A DNA stretch of 64,000 bases from positions 186,001 through 250,000 of the forward strand of contig NW_003314363.1 in NCBI RefSeq assembly GCF_000143415.4, written 5' to 3'. Positions 1 through 64,000 of this stretch are shown here, in pieces. This stretch comes from Selaginella moellendorffii. Lineage: Eukaryota > Plantae > Lycopodiophyta. The notes under the pieces were generated by a model. The model did not search any database. It was given only the letters and a program-made list of their open reading frames with translations, and had not been told where the DNA came from. Each line of letters opens with the position of its first letter. Positions within the stretch are counted from its first letter, which is position 1. The position numbers were made by a program, and so were the translations under genes.

Positions 1-382
1 ATGGTGATCGACGAGGAGATCCTTTCGAGCCTGGCATGATATCTCTGCTCAAACAGCCAATTGCTGCGATGGATGTGTGGTTGTGGACGCCAATTGGGGT
101 GCGTGAAGAGCAGGAAATCCAGTCGCTTTCGACACTTTCGCTTGCTTTTTATTCCAACTTGTAGTACGCGGATGAGTACGAAATTACGTTTCTACTCAGA
201 TAAGCAAGTTACGGGGTTACAGTTTGAGTATCGTGATTAGAGTTTGATTTTCTTCACAAGGACGAACGATTTACAAAAACCCAGCAGACCCACTAGCCGA
301 TCTACTCGATCTTGGTGCTGCTGGCTTGGATCCATCTCCTGTGGAGTAGAGGGCTTCCTCTAAAACCTATATTAGAGAGCTT

Positions 383-805
383 CTAGTCCCTGTTGTAAAA
401 CTCCACAAGGTCGTGGATCTGCTCGAGCTTCGCGCACACGGGGTCTTTCGTGTCCAGCAGCCATAGAAAATGCTCAAACAAAACAGCCTCGCAGGGAATT
501 TGGAGAGCTCCGCTGTGACGAAATCCATACTCGTCGGCGGCCTTTTGGAGCAAGGCCTTGAAAATGGGATGCGTGAGGTGCTTTGTGCTCACGATGAACC
601 TCTTGCTTCCAGCGTAAGCTGCAAAGAATCCCTTTGGAACATCCGGTGGCGGTTGATTTGTTCTAGAGACGCTTTCTTCGTCACTGTCCAAGTCGCTCAT
701 TTGCCACGAAGGCATCCTTTGCATGCTCGAAACACTTGAGCTCGACCGTGACGAGCTCCCGGGAGATGGAGAGCTTTTGAGAGCAGCTAGAAATTTTTTG
801 TGCAT
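383..805 (-). CDS. SAUR: SAUR (small auxin-up RNA) family protein, intronless
   Basis: SAUR core DVPKGFFAAYAGSKRFIVSTKHLTHPIFKALLQKAADEYGFRHSGALQIPCE. First ATG is at 805; TATA-like TATAAAG on the minus strand at ~906-912. Confidence 0.93.
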   Translation of the reverse strand: MHKKFLAALKSSPSPGSSSRSSSSVSSMQRMPSWQMSDLDSDEESVSRTNQPPPDVPKGFFAAYAGSKRFIVSTKHLTHPIFKALLQKAADEYGFRHSGALQIPCEAVLFEHFLWLLDTKDPVCAKLEQIHDLVEFYNRD

Positions 806-1084
806 GCTACTAGCAAGGAATGATTGACTCAAAGCACACTAGAGAAAGAGAACCGAGGAAAAAAACCGAGAAACTGGGAGTTGTGGCTCCTTGTTCACAA
901 CCAAGCTTTATAGCGTGGGAGATCGAACGTAAAGAACTGGAGAAAAAACTCTTTTTTCTTTCGTTTTCCATTCTTTTTCACTTGATTATTAAAGGGTGGG
1001 CGATGCGTTCCAACTGCTGGAGCTCTCTCCAGGTGGGAAGTGTGGCTCTTTCATTTCAATCGTTGCAGTTATGGTCCTGTGCGT

Positions 1085-2347
1085 TGTCTCGCCTAGTAAC
1101 AGGAACTTGCTGGAAATCCTAGGGACAACTCTCGTGTCACCCAACCTGGGCCTCCTTGTCGGATCCTCAAAAAACTGCTGGTTCTTTTTTCTTTTTACGC
1201 TAGGAAGGTTTGTGTCGCTGCAAAGCGGCTCCGCGATCTATAGACGAGAGCTCATTGGTTTGCTGGGCGATTTCCTTTCCATTCAAGTTGGCGTTTGGCT
1301 TTGAGGAACTAAATCGAATGTCGGTGTTTGCATTAGATGGTAGAGAGATGCATTCACTCAAGAGGCACTGTGCGCGCGCTTTATAAAAGTAATCACAATG
1401 AAGAAAAACCGGCCAAAATACTGGAGAACATGAACCTGATATCAGCGAGTGTCAACTCAAGTCGCAAGGACTGTGCAGGAGGTCTGTATTCAAGCCTCCT
1501 CTTGCTTTTTGCTTCCCTCTTTTTTCTCCAGTGTGTTCCTTTCGCCATTAAGTCGTGCTGTCTAACGTGCAGGGGTTGTGATCCTCCAGCTCCAAGCTCC
1601 AGCGAAGAAGCTGGCCGGACTGGATAGGGAACCTCACTGAATCCGGATAAAACGATTCAAAGCTTGTCATGCAACGTTCCGGACAATCGAAGAACCAAAG
1701 CCAAGCTCCGGCAATTATAAGAATCATTGCACATGAAAGAGATTGGTGGGTAGCCAACACGCTCTGGCCAACTTAACTTGGTAGCTGAATCTTCACACTA
1801 GAGAGAAAAAGGAAAAAAGAGAGGAAGAAACAATGGGGTGGTACAAATTGTACCTCTACACGCTTTGTCCTGGGATCAGAAGCTCATAACTCCAGTGGTT
1901 CCAGCGCGAATGCGACGACGACGACGAGACAACGAGATTAATCGTTCTCCAGAGATGTTGTGAATTAAAATTGCGGTGTTCTTGCTCGGGGAGCTCTCGC
2001 GGGAGCTTCTTTCTTACCGCATTTGCTGTTGTTTTGTTCATCGGGTGGTCATTGCAGGGAGGGGACCGCAAACTTAAGTGTGGCATGTGACTTTGATGAA
2101 AGAGGTGTGCGCGACAGTGAGGTATGATCCAATCTTTTCACGTTGGAGCTCGATTAGAACGGACAGAAGAACTAAAAAAACGATTCTGATCGGTTTTTTT
2201 GCTTGCCAAGAGTTTCTTTTGGCTGGTTGAGGAACAGAACTTGTGGAGGAGAAAAGGAGAGAAATGCTTGTTTACTGGTTGCTTGCATGGGGCGCTACTC
2301 TTGAGGAGCTCTGGGGAGAGGTTTTGTTGCTGCCGAGGTATTGTCTC
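1085..2347. promoter_or_regulatory. Auxin-response elements in the shared SAUR intergenic region
   Basis: TGTCTC at 1085 and 2342, GAGACA at 1926, TGTCGG at 1157 and 1319. These are short motifs that can occur by chance. Confidence 0.45.
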
Positions 2348-3227
2348 CCCCCGAAACAACGCTGACAAATCCAATCAGGAATGTCAAGCTAAAAAAATGG
2401 TTTGTGGAGGAACCAAAAAAAAAATTGATTTTCAAGTTGCGGGGACCATGATCACTAATTTCAGCTGGTACCCTTGCAGGCTTACAGCTGCTGCTGATGA
2501 TAGCTAGGCTAATGGTTCCAGCCGAAAAAAAGGAGAAAAAGAAAAAAGAAAGATTTTTTTTCTTAAAAGATAGAGTACCGGCGGTGTTCCGATCGTCCTT
2601 TCCTTGATCATCGACCTTCGACGGAACAATTAGGTACTAAGTACTGCATTCAATGCTGTTTTTCCTTTCGTTTTCATAGAGCTTTTCTGATTGACTCTGG
2701 AAGTGAGATCTTTGGAAGGTTCATTTTGAGATCTTTGAAAACTTAAGAGCGGGAGGACCACACCGCAAGAAACCAGGACCACCGGATGACAATGCTCAAG
2801 AGCTCCTGGAGGGATTCATCGCGAGCAGAGAGGAAAGCAAGAGATAGATATGTATACTTTATGCAAGCTCAAGGACTGATTTTTTTTTTTCCTTTTGTAT
2901 TTTTTCTGCTCTCACAAAATTGTCATGAATCATGCTGATCTGCATGTCTGGTAGGGAGCACAAGTTGTTCCAGCCGAGTAGTAGATCCCTCCGTCACGAT
3001 CTTCCCCGTCATCTTGACGCGATTTATCTCCGGCGTAGCGGAGAAATGTGATTCTGCGGATCCTGCTATAAAAGTTCAGGGTCTTTGCAGGCTGAAATCA
3101 AGCATCAGCAGTGAGCTTTCTTTTGATCTTCCGCTTTGGAAGCTTTCAGCGTTTTTTTCCATCTCGCGAAAGAAAGATCAAGAAGAAAGAAAAGTTTCTC
3201 CACTTTGAAACGAGAAAAGTTTTGGCA

Positions 3228-3629
3228 ATGGCAAGACTTGTATCGATCCTCAGAAAGGCGCTCTCATCGAGCAAGCTACCAAGGAGCTACAGCAGCAATG
3301 GCTCCTCGAGCGGATTCTCCAGCGACAGTAGCAGTGACTGCGAAGGCAGCCTCAACTTTGCTCCTCCAAATGTCCCGCAGGGAAGCTTTGCAGTGTATGC
3401 CGGCGAGGAGAGGCGCCGGTTCTTGGTTAGAATGGAGCACCTCAATCACCCCCTCTTCAGAGCGCTCCTGGAGAAAGCTGCCGAGGAGTACGGCTTTGAT
3501 CATGCGGGAGCTCTCAGCATTCCGTGCGAGGCTGTTCTGTTCGAGCACGTACTTTGGCTGCTCAACAACAATGACGCTCAAGCCAGGCAGCTGGAGCTCG
3601 ACGAGCTTCTCCAATTCTACTCGTCTTGA
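3228..3629 (+). CDS. SAUR: SAUR family protein, intronless, divergent from the first SAUR
   Basis: NVPQGSFAVYAGEERRRFLVRMEHLNHPLFRALLEKAAEEYGFDHAGALSIPCE. ATG at 3228; TATAAAA at 3067-3073. Confidence 0.95.
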   Translation: MARLVSILRKALSSSKLPRSYSSNGSSSGFSSDSSSDCEGSLNFAPPNVPQGSFAVYAGEERRRFLVRMEHLNHPLFRALLEKAAEEYGFDHAGALSIPCEAVLFEHVLWLLNNNDAQARQLELDELLQFYSS

Positions 3630-3951
3630 TCATCATCGATCGAAAGGGAGAAAAATCAGAAAAGTGGAAGAGTTTAGAAGGGCGAGCTTGTCGGTCGATC
3701 TGATTCAAAGCTTGTTTGGATCGATCGATTCTCGCGGAGGAGTTCTTCTCCTTTTTTTTCGATTAAAATTTAGTTAGCTAGTTCATCTTCTTCGTCTCCT
3801 TCTAGACAGTGACAAGTTCTTCGTCTAGATCCTGCTGACGTACAAAGTTTGGCCTCCGGGTAAATTCCGGATAGATTCCTTGTAATATGGGGACGAAAGG
3901 AGATCCAACGGTGCATTTCCATCGATTCTTATTTTAGGGCAGTGTTGCGCG

Positions 3952-5869
3952 ATGATACGCGTCGCGGATGGAGCAGCGGGAGCGCCGCCTCCGCCGCTCG
4001 ACTACGCGCAGCTCTTCTCCTTCCAGATCGCATTTCGCGACGGCGGCAGCGGCGGCGGCAAGGTGAGAAGGAGATTGTCACGCGATTGATTGCAATGATC
4101 GCTGCGAGATGAAACGATCTGGTATTGCAGGAGTGGGAGAAGGCGATCTTGGAAGTAAATTTTGCTGTGCGTACATTCATCTTGCTGGATAGGGAGCGCG
4201 TCGTCGTGGTTGGTTCTTTTCTTCTCCGTGCTCTTTTCACTGGAGATTTTTTGGTCTGAGCGAACACACTTATCATTTCAGACCTTTGCAGGCACGGCCG
4301 TTTGACTCGTACACGCGATGCGCGTTCGATAAAGATGTCGAGGATCCTTTCGTGTCGCTTTTCTTTGGGTTAGTCCATGCAAACATCAGATTTCTTTGGT
4401 TTTGTTGGTGTTAGTGGCGAATCTTAAAATCGCCCAGCTTGGCAGTTTACTTGAGTTAGAGCTCAACGTCCAGAACAGCGCCGAGAAGGAATGCATGCTA
4501 CATCTTCTGCAGGTATCAATGCAGCAAATAAACTTTAGCGTCACTTACCGGGCTTTTGCAGTGTATCGCGAAAAATATGACTGCAGTAGAGGCTGTGCGT
4601 CAAGGCATTGGTATTGTCGGCCTGGTAAAGAGACTTGGAGAAAATGAAATTCCTCTCGTAAGCGTGTCGTACTTCTCGCAGGACAAAAGGATACTCAAAT
4701 ATGGAATCATTTTGCGCAAAGCAAAAGCTAAGCGGAGGAGGACAGAACGCTTTCTGGTGGTTGTACCTGGAAAGCTTCTTATGTTTGCCGTAAGTGGTTG
4801 CTTCAGGCGCGAAGGATTTCTTTAACATGGCACGTATTTGCAGGGAACAAACATACTTGGTCGACATGTGCGATCTGTGACCTCTCTTTTCCGCGCGAAC
4901 GTCAAGGTAAGAGGCACGCCTAGACTGTTTGCTCTTTACTCACTCAATTTTTGTTCGTGATGACCCAGATGTCATTTAATCAGCTGGAGTTTCAAATCAT
5001 AGCACATCACTCTAAGGAGGTACGCGCAATGCGCTGCAACTTTAAAAATCTAATGTTATTCTTTTGAACAGAAAGAGATGAGTTCCTGGATAACGGCTCT
5101 TGAGGAGTCAATCCAGCGTGCTGATCAAGTACGTAGAGCAACATGCATAAAGCCGGAAGTAGAAAGCAGCAAAACATTGTCCGTGTCCGAGGAGGAAGAT
5201 CGTAAACGAGCACGAAGGCCGCTCCGTCCGCGTTATAGTGATCAACTCACGGGGACTTCTAACGAGACACAGGGCCTCGACGAACCACGAGTTTCAGTCC
5301 GTCAGTTCGAGGATGAAGGAAGAACAGGCTATTGGCGTCGCTGTGACAACGCCTTTGAAGAGGGCCACAGAAGAGTATCACTTTCCAGAGAACGCTTGAA
5401 AGCGGCAATTGAAGACATGTCAGATATGATCAGTCGACTGAACGTTAGAAAACGGCAAAGCTTTCCTCAGCCCTGTCTACCTGAGAATTATGTCAGACTA
5501 TCGGAGGCCTATCGTCATCGCGAACACCGTCCAAGACGGCAGCAGCAAACAGACTCTTCGTCGGAGAATTTCTACACAAATGCTGTTTGCAGAGCTGCTG
5601 AGGAATCCAGGTTTAGAGGAATCTGCAACAGCAGCAGTAGGCACCGACGCAGAAGAAGGAAAGAACCCGAGAGATACTATAGAAACTGCTGGGATGATCC
5701 TGTTGCCGGTGGTGCGGTTGCTCGACTCGACAACGATGGCAGCCTTGGAAACAGGAACAATATTGAAGCGTTCAGGGAGTCGTGGAAACAGCAACCGGCA
5801 TCATCAATGATCGAACTCCCGGAGCGGAGGAGAAGCTTGGCTCCTTTCATCTCGAGGAAAGTCTATTAG
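3952..5869 (+). CDS. Multi-exon PH-domain-containing protein with a low-complexity C-terminus; 5' exon structure uncertain
   Basis: Exons read ILKYGIILRKAKAKRRRTERFLVVVPGKLLMF (PH beta1-3 pattern) and EMSSWITALEESIQR (PH C-terminal Trp helix). GT..AG short introns; long last exon ends at 5869. Confidence 0.6.
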
Positions 5870-6112
5870 CACTCGTATTTTTTTCGGGGGGTACAGGACC
5901 AGCACTGTAAAGGGCGTCATCAATAAACTGGATCAATTGGGAAAAGTCCAAGCGAACGAGTCCAAAGTGTGAAGCTGCTACTGAAGTTTCGTTGAAGCAA
6001 CAGGCTCAGATCCGGAAAAAAGCTTTTTTCTATCACGTCAATTCGGAGTCGACTTTCGGAAGTATATAAATCGCTGGGATGGGGAGGGTGCTGGGTCTAG
6101 TTTTGTGGCTTA

Positions 6113-7343
6113 ATGGCGAGCACAGGCAACAGAGCTATACTACACAAGGTTGATCCAAATTATACGGGGATTGGAAAACTGGAACTGGCTAGCAGGCCGA
6201 TTCCCGAGGCGCTCCCAGGCAAGGTTGTTATCCACCTTCTTTTGAGGCCCATCAATTCGACGGATCTTACCTCCCCTCTAAGTCGCCATGGCCGTCCTGT
6301 TTCCACACCAGGCTCGGAAGGATACGGGATAGTTCATGCTGTAAGTTCGCGAACAATATTTGCTGTTTTTTTTTGCTGACTTTGAGAGCTTCCAGATTGG
6401 AGATGGCGTTACCAAAGTGAAGCCGGGGCAGAGGGTGGTGCCGTTTGTATGGGAGTCAGCGATTGAGAGCGGTGATGGTTCGTGGCAAGAGTATGTTTGT
6501 GTGAGAGAAAGCATGCTCACTTTGGTGCCGGACTCCGTCTCCAACGAGGTGGCAGCACAGTTTGTCCTGAATCCGTGGACTGCTGTTGGTTTGATGAGAG
6601 ACCTTCATGTCCCCGAGGGCGATTTTATGCTGCAAACAGCTGCCGGTTCCATGCTTGGAAGGTAAAGTCTTGAAAGTTCTTCTAGTTTTCCTAACTTATC
6701 TCTTTGCTTACAGGCTTGTGATCCAGCTAGCCAAGCACAAGGGGATCAAGATAATCAATGTTGTCCGACGGGAAGAGCAGAAAGAAGAGCTCAAGGCACT
6801 CGGGGCCGACGAAGTGATTTGTTCTACAACCGAAGGTAATCTCTTGTCATCCGTTTGCATTCTTCTAGATTTATACGTGTTTGTTTTGACAGATGTTGTT
6901 GCGAGAGTCAAGGAGATTACAAGTAATAAGCTCGTGTATGGAGCTTTGGACTGCGTTGGTGGAGGCATGACCAAGGTACTTTCTTTCTCCCTTTCTTACT
7001 GGGCATTCAAGTAAATGTGTACTTCTGGTTTTAGATTGTGACAGGATGCGTGAGAAGAAAGGGAACGGTGTTTCTGTATGGCGTTCTCTCCGGCACGGAA
7101 GCCACCATAAACATCTATGATCTGCTCCGGCAAGTGAAGATCAAAGGCTGGCTCGTGATGAATTACTGGGACTCTGTGGAGCACAGAGACGCTTTCATCA
7201 GCGAGGCGTGGAGGCTTTTCGAAGCGAAGGTCTTTCAGCTCTCGCCGTGCAAGAGATTCGAGCTCTCGGACGTCGAGGAGGCCCTCAAAGACGTGGGAAA
7301 AGGCGGTGGAGGTACCAAAGTACTTCTAGAAACCAAACTTTGA
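6113..7343 (+). CDS. Medium-chain dehydrogenase/reductase, ETR-like (2-enoyl thioester / quinone reductase type), about 5 exons
   Basis: RPINSTDL, PGSEGYG, GSWQEY, FVLNPWTA, QTAAGSMLG (nucleotide-binding), NVVRR and LGADEVI motifs across spliced exons. Confidence 0.88.
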
Positions 7344-7465
7344 GAAAACGTTTTGCTCGTATGATCTGTGCCTTGGAATAAGGAATTTTTCACTGTTGTG
7401 TGTTCTAAAGCTGTGTATTAACAAGAGATAGTGTGCATGGAGAAAGGTGGTCAAAGAAACACAGA

Positions 7466-9460
7466 CTATTTGTCTAGTGCCACAGAGTTCGCAAGGAGGA
7501 TATAGCCAGCGGCATCCGCAGGACTGCCGCCACCGTCAAATATCGATTTTGCTTCTTTGTGGCTGCCACAGGCTCCCAAGAGGCACGACCGATCCAGCGA
7601 ATCGGGCTCGAACGGCATCGTCTCGGCGAGCTCCCGGGCATCCACAACGTATCCCCCGCGCGCCAGGAGATCGATCGCGCAGCTAAAGTGCTGCTTCGTG
7701 GGACGCTGCTGGAAATCTCGATGGATCGAAACAAATGCAGCGCGCCCTCGGTGTAACTCGCCCGCATGGATGCACGCCCTCAGCATCGTCACGAAGGAGA
7801 CATCGTTCGGAGACACTGCCTCGAGTACCATTGCGTGGAAGAGATGTAAGGCCTCGTGTGGCCTCTCGTTGTGCCCATACGCTGCCATGAGCGCGTTCCA
7901 CGATACCACGCTGGGCTCCTCGATGCCATCAAAGATCCTCCTGGCATCTTGCAGATGCCCGTGCTGGGCATATGCCGAGAGCATTGCATTCCGCGTCACA
8001 GAGTTTCTTTCGTCCATTGCGTGAAAAAGATACCACGCATCTTCAAGCTGGCCAGCTTGTGCCACGGCGGACACAACAATCGTCCAGGTGACTAGATTCC
8101 GTTCCTCCATTGTGCTAAAGATCCTCTTTGCCTCGCCAAGATGCCCTTTAGAGGCAAAGGCTGTGATCATTGCATTGATGGCGACGAGATCCCAGCGCGC
8201 CATTCGATCAAACATTGACTTCGCCTCTTCCACCCAACCAATTGACGCAAATCCACCCAGAAGCGTTGTCCACGAGACGAGATTCCTCTCTGGCATTCGA
8301 TCGAACAGCTCACGGGCCTCCCGGATTTGCCCGCTCTGGGCATACCCGCTAAGCATTGCGTTCCATGAGATAAGATCCCGCTTCTGGAAAGAGAATTCGA
8401 AGAGGTCCCTGGCTGAGTCCAGCATCCCTTCCTGGGAGAACGCCGCAAGCATTGCATTGCAGGCGATCAAGCTCCGCTCCTTCATCTCGCAAAACAAGGC
8501 TTGGGCCTCTCTAATCTGTCTGTTTTGAGTGTAGGCGACAAGCATCGCCGTCCAGGAGAGAACATCCCTCTCAGGCATCGCATCAAAGAGAGATCTCGAC
8601 TGCGATACTTGTCCGGCATGAGCATAAGCAGAGATCATCGAGTTCCAGCACGCCAGATCCCGCTGCTGGGCGGAATCAAAGAGCCTCTTGGCATCGCTCA
8701 CGCATCCGGCATTAGCGTAGGCGGATTGGAGCGCCGTATTGCAGTGGAGATCCCATTCGGGCATCGTGTCAAAGAGGTTCTTGGCATCCAGCAGATGCCC
8801 AAGCTGGGCATATGCCGTAAGCATCGAGTTCCACGTCACGAGATTCCTTTCGGCCATGGAATCAAACACCCGCTTGGAATCCTGCAATCTGCCGTTTTTG
8901 GCAAATCCCCCCAATAATGCATTCCACGTTACAAGGTTTTGTTCTGGCATCTTGTAAGAAAACTCTTTCATCTTATGTATTTGCCCGTTTTGAGCATATG
9001 CAGTCAGCATGGCATTCCAGGTCACTATGTCTCTCTCGCGCATTTCAGAGAATACTTGCAATGATTCTCTAAGATTTCCTTCTTGGGCATATGCGACTAG
9101 CATGGTCGTCCACGTCACCAGATCCAGTTGAGGCATCCTATTGTACACCTGCGCTGCGTCTTCAATATGCCCGTTTTGGGCATATGCTCTTAGCATGGAA
9201 ACCCACGAGTAGATTGTCCTGGAGGGCATGGCATCAAACACTTGGCGGGCTTGCTTGACGCCCCCAAATCTCCCGTAGAGTTGGATCAGTGTGTTCGAGA
9301 GCCTCGTGTCGTGGGCGAAGAAATCCAGCTCCTTGAGCTGGGTGTGAGCCTCTCTCGTCATCGCCAGGCTCTTGCAAGATGCCAGGAGCTGGATGCAATG
9401 GTCGCGTTCTTGGAGCATGGCGGCAAATTGCGGGGCTTCCATTCCTAAATCTTTGTACAT
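7466..9460 (-). CDS. PLS-class pentatricopeptide repeat protein (many 31-aa short motifs) with a truncated E domain and no DYW
   Basis: Repeated xxVTWNAMLxAYAQxGxxxxAxxxFDxMPERN units; C-terminal HFSCAIDLLARGG...LLGAC...GYILLAN. Typical organellar RNA-editing factor. Confidence 0.95.
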   Translation of the reverse strand: MYKDLGMEAPQFAAMLQERDHCIQLLASCKSLAMTREAHTQLKELDFFAHDTRLSNTLIQLYGRFGGVKQARQVFDAMPSRTIYSWVSMLRAYAQNGHIEDAAQVYNRMPQLDLVTWTTMLVAYAQEGNLRESLQVFSEMRERDIVTWNAMLTAYAQNGQIHKMKEFSYKMPEQNLVTWNALLGGFAKNGRLQDSKRVFDSMAERNLVTWNSMLTAYAQLGHLLDAKNLFDTMPEWDLHCNTALQSAYANAGCVSDAKRLFDSAQQRDLACWNSMISAYAHAGQVSQSRSLFDAMPERDVLSWTAMLVAYTQNRQIREAQALFCEMKERSLIACNAMLAAFSQEGMLDSARDLFEFSFQKRDLISWNAMLSGYAQSGQIREARELFDRMPERNLVSWTTLLGGFASIGWVEEAKSMFDRMARWDLVAINAMITAFASKGHLGEAKRIFSTMEERNLVTWTIVVSAVAQAGQLEDAWYLFHAMDERNSVTRNAMLSAYAQHGHLQDARRIFDGIEEPSVVSWNALMAAYGHNERPHEALHLFHAMVLEAVSPNDVSFVTMLRACIHAGELHRGRAAFVSIHRDFQQRPTKQHFSCAIDLLARGGYVVDARELAETMPFEPDSLDRSCLLGACGSHKEAKSIFDGGGSPADAAGYILLANSVALDK

Positions 9461-9741
9461 TTCATGACTCGAGAGACTCGCTCACTCAAGGCTTGGTTCT
9501 CTTGGTCCAGCCGATCCATGCGCTCCTCGAGGCATTGATTCACTTCCTCGAGGCGAGAGACGCTGTGCTGGAGGCTCTCGCAGCCCTGTTCAATCTGTTC
9601 AATATGCATCTCCAAGTAGCCATTCCTTTCCTCCAGCAGTGCAATGCACTCCTCTACAGCCTGATTCTCCTGCTTTACCTGTGAGAGGCGCTCGTTCATC
9701 TCCTCCTCCAGTTGGGTGACGTACTCCTCTAGCATCCTCAT
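9445..9741 (-). CDS. Short heptad coiled-coil ORF overlapping the PPR start; possibly a frameshifted N-terminal extension
   Basis: 98-aa E/Q/L-rich heptads (LEEYVTQLEEEMNERLSQVKQENQAVEECIALLEERN); ends 16 nt inside the PPR ORF. Confidence 0.4.
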   Translation of the reverse strand: MRMLEEYVTQLEEEMNERLSQVKQENQAVEECIALLEERNGYLEMHIEQIEQGCESLQHSVSRLEEVNQCLEERMDRLDQENQALSERVSRVMKCTKI

Positions 9742-9799
9742 TAGAATTAACGGAAAATTCCAAGCCTCTCATATTTGCAAATGCAAAAAAAAAATCCCC

Positions 9800-11150
9800 T
9801 GGCATTTCAAAGAATAGTCTATTTTAATTGGGCTAAGTGAATGTTGCTTGATCACAGGTATAGTGAAAATGTAACTATTGCTTGGCATGTTGAGTTTGTA
9901 ATCCGTTTAGAGAGGAAATAATACACAATTCAATGCAAAGGAGAAATAAGTTTATAAACTCTATACTTCTTTTATTGACAAAAGCCCATTAAAACCTTTG
10001 TGAATAGCTATTAGTGTGGTGGGATGGAACATTTAATGAAGCATTGATGAATGTAGAGAATGAGGGATGAATTAAATTAGTTTCAAAAGGCATGATAGTT
10101 GAAATGCATTGTGAGCATAGTGTTTCTATATCCTATTACCAAGGTTTGAAAAGGAAATGAGAAAGTTATAATAGAAATTCATGGAAATCATGATGTAGCT
10201 TATGCAAAGCTATTTGTGTATGGAAATTTATTTATTTCAAACAATCGTTAAAGTTTTGCCTTCAAAAGTCTATTTCTCTCCTATAATGTTTGTTTTACAA
10301 GTATTGTGCATTATAGGGTTTTGATCTGTTTTAATAGGATGTATTTGAAGTTATGATACATAATAATTAATAACTAATGTTAATGCTAAATGCTCATTAT
10401 TCTCTCTTGTATTTAATGTGACTGATGTTAAAAAAATGATAATTGGATTTGTTTCTTTAAACATTTGAAAATGTTGATTGAAATTAAACATCAAAATGTT
10501 ACACTTTACAAATTCCTCTTTAATTTATGTTCAATTGATATTTGATAATCCATATAATGGATTTTGTATGAGGCATTTTCTAATAATTTTTACAAAGTGT
10601 TTAAAATATGCCACACGTTCACTCCTTCAAACTTTGATGTAGCTGTGGTAGAAATGTATGATAAGAATCTATATATTTAACAAGTAATATTTCAAAGTGT
10701 TTGAATGTATTTGCCTATCCTTGCAATATTTGAGCACATTTGACACAAAATAACTAATCATTTTATTGAGTGCTGATTGAAAAGTGATGAGACATACAAA
10801 GTACAGAAAAGCTTATTTATAATGCAATTTCACAAATTTGCTACTATATTGTTATTTTCTCAAACCTTACTCTATTTGAGATACAAACACAAGAGCATAC
10901 TCATTACTTATGCTTTGGATGGCAAACAATTAGATTGCCTTCTACTCATGCAGCTGTTTAGAAGAAAGAGCATGTACAAGTTTATGTTAACATATGTTAT
11001 TTGCTTGATTCTTGTCACAAAACATATATTTTATTCTATAGACATTAAGCATTTAAAAATGGATGGTATGTTATTACTAAAAACTTGCAAACTTCCATGG
11101 TTTAATTTTAGCCTGTTTTTCTTGCTATTGTCTTCACCAAAGAGTAGCAT
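9800..11150. mobile_element. AT-rich degenerate sequence, probable transposon relic
   Basis: Abrupt drop in GC and near absence of CpG compared with flanking genes; only decayed ORFs; family not identifiable. Confidence 0.4.
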
Positions 11151-11353
11151 CTATACAAATAGATTTCCAGGAGCATACCTCGTCCAGTTTCATCACAAAG
11201 GTGGAAATCTCAACCAGGAAAACGAAAAGGCTCGTGCCTCACGTCGTCCACTGAGAACCGTGCCCTGGAGAAGCCAGGAGAGATGACTCAGAATCACTGG
11301 TCTTCGCATCAGTCATCCTGGTCAAACTCACCTCCGTCAGTCCACTTCATCAT

Positions 11354-12849
11354 TTAAAGCACAGAAACTAACCGGTGGGAAAAACGCTTGATGCGGGGCT
11401 CCATCATGTGGATTTTCTTCTCCATCTCCATTTCCATGACCTTCAGGATCTGCTTCTGTACCGCTGCTGCGCCATCTCCAGGATCGAACACGATGCCAGA
11501 ACGAAAAAATGGATCCGCCACCTTCCCTCCTTGTTCCCGTCCATGAGATTGCTCCATTCCTTCGCGTGGGCACACTGGGAGCTCGTTTGCAGCCATATTC
11601 TTGCCTGCTGGTTCGAAGTGAGCAGCCGAGAATGGATCCTCTGGGTGACGAAGACGGAGGAGAGAGGCCGAGAACGGCCTTGGCTGCTCGTGAACTTCCT
11701 CAGGCGTGCTAACGATCAGAGGATCCTTCCCCATGTTTCCCTGATTTCCCTGCTGGTATGGATCAGTAGCAGGCAAGAGTGTATCCACCTGGAGGAGAGA
11801 GGCCGAGAACGGCTCACTGAAGATCAGAGGATTCTCCACCACGTTTTCTCGACTTCCCTGCTGGTCCGGATCAGTAGCACGAAGGAGTGGATCCACCTGG
11901 AGAAGAGAGGCCGAGATTGGCCTTTGCTGCTCACTAACGATCAGACAATTCTCCACCACGTTCCCCCAACATTTCTGCTGATCTGGCACTGGGTTAGCAC
12001 GAAAGAGTGGATTCACCGCGACCTTGTTTCCCGATCCGGAGTCATGGCAAGCACCACCGAGAAGAGCTGAAGGTGGCAGCCGCCTTGGAGGCCTCAGGAA
12101 CTTGCGAATCTGAGGATCGGCATTCAGCTGCGACGGTCGATGCTCCAGTCCATTCTCCACTTTGCTCAAGGGAATAAGATACTCCCGCTGGCCGCCGGGA
12201 TGATGGCCACTCCCAGCATAGTGCACCAGGACCTCGTCACGCACCTTGCTTCTTCTCCTCATGCAGTGTATCCAGATGCCGATGATGATGGCCACCATAG
12301 CCAGCAGGAATATGACGATGCCTGCCGCGAGCAAACCGGGAGAAGTCGCGAACACTGCTGCGGCTGCTGCTGCTGATGAAGATGGTGATGCTGATGACGC
12401 CAGACACGGAGGCGGAGCAGAAGTGGCCAGGCCAGGCGTGGTCGATGGTGGCGGCGATGGCAGCCTTGGGTGCCACGTTATGGATGAAGGTGGCGGCGGC
12501 CCAAACCTCCTTGGCCTCCAAGTTATAGTGTCGTGCTTGTTGGAGGAAGCAGCAGGTGGCGGCCCTGTAGCAGCTTGATGTCGAGGTGGAGGGCTCTTCG
12601 CGGGACTCTACCGGGGTGGTGCTCTTCTTGGCGACGGTTTGGGCCTATTGTGCGAGTGCTGCTGTGGCGGTGGCGATGGAGATGAAGCTCCAGTTGGCAG
12701 CGCTTTGGACGGCGGCCCGCTACTCCTCGTGAGTGTGGCGGCGACGGTGGCGGCGGAGATCTCGCCCTCTTTGGCGACGGCGGCGCGCCACCCCTCCTGT
12801 GCGTGTGCTGCGGGGACGGCGGCGGCGGGGAAGCGATTTTGCGAGCCAT
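11354..12849 (-). pseudogene. Disrupted gene for a Pro-rich (SPPPP) N-terminus, a single TM helix and a cytoplasmic tandem-repeat tail (PERK-like architecture without kinase)
   Basis: ATG 12849 (MARKIASPPPPSP). One frameshift near 12730 and an in-frame TAG at 12610-12608. The frame then runs through PPPPSS tracts into LLAAGIVIFLLAMVAIIIGIWIHC-MRRRSK. TATA plus telo-box (TATATAAACCCTA) at ~12920-12932. Confidence 0.6.
11670..12020 (-). repeat. Three imperfect coding tandem repeats of about 105-130 bp
   Basis: Units VNPLFRANPVPDQQ..VVENCLIVSE..SASLLQ / VDPLLRATDPDQQ..VVENPLIFSE..SASLLQ / VDTLLPATDPYQQ..DPLIVS..SASLL. Confidence 0.85.
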
Positions 12850-13185
12850 AGCTATAACTAAACTTGCTTGCTTACCGGAGACAACTCTTCGCTCGACTTG
12901 CTTCCCTTTTCTAGGGTATTAGGGTTTATATAGTGAGCCGGGGCGAATATACTTTTTAGAAATGTTAAATTGTTTTCTTTTTTAGTAAATTCTTTTCTAA
13001 AGGCTGGGTCGAAGTATTTGAAAAAAGCATGCTGAGCGGCCGTAAATTTTCTGACTGCCTGTAGTTGCTGGAAGTTCTGAGAAGCGCCTGGCAATTCTGG
13101 CCCGGAATTGTCTTGACGATCCTCAAAGGGACAAGAGCGTGGTGTTTTAATCTCCATACCTTTTGTTTTTCGATTTTCCGACCTT

Positions 13186-13476
13186 CTAGACTTTCACCAT
13201 GGTGCCACCCTCGCGCCCAGCGGCGTGGACACACTGGATAATCTTCGCAATCCTATCTGTGGTGACGTAGAAATCGATGTCTCCTGGAGTTTCTTCGCTG
13301 CGGCAGTCGATATCGATGTGCCTCCCGCCGAAGTAAAAGGCCAGCTTCTCGTGTCTCGAGTCGGGCACATCCACGATACGAACCATCTCCTTCAAGCTCT
13401 CGCCCATTTGCTGCAAACCCACCATGGGAAACAGGGTTTTTCCATAGCGGAACATCACAACCCTCTCGTCGGCCAT
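13186..13476 (-). CDS. Divergent SUMO/ubiquitin-like protein (96 aa) with a di-glycine and 5-aa C-terminal extension
   Basis: VMFRYGKT..KLAFYFGGRHI..EETPGDIDF..REGG-TMVKV aligns by eye with SUMO VFFRIKRST..IAFLFDGRRL..EQTPDELDM..QTGG. Telo-box AAACCCTA at 13493-13500. Confidence 0.55.
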   Translation of the reverse strand: MADERVVMFRYGKTLFPMVGLQQMGESLKEMVRIVDVPDSRHEKLAFYFGGRHIDIDCRSEETPGDIDFYVTTDRIAKIIQCVHAAGREGGTMVKV

Positions 13477-13682
13477 GGCTATACAAACTTACAAACCCTA
13501 ACACAATGGAATCGACTTAAATAAAAATAGAATCTTCTAGACACCCTTTTTGCTGTAACTTGGTTCCCTTTTTTATTGTATTAAAGTTTCTTTGAGGATT
13601 GTTTGTATATCCTTTATTTATTGTTTGCCTCTGGGATGAGAGGAGAGGGTCGACAGCTAATGTGGTTCTATCCTCTCGACCT

Positions 13683-15120
13683 CAAGTGTATACTGAGACA
13701 GGTTTTGCTTGCGCAAGGATGGACAAGAGGAGATCACTCAACGTGGTGAGTGCTTTCAAGTTTGCCTGTTCCTTTCCTAATTGTTTAATCTACAGCACCT
13801 GTTTAAGGAGCTACAAATCAGCGGAGAATCCCTGTCGCTGATTGTATCCGATGGATGGCGGCGTGCAAGGCATCCATGTGAGTGTTTTTAAGCATTTGTG
13901 GAACTTGTTCTGATCTCTTCTTTTTCTCAGTGGCCTATGATCTAGTGATTGATAGGCTGGAGTACTTCAATATCCATATGCTGGAAGCGCTTAGCTGTTC
14001 AAGTGCAGGCCTTGGTGAAGGTATCGAAAAACTTTTCAACAGGTACACATGCACACTATTGCAAGGTTGACCAATCATCAAAGTAACTTATAGTGTCGAG
14101 AGTTTGACAAGGGCAAGGATTCCCCAGATTAAATCAGTAGAGCACATGTATCTTGAGGACTGCATCCCAGCAGTGATACAATCGAGGCGTTTGTTCTTGG
14201 CATGGAAGTTAACTAATCATTCACAGGAACATGAGTGGCTGCCAAAGTTCCACTCGAATGTAATTGTTGTGAGGAAGAACATGATCTTCGTTGGTGGAGC
14301 TGGTGTCTTCAGTGTTGCCCTTGTTGGACCCCACCGAGCAATTCTTTGTGAAGCACATCAACTTGTCAACATTTACAGTGGCTGACTCCAAAGGGTCCTC
14401 AAGTAACCATGTTGAACCAATCGATGCTTCCAAATGAGATTTTGGTCATGGGACCTCCTTCGATGGAAGAGCTGGATATTTCAGTCATTGCAAGAAGTGC
14501 CGCCCGGAACTACTACAACGTGGTAGGAATTTGTGAGGAACTCTCTGACTTGGATCCAGCACAGGAGAGTGCTGTGAAGATCTATGATGGAGACTCGCTC
14601 AGCTTGGCAGTGGCATGGGGGCCAAGGTGAGGGATGGTGGAGCTGCGACACAGTTATAGAGAAGGTGGTCAGGCAACATCAATGGTGGGGCTCGGACAGA
14701 GTTATTTGTCTCGCCTAGATCCAGGACAAATCTGTGGCTTGAGATTAAATTGCTTTGGTGCTTATTAAGAAGATCCATTGACTTTTTAGTATATCTTTTA
14801 TTCTGAAAACCTTTCCCTTTGTTTTCTGGATGGGTCCTCTTGAAAGTGGGTTTCAAGTGTATGCTGAGGTTTACTCAACGTGCCTATTCCTTTTCTAATC
14901 GTTCTTTAATCCACAGCACCTGTTCAAGGAGCTACAGATGAGCAGCTGCCGCTGATTGTATCCGATGGATGGCAGCATGCGAGGCATCTATGTGAGTGTT
15001 TTTTAAAGTATTTGTGGAAAGTTTTCTGATCTCATCTTTTTCAGAGTGGCCTAGTCTTTTAAGTACATGCACACTATTGAGGCTGTAGCACAATCATCAA
15101 AGGAATTTACAATGTTAAGG
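13683..15120 (+). pseudogene. Spliced gene fragment of unknown family with stops and a partial tandem duplication (13683-14100 vs 14854-15120)
   Basis: Shared blocks such as agcacctgtt(t/c)aaggagctaca and gctgattgtatccgatggatggc occur in both copies; GT..AG introns and interrupted reading frames. Confidence 0.5.
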
Positions 15121-15129
15121 GTTTAATTA

Positions 15130-17650
15130 TATCAATTTGTAGCAATCAGACAATAAGATAAGGCAAAGATAAACATAAACAAACACACGAGTCCACATTA
15201 TAAAAATAATCTTTACTACATTATAATTGCATGTGATTTGAAATGTATGGGTATGGCATGAAAGTGATGGGCTTCTGCCACATCAGTATGACATGTCAAA
15301 CTAGAGAAGCCCACACATGTACATGTCACTTGAAATCTAACATAGAACACTTTCTTCCTGCTTAGGTAAGAGTGATATCTTTCCCACAATCTTGACCCTG
15401 TGGGCAGTTGTGAGCTTGATCAAACAAGCTCTTGCTTGTGAGGTCTGAGGTAGGGGCTTTTTGGTCTGCATAGATGGGTGCAACATGGGTGTTTCTTCTT
15501 TTTAGAAGCAAGTGAGATCTTGAGCATGTGAATAGTTCTATTTGTTAGTTTATGTGAGAGCTCTTTACACACAAAACTCTTTCTTTGTGTGAGTCTCATT
15601 TGGGACACCATTATGCTATCTGTGTGGGTAGTTGGAATATTGTATTGGATTGCTAGTTAGTTGTGGTTTTTTTTCTTGCTTGGGCTGCAATAGAGATTCA
15701 TGAGTAAGTTTTCGTTTATTTCACTTTTCTTCTTAAGCCTTATATGCATTGTACCATCATGAATGCAATTGCAAAGTTCTAGATTAAGGGATTGTGAAAA
15801 ACACTACATACCTGTTTCATTTTTCACTAGTAAAATATCATAATAGTAGCCACTAAGGAAAGGAAGAAGAACAATCATAGAGCAAAAAAATATGATCAGA
15901 GAGTGTTGCAAATGTGATTTCGGGTATCGAACATTATCTGTCGGCTAGTCCTTTCGGATATTTTTTCTTTACTGCTATGACTGCAGAAAGTCAATATTGC
16001 TGGACCCGTTATTAGTCTCCGCCTAAACTAGTTGAGAAACTGGTCATCACATGTGCATTTAGATCGGAAGGGCACTAAGGAAGGAAATCTTAAGTTGTCA
16101 TTTAATCAAATAAACTTGACACGGTAATGAAAAACTCATGATGTTGGCTTACATTTGCTAGTGTTGGGAACTCCCGCGATATTGAGCTTAGTCCCTCAAT
16201 ATCGTTAGATGATAACTTACTGTGTCTGCCAAACACCCTTGCTAGGACTTCATCTCGGATTTTTTCTTGACACTTCCATGTGTTACGACAATTCGGTCTT
16301 TCTTATATCCCTTTTTAAAGACTCATTCAAAATTCCACTCCCACTTTTGATTTTTCGAGTTAAAGCTTTTGGTCTAAACATGTTATGCTTGTTGACTTCC
16401 ACTTTGACCATTGCTATGTGGCACATTTTTGGCTCCACTTTAGGGCTTAGGTATTTGTGTTTCACAGTATAAAGCATGGGCTTAAGCCCAAGCCAAATGC
16501 AAAACAAAGATAAACATATATTGCATAGAGCTAATAATATCTTAGACTAGTTAATCATGCTCAACTTATTTACTATCTTTATTATACATTTGGAACTTCT
16601 CATTAGATATGGGAATAACACCATCGTGTACAAGAAAATCTATACATTCTGTAATATACTTATTTTACAAATCTAGATACTTTCTAAAAATATCCAATCT
16701 GACTTAAATAGGACCAATATATAATAGCAAAGGTGTTTTAGTGGACATGATAAAGCTATCACTTTAATTATGAACAATTAACTTTATAGTGTCCCAAACT
16801 TGCCATAATGATGATAACCTTTATATATAATTCTTTATAAATAACTTTAACTTTTTCAACTTTTTTACCTCTGAAGTAGCTACCACAAACTTCAATTTAT
16901 GATGTTTATTCTCATTATTGTATCTATAATGATCATCATAACTGAAAGACTCCTCAATGTGTTTGTTATTGTCACATTGATGAGCCATATGAAAGAGGAG
17001 ATGAAAAACAACTTCAAACTCATCTATGGTAGACATTGTATATTTTTTGTTCACAACACAAAACTTTTAAAACTAATTCCACCACTAAAAACCCACATTA
17101 TGCAAAACCATTTAAATAGTGATTAAAGCCTTTGCATCTAGAGTTCCTTTAGTAGCCAAGAACTTTTTTACATTGGCTAGCCAAAATTGGAAAAAGAATA
17201 ATTTTTAATCAATCCATTAGGGAATTTTACTTAAGCACCACAATCTCCAACTTTGAGTGCCTCAATATGCCCATATATAGTGTTATGCATTTCTTCTTAC
17301 ATCTCTTATTAATTTTTATTAAAGGCTTACAACTCATCAACAACATTGTAAATAGTTAAAACCTCTATAACTCTATCAACACCACTATTGGCAAATACCA
17401 TCAACATTAAGATTTTAGTGTTTATCTTTTGTCAGCCATTGCATTTGATACCAATGTTATAATTTAACATTAAACAACAAAACTAAAAGCCTAACCTTTA
17501 CTACACTTTATATTGAAGTTCTTCATTACCCAACCACCCCCAAACTACCTTAAAACTTCAATATGCCACTGCAAAAATGTGAGTTTACCATGACCCATGG
17601 TGAAAATGTGGTCCTAGGGGATTAGAGATTGTCCTAGAAAATGTTAAGGT
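15130..17650 (-). mobile_element. Degenerate LTR-retrotransposon relic
   Basis: On the minus strand ...TATAACA is followed by TGGTATCA (tRNA-iMet PBS-like, plus 17446-17453), then decayed gag-like pieces (TIDEFEVVFHLLFH; WLGLKP). AT-rich and CpG-depleted. No second LTR found and boundaries are approximate. Confidence 0.5.
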
Positions 17651-18126
17651 CCACCAATCAAAGACTGGGTCCGTGGGGGACAGTGGGGGACAGTTTGTTG
17701 TGATCGGTTGAGAACTCAAGTGGAGGTTATTGCAATTTACAGACAAACCGGATCACAATTAAGTTTGGTTTGGAATTTTGGCCATTAAAACGGAGCTCCA
17801 AAAGAACGAGAAAGGTTCCAGCTTTTGAGCACGGGAATGGCACCAAAGATCTTTGGAGGTTCATGAGAAGCCATCATCACGGAGACGCTATGATGCTCCA
17901 CTTGCACTCCAGGAAAGGAATTTGGGAAAAGCCCGCATTTGCTACATTGCTATAGATCTAGATAGCTAGCACAGCGGGCAATCGTCACTGGCAACAAGAC
18001 CAGAGATTAGAAGCGAGCACAACGCCGCGCGCTCTAGCCCTAACCCTACTCGCTGCCTCTGATAAGATCAAGTAGTCTACGGCTAGGATTGAAGAGCTCG
18101 GGTTATTATATATCTCACGTAATACT

Positions 18127-18196
18127 GCCACGTGTCAACTTACGAATGGGCCCTTGACTCACACGTGGCTCTAGTGCTAAGGATGCCACGTGTCAA
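18127..18196. promoter_or_regulatory. Cluster of three G-box/ABRE elements plus a site II motif upstream of P5CDH
   Basis: GCCACGTGTC at 18127 and 18185, ACACGTGGC at 18161, TGGGCC near 18147. Confidence 0.65.
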
Positions 18197-18230
18197 GTTT
18201 GAGGTTTAAACTTAGGGCGATCTGGAGCGC

Positions 18231-20709
18231 ATGGCAGCTAGAAGAATGCAGCGGCTTTTGTCACGGGAATTTCCGATCCCTGCGAGGTTTGATTGGATTT
18301 GAATGCATCGAAGCGATTTCCATGGGCGATTAATCGTTTGTAGAGCGTTCTCTACTCGATCGTCAGTTCCTGTGATGGATTCATCGTCTGCGCTTGCATT
18401 TGCGACGGTATACCCGGATGATCTCTCCACGGCGCATCCTTATCAAGTGGAGAATCTGGGTATGTGGTTTTTCTTCTTTTTGGTTTTCTTGATGCGAGGC
18501 ATCCAGTGCGTGGAAAATGGGGGAAGAGCTTGAAATCTAGCAAGCTGCCGGACCCTCTCAATGGAGGAGAGTTTATCACAGTTCCAGAGGCCACAGGACA
18601 CGAGTTGCCGGTAGGAGATCGTGGAATGGTTTTTCTTTCTTGTGACATGGGTTCATATGATCAGGAGTATATCGAAAGCTTGCAATCGTGTCCAAAGTCT
18701 GGGCTCCACAATCCTTTGAAAAATCCGGAGAGGTTGTAAGCTTGTGAAACTACGCGATGATCTAAGGCTGCGTTCGATCGCAGGTATCTCTTATATGGTG
18801 ATATATCCGCAAGGGCGGCATCGTCTTTGAAGCACCGAGAGGTTGGCCTCACATTTATGTCTTCTGGTTTCTCACGAGATAGCAGGTTGGGCATTTTTTT
18901 GCCAGGCTGATTCAACGAGTTTCTCCAAAGAGTTATCAGCAAGCTCAGGCGGAAGTGACCGTCACGCAAAAGTTTCTGGAGAACTTCTCTGGTGATCAGG
19001 TCGAGTTCTCGCTTTACATTCGTTTCTACATTGTTTTCTTTGCTTTTGAAGTGTCACGTAGCAGTATCTTGTTGTTCTCCAGGTCAGGTTCCTTGCAAAG
19101 TCATTCGCTGCACCTGGAAACCACCTTGGTCAGCAAAGCATTGGATATAGATGGCCTTATGGTCCCGTAAGTGTCTCGGTTCTAGTTTCTGGATTTGACA
19201 AGCATGCGTCCAGGTCGCTATCATCACACCATTCAATTTTCCTTTGGAGATACCGGTGCTCCAGCTTATGGGGGCACTCTACATGGGCAATAAGGCTCTG
19301 GTGAAAGTTGATAGCAAGGTTTGCCAGTACCTTTTCTTTCTTGAGATGCAGAAAGTAGTTGAAACTTTGCAGGTTAGCGTTGTCATGGAGCAAATGCTAA
19401 GATTGCTTCATGCCTGTGGCTTGCCTCCGAACGATACTGATTTTATTAATTGCGATGGCCCGGTCATGAACAAGCTTCTCGTCGAGGTAAGTTTCTGTGT
19501 AGATAGTGCCGCTAAAAGAAAACGAATCCAGGCAAAACCGAGTATGACACTCTTTACTGGAAGCTCTCGGGTAGCAGAAAAGCTGGCTTTGGATTTGAAA
19601 GGTCGAATCAAACTGGAAGATGCGGGTTTTGACTGGAAAATACTTGGGCCAGATGTCAACGAGGTGACTGGTTTCTAAGATCTTTTAGCTGCTTTGGTTG
19701 ACGAGTAGACTTTTGCAGATTGACTACGTTGCATGGGTTTGCGACCAGGATGCATATGCGTGCAGTGGTCAGAAGTGTTCGGCACAGTCCATTCTTTTCA
19801 TGCACGAGGTCGATACTGTTTTCTTAAAGTTAGCAGGAGCTTAAAAGCCGTAGTTGCAGAACTGGAGCTCAAGGAATTTCGTGGAGAAGCTAAAACAGCA
19901 AGCTGCCAAGAGGAAACTGGACGATTTGACGATCGGACCAGTTCTCACGGTATTCAGCTTTAAATCCCATCTTTCAAGTCGACTAACGTCTGATGTTTTT
20001 CTCAGGTCACAACTAAAACTATGTTGGATCACATGGAAAAGCTGCTGAGCATTCCCGGTTCTTCTATCGCGTTTGGCGGAAAGCCTCTCGAGAATCACAG
20101 CATCCCAGACGTGTACGGTGCCATCGAGCCGACTGCCGTCTTTGTACCGCTGAAAGAGATCCTCAAGGACGAGCATTTTGATCTCGTTACAAAGGAAATA
20201 TTTGGTCCATTCCAGGTTCGTCATCATCCAACCAAGCACTGAGTTCATTTCCAAATGCCTTGGAATGTGCATGCACAGGTTATTACAGAGTACAAGCAGT
20301 GTGAGCTCCCACTCGTCTTGAGAGCTTGCGAGAGAATGCATGCGCACTTGACAGCAGCAGTCGTCTCAAACGACGTGGAGTTTTTACAGGTAACGAAAAC
20401 CCCATTTTCGTTAATAGGTCCTTTCTCAAAATCTTGCAGGAAGTTCTCGGGGAAACCGTGAACGGGACAACTTACGCTGGCATTCGAGCTCGCACCACAG
20501 GAGCTCCTCAAAATCACTGGTAAGCTTCTCGAGTTTTGCGAGATAACGAGGAAAAACTATTGTTTTGATACAGGTTTGGACCTGCTGGAGATCCACTAGG
20601 TGCTGGAATCGGAACTCCAGAAGCCATCAAACTGGTGTGGTCTTGCCACCGTGAGATCATCCAAGACTTTGGACCCGTTCCAAAGAACTGGACAAGCACC
20701 ACTTCTTAG
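18231..20709 (+). CDS. P5CDH: Delta-1-pyrroline-5-carboxylate dehydrogenase (ALDH12), mitochondrial, multi-exon
   Basis: Transit-like MAARRMQRLLSR; CPKSGLHNPLKNPER, FNFPLEIPVLQLMGALYMGNK, LFTGSSRVAEKL, KLEDAGFDWKILGPD, DAYACSGQKCSAQS, EIFGPFQ, GAPQNHWFGPAGD. Stop TAG at 20707-20709. Confidence 0.96.
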
Positions 20710-20850
20710 ATGTAGTTCTAAGTTTGAAGCTTATCGCTAGAGAGAAGTCAACTTTAGCAATCCAAGTTACAGATTCCATTTCACTATGATACGAACGTAT
20801 TTTACACTGAGATCTTCGTTTTTTCCTTCCTTTATCCCACTCCGTTTTTG

Positions 20851-21927
20851 CTATGAGTCGCTTCGTCTCAAGTAACTCAACAGCGAGTTTCGATTGCAAA
20901 CGATGACATGGAACAGCTTGTCCATGTCACGACGCCCTCGATCCAGCCCCTCCTCGGCGCTCTTCAAAACAGCCGCTAGCTTTCGTGCTCCATCAGCAAT
21001 GCCGCTGCAACTCTCGCTTTCCTCCCCAAAATCTGTGACTCCTCCCAACTTGGCCTGGAGCTCTTCCACCACCACCTCCAGAGCAGCAAACTCGACCACC
21101 AGCGGAGAAAAGCGAGTGATCTTGTGCTGCAGCGAGCTCCTCACAAGCTCAAGGAGAGCACGCAACGTCGGCGACCACGCAAAGCTGTCGGGAATCTCCC
21201 ACTCTGCGATCCCAAGTGTTGCATTGCTTCCGCTAAACAGCGCCACGACCGCCCCCAGGACGCAAACCGCGACCACCTTTGCCGCATAGAGTGCGCTCAA
21301 GAAACTCCGCCTCGCCTTGTGTGGAAGATCCTTCTCAAATCCCGGACGCTGCTTCAGCATCTCTCGCAAAACGCCGCAGCACGACTTCACTGCGATCCAA
21401 GTGGTGCTCGAGCCACCGGGGGAAGTAAACTCCGCGAGAGCTTTCCTGGCTTTGGCGTACCTCTCCTGCCTTGTGCCGTGGCCGGACTCCAGCGTAGACA
21501 CCGCGAGATGGAGTAGCAGTAGCCTGTGCTCCAGATCCCCCACAACCTTCCTCAAGGTGTTTAGAACGTCCAAGAGCCGGCAAGTATCCTCCAGGTACTC
21601 CGAGACCCACTGCTCGTCCCCTTCCGGGAGGGGACACTCCAAGCCGGGGATGATAGACTGTGCCTCGGAGATGGTGGTCGTGACGAGTGCCAGCGCTTGG
21701 TCCATCCAAGCCAGGCTAAACCTCTGCTTGGTCGGTGCCAAGGCCAGCTCCAAAGTTGACAGCCGCTCGACCAGCATTACGTCGAACTTCGCCGCTCGAG
21801 GATCGGACTGGATGGCGGCGGCGTTGTGGTGGAGTCCATGCTTGGGGGAGTTGTGGAAGTTTAGAGCTTGGCCGATAGTCGAGAACAACGATGGTCCGTG
21901 GTAGTGATGGTGATTCCTCGTTCTCAT
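20851..21927 (-). CDS. BYPASS1/ROH1-like (DUF793) protein, intronless CDS
   Basis: FSLAWMDQAL..WVSEYLEDTCRLLDVLN..FAWSPTL..EEGLD..MDKLFHVIVCNRNSLL. ATG at 21927 follows a probable 5'UTR intron acceptor. Confidence 0.85.
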   Translation of the reverse strand: MRTRNHHHYHGPSLFSTIGQALNFHNSPKHGLHHNAAAIQSDPRAAKFDVMLVERLSTLELALAPTKQRFSLAWMDQALALVTTTISEAQSIIPGLECPLPEGDEQWVSEYLEDTCRLLDVLNTLRKVVGDLEHRLLLLHLAVSTLESGHGTRQERYAKARKALAEFTSPGGSSTTWIAVKSCCGVLREMLKQRPGFEKDLPHKARRSFLSALYAAKVVAVCVLGAVVALFSGSNATLGIAEWEIPDSFAWSPTLRALLELVRSSLQHKITRFSPLVVEFAALEVVVEELQAKLGGVTDFGEESESCSGIADGARKLAAVLKSAEEGLDRGRRDMDKLFHVIVCNRNSLLSYLRRSDS

Positions 21928-22494
21928 GATGCAAGACCTGAAAAGAATGCACATAAGTGATCGAAAGTCAAATGAGAGTGGCTCTAGAGTTACACGAAAG
22001 ATCACACCGAGGGATCGTTCCAAGCTCTATGGGTCTATAGAAAAGGCTAAAAGGAAGAGGAATCGCTCCAGACATTCTGCCCAGAGCAACGATCTCAAGC
22101 TCTGGCCACTGAATTCCAGCATCTCGAGCCAGCCCCAATCTTTGAGTGGATCAGTCCTAGCGACTGTAGAAGCCGAGGCGCGAGAATCTAGCTACCTTCT
22201 TACGAACGCAAGGGCGATCCTTCGCTTTAGCTCCTCGCCGAAAATCCTCGCTGAAAGTCCTGATCGAGAGAGTAAAGAGCGACGGCGAGACCTAAGAACC
22301 TTCCAGAGCGCCACGTCAGCGCACTAAAAAGATAAATCCCTGTTGCCGTGTGGCGGCCGGATAAACATGCCACGCGGCGGTTAATACACGTGGCGTCGCC
22401 TTTTTCCTGCGATCGTGACGGTTGGAATCGAACGCGGGCGGGATATTTTTGAAAATCGGATTTTAGGGATCTTGCCTGTGAGGCGAGCGCGGCG

Positions 22495-23870
22495 ATGTCG
22501 AAGGAGGTGGAATGCGGAGGCTGGGCCGCCAAGGATGCATCTGGTGTCTTGGCGCCGTTCAAATTCCCCAGAAGGTACCGCGCTTTCGTGTTGATTTGCT
22601 GCGAAAATCAATCGGGGTCTTTGTCTTTCCAGGGCGCCGCGTCCTACTGATGTGAAGTTCAAGATCACGCACTGCGGGATCTGCCACACGGATCTCCATT
22701 TGATCCACAACGAGTGGGGATCGTCGAAATACCCCATGGTTCCTGGGTAAGAGAAACAAAATCCTCGGCGAAGGCAGGCACTAAAATCGTGGTGATCGAA
22801 CAGGCACGAAGTTGTGGGATTAGTCACGGAGCTCGGCCCCGGTGCCAAGAAATTCAAGGTCGGCGATCACGTTGGAGTGGGATGCATGGTCTTTTCCTGC
22901 CTGAAATGCGATCACTGCAAGCACGGAGACGAACAGTACTGCGACAAGCTCGTCTGGACGTACAACAGTGAAGAAGACGGCAAAATCACAATGGGAGGCT
23001 ACTCGGGATTCCTGGTGGCCGACGAGAAGTAAATTCCTGTCGACGATGGTCGGAAAGAACAGGTTCTAAGAGTCTGAAGCGAGTGGACTGGTGTGCACAG
23101 ATTCGTCGTTCGGGTTCCAGACAATCTTCCGCTGGATGCCGCAGCGCCGCTGCTATGCGCCGGCATCACGGTCTACAGCCCGATGAAACACTTCGGCATG
23201 ACGCAGGCCGGGAAGAACTTTGGAGTGGTCGGGCTCGGTGGTCTCGGGCATATGGCCGTCAAGTTTGGCAAGGCTTTCGGGATGAAAGTCACGGTGATCA
23301 GCACCTCGCCCAGCAAGGAGAAGGAAGCTCGGGAAGTTTTGGGGGCTCACAACTTCATTGTCAGCAAGGACTCCGCTCAGATGAAGGTAACAAGTACTTT
23401 CTCTTGATTTTTCTCCCGAGAGCTAGAACTTAACTTTGAAGTTTTGGATTCCAGAAAGCTGCGAAGACAATGGACTACATCCTCGACACGGTGTCAGCAC
23501 CGCATCCGCTGGATGCCTTGCTTGAGCTTCTAAAGATCGATGGAAAGCTCGTCATGGTGGGATTGCCGGACAAGCCCCTGGAACTTCCAGCGGGAGTGAT
23601 CATCTTTGGTACGTACAAGAACTTTTCCTTTTTGTTTTCCACCGGAGGTAAGAGAATGTGGATCGACCAGGTCGTCGATCGCTGGCCGGGAGCTTCATCG
23701 GATCCATCAGAGAGACGCAGGACATGCTGGATTTCTGCGGCAAGAACAATGTCACGTCCATGATCGAGCTCGTCCCAATGGACTACGTCAACAAGGCCAT
23801 GGAACGCCTCCGCAAATCGGATGTTAAGTACCGCTTCGTGTTGGACGTGGAAAAGACTTTGAAGCCATAG
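22495..23870 (+). CDS. CAD: Cinnamyl alcohol dehydrogenase family protein (Zn-dependent), 6 exons
   Basis: [55 protein letters not shown]. Confidence 0.94.
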
Positions 23871-24264
23871 AAGCGATAATAAAGAGAGATTCCCAAATTA
23901 AGAGACCTTTTCGCGCGAATATGCGTCGCCTAATTTTAGCAAGTTTGAAGGACAGGAAAATCGCGCGGGAACGTTCAAAGATTCCCATCCTAGGGTTCAT
24001 TGACAGATGAAAGAACTTTCCCCGCATAGACATCCTGTCTGGCCCGCGGATTTTGCGCACGGAATCGCCGATTGGCTCCTCGCGCAGCAGATCCAATCGC
24101 CAAATTGCCAATACCAATCCTCCCTGCTCGTCCCCAAAAAGCGTCCCTTCGATCCGGCCAATGAATTGGCGCAGCAGGGGAGCTAGGGATTTTCGCCCCG
24201 TCTCCTCCTCTCTCTCTCTCTCTTCCTCTTGTTTCCCACCACGATCCATCGCCAATCGGATTGA

Positions 24265-25260
24265 ATGCGTCCATCGCTGATCCCCATGGCTCCTGGGAGG
24301 CATTCATATCTAGCTGCGGCCTCATCGTCTCCCCCTCTCCACCAGCAGGATACTTATATCCCTTGTTCTTCGTCGTCGATCGCATCGTCCTCGCCTTGCT
24401 CCTCCTCCTCCTCTTCATCCTCCTCCTCTCCTCCGCCTCGGCTCATCGCCGCTAGCAGCAGCAGCAGCGCCGCCGCCATGGTCAAGCCGCAATCGTCCTC
24501 AAGCGCGTCCTCCGCGATCGCAGGCCCCCAGCTCTCCGCGATCTTGCGGCCCCAGCTCAAGCGATCACGTAAAGGTTGCATGAAAGGTAAAGGCGGCCCT
24601 GAGAACGCAGCGTGCCAGTACCGTGGAGTCCGCCAGCGGGTATGGGGGAAGTGGGTCGCCGAGATCCGGGAGCCCAACTGTGGAGCTCGCATCTGGCTGG
24701 GGACGTTTGACACCGCCGTGGAGGCTGCCAGGGCTTACGATCAAGCCGCCTTGAAGTACTTCGGCGAGAACGCGCGTCTCAATCTCCCTGATTCGCTTCC
24801 TCCATGGCCGGCTCTTGTTCCTCCTCCCACCGCCACCACGTCTCCAGCACCAGTCTCCAAGAGGGCGATCAAGCGAGGACCGGTCGATCGCAAGCTCCTC
24901 CCCCCGCCTCGCGCCGCGGGGAGCAGCTCTGGTTCCTCGATCGTCGGGAGGCCTTTGGTTTCTTCCGTGCCGCCCGCCATCGCCGACCTCGGGGAGCCGA
25001 TCATGCCGATGGTGCCGATCGCGTTCAACGTTTTTGGGATCTCCTCGGCCTCCGCGGACGAGGCGCTCCTCAATCTGGCAGCGCCCACCGCCTCCTCGGC
25101 CTCGTCTATCCCCAACACCGAGCACAGCGGCAGCGACAATTCCACGCTCGCATCGCTCAACGCGTATTCCTCCACCGAAGACGACATGGAAGAGGTATGG
25201 AAGGAGCTATCCAACGATCAGATCGATGGATTCTCCCTATCTTCCTATAGATTCAATTGA
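24265..25260 (+). CDS. DREB2: DREB2-type (A-2) AP2/ERF transcription factor; start may instead be 24478
   Basis: [15 protein letters not shown] motif followed by AP2 domain [36 protein letters not shown]; acidic C-terminus. Confidence 0.93.
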
Positions 25261-25377
25261 TTCTTTGCTAGATTTGTCTGCAAGCACTACAAGAAGTCTG
25301 CCTGCCTACATGTACATATATATATATACGAACGATTGCTTGTTTTTAACTCGTTATGATAACCTCTCTTTCTTTGA

Positions 25378-27655
25378 TCATCGCGTTAGATCGCGCGTCG
25401 CGGTCGCCACCATCTCCAAAATCTCGCAAAAGTCCGGCCTGTCCAGGGGATTGCTCGCCCAGCACTGGTGGATCAGGTACTTGAGCAGCGGGAAGCAATC
25501 CAGCGGCACAACCGGTGCTGGCATCGATCGCGTTGTTCTGGATCTAAGCGGCGTCTCCTTTTCCTTGCCGATCTTTTGATCGCTCGTTGTGTGGCACGAG
25601 ACGAGCTCGCAAAGGAGCGTCCCAAAGCTGTAAACGTCCGCCTTGGGAGTAATCGCGGATTTCTCCAAATCAACCTGAATCCCACCAAACATTTTCGTCC
25701 GCATCAGTCGCGTAAAAAGCTCTGGAATATATATAATTTTTTTTTTCGCTCCACGCTAACCAGATTCAACGGCGTCAATCAATCAATGAACGCTCACTGA
25801 CTGACCTCGGGTGGCACTGGCCATGAAGTCTTGTCCTCCTCCTCGCCATCCTTAAAGCTCCTCTCGTCCTTGGTAGGCGATTTGATCGCCCTCGCGATTC
25901 TCAGGCCACCAATCACCGCGCAGCCATTGTCGTCCAGGAGAATGTTGGAGAGCTTCAAGTTGCTGCCAAGCACCAGAAGAAAAAACAAACAGAGAGAGAG
26001 AGAGAGAGAGCGTCAGGACTGAGGCCAACTTGACCAGATCTTTGCAGAAAGGCAAGAAAACAAAGAGCGAATCCATCCCACGCCAAGCACACACAAAAAA
26101 CACACTTGCCTGTGGACGATCCCGCATTCGTGCAAGAACTGCATCCCCTCGGCGATGTCGCAGGCCATGCGCAGCACGGATCGCAGCTCGATCTTCTCGC
26201 GCCTGTCCACCAGATCGCGCAGCGACCCCCCGGAGACGAGCTTGGACACCGCCCATAAGTTCCTCCCATCGATCCAGATGCCGCGAATGGGCAAAACATT
26301 GGCGTGCGCAAACCCCGACCGCGTGCACAGCCACAGCACCTCCTCCTGGAGCTCGCGATCGCCATCCCCTGGCGGGTTGATCAGCTCCAGCGCCACAGCC
26401 TCGCCGCCAAATCTCGCGCGCGCAGTGGGCATCGCCTCCTCCTCCTCCTCCTCCAAGCCGCTCATCTTGGATGGATCCAGCGCCCACTGCGAGAGCTCCT
26501 CCTTGCCGCTGGCGACGTCTCCCGATGCATCGATCCGGATCCTCGCGCCCGCCACCGCGTCGATGCTCAGTCGGTGTGAGACGAAAGAGATCCGGCTCTC
26601 GAGATCCATGTCCGCCGCCACCGCCGCCGCGGCGCTGGGAATCGATTTGCTTGGGTTGTGGACGAGGATCTGCTGGGATGCCGATGAAGAGGAGGATGAT
26701 CCATAGAGGCCGAGCGCCAACCTTCTTAGCCGGGATTTCTTGGCCGCCGCCTTGAAGATCTCTTGCATTCGGTCCAGGCGCATGTATTCACTGGCGCAGT
26801 GGACCGATGCCATCCCCAGGAAGAGCGCCTTGCGGCAGTAGACGCTGGTGTGCGTCACGGGGATCGCCGCGCGCTTGAAAGCCCACGCGATCGAATGCTT
26901 GGTGATGGGGACGCCCATCGTCGCGAATGTGACCGTGAAATCGCTCTCTTGATCCTCCTCCCACGGCGCCGGGGACGCGATCGATGGCGGCGAGCTGGCC
27001 ATGAAGAGGGATTCGTCGCTGGCGTTGCTGGATCGAGCGGCGGCATTGGCGGCTGTGGCGGATCTTCTTTCTTGGATGATGGCGATGGCGATGGAGCCGC
27101 TGTGAGGGCTCATGCGCGCTTGCTCCACCAGGCGGATGTGCAAGAAGACCTGATCGCTGCCCAGGCCGGCCTGCGCATAGCTGCAAAGAAACAAGGAAAG
27201 ATCTCCGCTCAACATTCTAGATCGATCAAGCAAGAACGAGGAAGAAATATTTCGAGAGGGATCTTGCGATACCTGAGTGGCAGCGATTCGAAGTGCCGCC
27301 GGATCATCGAGATGAGCCTCTCCGGCAGCTGGCTCCCCGGATGCCGCTGCATCAAGCTCTCCACGATCGCATTCCAAGCGGCCTTCTTCTCTTCGCGGCG
27401 GATCTTGATGGCGCCGCCGACGCTGCCGCCGCCGCTGTGGAGATAGGAGCACACAGATCTTTGGAGGCGCTTCCATCTGCCGCCGCCATCGCCGCTTCCG
27501 CGATTCTTGCCGCCGAGATTCGAGGCGGCGGCCGGTGACAGTAGCGGGCAATCGTCGACCGCGAAGAGCATGCGATGATCCAGCATTCCGGAATCATCCC
27601 CCCAGCTGATCTTGGCGCTGTGGCTGTGGCAGCTCCAGCAATCGACCGTGGCCAT
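25378..27655 (-). CDS. Raf-like (group C-type) kinase homolog with an N-terminal ACT-like region; predicted pseudokinase
   Basis: MATVDCWS start; HANVLPIRG, GGSLRDL, DIAEGMQFLHECGIVH, LKLSNILLD, WPVPPE, ADVYSFG, LKYLIHQCWASNPLDRPDF. Catalytic motifs are degenerate. Confidence 0.85.
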
Positions 27656-28164
27656 GCCGCCTCCAAATATCGCGATTCCTGGCCACCGCTGCCCGGAATT
27701 CGCCGCTATCGGAGGGCTATCGGATGGATCTGGAATGCTTTATAATCCACGCAAGAACACAAGGAAACGATGCATTCTCGCTTTTAAAATGGCGCTCTCA
27801 TGTGGAGCACTCGATCGAGCGAGAAAAAAAAGGGAGAGAACAAGGGCAATGCAATCAACGCGGTGGCATGTAACTCTCCTCGTCCGCCATGGATGGATCG
27901 ATCTCGAGCGAGCAAGGCGCCAAAAAAACACCGAGGCACTCACGAACGAGGAGAGAAAGAATCCGTTAAGCGAGAAAGGGAAGCCAAAAAAAATGGATTC
28001 ACTGGGATTGTCAACTTCAATCCTTGCTGCCCCGCTCAGATCGCTCGCGCGCTCGCTCGCTCGTAGCGCACTGATGGTCCATTCCTCGCACACTCGGATC
28101 AGATCACGGAGAAGGGGAAGGAATCGAAGAGAATCGCGCCAGGAATTTTAGGGTTTATCCGCGC

Positions 28165-28191
28165 CATACGTGGCACTTGCATACGTGGCAC
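28165..28191. promoter_or_regulatory. Direct repeat of an ABRE-containing 12-mer
   Basis: CATACGTGGCAC at 28165-28176 and 28180-28191, next to telo-box TAGGGTTT at ~28149, upstream of the kinase gene. Confidence 0.55.
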
Positions 28192-29448
28192 GCTTTGCTT
28201 CCCCGAGGGAAAGAAATCCCCTGTCTCCCACACACTTGGAGGAAGATTTTTTGGCGATTGCCTCTCTCGATCGAAAGCCATTGCCCGCTCGCTCGAATGG
28301 CAACCACACAAGTTACTCACAAGGATCCGAGCTCTCAGCTCTCTCGATCGAGCAGCGAGCGACTATGCTATATCGATTTAATCGTCTTTTGGTTATCTTC
28401 CATGATCGAGATCTCTCTCGCGCGCTCTTTCTGGCCCCTTTCGCTGCTCTTGGTTCTCGAATCGGGCCTGCGCTTCATTGATGAATGGCGTGGGAGTCCG
28501 AGCCACTGGCGTTATCGAGTCGTCACAGTTTCGCGCTGGCACACCAGGCCCGCGCAGGCCTCTGCCGCTCCCAAAATGTGTGTGGCTTTGTGTGGAGCTG
28601 TGATGTGGAGCGTGAGAGTAGTGTGTGTGTCTCCTTTAGCTTCAGTCCTGTCCTCGCTGCCCGGGAGAGATTGAGGCCTTTCTTTCCAGAAGTGTGCTAA
28701 GTAGAGTTTCTTCACTGCAATTCTTTCTGGTAGCAAATCCATCTCTATCGAATGCAAGTGCTCGCTTCCTTTCAGGAAAAAACGAAAAAAAAAATCGATT
28801 TTGTTGCGAAGTACCATTGGCCACTGTGCAAAACGCGCCAAACCAAACTAGTGCTGCTGCTAGCGGAGCGAGCGAAGCCTTTTCATCGTCCTTTTCCTCA
28901 GTCTCTAAAACTAGAGCTTGAATCAATGCTGCTGGACAATGCAAGACTTCCCACCCCTCGTACGCTATCAGTAGATTTCCGTGCCTAGATTTGCCACTGC
29001 CGGTGCTGCTGCTTTCCGCTACGCAAGTATCTCCCGGGGCTCTTCCTCTCCAGGAAGTTTGGCTTCACGATCGAGCATGAAACTCATGTCACGATTGCTC
29101 ACCGCTTTCTTCAGATCACAAATCCTGCGTAAACATCATATCTCTCGAGAGTAAGAGTTACTAAGGAGTCACAAACCTGAAGAGTATATGGACGTCTACC
29201 ATGAATAGAATCCTCCTCTGCAATACTTCCCAAGAGCTCAAGTCAGAAAAGGATATCAAACCATTTACTGTGACAAAGTCGAGCTTCCTTCAGCTCTTGG
29301 ACGAGATGTTAACTCTGCCTAGATGGACAACTAAGTGTAAGCTGGAAATGTTTTTCAAAGAGCTTTTAAGTTGTTTGTGCGTATAAACATTGTAGGATTA
29401 CCTTGGAGAACTTATTGAGCCGGAAGTTTTATTGGATGCTTTCGCAAG

Positions 29449-30549
29449 CTATTCCGTCGGAAAATCCGGCTGGAGTCGTGGAACCGACTGCCGCACTTCT
29501 TCCAGCTTGTGAAGCTCCTCCTTGAGCCTCCGGAGTGTTGGATATGGCGTCTGTGTGCAAAACATATAAGATTTTTTTTGCCTCTTGATGAGATGGACGA
29601 GAAGCTTACCATATCGACCTTGTAACGCTCCGCGTTGCCGATCTGTGGGATGACAAACACATCAGCCTGGAGTGACAAGAACCAAACGAAGATCCCGTCA
29701 GTTACGAAGGACAAGTGCAAAGATTTTCTAGAATGAAAGAACATACGAGGGTGAGTGTGTCTCCAAAGCAGTATTTTCCCGATGTCTTCTTCACGATCTC
29801 CTCGAGAGCTACATGAAAGTCCAAGACACTTGTGAGTTGCGGGGTGTGAAAGCAGAAAGCTCACCGTTGAAACCAATGACAATCCAGTGTTGCGCCCACT
29901 TGAGTCTCTCCTCGTCGCCAAGTTTCTCCTTGATCATATTCTGCCAAAGAGCAAGGAAGGATTCAGCCTTGCTGTGAAAAGCAGGCAAAACTTACCATAA
30001 CGCGGCCTCCATTCTGCAGAGGCTGAATATTTGACGCGATGAGATTGACAATCTTGCAAATGTAACAATCGAAACATGAGAAACAAATCGAGCTAAAACC
30101 GATAATACTTTTTACCTGGCGAATTGTCGCTCGCTGCTTCAAGTTTTTAGGCAGGAGTGGCTTCTCTGGGTATTTTTCTTCCAAATACTAGCAATTCCAC
30201 AAGAGATCACTTCCAAGAGAAGAAAAAACAATAGCAAACCTCCACAATTGCTACAGAGTCGATCAAAAGTCCATCTTCTTCGGTTTCTAGAGCAGGCACC
30301 ATACCCAAGGGATTGATCTTCGAAAACTCTGAGAATCACAAAGAATTTAACCCCGAATGCCACACAAAACAAACTCTACCATCGTCGAGCAGGCCATTTG
30401 CGAAACCCACAGCCTGGTACTCGTATGGAATCCCTGATCAAGTAGAAAATTGCGATCACATCCAGATGGAGAAAGAGAAAACCTTTCAATGCAAGGGCCA
30501 GCCTCACTCGCCAAGCACAAGAGCTCCCCCAAAACGTGTAGAGCCTCAT
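29449..30549 (-). CDS. GSTZ: Glutathione S-transferase zeta class (maleylacetoacetate isomerase-like), multi-exon
   Basis: MRLYTFWGSSCAWRVRLALALKG (zeta SSC motif), INPLGMVPAL, LEEKYPEKPLLP, IASNIQPLQN, ADVFVIPQI, QPDFP. Stop at 29449-29451. Confidence 0.92.
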
Positions 30550-30620
30550 CTCCCTCCACAAAACCCTAGATTTTAGAACCAATTTAGCTATATCTCCGCC
30601 ACATCACTCTCTAAGCTCCA

Positions 30621-31367
30621 ATGGTTGTGGCGATGGCGCTCCAGGCATCGCCGGCGCAGGCCTCGAGCGTGAATGCGGTGCGCCTGGGATTCGTGGCAGG
30701 ATCGTCGCCTCCCGGGAAATGTAGATTAGGGTTCGCGAGGAATTCGCAGCAGCAGCAACGAGGAGCTGGGTCTCTGGTGGTGAGGGCGGCGATCTTGGAA
30801 GCCCCCGGCGTGGGCGTGGAGCGCGTCGACATGAGCGATTTCGTGAAGAAGGCCATGCCCGGAGGGATTGCCGCACAGGACCTCTTGGGCACTGGGCGGA
30901 GGAAGCGCGCGATTGCCAGGGTTTGCCTGGTCGAAGGCACCGGACAGTATGTTATCAACAATAGGACTGCCCAGGTATGAGAATCCTCCTCTTCAGTTTG
31001 CAAGGAGGAGGAGAAGATAGAGATTGTTCTTTAGAAGAAGAAGATAACTGAGCTGACAAGCTTCTCTTTCGATGGCCAGGAGTACTTGCAAGGAAATCCA
31101 TTGTGGCTTTTCCACGTAAAGCTTCCACTCCGGAGCCTCGGCTTCGAAGGAAAGTACGACACCATCGTCAAAGCGCACGGTGGTGGTCTCTCGGGCCAAG
31201 CGCAGGCAATCCGGCTGGGGATCTCGCGATGCCTTCTCAAGATCAACGAGTCCCACCGCCAGCCATTGAGGAAGCTGGGATTCTTGACAAGAGACCCGCG
31301 AAAGGTGGAGAGGAAGAAGGCTGGCAAGCACAAGGCAAGGAAGTCTCCTCAGTACTCCAAGCGTTGA
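30621..31367 (+). CDS. PRPS9: Plastid 30S ribosomal protein S9 with transit peptide; one intron at 30975-31079
   Basis: [49 protein letters not shown]. Confidence 0.96.
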
Positions 31368-31484
31368 GACGTAAAAGCAAAAGCATACCTTTCTTGGTCT
31401 CTTCCTCCCTTTGCCATGGATGGATTTGCAGCTCCAGCTTCTTGTGTGGTGCTGCTCAAGAAGAAACGCTGTTCTATAAGTTCC

Positions 31485-34400
31485 TCATTCTGTAACGCGC
31501 CCGGTTTGATCCGTCTCGGTGCTCGCCAGTGATTCATTGCTCGCCTCCGTGACCAGCTTGTGCTGTGGATAGAGCCGAACGAAGTGAGCACCTATCCGAG
31601 AGACGTTGTGTCGAAGTATGGAGAGGAACTGCGTCTCCCAATCTCGACCTGGGATGTCTTTGTTCTCTTCGGGTGTAGCCTGAGAACTCTATCGGTCAGT
31701 GTGGAAGTTTGGCTTTGGAAAGCAAGAGTACCTGGTGAGCGGAGTTGGTTTCGGAAGGATTTTTGGCTGAAGCTAGCTCGTTGTGCATGCACCGCCAGAT
31801 TATCAGCAGCAGTGTCGTCACGTCTTCGGTGCTGATTAGCGCGATTATCTCACCACATGACGCGAGAGGTTGCGGAAGCCAGCGAGCGGACGTGACGAGC
31901 TGAATGATGTTGAAGAGCTGCATTCTGTCCTTGTCCTGGAGAAAACCAAAACGTTTAGAGCGTCGAGTGAGAGAAGGTTTTCTTCAAGTTAAGCTGACCG
32001 CGGAAGCAGTTTGCTGACGGCGAAATGCTCCATACCAGTGCGAAATAGAGTCCGCCAGTAAAGCACGGACAAACTCTGCACAGGCTTCGAGCTGTCTAGC
32101 TTGTCCGTGTTCCATGACGAGCTCGAGCACCTACAGAAGTTCAATTCTTAGGACGGCAGAATCAAGCAAGCTCTCCAACCTTGAAAAGGAGCGGGTTTTG
32201 ATGAAAGCACTCGGTGATGAACGTGTGTCGAACAAAAGCTACATGTTTTGGAAGAACCTGGCAAAAGAGGAAAACAGTTTCAGACAAATAAGATATAAAC
32301 TTTGAATACACGCACCTCCTCATACTGTTCCATCGTGATAGAGATCTCATGTGGTGTTTCCAGTCGATCAACCAGCAGTTTTTCTAGGATTTCAACTGGA
32401 TGGCACGGCCACGCTTCTAGCTTTTCTTGATGTCGTGCAATAGATTTTCTGAAAGATTGCTCTAAGAGACTGCAAATTTCGGTGAAAGTCGGATTTAGAG
32501 CTTCAGTTCTCTTAGAGTCGTTTCTGCTCTCCATGCTATGAGTGATACCTGGCAGGAATACCATGCTGAGAAAACACAAAAATACAAACAGACAATGTAG
32601 TCTACCTGAGCTTTTACTACAATCATCCAACTGCCGCTGCTTTGAAAATATGAACTCCATCCTTCCGTAGCGATCAACATTTCCAGCCGCTAGTGCGATC
32701 GTGGTTTGAAATCCTGGCTTTGACATCAGATGCTCCACCTTTGAGATATCAACTGTAATAAAAGAGTGTTATTGATATACACCAAAACGTCCAGGTGCAA
32801 ATGAAATGCAAATGCAAGATAGTTTCATGCTGTACTCACGCACTGTTTGAAGACATTCCAAGTTGCCTCTTAATGCCAGCTTCAAAGGAGAAATTCAGTA
32901 GGATGGTCACCAACTGCAGCAGTAGACAAGTCAAAACACATTCTATAAGATAACTTGTTCGTACCAAATTAAATAGCGCAAAAGAAAATGAACCCAGGTG
33001 AGCTATGATTCTTCTCAAGATTGCAGCTTCTCGTAAAAAAATCCATCGGCTATCAGTAAGCGTATAGTCAGAAATATTGTCCATCTTTTTTAGACGATAA
33101 AACAGCAATCCTAGTGCTCCCTGCACGCACACGTAAATTTACCGCAGTTTTGACCCTTCACAAACCTTAAGGTGACGAGAAAGGTCTTCAGATGACATAG
33201 TTCCTTCCATGGCAAGAGACTGAAGAACACCCAGCGTATGCAAGGAGCTTTCGGCATTGTCAGCTCTCTGCAATAACGCTAGAATCCCCAGCCATTTTCC
33301 ATTCAATGCGTCGCATAAGTTTTTCAGTGAAGACCTCCAAGCAGTTCCGACAACATGCCGGCTCCAAAAGGAAGGATTCAGAAGTTGACGGATTGCCAAA
33401 ATTCGCACCAATACCTACGCAGCGGATTAGTAAGTTATTTCCAAGCGAAGAAAGCAAGTACCTGAGCGCTATCACAGACGTGAAGCTGGTCGACAACCTT
33501 CTTAGCCCAAAGTGTGAGGATCGCAGGAGCTTTGCCCATAACTCCAAGCATCTGTGTTAGCGTCACAAAGATTGCCAAAACTTCCGCATTTCCGCCGTGT
33601 GCACAAGCTTGTGCCAGAAACTCAGTGGCTGCTTCATTATCGGATCCCAGTAGCGTAATCTGGCACGTCTGTACCAGAGCATCCCTCGCATAGACAGGTT
33701 CCGACTGACAGCTCGCCGATGTTCTAGAAAAGATATTGTTCCAGAGTCTTTGCGTGTTCTGCACCAGACTTTGCAGGAAGGAACTGCTGACTGAATTTCC
33801 TGGAGCGTTATAGCTATGAGCAACGTTCAGCTCCAAAAACTTAAGCATACCTGCTGCTTGCATCATAACAAAAGACGATAATCTCTTGTTCAACCACTCC
33901 AGTAATGCGGGATCGACTTTGCTGACAAGCAAAACTATATCAGCAGCAACAGGCGACAGCTGCTCGAAATGCTTGATTATGAGCACGGAAAGCCACGCCC
34001 TGGTATGACATCCGTCTAGAGCAGGCTTATACTCCTATAAAATACAGTGAGAAACAAAAATAGGCAGCACGGTTAATCGCATACCAATTTGCTTGTCCAG
34101 AAGACTGGCAAAAAAACATGCCTGAAATTCGCAGCTTTCCAAAACTTTTCCAGGGACTCAAGCCCGACACTCGTCACCAGCGCGGTTGCTACAGTCGCGA
34201 GGAACTTCGGACAGAGTGCCGACTGCACAGCCCATGCATGCATCTTGTACTGAAACTCACTCCCATCGTCATTTTGCATCAAAAGGATCACTGCAGGTAC
34301 TACCAACTCTGGTACCCTGCACAGAGTGAAACTTAGTCTAGCAAAGATATGAAACCCCATACCCTCTTACCTTGAGGCAGCAAACTCAAGAATCCCTGCT

Positions 34401-35074
34401 TGCTTGACGTAAGGAACGATGGACGCATCCTTCGATTTGTATTCTTTCACAAGGACGTCGTGCATAAGTGACTGGAGAAAATTTTCTGGCTCCGCGGCTG
34501 TGAGATACGCCAGCAGCCAATCGAGCTCCGGGAGCTCGATCAAATTCTCGTCACGGCTTGTCGGATTGGAGCACAAGACCTCTTTAACCATCACCCAATG
34601 TAACCATAGATAGTTGACGCTGCCGTCAGCACCTCCTTCTGGAGACTGATCTAGGCTCAAGAGGAGACACTGGCTGACAAAGGCAACCAAGGCTGTGGCG
34701 TCCAACGATCGCATATTGGATGAAACACGCTCGGCCATCCAGTTTCCAATCTCGCCACACTCCACCATCTTGAGAAATCCCTGCAAACTCCACCTAGAGG
34801 TAGAATCCAGCCTCGGAATTTTGCTGCTTGGATTAGCCAGAGGGGACTCCGAGACTCTCCTCTTGCCGCTGCTGCTACTCGACGCCTCATAACCAGCCGC
34901 ATTCTCGACGGCTTCACGCGATTCCACCCTGCCACTGCCGCTGCACTGAATTCGAGCCAGCATCTGCATACCCCATCGCAGCGCCTCGCGCGTCGCCCGC
35001 GGATCGGTGGCATCTAGTTGCAGCGCCTCGAGTCGCGCCCGACATTGCGACCCAATTTCTCCCTCCTCCTCCAT
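31485..35074 (-). CDS. Large multi-exon uncharacterised helical protein (roughly 1000 aa)
   Basis: ATG at 35074, a chain of long open exons joined by short GT..AG introns; terminal exons RWLPQPLASCGEIIALISTEDVTTLLLIIW and FLSILRHNVSRIGAHFVRLYP..VTE-stop (31485). No family recognised. Confidence 0.75.
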
Positions 35075-35632
35075 AAACCCTAGAAAGAATATTCTCCAAC
35101 CCGATAACAAGAAAAAAAAAGTTACTCTTTTCAAACGCCATGCCAAGTCATCAATCCGGCGGCATCGTCTGGACCAACGGCTCTTTTGCGTACGGACTGC
35201 GGGCACGTGGCGCCGCGCGAGTGGCTCGCGCTCGCGCTTGTCCGCGCCCGTATGGGGGAATGCGAGGCGTCTTGGAGCCCAAAAAAAGAAAAAAGAAGTC
35301 GTAGGTGTTAGCTCGCTCTACTGTGTTGTTATTTTGCGCTGGCTATGGCAGCTTTGTTTTTACCTCTCCGCTTTAGGGCTCCTCGCGCGCGTCCTCCTAG
35401 GGCTTAGCTTCTCCCGCGGCGATGGTGTGAAACGGTGCCGCATTGGAGCTTCAGAGGCAATGCGGGTGAAATGCCGGGGGCGCCGTGAGATTGGTACGTG
35501 TTTTCTCGAGCTCCACTGGAAGCAGGGATTTCGAAGAGCGGAGCAGGGATTTTGACGAGATCGTCAGCTCCGGGGCGCTGGAATCTGGCACCTTTACGGC
35601 AGAAAGCAAGGGAAGTGGGAGGAGGAGCTAAG

Positions 35633-37153
35633 ATGATGGAGGGCGGGCAGAGAGGCGCCCTAGTGGTGTTTAGCAGCTCGCCATCGCCGCTCCCATCGCT
35701 GCAGCAGTGCTTGTCGCCGCTGCCACTCGACGCCAAGCTTGGAACTCCGGACGCCAGCGCCACGAACTTCCAGCCCTGTTCGGTGGCTCTCGCCCCGCCG
35801 CCGCTGCCAGCGCCGACTTTTCCATTCGCTCTCGCGGATTCCAAGTCCCTGGGAGCAGCGCCGCTCGCGATGGACCCACCGCTGGTCGCGCTCAACGATC
35901 CAGCGGTGGCGGGCGGCGTTGGGAATGGCAGCGCCACAGTGACCGAGGCGGAAATGGAAGTGGAGGAGGATAAGAAGCAGCGGGACAGGGAGCACAAGAA
36001 AAGATCGAAGAACTGGACGAGGCCCGAGACGCTCAAGCTCATCCGGCTGAGGACGGAGCTGGAGCCTCGGTTTGCGAGGACGGGAAGGAAGACGGAGCTG
36101 TGGGACGAGATCGCGGAGTCGCTCCAGAGGGAGCGATTCTGCCGGGACGCGCAGCAGTGCCGGGACAAGTGGGAGAAGCTCACCGCCGGGTACAAGGAAG
36201 TCCGGGACGGTGTCAAGGAGAGGGAAGATAATCCTTTCTACGACGAGCTCTACCCGCTTCTCTCCGGGAAACTCATCAAGAAGGCCGCCAGCACCACTGG
36301 CAAGGAAAAAGAGATTTTTGGGATGGACAGTGGTGGCGAGGCTCAGCTTCCCGAAGGTGGCGGTGGTGGTGGCGGCGGTGGTGTCTTGTTTAAAGATGTG
36401 CTCGACTTTGAATCGGGGTCGAGGGGCGGAGACAAGGGCACGACCAGGGACGAGGAGCAGGAGGACTTGGAAGGGAGGCCTCCGACTGCGAAGAAGCGGC
36501 GGAGGGTGCCAAACAAGTATGTCGCGGTGACGGACCTGCTAGCGGTGCAAAGCCTGCTCGAGACGGTCCTGGCGAGGCAGCAGAGATTCTTCCGGGACGT
36601 GCTCGAGGCGATGGAGCGGAAGGAGCAGCAGCGCGAGCAGCTCCGGCTGGAGAAGGAGGAGAAGTGGCGGGCCGAGGAGAGAGCTCAGCGGCTCGTCTTT
36701 AACAACGCGATGGTGGCGCTCACGCAGAAGCTCGTCGGGGAGAGGCTGGGTGTGCCGTCGGAGAGCCTGATGGTGTTCCCGCAAAGCCCCGACGGTGGCG
36801 GAGCTCATCAAGGCGGCGGCGGCGGCAGTGGCGGGGGCCCGAAGAAGCGGAGCAAGAACTGGAAGCGGACCGAGGTTCTCCAGCTGATCAAGCTCCGGGG
36901 GGAGATGGAGAACAAGTTCACCAAGAGCACCCGGAGAGCCGCGCTGTGGGACGAGGTGGCCGACTTGCTCAAGGCGCAGGGGATCAAGCGGGACGGGAAG
37001 CAGTGCCGCGAGAAGTGGGACAAGCTCATGGCCGAGTACAAGGACGTTGCCGACGGCAAGCGCGAGCGAGGAGAGAGCCACTACTTTGCGGAGCTGACGG
37101 CCATCGTCACCAAGCCACCGGAAGACTTTGCTGGTGGGAAGAACGTAACGTGA
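35633..37153 (+). CDS. GT-2-class trihelix transcription factor (two trihelix domains with a central coiled coil), intronless
   Basis: RSKNWTRPETLKLIRLR..LWDEIA..QCRDKWEKL and RSKNWKRTEVLQLIKLR..LWDEVA..QCREKWDKL. Confidence 0.94.
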   Translation: MMEGGQRGALVVFSSSPSPLPSLQQCLSPLPLDAKLGTPDASATNFQPCSVALAPPPLPAPTFPFALADSKSLGAAPLAMDPPLVALNDPAVAGGVGNGSATVTEAEMEVEEDKKQRDREHKKRSKNWTRPETLKLIRLRTELEPRFARTGRKTELWDEIAESLQRERFCRDAQQCRDKWEKLTAGYKEVRDGVKEREDNPFYDELYPLLSGKLIKKAASTTGKEKEIFGMDSGGEAQLPEGGGGGGGGGVLFKDVLDFESGSRGGDKGTTRDEEQEDLEGRPPTAKKRRRVPNKYVAVTDLLAVQSLLETVLARQQRFFRDVLEAMERKEQQREQLRLEKEEKWRAEERAQRLVFNNAMVALTQKLVGERLGVPSESLMVFPQSPDGGGAHQGGGGGSGGGPKKRSKNWKRTEVLQLIKLRGEMENKFTKSTRRAALWDEVADLLKAQGIKRDGKQCREKWDKLMAEYKDVADGKRERGESHYFAELTAIVTKPPEDFAGGKNVT

Positions 37154-37543
37154 GAGAGCTTCCACCGCCACCAAAGTTTTGTAAGTATAGTATACCATCA
37201 CTCTCCTCCAGCGACACACCGAGCTTGACGAAGGGATTTCTTCACAGCAGCAGCTCCCGAGCTCGAGGATGATCAACACTGCCCAGGGACAGGCCGCCAT
37301 TCGGATTGTACAGGGAAAGAGAATGGCGGCCGCCGGCGAGATAGCTTACTTGACAGGGGTGCGAGTAAACGTGACACAGCACCCTTTTGATCGATCGAGC
37401 TCTTCTGTGCTTCACTTGGAACTTTTGTTGCTTATATTTATTTTTGATGAAGCTTCACTTTTGATGAGAGGCTGCAAGCATCCATCCGATCAGTCAATGG
37501 TGTGTAGGAAATCCTGTTTGATACTTTGTGGGAGAGCGTTTGT

Positions 37544-38752
37544 TTAGTACTCCGTTTCGAGCAAGCCGTCGATCAATCCAAATTCCATAGCCTGTACGTT
37601 TGATTGAAGCGTCAGCGCAGGAAAGTACAAAAGACTTGGCTACCTCGGCTGCCGAGAAAAAATGGTCACGCTCTGTGTATGTTTGGACTATCTCCAGTGG
37701 CTGCCCAGTGAAAGCCGAGTACATCTTATCGATTTTCTGGAGCCAAAAGACAAACGCTTGAGATTACGAGCAAAAGAACTACAAGCAGAGTTCTTACATC
37801 TCGTGATGCTACCACTTCATTCACTTGCCTTCTCACATCCTCCATCGTTCCCTGATCAAGAAAAGAAAGACTTTTCGAGTATCCATCTATAAAATCAATT
37901 GCTACTTACACCACAGCCTCCTTGAGGTTGATGGATCATGACTCTGGAGTTTGGCATCGCAAAACGCAGGCCTTTCGTTCCACCGGCTAGAATCAAAGCT
38001 CCTTGACTTGCGGCCATGCCGAAGCACACAGTGCCCACTCTTGGTTTGATCTACACAAGAAGAAAACCATGTCTAAAAATCCTGGCAAAGTATTCTCTTC
38101 CTACCCAAGACATGCAATCGTAGATGGCAAGAACGGAGTAAGTGCTTCCTCCAGGACAATTGATATAGAGCTAGACACACCGAGCAAAACAAACTAAGTT
38201 TCGAAGAACAAGCGAAGAACATAAGAAAGAAAAAAAGATGAGTAAACCTGGATATCTTTTTCTTCGTCGATGGCCGCAAGCATCACGAGCTGCGAGATGA
38301 CGCGCTGGGCTACTTGCGAATTGATCGGTTGGCCGATGAAGATAATCCTACTGCGAAGCATGATGCTCGTAAGGTCGGCGATTCCTGCTGGAGTAATCAC
38401 GGCTGGAGCCATTAGCGGAGCCCCTTTCTTTGCTGCCCTGATTGTATTCTCCTCACTGCCCTGTGCACCACTGAGAATCGATCGAAAATATTTCGATGCG
38501 TACCTTGAGGAATGGAAGATCGTAGCTCCTCGCCGGGGTAGCGGCTCTCATCCCGGGCGATGCCAATGCGTAGAGAAGAGCTGGCGATGGAGGCGGCGGA
38601 GTGATTGCCGAGCCCTGAATCGCGCATTCTCTCCTCCGGAACCTGACGAGGCCTGATCTACAGCTCTGGAATCCATGCCCGCGCCAGCTCTTGCCCGGCG
38701 AGCACAGCGCCTCCACGCCGCTAGCGCCTGGGGCTAGAGACATCGTCGCCAT
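37544..38752 (-). CDS. CLPP6: Plastid Clp protease proteolytic subunit 6, multi-exon
   Basis: [75 protein letters not shown]-stop. Confidence 0.95.
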
Positions 38753-38762
38753 AGCCAAAAAT

Positions 38763-38835
38763 CCGTTAAGACCGTTAGATGGTCTGGATCTGACGGCCGA
38801 GATAGAGCTACGATGAGTGCTCTCTGACCGTTAAA
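38763..38835. promoter_or_regulatory. Cluster of MSA (AACGG) elements in the ClpP6/TON2 bidirectional promoter
   Basis: CCGTTA at 38763; GACCGTTAGA (= TCTAACGGTC) at 38770; GACCGTTAAA at 38826; TCTGACGGCC variant at 38789. Confidence 0.6.
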
Positions 38836-38916
38836 TTTGACCGCCAGGATTTGTCCATTTGCTTCTCAGGAGTAGGGTGTGTTATTTTGTGCGTGAGTGG
38901 ATGATTCTCCTCCGGC

Positions 38917-41145
38917 ATGATGGATGATCCGCCGGCGGCATCGTCTAACACCAAGCGCTTCCCCGCCGGCATTGGATCGATGCCCTGGGTCCAGTCGCTC
39001 AAGAAATATGTGGGATCCGGCGCGGGTCTGGGCTCCGAGGCGCTCATGGGTAAGTTTCTTTCTCGAATCGATGCTCCAATGTAGCTTAGTGTTTATGGTG
39101 TAGAGCTCGAGACGAAGAGAATTCTTCTCGACGGGTACAAGGAGCAGCAGCAAAGAACTCTACAGAAGGGAACCATTCCAAGTTTTTACAAAAGGGTACT
39201 TTGCTGCTCTTTGACGAAAGAGAAACACTGTTATCATCTTTCTTGTTCTTGTGTAGAAACCTTCTGAGGGATCGATTGGTGCCAAAGTCCAGCATTTGGC
39301 GAGATTCAGGTTTCTGAAGGTCTTTGAAAGGTTTTTGATTTCAGCTTGAGGATTTTTTTTCTGAAGTGGTGTTGTTTTTTGAGGTGCCCAGAAGCAAGCA
39401 GAGATGCTGTTAAATGCTGATGATCTCGATGCTCTGTGGGTTTGTTTACGTGAGAACTGTGTCATTGACGATTCCACTGGAACTGAAAAGGTAAGATGAT
39501 TTCGTCTCTTGTTTCTTTCGTGTTTTGTGCAGCTGAAAGTTTGTCTTGTAGATGAATTACGAGGATTTTTGTCACATTGCATCCCTATGTAACGATCAAA
39601 TCGGACCAAAGTGCCGACGGTTCTTCTCGCCATCAAACTTTATGAAGTTTGAGAAAGATGAATACGGTCGAATTGCCATTCTACCGTTCTACTTGTATGT
39701 TATGCGAACTGTAAGTGTCTGTAGACCTGCTAGTGGATTGTCTTTGTTCGCGTTGTTTAGACTTCTAACAAGGGAAATTATGCAGGTATCTTTGACACAA
39801 GCGAGGATTGATATGAGTGAGCTTGATGAAGATGGAGACGGGCTTTTGCAGCCACCGGTAATAGTTCCACACTTATGCTCGAGCCTTGTTTAACCTTGAC
39901 ACATTTGCCAGGAAATGGAGGCATATATTAGAGGACTTATTCCTAATTTGGCTCAACTTCGAGATATCCCGGTTCCATTCTTATCTATGTATTGCCGAAT
40001 CGCTGCGCGTAAATTTTCGTTTTTCTGTGATCCTCATCGTAGAGGTTCGTTTATTCGTTTAGATATATATATGCTCTGACGAATCGTTTGTGCAGGAAAA
40101 CTATGTATAAAAAAAATACTTCTAAGTAACTGTCTAGCTGAACTCATGGAACTACATCGGGTATGCATTTTTCTGTTGTTTTCTGGATTTGTATTAGACA
40201 TGGCTTGCGTTTTAGGAAAACGAAGAGGAAGTTTCCGAAGGAGAACATACAGAAAACTGGTTTTCTCTTGGCAGTGCTCAACGGATTTGTGGTGAGTGCA
40301 TCTCTACTCTTTATTTTTTATTTGTATCAACAGTCCTTTAACTTTGTAAAATTTGTAGATGTCTTTCTCGCGCTGGACAAAGATATGAACGGTACATTGA
40401 GCAAGCAGGAGCTTCAAGACTATGCCGATGGCACATACACTACCATATTTATTGAACGAGGTAAGGTCATGAGTGTTTCTTCTATTCCTCGCTGACATCA
40501 CTATGATTCCAGTCTTTGATGAACACGTCAGAAGAGGAAAAGGAGGTGGTGGGAAAGCTCGAGAAATGGACTTCGACAGCTTTCTGGACTTCGTCCTTTC
40601 TCTAGAAAACAGAGACACCCCGGAGGGCCTCACTTATCTCTTCCGGTGCCTTGATCTCCAAAACCGAGGATTTCTTTCAACGGGTGACGTACACACTCTC
40701 TTCAGGTTCGTCTCTCTTAGTAACTCAATGGAAGAAAAGAAGAGTGAAAGTCCTAGCTTTGGCTTCCACTTGATATGCTCTTCCGAGATTCGACAGGAAG
40801 AGTTTTTCCTGCCTGCGCACTCGAGCCGCTGTGCTGCAAGCCTCGAATCTTCCGTATATTACTGGCTGTTCGTCACTGCTCTAAATGCGCCTTTCTCCTT
40901 ACAGGGACGTGCACAGGAAATGGATCGAAGGTGGAAACTACGACCTGTGCATCGATGATGTGAAAGACGAGATCTGGGACATGGTGAAGCCGAAAGATCC
41001 TCTCAAGGTCACACTAGCCGACCTCTTGGCATGCCGGCAAGGAGGCACTGTAGCCAGCATGCTGGTGGACGTGAGAGGCTTCTGGGCTCACGACAACAGG
41101 GAAAACTTGCTTCAGGACGAGGAAGAGACTGAAGAGGAAGAGTAG
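38917..41145 (+). CDS. TON2: PP2A B'' regulatory subunit TONNEAU2/FASS, multi-exon
   Basis: YVGSGAGLGSEALMELETKRILLD, DADDLDALWVCLRENCVIDD, MNYEDFCHIA, SLTQARIDMSELDEDGDG, DVRGFWAHDNRENLLQ. Confidence 0.96.
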
Positions 41146-43019
41146 GAAGATGGTTGACAGAAGCGGGCAGCGACTGTTGTAAGTTTATCCGATTGCTTTT
41201 GGTTGCTTGCTCTGCAATAGCTAGAAACTGGAGGCTTGATCGATTATTTTACTACTAATACATTGATCTTGTAGTGTACCACATCAGATACGGAAAGCCA
41301 CAGACAGGGATATCATCCTTGTCATGCTAAGAACAGGGCTTCGTCCTTACGGTTGTTGCCATTCGGTTGATGCGGTTTACAATCTTTTTCCGCCTCGAAT
41401 CACTCGTGAGCACATGGAACGGGACAAGCCAAGTCAATTTCGTGGTACTTATGCTTCAAAGTTTGGATTCTTTTAATCTGATCTTAACGCTTTGGCTCCA
41501 GTTTTTCCAGGAACTCCAACCAGGCTCGCTCGCTCGCTGTTCACAATCTGGAAAGCCAATGTGCCGGACAGATCGACATAAATGAAACGCTGCCGAAAAG
41601 CTTGGAGCGAGCAACGAACTTCACTTTCTCTCTGGTAAGCAGCGTAAAGTTCTTTCCGGTCACTATCGTCAGCAAAGCAGTAGCAGTAGCTAGCGAGCGA
41701 TCTGATCAGCGCTGAGAGTAGCAGGGGCGATTCATCGATTGCTCGCAAAGTGCTCGCTTGCGACAGCGCACCACTAATCTCTGCTTGAGCTGCCAAACAG
41801 GAAAATAAAGAGAAGAAGAAGAAGAAAAGATTAAAAGTGACGAGCAAAGTGCTTTGCTTGACATCCCAGCAACCGGCCTCTCGAAGAAGAAAAAAATGCG
41901 TGATTTTGCCCAGTTCTTCGATTTAATCTATCCTCGTCATTCCTCGAAGAACATGTTTCGTATGACCTGGCTAGCTTTCCTCCAAATCTAGCGGCGTCGC
42001 TAGTTTGCCCAACCTCGCCATTAAATGTTGTAACGTTAAAAGTGAGCAGCGAGTGGGAGTATTAAAAAGCCCTTTAGCACGAAAGCTGGAGGTTTCGCCA
42101 AGTGTGGCTGGCTGGCATTCACAAGCAAATTTTATTTTTTTTCTTCCCCCTCTCTTTGGCTATGGGCGAGAAAATGATGAATGTAGCAGCAGGGGAGGCA
42201 GGGCACACGCGGGCGATTGATGCATCGCATTGGCATTGGCAGTGATCAATCGTCCCAGCTACACAAGGAATCAAGAGAAAAGAATCGCAGCGCAACGGGA
42301 CGGGAGAAGCAGCGATTGGGAGAGCTAGCTCTCGGATTTGGGGGTTTGTGGGTGCTCGATTCGATCGGTCTGTTCGATCCGCGGGGACGCGAGCTCGCTG
42401 GGCGCACGACCCACGAGATCTTTGCTCGCAATGCGGCCGCCCAATGGGCTAGATCGACCCGGAGTAGCAGTAGCAAGCCAGTAGCTCAGTAGTAGTAGCC
42501 CTCTCCAGAGGAGGAAGAACAAGGTGGAATAGGAAAGCTCCCAGGAGAGCTCGCGCTCGAGAGAGGAAGCGAGGAGAGGTTCTTCACACTCCCTCTCGCT
42601 TTCGCTCGCTCGCTTGCTCACACAGAGATTGCTCGCTCGCGCGTGCCTGGAGCTACGAAGTAGCTCAACGGATGCTGTGAGGAGGTGGATTGGAGCTTTC
42701 ATCGCTCGTCGCGCTCGCCCGACCACATTAGATGTGCGTGTGACTCGCTCACTGGCCATTTGGTGGCCGGTTCCTTTCTTCTTTCTTTTCTCTTTCTTCT
42801 TCTTCTTCTCTTCCCCGACGCCATAGTTTGGATAGACCGATAGATAGCTCGGGATTTATGGTATTTTCACTCCAATCCGGATCTCACTCGAGAGCACCAT
42901 GATCGGCCTAAGGTTTGTGGTTTCTTCCTTTCCTTTTGCGAGAAAACGAGATTTTTAGCTTGCCTTCGCTTTCTTCTCCATAGCCTAGCTCACGTTCCTT
43001 TTTTTTTCGGATGGATCAG

Positions 43020-44382
43020 ATGGCTGTCAACAAGCTAAACAAGCAGCAAGAAGTTCTGGATGTCTGCGTGGACACTACCAAGGTTCTTTGCGTTTTGCTC
43101 CATCAACCTTTCCTTTAATCTCACGCGAGAAAAAAAAATTCTTCCAGGAGATCCCGGCTGGGCGAGTTCTTCGCAAGGCGACGCTGGTATGGAAGCTGCT
43201 GGTGCTGCTCCTCGTCGCCGGCTGCGGCGTTTACATGTGTTTGATCGGCGTGGATCGAAGAACCACGTACGATCGGCTCAGCCTCGATCCAATCCAGCAG
43301 GTCTGGCGGCGAGAGAATCTCTGCCCGAGGTTGTCGCGAGCCAAGTTCCCGCAACACTACCCCCAGCCAAGAACTTACTCGAGGTTCCAGAAATCTTGGA
43401 AAGGATCTCTAGCTAGTTTCTAACAAAGGTGGTCGAAACTTTTTTTCTTCCAGGAAGGAATGCAGGTGCGTGCCAGTCCATTTCTTCGTCCTCCTCTCGA
43501 TGCAGCGATCCGGCAGTGGATGGTTTGAGACGCTCCTCAACAGCCATCCAAACGTGAGCTCTCACGGCGAGATCTTCTCCATCGGCCGGCGCCGCGCAAA
43601 CTTTAGCACGATCAAGCAGACACTCGACGAGGTCTACAATCTGGAATGGTATTCCAGCGCTGCCAAGAACGAGTGCACGGCCGCGGTGGGATTCAAGTGG
43701 ATGCTCAACCAAGTACGTGAAAAAAGCTCTCTTTTCTTGCGTGATTCTTTCGTCTTTTCGCCATCCAGGGAGCTCTAGCACACGGTGACCAAGTCGCCGA
43801 TTACTTCCGCTCGCGCGGCGTCTCCGTGGTTTTCCTCCAGAGAAGAAACTATCTCAAGCGATTGATCTCGGTCATGGGAAACGCTTACGATCGAGCAAAG
43901 CCGCTCAATGGAACGCACGTCGCTCACGTCCACTCGCGAGAAGAGGTAAGCGATCAATCAATCTCTTCCACTCCTCTATACCATCTCTTTTGCTCCAGGC
44001 CGAGCTCTTGGCTTCGTTCAAGCCCACCATCGACGTCGCAAACTTGCTCCAAAACCTCCGCCGCGTCCAAAACATGTCCGACGAGACGCTCCGGATCTTC
44101 GGCACGACACGCTTGACAGCGCTCTACTACGAAGATCTCGTAAAAAATCCTCGAAAGGTGATGGTTGATCTTGAGCTTTTCAGCTAAAAGAACCACTTTT
44201 TTTTCCAGAGGGTGGACGTAGTTCTTCGATTCCTGGGAGTGCCACGCCAAGATCTCCGCAGCAAGCACGTAAAGATCCACACGAGACCCCTCCGCGACTC
44301 CATCACAAACTGGGACGACGTCTACAGGGCTCTCAACGGCACCGAGTTTGAGAGCCTTCTTCACGATCGCGACTACTTGTGA
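43020..44382 (+). CDS. Type II membrane P-loop sulfotransferase-like protein (NodH/Stf0-like plant family), multi-exon
   Basis: N-terminal TM helix LVWKLLVLLLVAGCGVYMCLIGV; PAPS-binding-like LSMQRSGSGWFETLLNSHPNVSSHGEIF; AVGFKWMLNQ, YYEDL, HVKIHTRPL. Start may be 43011. Confidence 0.88.
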
Positions 44383-44638
44383 TAGTGGAGGAAACCAAGA
44401 CCATCTTGACGGAGTGTACATACAAGAGCTAGGCACGATCGATTCAATCTGGAATTCTTCTCCTCTTTTGTTTTTGTTTGAAGCGTGTGTTTTTGTCAAG
44501 AACAATCGTTGACAATCGAAAGAAGTTTCCTTGTGTAAAGAATTTGAGTTATAGTAACACAAGCCTTTGTACAGTAAGGTGTCCTTATTGCACACGAAAA
44601 ATGGTGCCTACAAGGATTTACACTACCCGAGGAGCGAG

Positions 44639-45646
44639 CTAGCGAGCGAGAGAGAATGGCGAGCGAACCTGAGATCCATCCATGTTTTGATCGGCTCCTG
44701 GCACTGGCACTGGCTGCGCTGTGAAGGCGAAGTTGGTCGGGTTGAATCCAGCGGAGAACGCAAAACCAGCCGGCGACGTGGCTTCCAAAATCGGGAGTGA
44801 TCCTCCCACTGCCGCTGTGATGGACGATGCGAATGCTTGGCCTCCGGGTTGCGACGTAAAACTGTTGCCGAAGATCTCCTTCTCAAGCTGCTGGAGCTGC
44901 TGCTCCACTTCTGCGAGGAGAAACGCTATAGTAAAGAAAGGAGCTTTTAAGACTACGCACGCCTTACCGGGGTTGAGCTTCACTGAAGGGCTCCTTTCCT
45001 TGACCCATTCGTAGCTTTGAGACAGTCTCCAGCCTTTGTGTCGCATCAAATACGCTATAACAACTGCCGGGGATCTGAAAAGGAAGACGAGAGTCTTAGA
45101 TCCATACTGTTTGATCCAAAAAGGATCACTCCACTATATGACCAACCTGCTTTGTCCGGACATACAATGGACGAGAACCTTCGCGTTGTTTTGCCGACTT
45201 TTCTCTACACACAATCCATCTTCCGATAGAACCACGCAAACGAAAGAAAAGAAAAGTTACCGATGAAATCCAGGCACTCTTCCAGCGGTAATCTCTCCTC
45301 TTGTATGCAGTGATAAGTGAAAGAATTCTTGTAGAGATTCTGGCATCTCGCTACAGTCTAAGACAAACACCACAGTATGAGGATACCCTAGAAAGGAGGA
45401 GAGGAGAGATCTTACATTCAAGATGTGCGTAATTCCCTGCGCCTTGAGGAGCTCCGCCCTGGAGGCATTGTCGTAGCTGCCGAGAAACAGGAAAGGCAAA
45501 ATCTCCGCCGAGAAGGCGCTCTGCTGCGAACACTTCTCCTCGCCCGCCGTTCGGCGATGGCCGCACACGCCGCAGGGCTCGCCATCCTCGAATTTGTGGT
45601 AGTGATTGCAGATGAAGCACGGATTCTCCCTCTCCCGCTTCCTCAT
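44639..45646 (-). CDS. IBR5: Dual-specificity MAPK phosphatase IBR5, multi-exon
   Basis: MRKRERENPCFICNHYHK..CGVCGH, LFLGSYDNASRAELLK, active site VLVHCMSGQSR, WRLSQSYEWVKERSPSV. Confidence 0.95.
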
Positions 45647-45838
45647 GGCGCTCGCTCTCGCAAAGACGAGAAAGGACTATAAGAACCCTAATCAAAACCC
45701 AGAGCGGTTGGCTTGAAATGAGCCAATAAGTCATTGCCACGTCAGCGTCAAAGTTGAAAGGGCTGCCACGTCGGCGGCCAAAGGGATTTTACTTGGGCAT
45801 TTCTTTGGTAGCAAGGCACTCCCGCGCTGCTTGGGGCG

Positions 45839-47948
<2,110 letters not shown>

Positions 47949-48284
47949 CCAGCGCAGCGGTCGTGTTTGTACACTCGCCACTTTCCTGTGCAGTTGAGTT
48001 TTGATACGATTTCCAGGTATGAGTTTTCAAGTTCTTCCTTCTCTCGCAGACGAACGCGTCAAAGCATCGCGTTTGTGTTAACTTAAAACGCGAGTGAGCG
48101 GCCAATTGTCCTTTAATCACACTGTGGAGGTAGCGTTTATTCGTCGCTGTTCTATTCGTTGTCTCGAAAGATGCCAGTGACTCGAAGCTAACGCGAAAAG
48201 AACTCCGGAACTTACAACGTGCGCATTGGCCGCTCGAATATGAAAGAAGAATTCCAACAAACGTGGAACCCAGTTAGACCAAAT

Positions 48285-48440
48285 GCGCGTATATGCTGAC
48301 CCGCGGCAATGAATCCGCGCCGTCCGTTGCCGCGTGGCGCGTATATGAGCCGTCCGCGGGTCCTTTCTGGCCAAGTCGCGTAGATCGCAGCCGTCCGTGC
48401 CCGCCTTTTGATCTGGGCCATCGGTGCCTGGTATAAAAGG
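48285..48440 (+). promoter_or_regulatory. Six vCGCGb (CAMTA/RSRE) boxes and a TATA box upstream of the dicarboxylate carrier
   Basis: GCGCGT 48285, CCGCGG 48301, CCGCGC 48315, CCGCGT 48330, GCGCGT 48337, CCGCGG 48354; TATAAAA at ~48433. Confidence 0.6.
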
Positions 48441-48486
48441 GCGAGGGCAATGGCCAATTCATCAGTTCAGCGTCTTCCAGTGGTAG

Positions 48487-48669
48487 ATGAGTAAGGAGGC
48501 CTGTCGGATGCGATTTGGGATCCGGTGCTCCAGCATCTCTTTGTGGAGCCTCCAATCCTCGTTCCTCTTCAACGCGTCGCTCAAGCAGCAGATCGGCTTC
48601 GCGCATCACCACCTGGCGATCGAGCCCCCTGAAGCGGGGATCTTCTCGGCGATCTTGGAACCGCACTAG
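48487..48669 (+). CDS. Upstream ORF (60 aa) in the DIC 5' leader; candidate conserved-peptide uORF
   Basis: ATG lies 54 nt after the TATA box and the stop is 84 nt before the main ATG; peptide MSKEACRMRFGIRCSSISLWSLQSSFLFNAS... Confidence 0.55.
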   Translation: MSKEACRMRFGIRCSSISLWSLQSSFLFNASLKQQIGFAHHHLAIEPPEAGIFSAILEPH

Positions 48670-48753
48670 ATCGGCCGATCGATCAGCGTCGAAATATCAC
48701 TGATTCTTGATTCTTGGAAGGATCCAAGCTCCACATCAAAATATCAGCAAGCG

Positions 48754-49692
48754 ATGGAGTGGAAGTCGTTCTTGGAGGGCGGCGTGGCGTCGATCGTCGC
48801 GGGATCGCTGACGCATCCCCTGGATCTCATCAAGGTTCGAATGCAGCTCCAAGTGGAGCCGATTCCCGTGGCCCAGGTCCATCAATCCCTGGCATTCGCG
48901 GGCGGTCACACGGCATCGATCGCGGCAGCGGCGCCAAGAACAGCGGGGCCGATCGCGGTCGGGATTAGGGTTGTCCAGACGGAGGGCGCGCGAGCTCTCT
49001 TTTCGGGCGTCTCGGCGGCGGTTCTTCGCCAGACTCTCTACTCCACCACGCGCCTGGGGCTGTACGATGTGATGAAGAAGAAGTGGCAGGAGCCGGATGG
49101 GAGCTTGCCACTGCCCAAGAAGATCGGGGCGGGGCTGGTTGCTGGGGCGATCGGCGCGACGGTGGGGAATCCAGCCGACGTCGCCATGGTCCGGATGCAA
49201 GCCGATGGACGATTGCCCCTGGCGCAGCGGAGGAACTACGCTGGCGTCGGCGACGCGCTCTTCCGGATGGCGCGCCAGGAAGGGATCAAGGCGCTGTGGA
49301 CTGGATCGGGGCCGACTGTGCAGAGGGCGATGATCGTCACGGCGGCGCAGCTCGCGACTTACGATCAGACCAAGGAGGCGCTCCTCCGCAACCGCGTGAC
49401 CAGGGATGGGTTTGGCACCCACGTCGCGGCCAGCTTCTCGGCGGGCTTCGTGGCGTCGGTGGCTTCCAACCCGATCGACGTGATCAAGACGAGGATCATG
49501 AATATGAGCGTCCAGGCCGGGGAGGAGGCGCCCTACAAGGGGACGCTGGATTGCGCGGTGAAGACGATCAAGGCCGAGGGGCCGATGGCGCTCTACAAGG
49601 GATTCGTGCCCACGGTGTCGCGCCAGGGGCCATTTGCGGTGGTGCTGTTCGTGACGCTGGAGCAAATGCGATCGCTCCTCAAGAACGTTTGA
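48754..49692 (+). CDS. DIC: Mitochondrial dicarboxylate carrier (DIC/UCP4-5 type), intronless
   Basis: Three carrier signatures PLDLIKVRMQ, PADVAMVRMQ and PIDVIKTRIM; LRQTLYSTTRLGLY; SRQGPF. Confidence 0.95.
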   Translation: MEWKSFLEGGVASIVAGSLTHPLDLIKVRMQLQVEPIPVAQVHQSLAFAGGHTASIAAAAPRTAGPIAVGIRVVQTEGARALFSGVSAAVLRQTLYSTTRLGLYDVMKKKWQEPDGSLPLPKKIGAGLVAGAIGATVGNPADVAMVRMQADGRLPLAQRRNYAGVGDALFRMARQEGIKALWTGSGPTVQRAMIVTAAQLATYDQTKEALLRNRVTRDGFGTHVAASFSAGFVASVASNPIDVIKTRIMNMSVQAGEEAPYKGTLDCAVKTIKAEGPMALYKGFVPTVSRQGPFAVVLFVTLEQMRSLLKNV

Positions 49693-50338
49693 TCCAGCTC
49701 TTGATTCTTGAGATGGATCACTCCTGATTGTTTGGAGTTCCTTTTGATTATGACGAAGAAAATAAAGAACTAGAAGTGAATCTAACAGTGTTGTTGTATA
49801 GCGCTAGTCACTGAAGCAAAGCTCCTTCTTGGCTTGGAAGGTAATTGTCCGAATAGAAAACCTCTATTGATATTTTGAGTGAAATCCACCGTCCGGAGCG
49901 TGGCCGTCCACGTATCGCGGTCGTTGCGAGGTAGATCGCTTTCACGCAACGACTTTCACATGACTACCTCACAAAGATCGTTAAAAGTATACAGTCGAGC
50001 TAATGATTTTTCACTACGGGATGCCACGTGGACTGGCCCTCCACCAACCAGGTAAATGCTGGCGGTGCCAGCTCGTCTATCAGGAGGGCCTTGATTACAT
50101 GGCCAGCTCAGCAGCAAGGAATGCTCGCTATGGTGGGTGTTGCTTTCGTTTTGTTAGGGTTCTTGAGGCCGCGAGGAGGAAGGGCGCAGGTATGGTGTCA
50201 CGATTCCGAGCAAGGTGGGTCTCTGTTCTTGGAGGGAAGGAGGTAGCGAGGACGGCACGCTAGAAAGATTTCGTGGATTTTGGTGCTTTCTAGCTCCCCG
50301 CTTTTCTCCTCTTGCATTGCGGTGCTGCGCTCGTCACA

Positions 50339-52813
50339 ATGCCGTCGAGTCCGAATTACAGCGTCCGGGCGCGCAAGGTTGAGAAGATTTTCAAGCAGTT
50401 CGATGGCAACGGCGATGGCAGGCTCAATCGCGACGAGATGGCAGCGCTGGTCATTGCCGTGAATCCCCGGGTGAAATTCAGCGACGAGCAGATCAGAGCT
50501 ATCCTGGACGAGGTGTTTCGGACCTATGGAGAGTTCATCGATGGCAAGAAGGGGCTCACTTTCGACGGGCTCTTGAGGACTTACGACGATGGCGCCGGGG
50601 ACGTGGACAGGGATTTCGATGCGCTGGGCTTGCAGCTGGAGAAAGACGACGGTGCTGGAGCTGGGACGGATGTGGAGAGCGTGGGAGACGAGAGCAGGAG
50701 TAGCGAGCCAACGGGGCTATCAAAGGCTGGTGGCGTGGTCTCGATCATGGACGAGAGACCGGAGGCTGCAAGCGCCAAACGCAGGCAGAATGTAGGTGCT
50801 TGGGCGGCTTCACCCAACAATGGGATTGTCTACGACGATACGTGGAGACTCGTGGAGGATCTGGAAATTCTGCTTCGACGAGCCGAGGCCAAGATCGAGG
50901 CACGGAGGAAAGCGAAGCTGAGCAGGAAGAAATCGTCGTCGGCTAATGGTGTGGATGTCTCCGGCCAGCTTGCGGGTGGTGACGAAGTCGTGAGAAGAAC
51001 CATGCACGACCTCGGGACGGAGTCATCGGTTTACCAAAAGGCTCTGGGAGATCTTCGCCAGAAAGCTGATGCTTCGAGAACGCAGGACGAGGCGTTTGAT
51101 GCACATATGGCCATGGGACGCTCGCTCTTTGATCACAAGTTCTACGAGGAAGCTCTGATCTGCTTCAAGAGAGCGACCGAGCTCCGGCCAACCGACGTGC
51201 GACCGCATTTTCGGACGGGCAACACTCTTTACTCGCTCGAGAAGTTTTTGGAAGCACGAGAGGCGTACGAGCTGGCATTGGATGCTGCAAACACCGGAAA
51301 TCCTCAGTGGACCAACCTTGTTCCGCAGATCCACGTCAACTTGGGAGTTGCTCTGGAAGGCGAAGGCATGCTGCTGAACGCTTGTGAGCACTACAGAGAA
51401 GCAGCGATACTCCATCCTCCTCACTATCGAGCTCTTAAACTTCTGGGAAGCGGCCTGTATGGAGTTGGCGAATACAGAGCGGCAGAAAAGGCTCTCGGCG
51501 AAGCGATCTTTTTGAAGTCGGACTATGCTGATGCTCACTGCGATCTCGGGTCTGTTCTTCATGCTTTGGGGGACGATGAAAGAGCCATAGTGGAGTTCCA
51601 GAAGGCTATTGATATCAAGCCGGATCACATGGACGCACTGTACAACCTTGGAGGACTGTTGCGTGACACAGGGAGGTTTCAGAGAGCAGCAGAGGTTTAC
51701 TCGAGGGTGCTCTCTTTGAATCCTAGTCACTGGCAAGCGCAGCTAAACAGAGCGGTTTCTTTACTCGGTGCCGGTGATACCGAGGAAGCAAGGAAGGCGC
51801 TGAAAGAAGCCTTCAAGATGACAAACAGGGTCGAGCTTTATGATGCTATCGGCCACCTCAAGCACCTCCAGAAGAAACCGAAGGGACTGAATGGAATGAT
51901 CAAAGGTGCCCAGGATGTCGAGCGCAGCGACAGTGGCTTTGTCATCGCAGATCCGTCAACTTTCACAAGAGTTGGCAACAAAACGACACCTCGACCGTGG
52001 ATTGCGCACGCTCTTAAGATCCGGGCTTTTCAGAAGCATACCAGGCTCCATCGCTGCAACCTCGCCAGCTTGAGCAAAGAGATGGCAAACAAACCATCGG
52101 TATCTCAAACAGCCGGTACAGCCGGGCACATTTCGGAGGCGCTCATACGGAAGGCAGATCTTGAGAAGTCTCTGAGCAGAATGCTCAGCTTCTTGCCACC
52201 GACTACTTTTCAGTCGGCGGTGAAGGCAATCAACGAGAAAGTGCTGAGCGTGCTGGACAAAGTAGGCTCTGGTCGAGTGGACCTGGGAATGTTCTTGGCG
52301 ACAATAGCACCGCTCTGCGCTGGTCCAGTCGACAAGAGGAAGCGGACGGCTTTCGACTGCCTGGTGCACCGATCGACCAAGGGACTGGGTGCCGAGATCG
52401 TCAAGTCGGACGCTAAAACGTACTTCAAGCACCTGCGGGCCATTTACTTATCCTCCGAGTCCACGAGCGAGCTGTGGGAAGTTCGTGGCGAAGACGAGCA
52501 CGCCAACATCTCGTATCCCGAGTTCGTGGAGATGTTTGACGACCGGGACTGGGCCTTTGGCGTTCTGCACACCGTGGTGAAGCTCGAGGCCGGGGACCGA
52601 GTTCGTCACAATGGGATAGCCTGCGCGGTGTGCTCGTATCCCATAACAGGTCCTCGTTTCAAGGAGACAAACGCCAACTTCAGCCTGTGCTCTACGTGCT
52701 ACGGCGATGGAAAAGTCCCGGATCACCCCAAGCAGGAGAGCTACTCCTTCCGGGAGTACAACTCGGAGACGGACGCTGTCAAGGACAAGCTACGATTCCT
52801 CGGAAGGTCATAG
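50339..52813 (+). CDS. EF-hand + TPR + ZZ-type zinc finger protein (At1g05150-like), intronless CDS
   Basis: FDGNGDGRLNRDE EF hand, AVNPRVKFSDEQI, TPR array (DAHCDLGSVL.., DALYNLGGL..), CAVCSYPITGPRFKE..LCSTCY. Confidence 0.93.
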   Translation: MPSSPNYSVRARKVEKIFKQFDGNGDGRLNRDEMAALVIAVNPRVKFSDEQIRAILDEVFRTYGEFIDGKKGLTFDGLLRTYDDGAGDVDRDFDALGLQLEKDDGAGAGTDVESVGDESRSSEPTGLSKAGGVVSIMDERPEAASAKRRQNVGAWAASPNNGIVYDDTWRLVEDLEILLRRAEAKIEARRKAKLSRKKSSSANGVDVSGQLAGGDEVVRRTMHDLGTESSVYQKALGDLRQKADASRTQDEAFDAHMAMGRSLFDHKFYEEALICFKRATELRPTDVRPHFRTGNTLYSLEKFLEAREAYELALDAANTGNPQWTNLVPQIHVNLGVALEGEGMLLNACEHYREAAILHPPHYRALKLLGSGLYGVGEYRAAEKALGEAIFLKSDYADAHCDLGSVLHALGDDERAIVEFQKAIDIKPDHMDALYNLGGLLRDTGRFQRAAEVYSRVLSLNPSHWQAQLNRAVSLLGAGDTEEARKALKEAFKMTNRVELYDAIGHLKHLQKKPKGLNGMIKGAQDVERSDSGFVIADPSTFTRVGNKTTPRPWIAHALKIRAFQKHTRLHRCNLASLSKEMANKPSVSQTAGTAGHISEALIRKADLEKSLSRMLSFLPPTTFQSAVKAINEKVLSVLDKVGSGRVDLGMFLATIAPLCAGPVDKRKRTAFDCLVHRSTKGLGAEIVKSDAKTYFKHLRAIYLSSESTSELWEVRGEDEHANISYPEFVEMFDDRDWAFGVLHTVVKLEAGDRVRHNGIACAVCSYPITGPRFKETNANFSLCSTCYGDGKVPDHPKQESYSFREYNSETDAVKDKLRFLGRS

Positions 52814-53664
52814 AAAGGGAGTTCTTCTGCTGGTGCTCAGTACCCCTGCCAAATTGGTGGGTACGTATCCTTTTCCTGTTGTTTTCTTCCCGTTACTCAC
52901 TGCTCATCGTCGTTTTCATTCGCAGGTGCTAGCTACCAGCAGAAGCTGTGTGTAGATATACGTCGTGGTTACTGGTTGGAAGATTTTCATGGTCGACGAG
53001 AGAAATAAGCCAGTGTAATGTGAAGAACGAAAGAAAAGTCTGGTGAGCTTTTCTTTGCTTTTTCTTTTTGCTTCTTCTTGTGTGTGTTGAACTTCGAGAT
53101 AATCCAGATATGTTTTGTTTATCCAATCGATGAGGATATCTTGCAGTGGTGGACAAAGAGAATTCCATCACAGGGAATCTTTTACGCTCGTCACACTGAG
53201 CGGATTGATCGGGACAAAAAAGAAGAACCGATCATCCAGAGCTAAGTTTAATCTCAAGACTTTGACCCTCGAGGAGTACCTGGGTACTTAGTGGAGATTA
53301 CGTCGGGCTCTGCTTATTCTACTAACTTCTCGCCTTTTCGATGCATGTAAGACGTCGCGATCCGGCTGGGACTATGGAAGAAAAGTCAGATCACGGGGCA
53401 CACAAAAAAAAAGATGGAGAGAGAGAAGAAGTGGAGGAAATTTTCGAGCAAGAGAGCTTGAAAGCTCACAGGAAATGAGAGAAGTGAGTAGCGTATAAAA
53501 ATGTCGGTGTTCTAAAGGGAAGAACTCCCGGTTCTACGCGAAAGGCGATGGTGGTATGAGAACGGTGGGTCATATCAATGAAAGTGGGAAAGAAAGGGGG
53601 CAAAAGTTGTCAAGGAAAGAAATAGAGTGATCTCTTCTCTCTCGTCTAGAGCTGGATTTAGGTC

Positions 53665-53712
<48 letters not shown>
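53665..53712. repeat. Compound (GT)n(GA)n microsatellite
   Basis: About 12 GT units followed directly by about 12 GA units. Confidence 0.95.
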
Positions 53713-53713
<1 letters not shown>

Positions 53714-53993
53714 CTTCTTGTGTAACGCTCTCTTCTTCCTTTCTAGCGATTAGCCTTCGAGGAGGGAAGATTTTAGGGCGCGCTTGCGCTTGTGGACGCG
53801 GTCACCGGTTCTTCGCAATTTGGGCGCGATTTGTGGCTCTTCTAGGGCGGGCAATGCGGGCGCTGGAATGCAGACTGGAAATGGGAGCTGGCGCCGGGGG
53901 ATGAGAGCCATGAGGGAAGGATCCAGGCCTTCTTCTTGTTCTTCCTCCTCCCTTCCTTCTCCCTCGTCGCCCTGCTAGGAATCACACTGCAAT

Positions 53994-56393
53994 ATGATCG
54001 ATCAGCTGGTCAACTTCGTAATTCGCCCTCCCAGGTGAGCAAATTCCCCCGCCGCGATTCCACTGCTCATCGAAATTCCTCTTTCTTTTGTCTGGCACAG
54101 GGCGGATTACATGCCCTCCCATGATCTACTGGAGCGCGAGTTTGTGCTCAAGGGACATAGATACGAGCGTAAAGACTTAGAGGCAAGTTTGTTCGTTAGA
54201 ATAGTTCTCGTCTTTATCATCTTTTGGCCGCGTTCTAAAAGCTTCCTTCGTCTCTTCCCTACGAGCAGATTACCAACAGTCGCGGCCACGTACTGCAATG
54301 CAGCCATTACAGACCACGTCCCCTACCGGAAGATGTCTCGCTTCCTTGCGTGATTTATTGCCATGGAAACAGGTTTGTCCAGAGGAATTTACTTCCACTT
54401 CTTTATTCTTTGGCTGTGGTTTTGGCAGTGGGTGCCGAGCTGATGCAAACGAGGCTGCCATAATTTTGCTCCCCTCGAACATCACCGTCTTCACGCTTGA
54501 TTTCTCTGGCTCGGGTCTGTCTGAAGGGAAGTATGTTAGCTTAGGCTGGAATGAGGTATGATCTATCATCTGAGCCTTTGTTTTGTTTTTCCTGACTTTG
54601 TGGTATTTTAGACTGATGATCTCAAGGCTGTTGTAACGCATCTTCGCAAGGACAAACAAGTCAGCCTCGTTGGTTTGTGGGGACGTTCGATGGGAGCTGT
54701 GACCAGGTTTGTAAAAGCACGGTTTGCTGACAAGTTGGATTGACTTGCTTGGATATTGTTGTGCAGTCTTTTCTATGGAGCACAAGATCCATCCATCGCT
54801 GGGATGGTTCTGGATAGTCCATTTTCCAACTTGTTTGAGCTTATGCTAGAGCTTGTAGACGTGTACAAAATTCGACTTCCTAAGTTTACTGTAAGTGATG
54901 GTTTGCGTTGTGGCGGATGAAAAACTCGGTTTTCTTTGTATAGGTAAAGGTAGCTGTTCAATATATGCGGAGGCTAATCCTCAAGAGAGCTCAATTTGAC
55001 ATTATGGACCTCGACGTTATAAAGGTTTGCTGAGCAAAGCAAAGAGTTCTTTAAGCTATGTACAGGAGTATTTTTGTGCTGTCAGGTAGCTCAGAAAAAC
55101 TTCGTACCGGTGTTATTTGGTCATGCAACTGAAGACTTGTTTATTCAACCTCACCATTCAGATGCGATATTTAAGGCGTATGGAGTATGTTATCGTTTTT
55201 TCCTGAGTTATAACTTCGACTTGCAAAATTACCAGGGAGACAAGAACATCATTAAGTTTGAGGGAGATCACAACTCTGCCAGGCCCCAGTTTTATTACGA
55301 CTCAGTCACCATTTTCTTTTACAATGTGCTGCGTCCACCTAGCGAGACCTACGCGGAATCGGTGCCAGTTCCTGATCCTTTGTATTATGACGTAAACGGA
55401 TATGTCTTTGACGAGGACATTGATGAGGTAGTTTGCGCACGCTTGCCGTTTGAAGTCTGCTGACAAAAGGTTTTCTCGACTTTAGAACATGCTATACGAG
55501 ATCATGAAGGGAATGCAAGCTGCAAACCCCAAGCCTGACGAAAATGGTGCAACATCGCAGGCACAACAAAGAGTCGTAGGAGGTACAATATTTTCTCCTT
55601 CACTGGACGAGAAGCATAAAGTTTTTATATCCAGGAGTCGCTGCTAAAACAGACTCCAGTTCTACGGAGGACGCCATCAATCAATCACGCTCTCGGTGGC
55701 AAATGAGTAGGACTGTTGTATGTAGTGTGCCGCTGCTCTTGTCATTTGGTGCTTGCATGATTAATTTTTCCTTTTCGCTTTCGCAGGTTCCTTACGACAA
55801 TACAGAGCAAGTAGAAGACGCTGCGGAGCTAATGAAGAGGATGGACCAATGTGGCGAGTCTGCCTCTTGTTTACATACTCCTGAGGTTAGCTGCTCAATA
55901 ACTTAACTCTTCGTTGTCTAAAATCGTTGCTAAATTCTCCAGGCCGAGCAAAACGATGCCTGCTCCCGGTGCGTCTCCAGCTCCGTATCAAATGGTCTCG
56001 ATGATTCGTGGCGAGGAGAAACCGGCTCGGATTCATTCCAAGTTTCACCCAGCTCGTCCGATGGCTTTGCCCACTTCCCATCCACGTTTGACGACGAAGA
56101 GAGGGTGAGTAGCGCTTGATCCTCGCGTAGCTAAGTTGGAGGCTCTTCAACTTTGTGTTTAAACGACTTTATACTCGCAGATGGTGATGGAAGCGATTGC
56201 TGCGTCTCTGGAAGAGATGAGCCTCCGATCCAAAGAAGCGGCGTCCAGGTCTCAAGGTGCTGCTGCTCCTGTTGCTGTTACTGCTGCGAGCCCAACAGCG
56301 TCGACGAGCAGTAAGCTCGAAACGTTTGGGCAAAGGCTGCGAAGTGGGCTGTTTAGAGGCATGAACAAACGAAGCAACAGCTCTCACTCCTAA
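53994..56393 (+). CDS. Alpha/beta-hydrolase family protein (YqkD-like plant family) with a C-terminal UIM-like acidic segment, multi-exon
   Basis: MIDQLVNFVIRPPR, PCVIYCHGNSGCRAD, LDFSGSGLS, nucleophile LWGRSMGA, GDHNSARP. One GC-AG intron at 54183-54268. Confidence 0.92.
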
Positions 56394-56754
56394 GATGCTT
56401 GTATTTTTCTTTTGATCTTTTCACATTGATTTGATTTTTCACTGTAAAAATAATATCAGCAACTTTTGTGGAAAAGCTTAACTAAGTGATAATTAAATTA
56501 GAATTCAAGATCTTGCGATGGCGTCGTAGTTGAAGTCTCTCTGTGGCATGGCTTTGTTACTCTAGAATTATAAACTATGCCTCCGGTGGAGGATGCCGGA
56601 GAGGGCAGTGAGTGAATTCCAGTAATTTCGGAGAGGGAAAAGCTAACTGGAAGTCTTGATTCCAGCCATCCAGTCAAGAACTGCCACTTTGCATGTCGTT
56701 TACTTATCATCGATTCTCTTTGATAGATTTTCTTTGCAAAAGAAGCTTTAGATC

Positions 56755-57252
56755 ATGTCTCGCGCACTAAGTTTGTTCTTCTTCATTCTCTTGGAGGCTG
56801 CTGCGGTGACCTCTCCGCCAGGGAAGAATGAAACAGGTATATAACCATTTGCACAATCCCTTTTGTCCAATAATCTCAGATTCGCCTATCTCCAATCGCA
56901 ATTGTTTTTGATGATCTCAAGTCTCGATTGATGTTCCTGAAAAGATCCATGCCTGCATCCGCTTGCATGCTTTGGTATGCACATAGTTCTTCAATGTTTT
57001 TCCTTCCACAGTGATGGGTACGACTGCTAAGCAACTGGATTCCAATTCCACTTCAAAAATTGCGAGATCTATTTTGAAGACAATATTCTTGACATGATCA
57101 TGTTGTTATAGCAGCCAACCATCATCTCTGGTGATCAGGAGCAGCAAAGCTTCATTATCGGTGACCCCTCTGATATATGGATCCCAACACTTACGATTTT
57201 AATCGTTGCCATAGTGATCATAGGAAAAGAATCTTATATTTATTTAATATAA
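56755..57252 (+). pseudogene. Decayed paralog of the secreted DYIY-peptide precursor
   Basis: Exon 1 (56755-56836) reads MSRALSLFFFILLEAAAVTSPPGKNET. The exon-2 GT donor is lost, the TATA region is deleted and DYIY is replaced by other sequence. Confidence 0.65.
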
Positions 57253-57865
57253 ATCCATTTGGCTGGGTATAAATTTCTTTGTAATTTCTCCTTCGAAATT
57301 ATATTGATATAGGTTAATCATTCAAAGTTAACAGCACTGGAGCACTCCCTCGATGTTCTAGATGCAATCGTCCAAAGTTCTATCTATTGAGACCCGTGGT
57401 CGCAGCGGGCAGCCACGTTGATCCCAGGTGATGTTGAAGCATCACAAAACGAAGTTGGATGAGCATTCGAGGGGGACCTAACTCTATATGGATGCATCCT
57501 ATACACTTATTAGTCCTCCTAGTCCAATGGTGCTGCCCATGGAATTGCTAACATCGATAGAGGCTTCAAACCGGATGTGGCTCTGTACATATCACTGCAA
57601 GATCGTTGTGTGAGAGATCCAAGCCAAATTTAATAAATGTGAGTTTTATGATTCTCGTGAGTGAATTCCAGTAATTTCGGAGAGGGAAAAGCTAACTGGA
57701 AGTCTGGTTTCCAGCCATCCAGTCAAGAACTGCCACTTTGCATGTCGTTTCACTGGTTGACCTTTCCCGGCAGTGTATATATACAATCTCCACGCAAAAC
57801 GCTGATCATATCATCCATCTCTTTCTCACTTTGATAGATTTTCTTTGCAAAAGAAGCTCTAGATT

Positions 57866-58331
57866 ATGTCTCGCGCACTAAGTTTGTTCTTCTTCGTTCT
57901 CTTGGTGGCTGCTGCGGTGACCTCTCGGCCAGTGAAGAATGAAACAGGTATATAAATCTCTCCAATCTCGACTGGAATTCGCCTATCTCCAACCGCAATT
58001 GTTTTCGATGATCTCTAATCTCGATTGAAGAACATCAAGTTCCTGAAAAATCCATGCCTACATTCGCTTGCATGATTTGCAGATTGTAACTATGCAAGAG
58101 TGTCACCTGGTTCTTACGTGTTTACAATCGTTTTTTTCTTCCACAGTGATGGCTACAACTGCTAAGCAACTGGATTCGTCACCATCGTCCACGAGACCTG
58201 AGGTAAGACAGTCCTGTATTTTTTAAGACAGCATTCGTGACATTATCGGGTTGTTAATATAGCAGCCAATCATCTCTGGTGATCAGGAGCAGCAAGCCCA
58301 TGTCGACTACATTTACGATTTTAGTCCCTGA
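57866..58331 (+). CDS. Small secreted peptide precursor, phytosulfokine-like (68 aa; exons 57866-57947, 58147-58202, 58263-58331)
   Basis: Spliced product MSRALSLFFFVLLVAAAVTSRPVKNETVMATTAKQLDSSPSSTRPEQPIISGDQEQQAHVDYIYDFSP. Canonical GT..AG introns with matching phases; signal peptide; TATATATA at ~57775. Confidence 0.75.
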
Positions 58332-59044
58332 TGAAACGAGGCATCAATAAGAGAGTGAAAGAAATTCTCATATATTTAATATAAATCGATATAAATTCTT
58401 GTACTATCTAAATATTTTTAATTTCTATATTTTTATATATTTTAAAATATTAAAACAAAAATACTTAGATGGAATAAATATTACAATAAATCTAGTCTTC
58501 TTTCTAGATCAAATCTGATCTCATTCTCTAGCACTTTTGCAAGTTCAACTGTAATTAAAGTGGACTCCGTGATTTGAAGCTTGGTTCTGTCACAAAAAGA
58601 TCTCCAAAAGTCAGATGAACAGCAAACAATATTCTTGAAAGCAAGGTGCCTTTTCCTTTTGCCCGTTTTCTTCTTCTCATCCAGGATTCTTGCCATGCTG
58701 AAAGCACGGCACTCTGAAAAACTTGTCATCTCCTTACAAGAAAGTTGGCAAAACTGTACATCTCTCACACATTGGCCATCTTTTCCAGTGGGCAAGTCAG
58801 AAACTCCTCTTGGAAAATTTGGGTACTCCCAAAAGTCAATCCTCTCCCGGGTGCTCATCGGCTATAAGAATCGATCAATCTCAAAAGCTTTTGAGCAACA
58901 AAGGGAGCTTTCAGTGCCAGCGGCAGTAAGTTACAAAGAAAAGCTCTCTAGATGGATCTTAAGACCTGTCGTGGTATCTTTCGCAGGCTGGATCACTTCA
59001 CATACCGATCGATCTGATTTGGCAAAGCTATAACAAGCACGAAG

Positions 59045-60761
59045 ATGGCGACCACCACCACCAACAAGAACGACCAGCTCAACGTTCTCGACGCGCTAGA
59101 CACAGCCAAGACGCAGTGGTATCATGTCACGGCCGTGATCATCTCGGGTATGGGCTTCTTCACCGATGCCTACGATCTCTTTTGCATCTCCCTCCTCACC
59201 AAGCTCCTGGGCCGGATCTACTACTACGACCCCTCCACTGGGACGCCGGGCGAGCTCCCAGTGAGCATCAATGCCGCCGTGAGCGGCATCGCGCTGTGCG
59301 GCACCTTCACGGGCCAGCTCTTCTTCGGCTGGCTGGGCGATCGCCTGGGCCGCAAGAGAGTCTACGGCATCACCTCCATGATCATGGTCGTCTTCTCCAT
59401 CGCCTCGGGCTTCTCGTTTGGATCCAGCGCGCGTGCAGTCATCGGCACGCTCTGCTTCTTCCGCTTCTGGCTGGGATTCGGAATCGGCGGCGACTACCCG
59501 CTGTCCGCGACGATCATGTCCGAGTACGCCAACACCAAGACGCGGGGGGCGTTCGTGGCGGCGGTGTTTGCCATGCAAGGCGTGGGGATCTTGGTGGCGG
59601 CCGTGGTGACCATGGCGGTGTCCGGGGCGTTCATGGTGGCACTCAGAGCCCCCAGCTTCGAGGAGAGCCCCGGACTGTCCACGCCGCACGAGGCCGACTA
59701 CGTGTGGAGGATCGTCTTCATGCTGGGCAGCGTCCCGGCAGCGCTCACGTACTACTGGCGGATGAAGATGCCTGAGACCGCGCGGTACACCGCGCTCGTG
59801 GCCGGGGACCTGGACCGGGCAAACGCCGACATGAGCAAAGTCCTCCAGGTCGACCTCACGGACGATCACCATCGTGGCGTTGATCATCAGGTACTTTGGC
59901 CTCCATTCTCCTTAACGTTTGTTCTTTGGCTTGAAACAGTTCAAGATTGCTAAGAAGGTCCAGGCTCAATCATCCTTCCCGCTCTTTTCATCACGCTTTG
60001 CGAGGAGACACGGCCTCCACCTCTTCGTCACTACCACCACCTGGTTCCTCCAGGCCTTCGCCTTCTACAGCCAACAGCTCTTCCAAAAGGACATCTACAC
60101 CCAGGTGGGATTCATCAAGCCCGCCAAGACCATGTCCGCGCTCCAGGAGGCGCTGGTCACCGCGAGAGCGCAAGCCCTGGTGGCGCTGTGCGGGACGGTC
60201 CCGGGCTACTGGGTCACCGTCGCGCTCATCGATCGCCTGGGCCGCAAGCCCATCCAGCTCCTTGGCTTCCTTATGATGGGCACTTTCATGTATGCTCTGG
60301 CCGTCCCCTACGAGAGCTACTGGCGGGGCAAGCACCTGGACGCCGCCACTGGCAAATACCAAGGCGGCCACAACGTTGGCTTCGTGGTGCTCTTCGCGCT
60401 CACATTCTTCTTCGCCAACTTTGGACCCAACAGCACCACCTTCATCGTCCCCGCGGAGGTGTTCCCCGCGCGGCTGCGCTCGACGTGCCACGGCATCTCC
60501 GCGGGCGTGGGCAAGATTGGATCCATCCTGGGCGCCTTTGGCTTCGTCTACGTGTCGCAGCCGACCAGGAAATCCGAGCTCCCGCGGGGATACCACCACC
60601 CGGGGATTGGGATGAGGAACGCGCTGCTGCTGCTGGCCAGCGCCAGCATGCTGGGCTTCTTCATCTCGCTCCTCATGCCCGAGACCAAAGGTAAGAGCCT
60701 TGAAGAACTCTCTGGTGAAAGCGTCATGAATGAAAGCAAAGTTGATGTTCAAAGTGTTTAG
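59045..60761 (+). CDS. PHT1: PHT1 family phosphate:H+ symporter with one 49-nt intron (59891-59939) and an atypical TM7
   Basis: [12 protein letters not shown], signature [59 protein letters not shown]. Confidence 0.96.
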
Positions 60762-61803
60762 GCTATATTAATAAATTATGGAATTTTCAGTAAACACGCA
60801 TGGAAACCTAAAACGGAAAATGAGAAAGGAGCGTAAAGGAGCGTATAGATTTATCAAGTACCTATGAGAACTATATAAATTTAATTCCAGTTGTAAAGAG
60901 TACTTTTCCCTGCTTCTGGGAGCTCCTTTTGACGTGGCGATCCACCGAGGTGGCAGCGCCATGTGTTTGGCGCCAAAAGCTCAGAAGATTTTTATTGACC
61001 TAGCTTTCGATTCGATCGATGCGCCTGGCAGCAGATCGCGCGCACACACGGGAGGGCGCTGCCGCGACTGGCAGTGAGCGATCCCGCGCTCCCAGAATCC
61101 TTTCTTTTTTCCCCTCTTGCTCCTCCTTTCGCTCTTTTCTTATTGCGATTCTTTGTCGCGTATGTTGCAAAGGCTACGCAACAGAGGCTGAGTGTAGCTG
61201 TAATGATTCCCGAGCCCACAATGTGTCGCATCCATTGCCGTAGCTTTCCACTCTTCTTTTTCGGCTCCTCTACTGGAGAGCTCCAGGCCATTTGCTGCTC
61301 ACAGAGCGCACCATCCCACTGCGATTTGTCCTTCTACGAATCAGATCTTCTGCGCACTGTCGAATGCGAGTATTTTTTTTTTCCCCCTCAATTGACAATT
61401 CCACATTGGTTTTGTGTGATTAGTTTAAAGAAATGAAGATGAGCCAGCGCTATAAAGGGTGGAGGCCTCCTCGTCTCAGGGAAGTGGTGTCTCATTGCAA
61501 AGAATTCCACGCTCCTACAGTCCAGAGGTGCCTCTTCGAAAGCTTGGTGAGTTTTGTCATATTTTTTTTTCTCTCACTCTCTCTCTCTCTCTCACCCCCC
61601 CTCGACCTCCTAGATTCTTTCAGGTTGTTTCGGCTTTCCCGTGTTTTATTTGCTCGCATGCCTCTTCCCCCGGTTCTTCTAGTTCGTGTTTTTGATTTTA
61701 AAATGCACAGTCGATTCGATTTTCATCTAAGCCTACTCACTCAGGACTGTGAGATTCTTTCCCTTGCAGGCTAGCGTTTCACAGCTCCCTTTCGACATCA
61801 GCT

Positions 61804-63005
61804 ATGGGAGTGGTAGCGCTCGAGAGCTTTGAGCCGGCTCTGACACCTTCTCTCGATCACAGGGATAGCCACCACTCTGATCAGGAAATACCATCCATTG
61901 ATCTATTGCCTTTTTTCGAGCCAGATTCATCCCCAGGCATCGCAGCGGGCAGGGAACGAATAATTCAGGAGATCGCCAGAGCCTGCGAAGAATGGGGATT
62001 CTTCCAGGTTGTCAACCACGGCCTCGACTGCGACTTGATAACTCAGTCCCTCCGGGCTTCCAAGGATTTTTTCGATCTCTCCATGGAAGAGAAGATGAAA
62101 GTGAGACCCCCTCCAGGAACTTGTCCCGTGCCCATGGGATTCTGTCACAACAGTGGAATTGACGGCCTTGTGGAGAGAAAGGAACATCTTTTCTTCTTCG
62201 CTGAGGATGGATCACCGACGAAGTCACCTGACAGTTTCTCGAAGTACAACGTTTGGCCGGTAAAGCCACAAAACTTCTGGTAAGACCTCTACTGTTCTTC
62301 TTTCTTCTTTCTTTCTTAGTCTCTGGGATTGATCGCAGCTCAATTGTCCGCGAGCGACTTATTGTCGAGGGCCAGAGAACAGCGATTTTCCTGCTGAGTC
62401 TTATTTCCCGGAGCTTGGGACTGCCGGATAACTTCCTGTACGAGCACTACAAGGAGAAGATGAACGCTCTCATCATGCTCTTCTACCCGGTTTCAGACAT
62501 CCCGGAAGACATCGGCCTCCACAAGCACCAAGATGGGAACATTCTCAGCGTGGTGGCACAGAACGAGACCGAGGGACTCCAGGTCTTGAAGGACGACAAG
62601 TGGATCACAGTCAAGCCACGGACGGGGAGCTTGGTTGTCAACGTTGGCGACATTGTCCAGGTATGCTTTTCTTCTTCGTGATCTCCATTCTTTCATGCTT
62701 AGAAATTCATGGAGCTTTTACTTTGTCTCCCTCAGGTGTGGAGCAACGACAGATACAAAAGCGTCCAGCACCGAGTCATCAACAACGATCAAAACGTCCG
62801 CTACTCGTTCGCCTTCTCCTGTGTTCCTGGAGTGAGCACACTGGTAGCTCCGCTCCCGCAGTTCACTAGCGAGATCCAGCAGGCCCCGCGCTACCGGGAG
62901 TTCCAGTATGGGGAGTACATGATGTACAGATTCGAGAACAAGAAGATCGTATCCAAGAACTCGGAGGAGATCACCATCAAGTACTATTCAACCGCAGAGG
63001 AGTAA
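61804..63005 (+). CDS. 2-oxoglutarate/Fe(II)-dependent dioxygenase (DOXC class), 3 coding exons
   Basis: IPSIDL, ACEEWGFFQVVNHG, HQD iron motif, VVNVGDIVQVWSNDRYKSVQHRV, RYS 2OG motif. Confidence 0.95.
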
Positions 63006-63679
63006 AGATCGCAAGAACAGGAGACACAAGCAGAAGAAAGAAGAAGAAGAAAATCAATGTTAATTATCTGTCGACAGCAACAGGGATAAATCTAACAAAA
63101 AGACACGGGTTATGTTTTTAGGCCGTATTCTTTCTTGTCCGAAAACTTGGCATGACGTCGTGTTTCAGGTGTCCAGAGAGACAGGCATTCTTCCCAAAGA
63201 TGGCGTGACCACCACCGCCACACCGCTTTGCGGTAGGACAGAAGCTTTTCTATTTTATTTTCTCCCTCTCTCAGGCGCAAACGCGAAAGAAAAAGATGGC
63301 AATTTGGAGGAAGCGTCTGCTTGAGAAATCATGAGTAGCATCTCTCTGATGGGGGAAAAAGGGGGAAGAAAGGAAAAAAAACGAAAGAGCTTTGGTTCAA
63401 GAGCTTTGTAGGAGAACCAGCCATTGAGAATCCAAGTGCCTTCCTTACATGCTCCGAGTAAATGGAAGCTCCTTTTGATTCGCTTTCATGGTATACAAAT
63501 GAACACGACACGGCACAAACAATACACAACACAAAGACGCACACGAAACATGCACTGACAAGGCTGGCACAATCTTTTTGACGAGACCCACCTTCCTTGC
63601 TACCGGGCCAAAAAGAAGTTACATTATATAGATATGATCAAGTGGCTCACTGGATATCCAGAAACTCGCATCCCTGTTA

Positions 63680-64000
63680 TGCTAATGGAGGACCATGGGA
63701 ATGATCATCCCCAAAACAGATTGCATGCACCTCGTTTCCAGAGCCAAAGAAAAAATTAGTGGACAAAACCCTCTACCCAAAGACTTTGAAGCATTATTAT
63801 AGAATTTGTAAAGATGCTTGGTTCCATCCTCAGGGATGAGCCATCTCATTGCCATGTCTTTCCATGTCACTTATCTCAGTAGTGGCAACCTCTTTATACA
63901 TGGAAGCAAGAAAAAATAGAGTCAAAGTTCTTCAACTTCCTGATGAACAGCAAGTGCTTCAATGGTGGTTTTCCATTGACATGACAAGAACAATTTCCAA
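63680..64000 (-). mobile_element. Possible decayed retroelement RNase H-like fragment at the window edge
   Basis: The minus strand reads KLKNFDSIFSCFHV*RGCHY*DK, loosely like the F..HV.RE.N..AD end of retroelement RNase H; contains stops. Confidence 0.25.

Follow-up and report, generated by a model that had tools for sequence, protein, structure and literature searches.

Positions 57866-58331 of the window (the whole 64-kb stretch of Selaginella moellendorffii DNA analysed here) are best explained as a real three-exon gene, absent from the annotation, that belongs to a lineage-specific family of secreted, phytosulfokine (PSK)-like sulfopeptide precursors, an explanation to which we give, taken as a whole, about an even chance. 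The family would be small, with conservation confined to the signal peptide and a C-terminal AH(V/L)DYIYDF block. The gene in the window would function like a PSK precursor, its PSK homology, its sulfation and its receptor being putative, and here too we place our confidence near the midpoint.

Gene structure and predicted product

The features of the locus are collected in Table 1. Reading of the DNA and its translation bore out, to the base, an earlier sequence-only reading of three micro-exons (82, 56 and 69 nt) joined in phase through GT..AG sites, together with its 68-aa product ending AHVDYIYDFSP, its TATA box ~90 nt upstream, its missing Cys pair and dibasic site (the product has 0 of either) and its lycophyte host, which is S. 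moellendorffii. Both acceptors of the NAGNAG at the end of intron 2 are in frame and give products of 68 aa (from 58263) or 67 aa (from 58266), while the frame read without splicing meets a stop after 29 codons. The product is laid out as Met-Ser-Arg, a 15-residue hydrophobic core, RPVKNET, a Ser/Thr/Pro-rich spacer, GDQEQQ and AHVDYIYDFSP; the YIY of AHVD-YIY lies four residues before the stop, which follows the conserved core DYIYDF by two codons. The hydrophobic signal peptide proposed earlier was recovered both by heuristics (Arg3, the 15-residue core and small residues at -3/-1, as AAA/V or VTS/R, the slash marking the cut) and by hydropathy: the Kyte-Doolittle 11-mer mean of the N-terminus peaks at 3.0 and is negative past residue 17, a profile that fits a cleavable signal peptide.

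Table 1. Features of the peptide gene and its tandem copy (window coordinates; a slash marks an exon-intron boundary).
Feature	Positions	Strand	Description
Decayed copy A	56610..57215	+	Upstream block 56610-56698; exon-1-like 56755-56836; exon-2-like from 57012; exon-3-like from 57115
89-nt upstream block	57659..57747	+	Near-invariant in all family copies; 5' edge of duplicated unit; candidate cis-regulatory module
TATA box TATATATA	57776..57783	+	83-90 nt 5' of ATG; read directly
Exon 1	57866..57947	+	82 nt; ATG, predicted signal peptide (residues 1 to ~20), RPVKNET; donor CAG/GTATAT
Intron 1	57948..58146	+	199 nt, GT..AG; 3' end ...CCACAG/
Exon 2	58147..58202	+	56 nt; variable Ser/Thr/Pro-rich spacer; donor GAG/GTAAGA
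Intron 2	58203..58265	+	NAGNAG acceptor, AG at 58261-58262 and 58264-58265
Exon 3	58266..58331	+	66 nt, or 69 nt from 58263; PIISGDQEQQAHVDYIYDFSP + stop (58329-58331)
DYIYDF core	58305..58322	+	Putative Asp-Tyr sulfation site and putative mature peptide YIYDF
Variable C-terminal tail	58323..58331	+	Ser-Pro-stop

The allelic copy in the second haplotype

A region of scaffold GL377576.1 (GL377576.1:286712-309186, hereafter L002), which holds SELMODRAFT_440495, is the allele of the window: it is 96.5% identical to window 50258-62851 over 12.6 kb and has the same order of genes (TPR, alpha/beta-hydrolase, PHT1 transporter, 2OG-oxygenase). GL377576.1 represents the other haplotype in the published assembly. 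The annotation of L002 leaves the interval from the hydrolase to PHT1 empty, and hence the peptide gene is missing from the gene models of both haplotypes.

The allelic copy (L002 17513-17980) splices alike, and its product is identical as far as Phe: from the ATG through the Phe codon, none of the 195 coding bases differs. Intron 1 (199 nt) differs by one mismatch and one indel, and intron 2 (63 nt) by five mismatches. The last three codons carry three changes (Ser to Asn, a silent one in Pro, and a stop turned into Ser with a new stop behind it), so that three of the nine tail bases differ and the allele ends ...DYIYDFNPS. Given a non-coding allelic mismatch rate of 2.4% over 55500-59100, the absence of any change in 195 nt has a Poisson P of ~0.01; allelic diversity is low across all of 57600-58199, intron 1 included, which makes the allelic test only moderately discriminating. 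The unchanged coding stretch is therefore suggestive of constraint, not decisive. Neither haplotype shows damage to the open reading frame, to any of the four splice sites, to the TATA box or to the upstream block.

Among the shared neighbours, the TPR/EF-hand gene (At1g05150-like; window 50339-52810) has annotated products of 824 aa and 899 aa (SELMODRAFT_447866), both on the 621,399-bp scaffold of the window. The 90% cluster of the 824-aa protein holds S. moellendorffii entries, SELMODRAFT_440495 of GL377576.1 among them, and its next best relative, at 64% identity, is from the lycophyte Diphasiastrum.

A paralog and the pattern of conservation

A second copy of the gene lies ~200 kb off on the allele's scaffold, GL377576.1, at the locus annotated as SELMODRAFT_409681 (hereafter L001). 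It has the same three exons with the GT/AG sites kept, and its exon 3 (L001 10385-10450) encodes STISGDHEQQAHVDYIYDFNP and a stop, ending ...AHVDYIYDFNP; the TATA box is kept here as it is in the allele. At the position aligned with the NAGNAG, L001 has the second AG only, which marks 58266 as the homologous start of exon 3. The copies in the window, L001 and L002 have in common the three exons, an MSRALS... signal-peptide exon, a variable spacer and H-x-DYIYDF-(S/N)-P.

The annotated 113-aa model of SELMODRAFT_409681 (L001:10001-10968) contains exons 1 and 2 but leaves out the DYIY exon, continuing instead in downstream sequence. We rejected this splicing as the true structure, since the downstream segment is absent behind the window gene and broken behind a tandem copy described below, while the DYIY exon is conserved; the annotated model is probably mis-spliced, as judged from these sequence comparisons. 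Pfam found no domain in the annotated protein, its downstream part included, and hence the UniRef name 'Pectinesterase inhib...' is unbacked.

Conservation between the window gene and L001 is distributed unevenly. Identity is 82% in the TATA region, 96% in exon 1, 76% in intron 1 (58% counting gaps), 64% in exon 2 (with a 6-nt indel that keeps the frame), 66% in intron 2 and 88% in exon 3, rising to 93% in the final 57 nt. For exons 1 and 3 together, pN is 0.045 and pS 0.180 (pN/pS 0.25; six silent and five replacement changes; Fisher p = 0.018). Conservation of the signal peptide and the C-terminal peptide around a spacer drifting like the introns is a typical signature of a peptide-hormone precursor, which this pattern would fit.

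Within AHVDYIYDF, a single change, the silent TAC/TAT, separates the window gene, its allele and the paralog. Conservation stops exactly at Phe, and the tails that follow vary (SP in the window, NPS in the allele, NP in the paralog), which suggests that the functional unit would end at Phe and that the mature peptide would be YIYDF. The mature sequence DYIYDFSP put forward by the sequence-only reading did not hold in this comparison, YIYDF being the more likely form.

A decayed tandem copy and a shared upstream block

Within the window, a tandem unit that we call copy A starts 1,049 nt 5' of the unit of the window gene and carries the same 89-nt upstream block. In the window haplotype it has lost a 62-nt TATA segment and the exon-2 donor, gained ~40 nt of foreign filler and suffered an 8-nt deletion that destroys the Asp-Tyr; the TATA segment is deleted in both haplotypes. 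Allelic divergence across copy A is several-fold higher, and indel-rich. The decay of this unconstrained copy makes the intactness of the window gene meaningful.

The allele of copy A (L002:16428-16859, corresponding to window 56755-57215) can still be spliced into an open frame of 69-70 aa that ends in GSHLDYIYDFNP and a stop, a 1-nt deletion at its exon-2 donor offsetting the frame shift in exon 3. Both alleles of copy A have no TATA segment and have a Glu within the hydrophobic core. With the copy dead in the window haplotype and open in L002, it is a haplotype-polymorphic gene or pseudogene. The only RNA-seq reads placed on 56600-58750 match 34 nt of its filler (window 57148-57181) with flanks unlike the window, which suggests that this piece was copied from some expressed gene elsewhere. 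Behind copy A, window 57298-57420 holds a fragment resembling the downstream 'exons' of SELMODRAFT_409681 (LTALEHSLDVLDAIVQ...), with a stop inside; this fragment has no counterpart behind the window gene (copy B).

The 89-nt block of the window gene is 98.9% identical to that of L001 and 97.8% to that of copy A (introns, 66-79%). It occurs exactly twice in the window, from 56610 and from 57659, and also from L001 9781 and from L002 16283 and 17306. The copies are 96-99% identical to one another, lie ~120-210 nt 5' of each ATG and form the 5' edge of homology at all loci. As a structured RNA the block was rejected: Rfam gave no match, and its folding energy was no better than that of shuffles (z = 0.44). 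It is probably a shared promoter module.

Relation to phytosulfokine

PSK precursors, 80-120 aa in length, have a signal peptide and, close to the C-terminus, D-YIYTQ, with little conservation elsewhere (PMC10796568); AtPSK1 is cleaved at AHTD/YIYTQ/DLNL by SBT3.8/SBT1.1 (PMC13157962). The likeness to the seed-plant PSK flank AH-x-DYIY noted by the sequence-only reading stood up: seven of the eight residues match, and the Asp directly before Tyr-Ile-Tyr, which provides the Asp-Tyr context needed for sulfation by tyrosylprotein sulfotransferase (TPST), is invariant in the allele and the paralog. Like seed-plant PSK precursors, the window gene has (A)H-x-D-Y-I-Y near its C-terminus in that sulfation context, a short tail that appears dispensable and membership of a small, partly tandem gene family. 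Unlike them, it has Asp-Phe after YIY in place of Thr-Gln/Asn, so that Y-I-Y-D-F stands where the pentapeptide pattern is Y-[IV]-Y-T-[QN]; its product is shorter than their range, at 67-68 aa, and is without a Cys pair; and it has three exons and a lycophyte host.

In formal searches, the PSK profile PF06404 scored the product at 9.8 bits (E = 2.2), below its 25-bit gathering threshold, by matching only eight residues (57-64) to profile positions 75-82 of 88, and Pfam gave no match to the exon-3 peptides alone. A phmmer search with the 68-aa product against 1.84 billion representatives recovered no PSK precursor, only the Selaginella paralog and one spurious bacterial protein, a repeat protein that we rejected because it matched through a repeated 'APVISG' stretch; a homologous-protein search with the same product returned only the mis-modelled SELMODRAFT_409681. 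As PSK precursors share little beyond the motif, the phmmer null is weak evidence against homology. Of the earlier proposal of a divergent PSK-family or new sulfopeptide hormone, what stood was the secreted, PSK-like architecture with a conserved C-terminus, and what fell short was membership of the PSK family, in view of the PF06404 score and the phmmer result.

The fourth position of the putative peptide sets it apart from the plant forms, as all described plant PSK types have Thr there (PMC10796568; PMC13081851). Asp at this position is known only from a PSK mimic of root-knot nematodes, class theta, which has DYIYDN and is described in a preprint as absent from plants (PMC13081851). The window gene shares with this class D-Y-I-Y-D at the C-terminus of a secreted mini-protein; it differs in having Phe, not Asn, at position 5, class theta being an animal effector. 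Among bryophytes, motif searching has yielded putative PSK-like sequences in Marchantia polymorpha and Physcomitrium patens (Furumizu et al. 2021; PMC8462819). Like these, the window gene comes from a non-seed plant and has a YIY core with a non-canonical C-terminal part (MpPSK is YIYTSQ); unlike these, which have no Asp before the first Tyr, the Selaginella family keeps this Asp and the upstream His, and hence lies closer to the seed-plant flank than the bryophyte candidates do. The searchable literature names no Selaginella PSK, and YIYDF, DYIYDF and AHVDYIY occur in no plant paper within it.

The PSY, RGF/GLV and CIF families also have secreted precursors with an Asp-Tyr sulfation motif near the C-terminus, and their mature peptides run 13-21 residues beyond DY. 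The window gene has only six residues after DY, which leaves room for a PSK-sized peptide only.

In the six-frame translation of the 64-kb window, DY[IV]Y occurs once, at the core itself. Shuffles gave an expectation per 64 kb of 0.48 for DY[IV]Y and 0.01 for HxDY[IV]Y; genome-wide, the latter amounts to tens of sites expected by chance, and hence the motif alone is not significant. What takes the window gene beyond chance is the combination of a signal-peptide exon, canonical splicing in frame, a near-immediate stop and a motif kept in allele and paralog.

These same data can be read differently: the family may be real and secreted and yet be neither a relative of PSK nor a sulfated hormone, with a DYIY likeness that is convergent or coincidental and a C-terminus that serves another end, for example in directing sorting or processing, as a different kind of ligand or in defence. 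The lack of statistically significant similarity to PSK precursors speaks for this, as do the missing Cys pair, the shorter protein, the exchange of Thr-Gln for Asp-Phe, the chance frequency of HxDY[IV]Y and reviews that give no PSK outside seed plants (PMC10796568; PMC13074997). We nevertheless consider it unlikely, because the match to AH-x-DYIY stands at the same near-C-terminal place of a signal-peptide-bearing mini-protein, because conservation is centred exactly on that block, and because genuine PSK precursors likewise share little beyond the motif (PMC10796568). A PSK-like sulfopeptide precursor is the reading that we prefer.

Expression and the status of the window copy

No read fell on the exons of the window gene when 56600-58750 was compared with three raw S. 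moellendorffii RNA-seq runs (~9.2 million reads, ~12% of each run) and one DNA run, and indexed RNA runs queried with an 801-nt stretch and with exon 3 plus its 3' flank gave no match. The index matches to the gene were low-depth DNA contigs only, carrying the SNPs of the other haplotype, and the spliced protein is absent from a collection of 5.8 billion proteins. The spliced transcript across both junctions that the earlier reading entailed was not found in the three partly read RNA-seq runs or the indexed RNA runs, a result that gives it no support and is not proof of silence. Expression of the window gene is probably low or restricted.

The want of RNA signal in the accessible data sets would also follow if the family were functional and the window copy a silent duplicate, its frame still open through youth or gene conversion. 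The neighbouring copy A has already decayed, the low allelic diversity that takes in intron 1 makes identical exons weak proof of selection, and exon 2 of the window gene is the fastest diverged among the copies. On the other side, both haplotypes have everything undamaged from the upstream block and TATA box to the frame and the four splice sites, the differences between alleles are concentrated in intron 2 and the tail, outside the core, the exon 2 indel keeps the frame, and the pN/pS of 0.25 against the paralog demands that at least one lineage has been constrained. On balance, a silent duplicate seems to us rather improbable. Far less credible still is that there is no gene at all and that short ORFs and GT/AG dinucleotides fell into this arrangement by chance, which would account for the missing annotation in both haplotypes and the absence of RNA evidence in the data searched but not for an identical three-exon structure at a second locus, where exons and introns differ in conservation and the first two exons belong to an annotated gene.

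Proposed maturation and the origin of PSK signalling

A functional PSK-like precursor would mature along the following lines. The pre-pro-peptide would enter the ER through its signal peptide and be cleaved near residue 17-20; in the Golgi, TPST, for which the QQAHVDYIYDFSP peptide is a putative substrate, may sulfate tyrosines in the Asp-Tyr-Ile-Tyr-Asp stretch; and in the apoplast, a subtilase-type cut after Asp and loss of the short variable tail would release a sulfated YIYDF pentapeptide. The product has the Asp-Tyr context and the flanking acidic residues of a candidate sulfation site, and TPST genes are present in S. moellendorffii (PMC8462819). Sulfated YIYDF would be a phytosulfokine-like ligand in which Asp-Phe replaces Thr-Gln, and it may act on an LRR receptor kinase. 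Matsubayashi and colleagues are said to have found in 1996 that the sulfated tripeptide YIY keeps part of the activity of PSK, which makes a YIY-based variant plausible as a ligand.

PSK has been reported to be specific to seed plants, with none found outside them (PMC10796568), and its perception has been described as seed-plant-restricted (bioRxiv 10.1101/527754). A 2026 survey finds sulfopeptide families only from gymnosperms onward and the sulfating enzyme to be older (PMC13074997). Elsewhere, PSK is described as a vascular-plant innovation. We advance only tentatively, as a possibility that we do not favour, that YIYDF is the lycophyte phytosulfokine, that a sulfated Tyr-Ile-Tyr ligand with an AH-x-D flank already existed in the ancestor of vascular plants, and that the C-terminal half (Asp-Phe versus Thr-Gln) has co-diverged with the receptor.

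What the locus contributes is a comparison of two haplotypes, a precise boundary at Phe where the conserved block ends, a tail that is polymorphic for Ser/Asn and for the stop codon and, in the decaying tandem copy, an internal control. It also illustrates that the annotation of a reference genome can overlook peptide genes of this kind, or model them wrongly, in both of its haplotypes. Were YIYDF indeed a lycophyte PSK, PSK signalling would be no invention of seed plants. If selection does maintain AH-x-DYIY in a lycophyte family, that family becomes a specific candidate for the 'enzyme before substrate' gap, and one synthetic peptide with a few candidate receptors would allow tests of how PSK signalling arose.

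Follow-up and report, generated by a model that had tools for sequence, protein, structure and literature searches.

A transcribed PHT1 paralogue of Selaginella moellendorffii under purifying selection carries alanine in place of the conserved TM7 aspartate

The window, a stretch of 64,000 nucleotides of Selaginella moellendorffii DNA (contig NW_003314363.1, positions 186,001 to 250,000), contains between 58.9 and 60.8 kb a single gene on the + strand that encodes a PHT1 family phosphate transporter in two coding exons. The first of these (59045..59890, +; 282 codons), recognised as an ORF with matches to Pfam Sugar_tr (3.5e-30) and TIGR00887 (333.6 bits), encodes the N-domain with TM1-TM6, which is 66-73% identical to canonical PHT1s, and includes the VFAMQG motif. 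It is separated by a phase 0 intron of 49 nt with GT..AG borders (59891..59939, +) from coding exon 2 (59940..60761, +; 273 codons plus stop), an ORF encoding the C-domain with TM7-TM12, which scores 296.1 bits against TIGR00887 and matches the rice transporter OsPT11 (PDB 9kmq) with an E value of 4.4e-69. The resulting ORF of 555 codons is intact across both exons, and the TM1 motif and the ANFGPN motif, both cited by the initial annotation as signs of an otherwise intact frame, were found in the translation. When tandem copies were searched by tblastn of both exons against the window, only the gene itself was matched.

Transcript evidence was obtained from the contigs of four runs from four studies, one of them labelled as a second organism (organism B, X9), which were placed on positions 58700-61100. 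Contig coverage had sharp limits at 58987 and 60795 in the three runs extending to the 3' end, whereas X9 ended at 60463. Such sharp limits indicate that the material is RNA, and a 3'UTR could be assigned to 60762..60795 (+), with depth falling to zero beyond ~60795 in the runs covering the 3' end. Exactly 49 nt, corresponding to the intron between the coding exons, were skipped in X2 record 11 (1555 nt) and in X6 record 12 (1428 nt); therefore, the mRNA is spliced as modelled. Every contig of the four runs starts at 58987, right after an AG, and a single X2 contig carries 17 further bases joined to this position, a loose end (TTTCAGTGCCAGCGGCA) that matches window bases 58909..58925 (+). The common start and this match together reveal a 61-nt intron in the 5'UTR (58926..58986, +; GTAAGT..CAG), preceded by the 3' end of an upstream 5'UTR exon. 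The PHT1 gene is thus transcribed and spliced, the contigs being a record of transcript presence and not of level or tissue.

The surroundings of the gene were inspected for P1BS sites (GNATATNC), and none was found between 48289 and 63652, a region that comprises ~10.7 kb upstream of the gene and the gene itself. The absence of P1BS from 48289 to the gene is a faint hint that it may not belong to the classic phosphate-starvation regulon. Elsewhere in the window, between 7968 and 9187, the palindrome GCATATGC, which fits the P1BS pattern, is present in five copies, three of them exactly 93 bp apart (8994, 9087 and 9180), a spacing that suggests a tandem repeat. Downstream of the gene, at 61804-62681 (+), the ORF list, the only source for this observation, contains pieces with ..WGFFQVVNHG.. 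and ..LGLHKHQDGNILSVV.. that resemble exons of a 2-oxoglutarate/Fe(II)-dependent oxygenase.

Both exons matched models of two profile libraries. Exon 1 aligned with positions 4-217 and exon 2 with positions 255-448 of Pfam PF00083 (Sugar_tr), as expected for both domains of an MFS sugar-porter-type fold. The matches to TIGR00887, the equivalog model of the phosphate:H+ symporters, cover profile positions 2-257 and 267-502, and the simple sum of their scores is 629.7 bits compared to a cut-off of 610.3, with the exons scored apart and not as the joined protein. In its fold, length, Sugar_tr halves, family signature and C-terminal motif the protein is like other plant PHT1s, such as AtPHT1;1 and OsPT11 (PDB 9kmq/9kou). 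The closest full-length protein retrieved was SELMODRAFT_106380 (XP_002977245.1, P0323), a canonical paralogue from the same species, and there is no region of P0323 in which the window protein outranks the angiosperm PHT1s. Between TM9 and TM10 the window gene keeps a loop insert of 18 residues (60321..60374, +) homologous to an HWRGxxCxxxxCxGxH insert, with both Cys replaced. This extracellular loop insert is common to gymnosperm and Diphasiastrum PHT1s and absent from angiosperm PHT1s and from P0323.

The initial annotation had drawn attention to TM7, where an Ala was read in place of the Asp that follows the conserved Trp by four residues, together with L to Q, I to F and N to Q replacements close by. 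All these changes were borne out by the translation and by alignment. Codons 60042-60068 read TGG TTC CTC CAG GCC TTC GCC TTC TAC, and within the TM7 pocket segment (60042..60080, +; canonical WFLLDIAFYSQNL) the W and the Y are kept and four residues are changed, namely L to Q (60051-60053), D to A (the GCC codon at 60054..60056, +), I to F (60057-60059) and N to Q (60075-60077). A phmmer search against all PDB chains aligned this helix with 'ttttwfllDiafysqnltq' of OsPT11 (9kmq, E 4.4e-69) and with 'wflvDiafy' of PiPT (7sp5). Therefore, the Ala encoded at 60054-60056 occupies the site of OsPT11 D314, PiPT D324, AtPHT1;1 D308 and Pho84 D358.

That the Ala codon could be a sequencing or assembly error is already refuted by the transcript contigs, and its probability is negligible. 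Not a single letter of 60030-60085 differs in the contigs of the four runs from four studies, including the run labelled as another organism, so that the codon reads GCC in all four runs and not the GAC that the initial annotation had considered for reads or cDNA. Moreover, at least five further nucleotide changes would be needed to account for the replacements of L, I and N nearby.

The extent of the changes along the protein was assessed, with the rows of the two exons merged, on an alignment of 105 full-length PHT1s, in which conservation reaches 97% or more in 222 columns. Of these, 205 (92%) are kept in the window protein and 17 are changed; the canonical Selaginella paralogue differs at 5, three of which are shared with the window protein. 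Seven of the 17 changed columns are 100% conserved in the 105 PHT1s and correspond, with AtPHT1;1 numbering, to V76 (to I), L105 (to S), L307 (to Q), D308 (to A), N315 (to Q), Y409 (to F) and A446 (to G), so that the L, D and N columns of TM7 are all invariant, and these three changes cluster within nine residues. In the TM11 pocket segment (60495..60530, +), the pocket Lys (AtPHT1;1 K449, at 60513-60515) is kept, with A446G on one side and A452S on the other, both in columns conserved to at least 97%. The protein thus departs from the plant PHT1s in the L307Q, N315Q, A446G and Y409F replacements and, above all, in the TM7 Asp, one of the OsPT11 Pi-pocket residues described as 100% conserved in plant PHT1 (bioRxiv 10.1101/2025.08.04.668567).

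Despite these changes, 11 of the 12 PHT1 residues mapped by mutagenesis (mapping after PMC6761603) are kept in the translation. They comprise the equivalents of D35, D38, R134 and D144 of the proton relay, with the motif FFTDAYDLF in exon 1, and those of the pocket residues Y145, F169, Q172, W304, Y312, N421 and K449. The Pi-binding set formed by Q172, W304, D308, Y312, N421 and K449 is incomplete, with five of six residues present and Ala at D308. No new Asp or Glu was found in any TM helix of the window protein. Therefore, the only carboxylate of the pocket has been lost and not relocated.

Phylogenetic trees were built with IQ-TREE (LG+C20) from 28 rows, with the two exons analysed apart. 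The C-domain was placed within the land-plant PHT1 clade (100/99 against the outgroup representatives), adjoining the Selaginella and Diphasiastrum PHT1s (81/78), with an end branch of 2.23 compared to 0.50 for the Selaginella paralogue (~4.5x) and a median of 0.44. The N-domain fell in an unresolved lycophyte/fern grade, with an end branch of 0.47 (paralogue, 0.35; median, 0.23). Pairwise identities to canonical PHT1s were 69-74% for the N-half and 58-67% for the C-half, whereas the canonical paralogue was 71-81% and 68-77% identical, respectively, to the same sequences. According to both branch lengths and identities, the divergence is thus strongest in the C-domain, where the Asp was lost. 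A past phase of weaker constraint may account for part of the long branch of this domain.

This concentration of changes bears on the possibility that the substrate itself has changed, as a remodelled, more positive pocket with no carboxylate, new Gln residues and an altered TM11 might carry another anion or an organic phosphate in place of orthophosphate. The three invariant-column changes within nine TM7 residues and the two further ones that flank K449 on TM11 leave room for such a change, and the acceleration specific to the C-domain would fit it. However, five of the six Pi-coordinating residues are unchanged, no precedent was retrieved for a PHT1 with another substrate, and the sequence points to no particular alternative. 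A changed substrate is regarded as rather unlikely.

The initial annotation had also asked whether proteins with the same QAF signature form a clade. No protein above 63% identity (exon 2) or 73% (exon 1) was found in a representative library, used for exon 2, and in word searches that spanned proteins of 150-478 aa (exon 2) and 166-528 aa (exon 1). Thus, no QAF clade was found among proteins of up to 528 aa, and as a full-length orthologue of ~555 aa falls outside this range, such a clade may exist in other lycophytes. Long-term retention of the Ala state is accordingly unproven, with no orthologue from other species found among proteins of up to 528 aa.

The selection acting on the gene was estimated from the differences between the window and the contigs. 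As alleles or haplotypes with ~1.5% divergence, these differ at 25 positions of the coding sequence, of which 21 are synonymous and 4 are non-synonymous. The non-synonymous sites are all grouped in the variable loop between TM5 and TM6, and in the organism-B run 12 of 12 differences were synonymous. The pN/pS ratio was 0.064 (405 synonymous and 1213 non-synonymous sites), and for a neutral gene the binomial probability of finding no more than 4 non-synonymous changes in 25 lay between 1e-9 and 2e-8, according to the assumed transition bias. Therefore, with variation that is almost exclusively synonymous, the gene is now under purifying selection, as measured over the shallow divergence (~1.5%) of alleles or haplotypes.

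These data also bear on the view of the gene as a decaying or neutrally evolving duplicate, a young pseudogene with a frame left open by chance. Its C-domain branch exceeds all others in the tree, and it has lost a near-invariant Asp as well as both Cys of the loop insert, as a pseudogene might. Against this, the frame of 555 codons is unbroken, the two introns are removed correctly, 92% of the highly conserved columns are kept, and 21 synonymous versus 4 non-synonymous differences speak against neutrality with P ~1e-9. A pseudogene is therefore strongly disfavoured and considered very improbable. The earlier proposal that the changes represent something other than simple decay is upheld by the intact ORF, the spliced mRNA, the nearly exclusive synonymous variation and the 205 of 222 conserved columns kept, and the opposite outcome that it had contemplated, a gene that is unexpressed and neutral, is at odds with both the transcripts and the neutrality test. 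The functions that it suggested, a new substrate, an uncoupled carrier or a sensor, are all candidates between which the sequence does not discriminate.

The rarity of the Asp loss was examined in 453 fetched homologues that align across the TM7 site, a sample made of 50%-identity cluster representatives of the whole family, fragments and full-length plant PHT1s. Asp was present in 444 of them, and the exceptions were mostly singletons, mis-modelled or fragmentary entries. An apparent second Q-A case, P0028 from Sesbania, aligned as '...MLQAIWF...', was discarded as a singleton mis-modelled gene in which TM7 is replaced by unrelated sequence. Another singleton, P0299 from Ancistrocladus abbreviatus (466 aa, annotated as PHT1), reads WFLLGIAFY, with D to G and no neighbouring change, which may reflect pseudogenisation, an error or a loss of very recent date.

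The only replicated exception is formed by P0390 and P0154, from a gymnosperm-like lineage ~74% identical to Cryptomeria, Ginkgo and Wollemia PHT1s, in which TM7 reads WLLFGVAWY, with D to G and remodelled neighbours. P0390 (L001:70-1665) is full length, with 531 aa, and was recovered in mRNA contigs from four or more runs, and P0154 corresponds to L005:68-1006. As in the window gene, the same Asp is missing and its TM7 neighbours are remodelled in a PHT1 that is expressed and that keeps both its relay and all other pocket residues. In contrast, its loss is independent (Gly and not Ala), it belongs to a different clade, and it keeps the Cys-Cys loop insert. The 9 synonymous and 12 non-synonymous differences between P0390 and P0154 suggest that the constraint on this lineage is weaker. 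Together, the D to G lineage and the D to A change in Selaginella indicate that the TM7 Asp was lost at least twice in land plants.

The consequences of changing this Asp have been reported for several transporters of the family. In OsPT11, Pi is hydrogen-bonded by Q178, W310, D314 and N425, with an electrostatic contribution of K453, and was seen bound at pH 5 and absent at pH 8; transport is largely reduced in the D314A and D314N mutants (bioRxiv 10.1101/2025.08.04.668567). In contrast, AtPHT1;1 D308A retains partial activity in yeast and in planta, and its authors doubt a direct role of the Asp in Pi transport (PMC6761603). For yeast Pho84, D358N leaves 20% of transport or less with signalling unaffected, whereas D358E abolishes transport and keeps half of the signalling (PMC3824880). 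Therefore, the statement of the initial annotation that Pho84 D358 mutants retain signalling agrees with the published data. Its view that the Asp is needed for transport is in line with OsPT11 D314A/N and Pho84 D358N, but is too strong for plants, given the partly active AtPHT1;1 D308A, and loss of transport in the window protein is for the same reason not implied.

The engineered proteins AtPHT1;1 D308A, OsPT11 D314A/D314N and OsPT2 D305N carry an equal change or a neutral mimic at the same site as the window protein. They are, however, single laboratory substitutions in canonical proteins, with reduced or partial activity, whereas in the window gene the change arose naturally, stands among other changed residues and is preserved by selection. 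Yeast Pho84 D358N/E, also from the PHS family and changed at the homologous Asp, are of interest as mutants that separate signalling from transport (PMC3824880), although the fungal protein has the Asp in its wild type and signals to PKA, and no comparable pathway is known in plants.

By analogy with these yeast mutants, the window protein might be a non-transporting Pi receptor or regulator that signals as Pho84 D358 mutants do, or that modulates canonical PHT1s by hetero-oligomerisation. Pho84 D358N/E lose most or all transport and keep signalling (PMC3824880), and PHT1 is regarded as a good candidate for a plant transceptor (PMC8933713). The conservation of the pocket residues other than the Asp and the lack of P1BS between 48289 and the gene would be compatible with such a role. 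However, the whole proton relay is conserved under purifying selection, and its conservation argues somewhat against a pure receptor, which would not obviously need it; AtPHT1;1 D308A still transports (PMC6761603), and a signalling partner or pathway is known for no plant PHT1. A receptor or regulator of this kind is thus also rather improbable, to the same degree as a changed substrate.

The explanation that best accommodates these data, to which about an even chance is assigned from the sequence, is that of a functional PHT1 paralogue in which the conserved pocket and relay are still in use and no Asp is left to act as protonation switch. The gene is a transcribed and selectively maintained PHT1 (PHS family, MFS) paralogue whose C-domain has diverged fast and whose TM7 carboxylate has been lost, with accompanying changes in TM7 and around the TM11 Lys. 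The protein would still fold, reach a membrane and bind phosphate or a phosphate-like oxyanion in the conserved pocket, but without the protonation/deprotonation switch that gates low-pH binding and triggers release in PiPT and OsPT11. As Ala mimics the neutral, protonated state, binding would be less dependent on pH and release would be slower. A low-turnover or differently coupled carrier is thus predicted, comparable to AtPHT1;1 D308A, OsPT11 D314A/N and Pho84 D358N, and selection may have preserved such a protein for a specialised role, whether kinetic, regulatory or related to the substrate, and not for bulk uptake.

A bolder proposal, drawn from the yeast analogy and given a still lower probability than the plain receptor or the changed substrate, is that the gene encodes a natural separation-of-function PHT1, which would bind Pi, barely transport it and be selected as a receptor of external Pi or as a regulatory subunit of canonical PHT1s. 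If this is true, a plant PHT1 devoted to sensing would be described for the first time, in one of two or more land-plant lineages that lost the Asp independently. In plant PHT1s, signalling has so far been inseparable from transport, according to a review (PMC8933713), and the window gene is a candidate for this long-sought separation of sensing and transport, which reviews describe as not achieved experimentally (PMC8933713).

The TM7 Asp stands at the centre of the current mechanism of phosphate:H+ symport in the PHS family, in which its protonation allows Pi binding and its deprotonation triggers release. An expressed, natural PHT1 under purifying selection that lacks this Asp is a ready-made test of how essential the protonation switch is. 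If the protein is merely a poor Pi transporter, it would be little more than an oddity within a gene family of lycophytes; with a role in sensing, in regulation or in the transport of another anion, it would represent a new functional branch of a well-studied and agriculturally important family.
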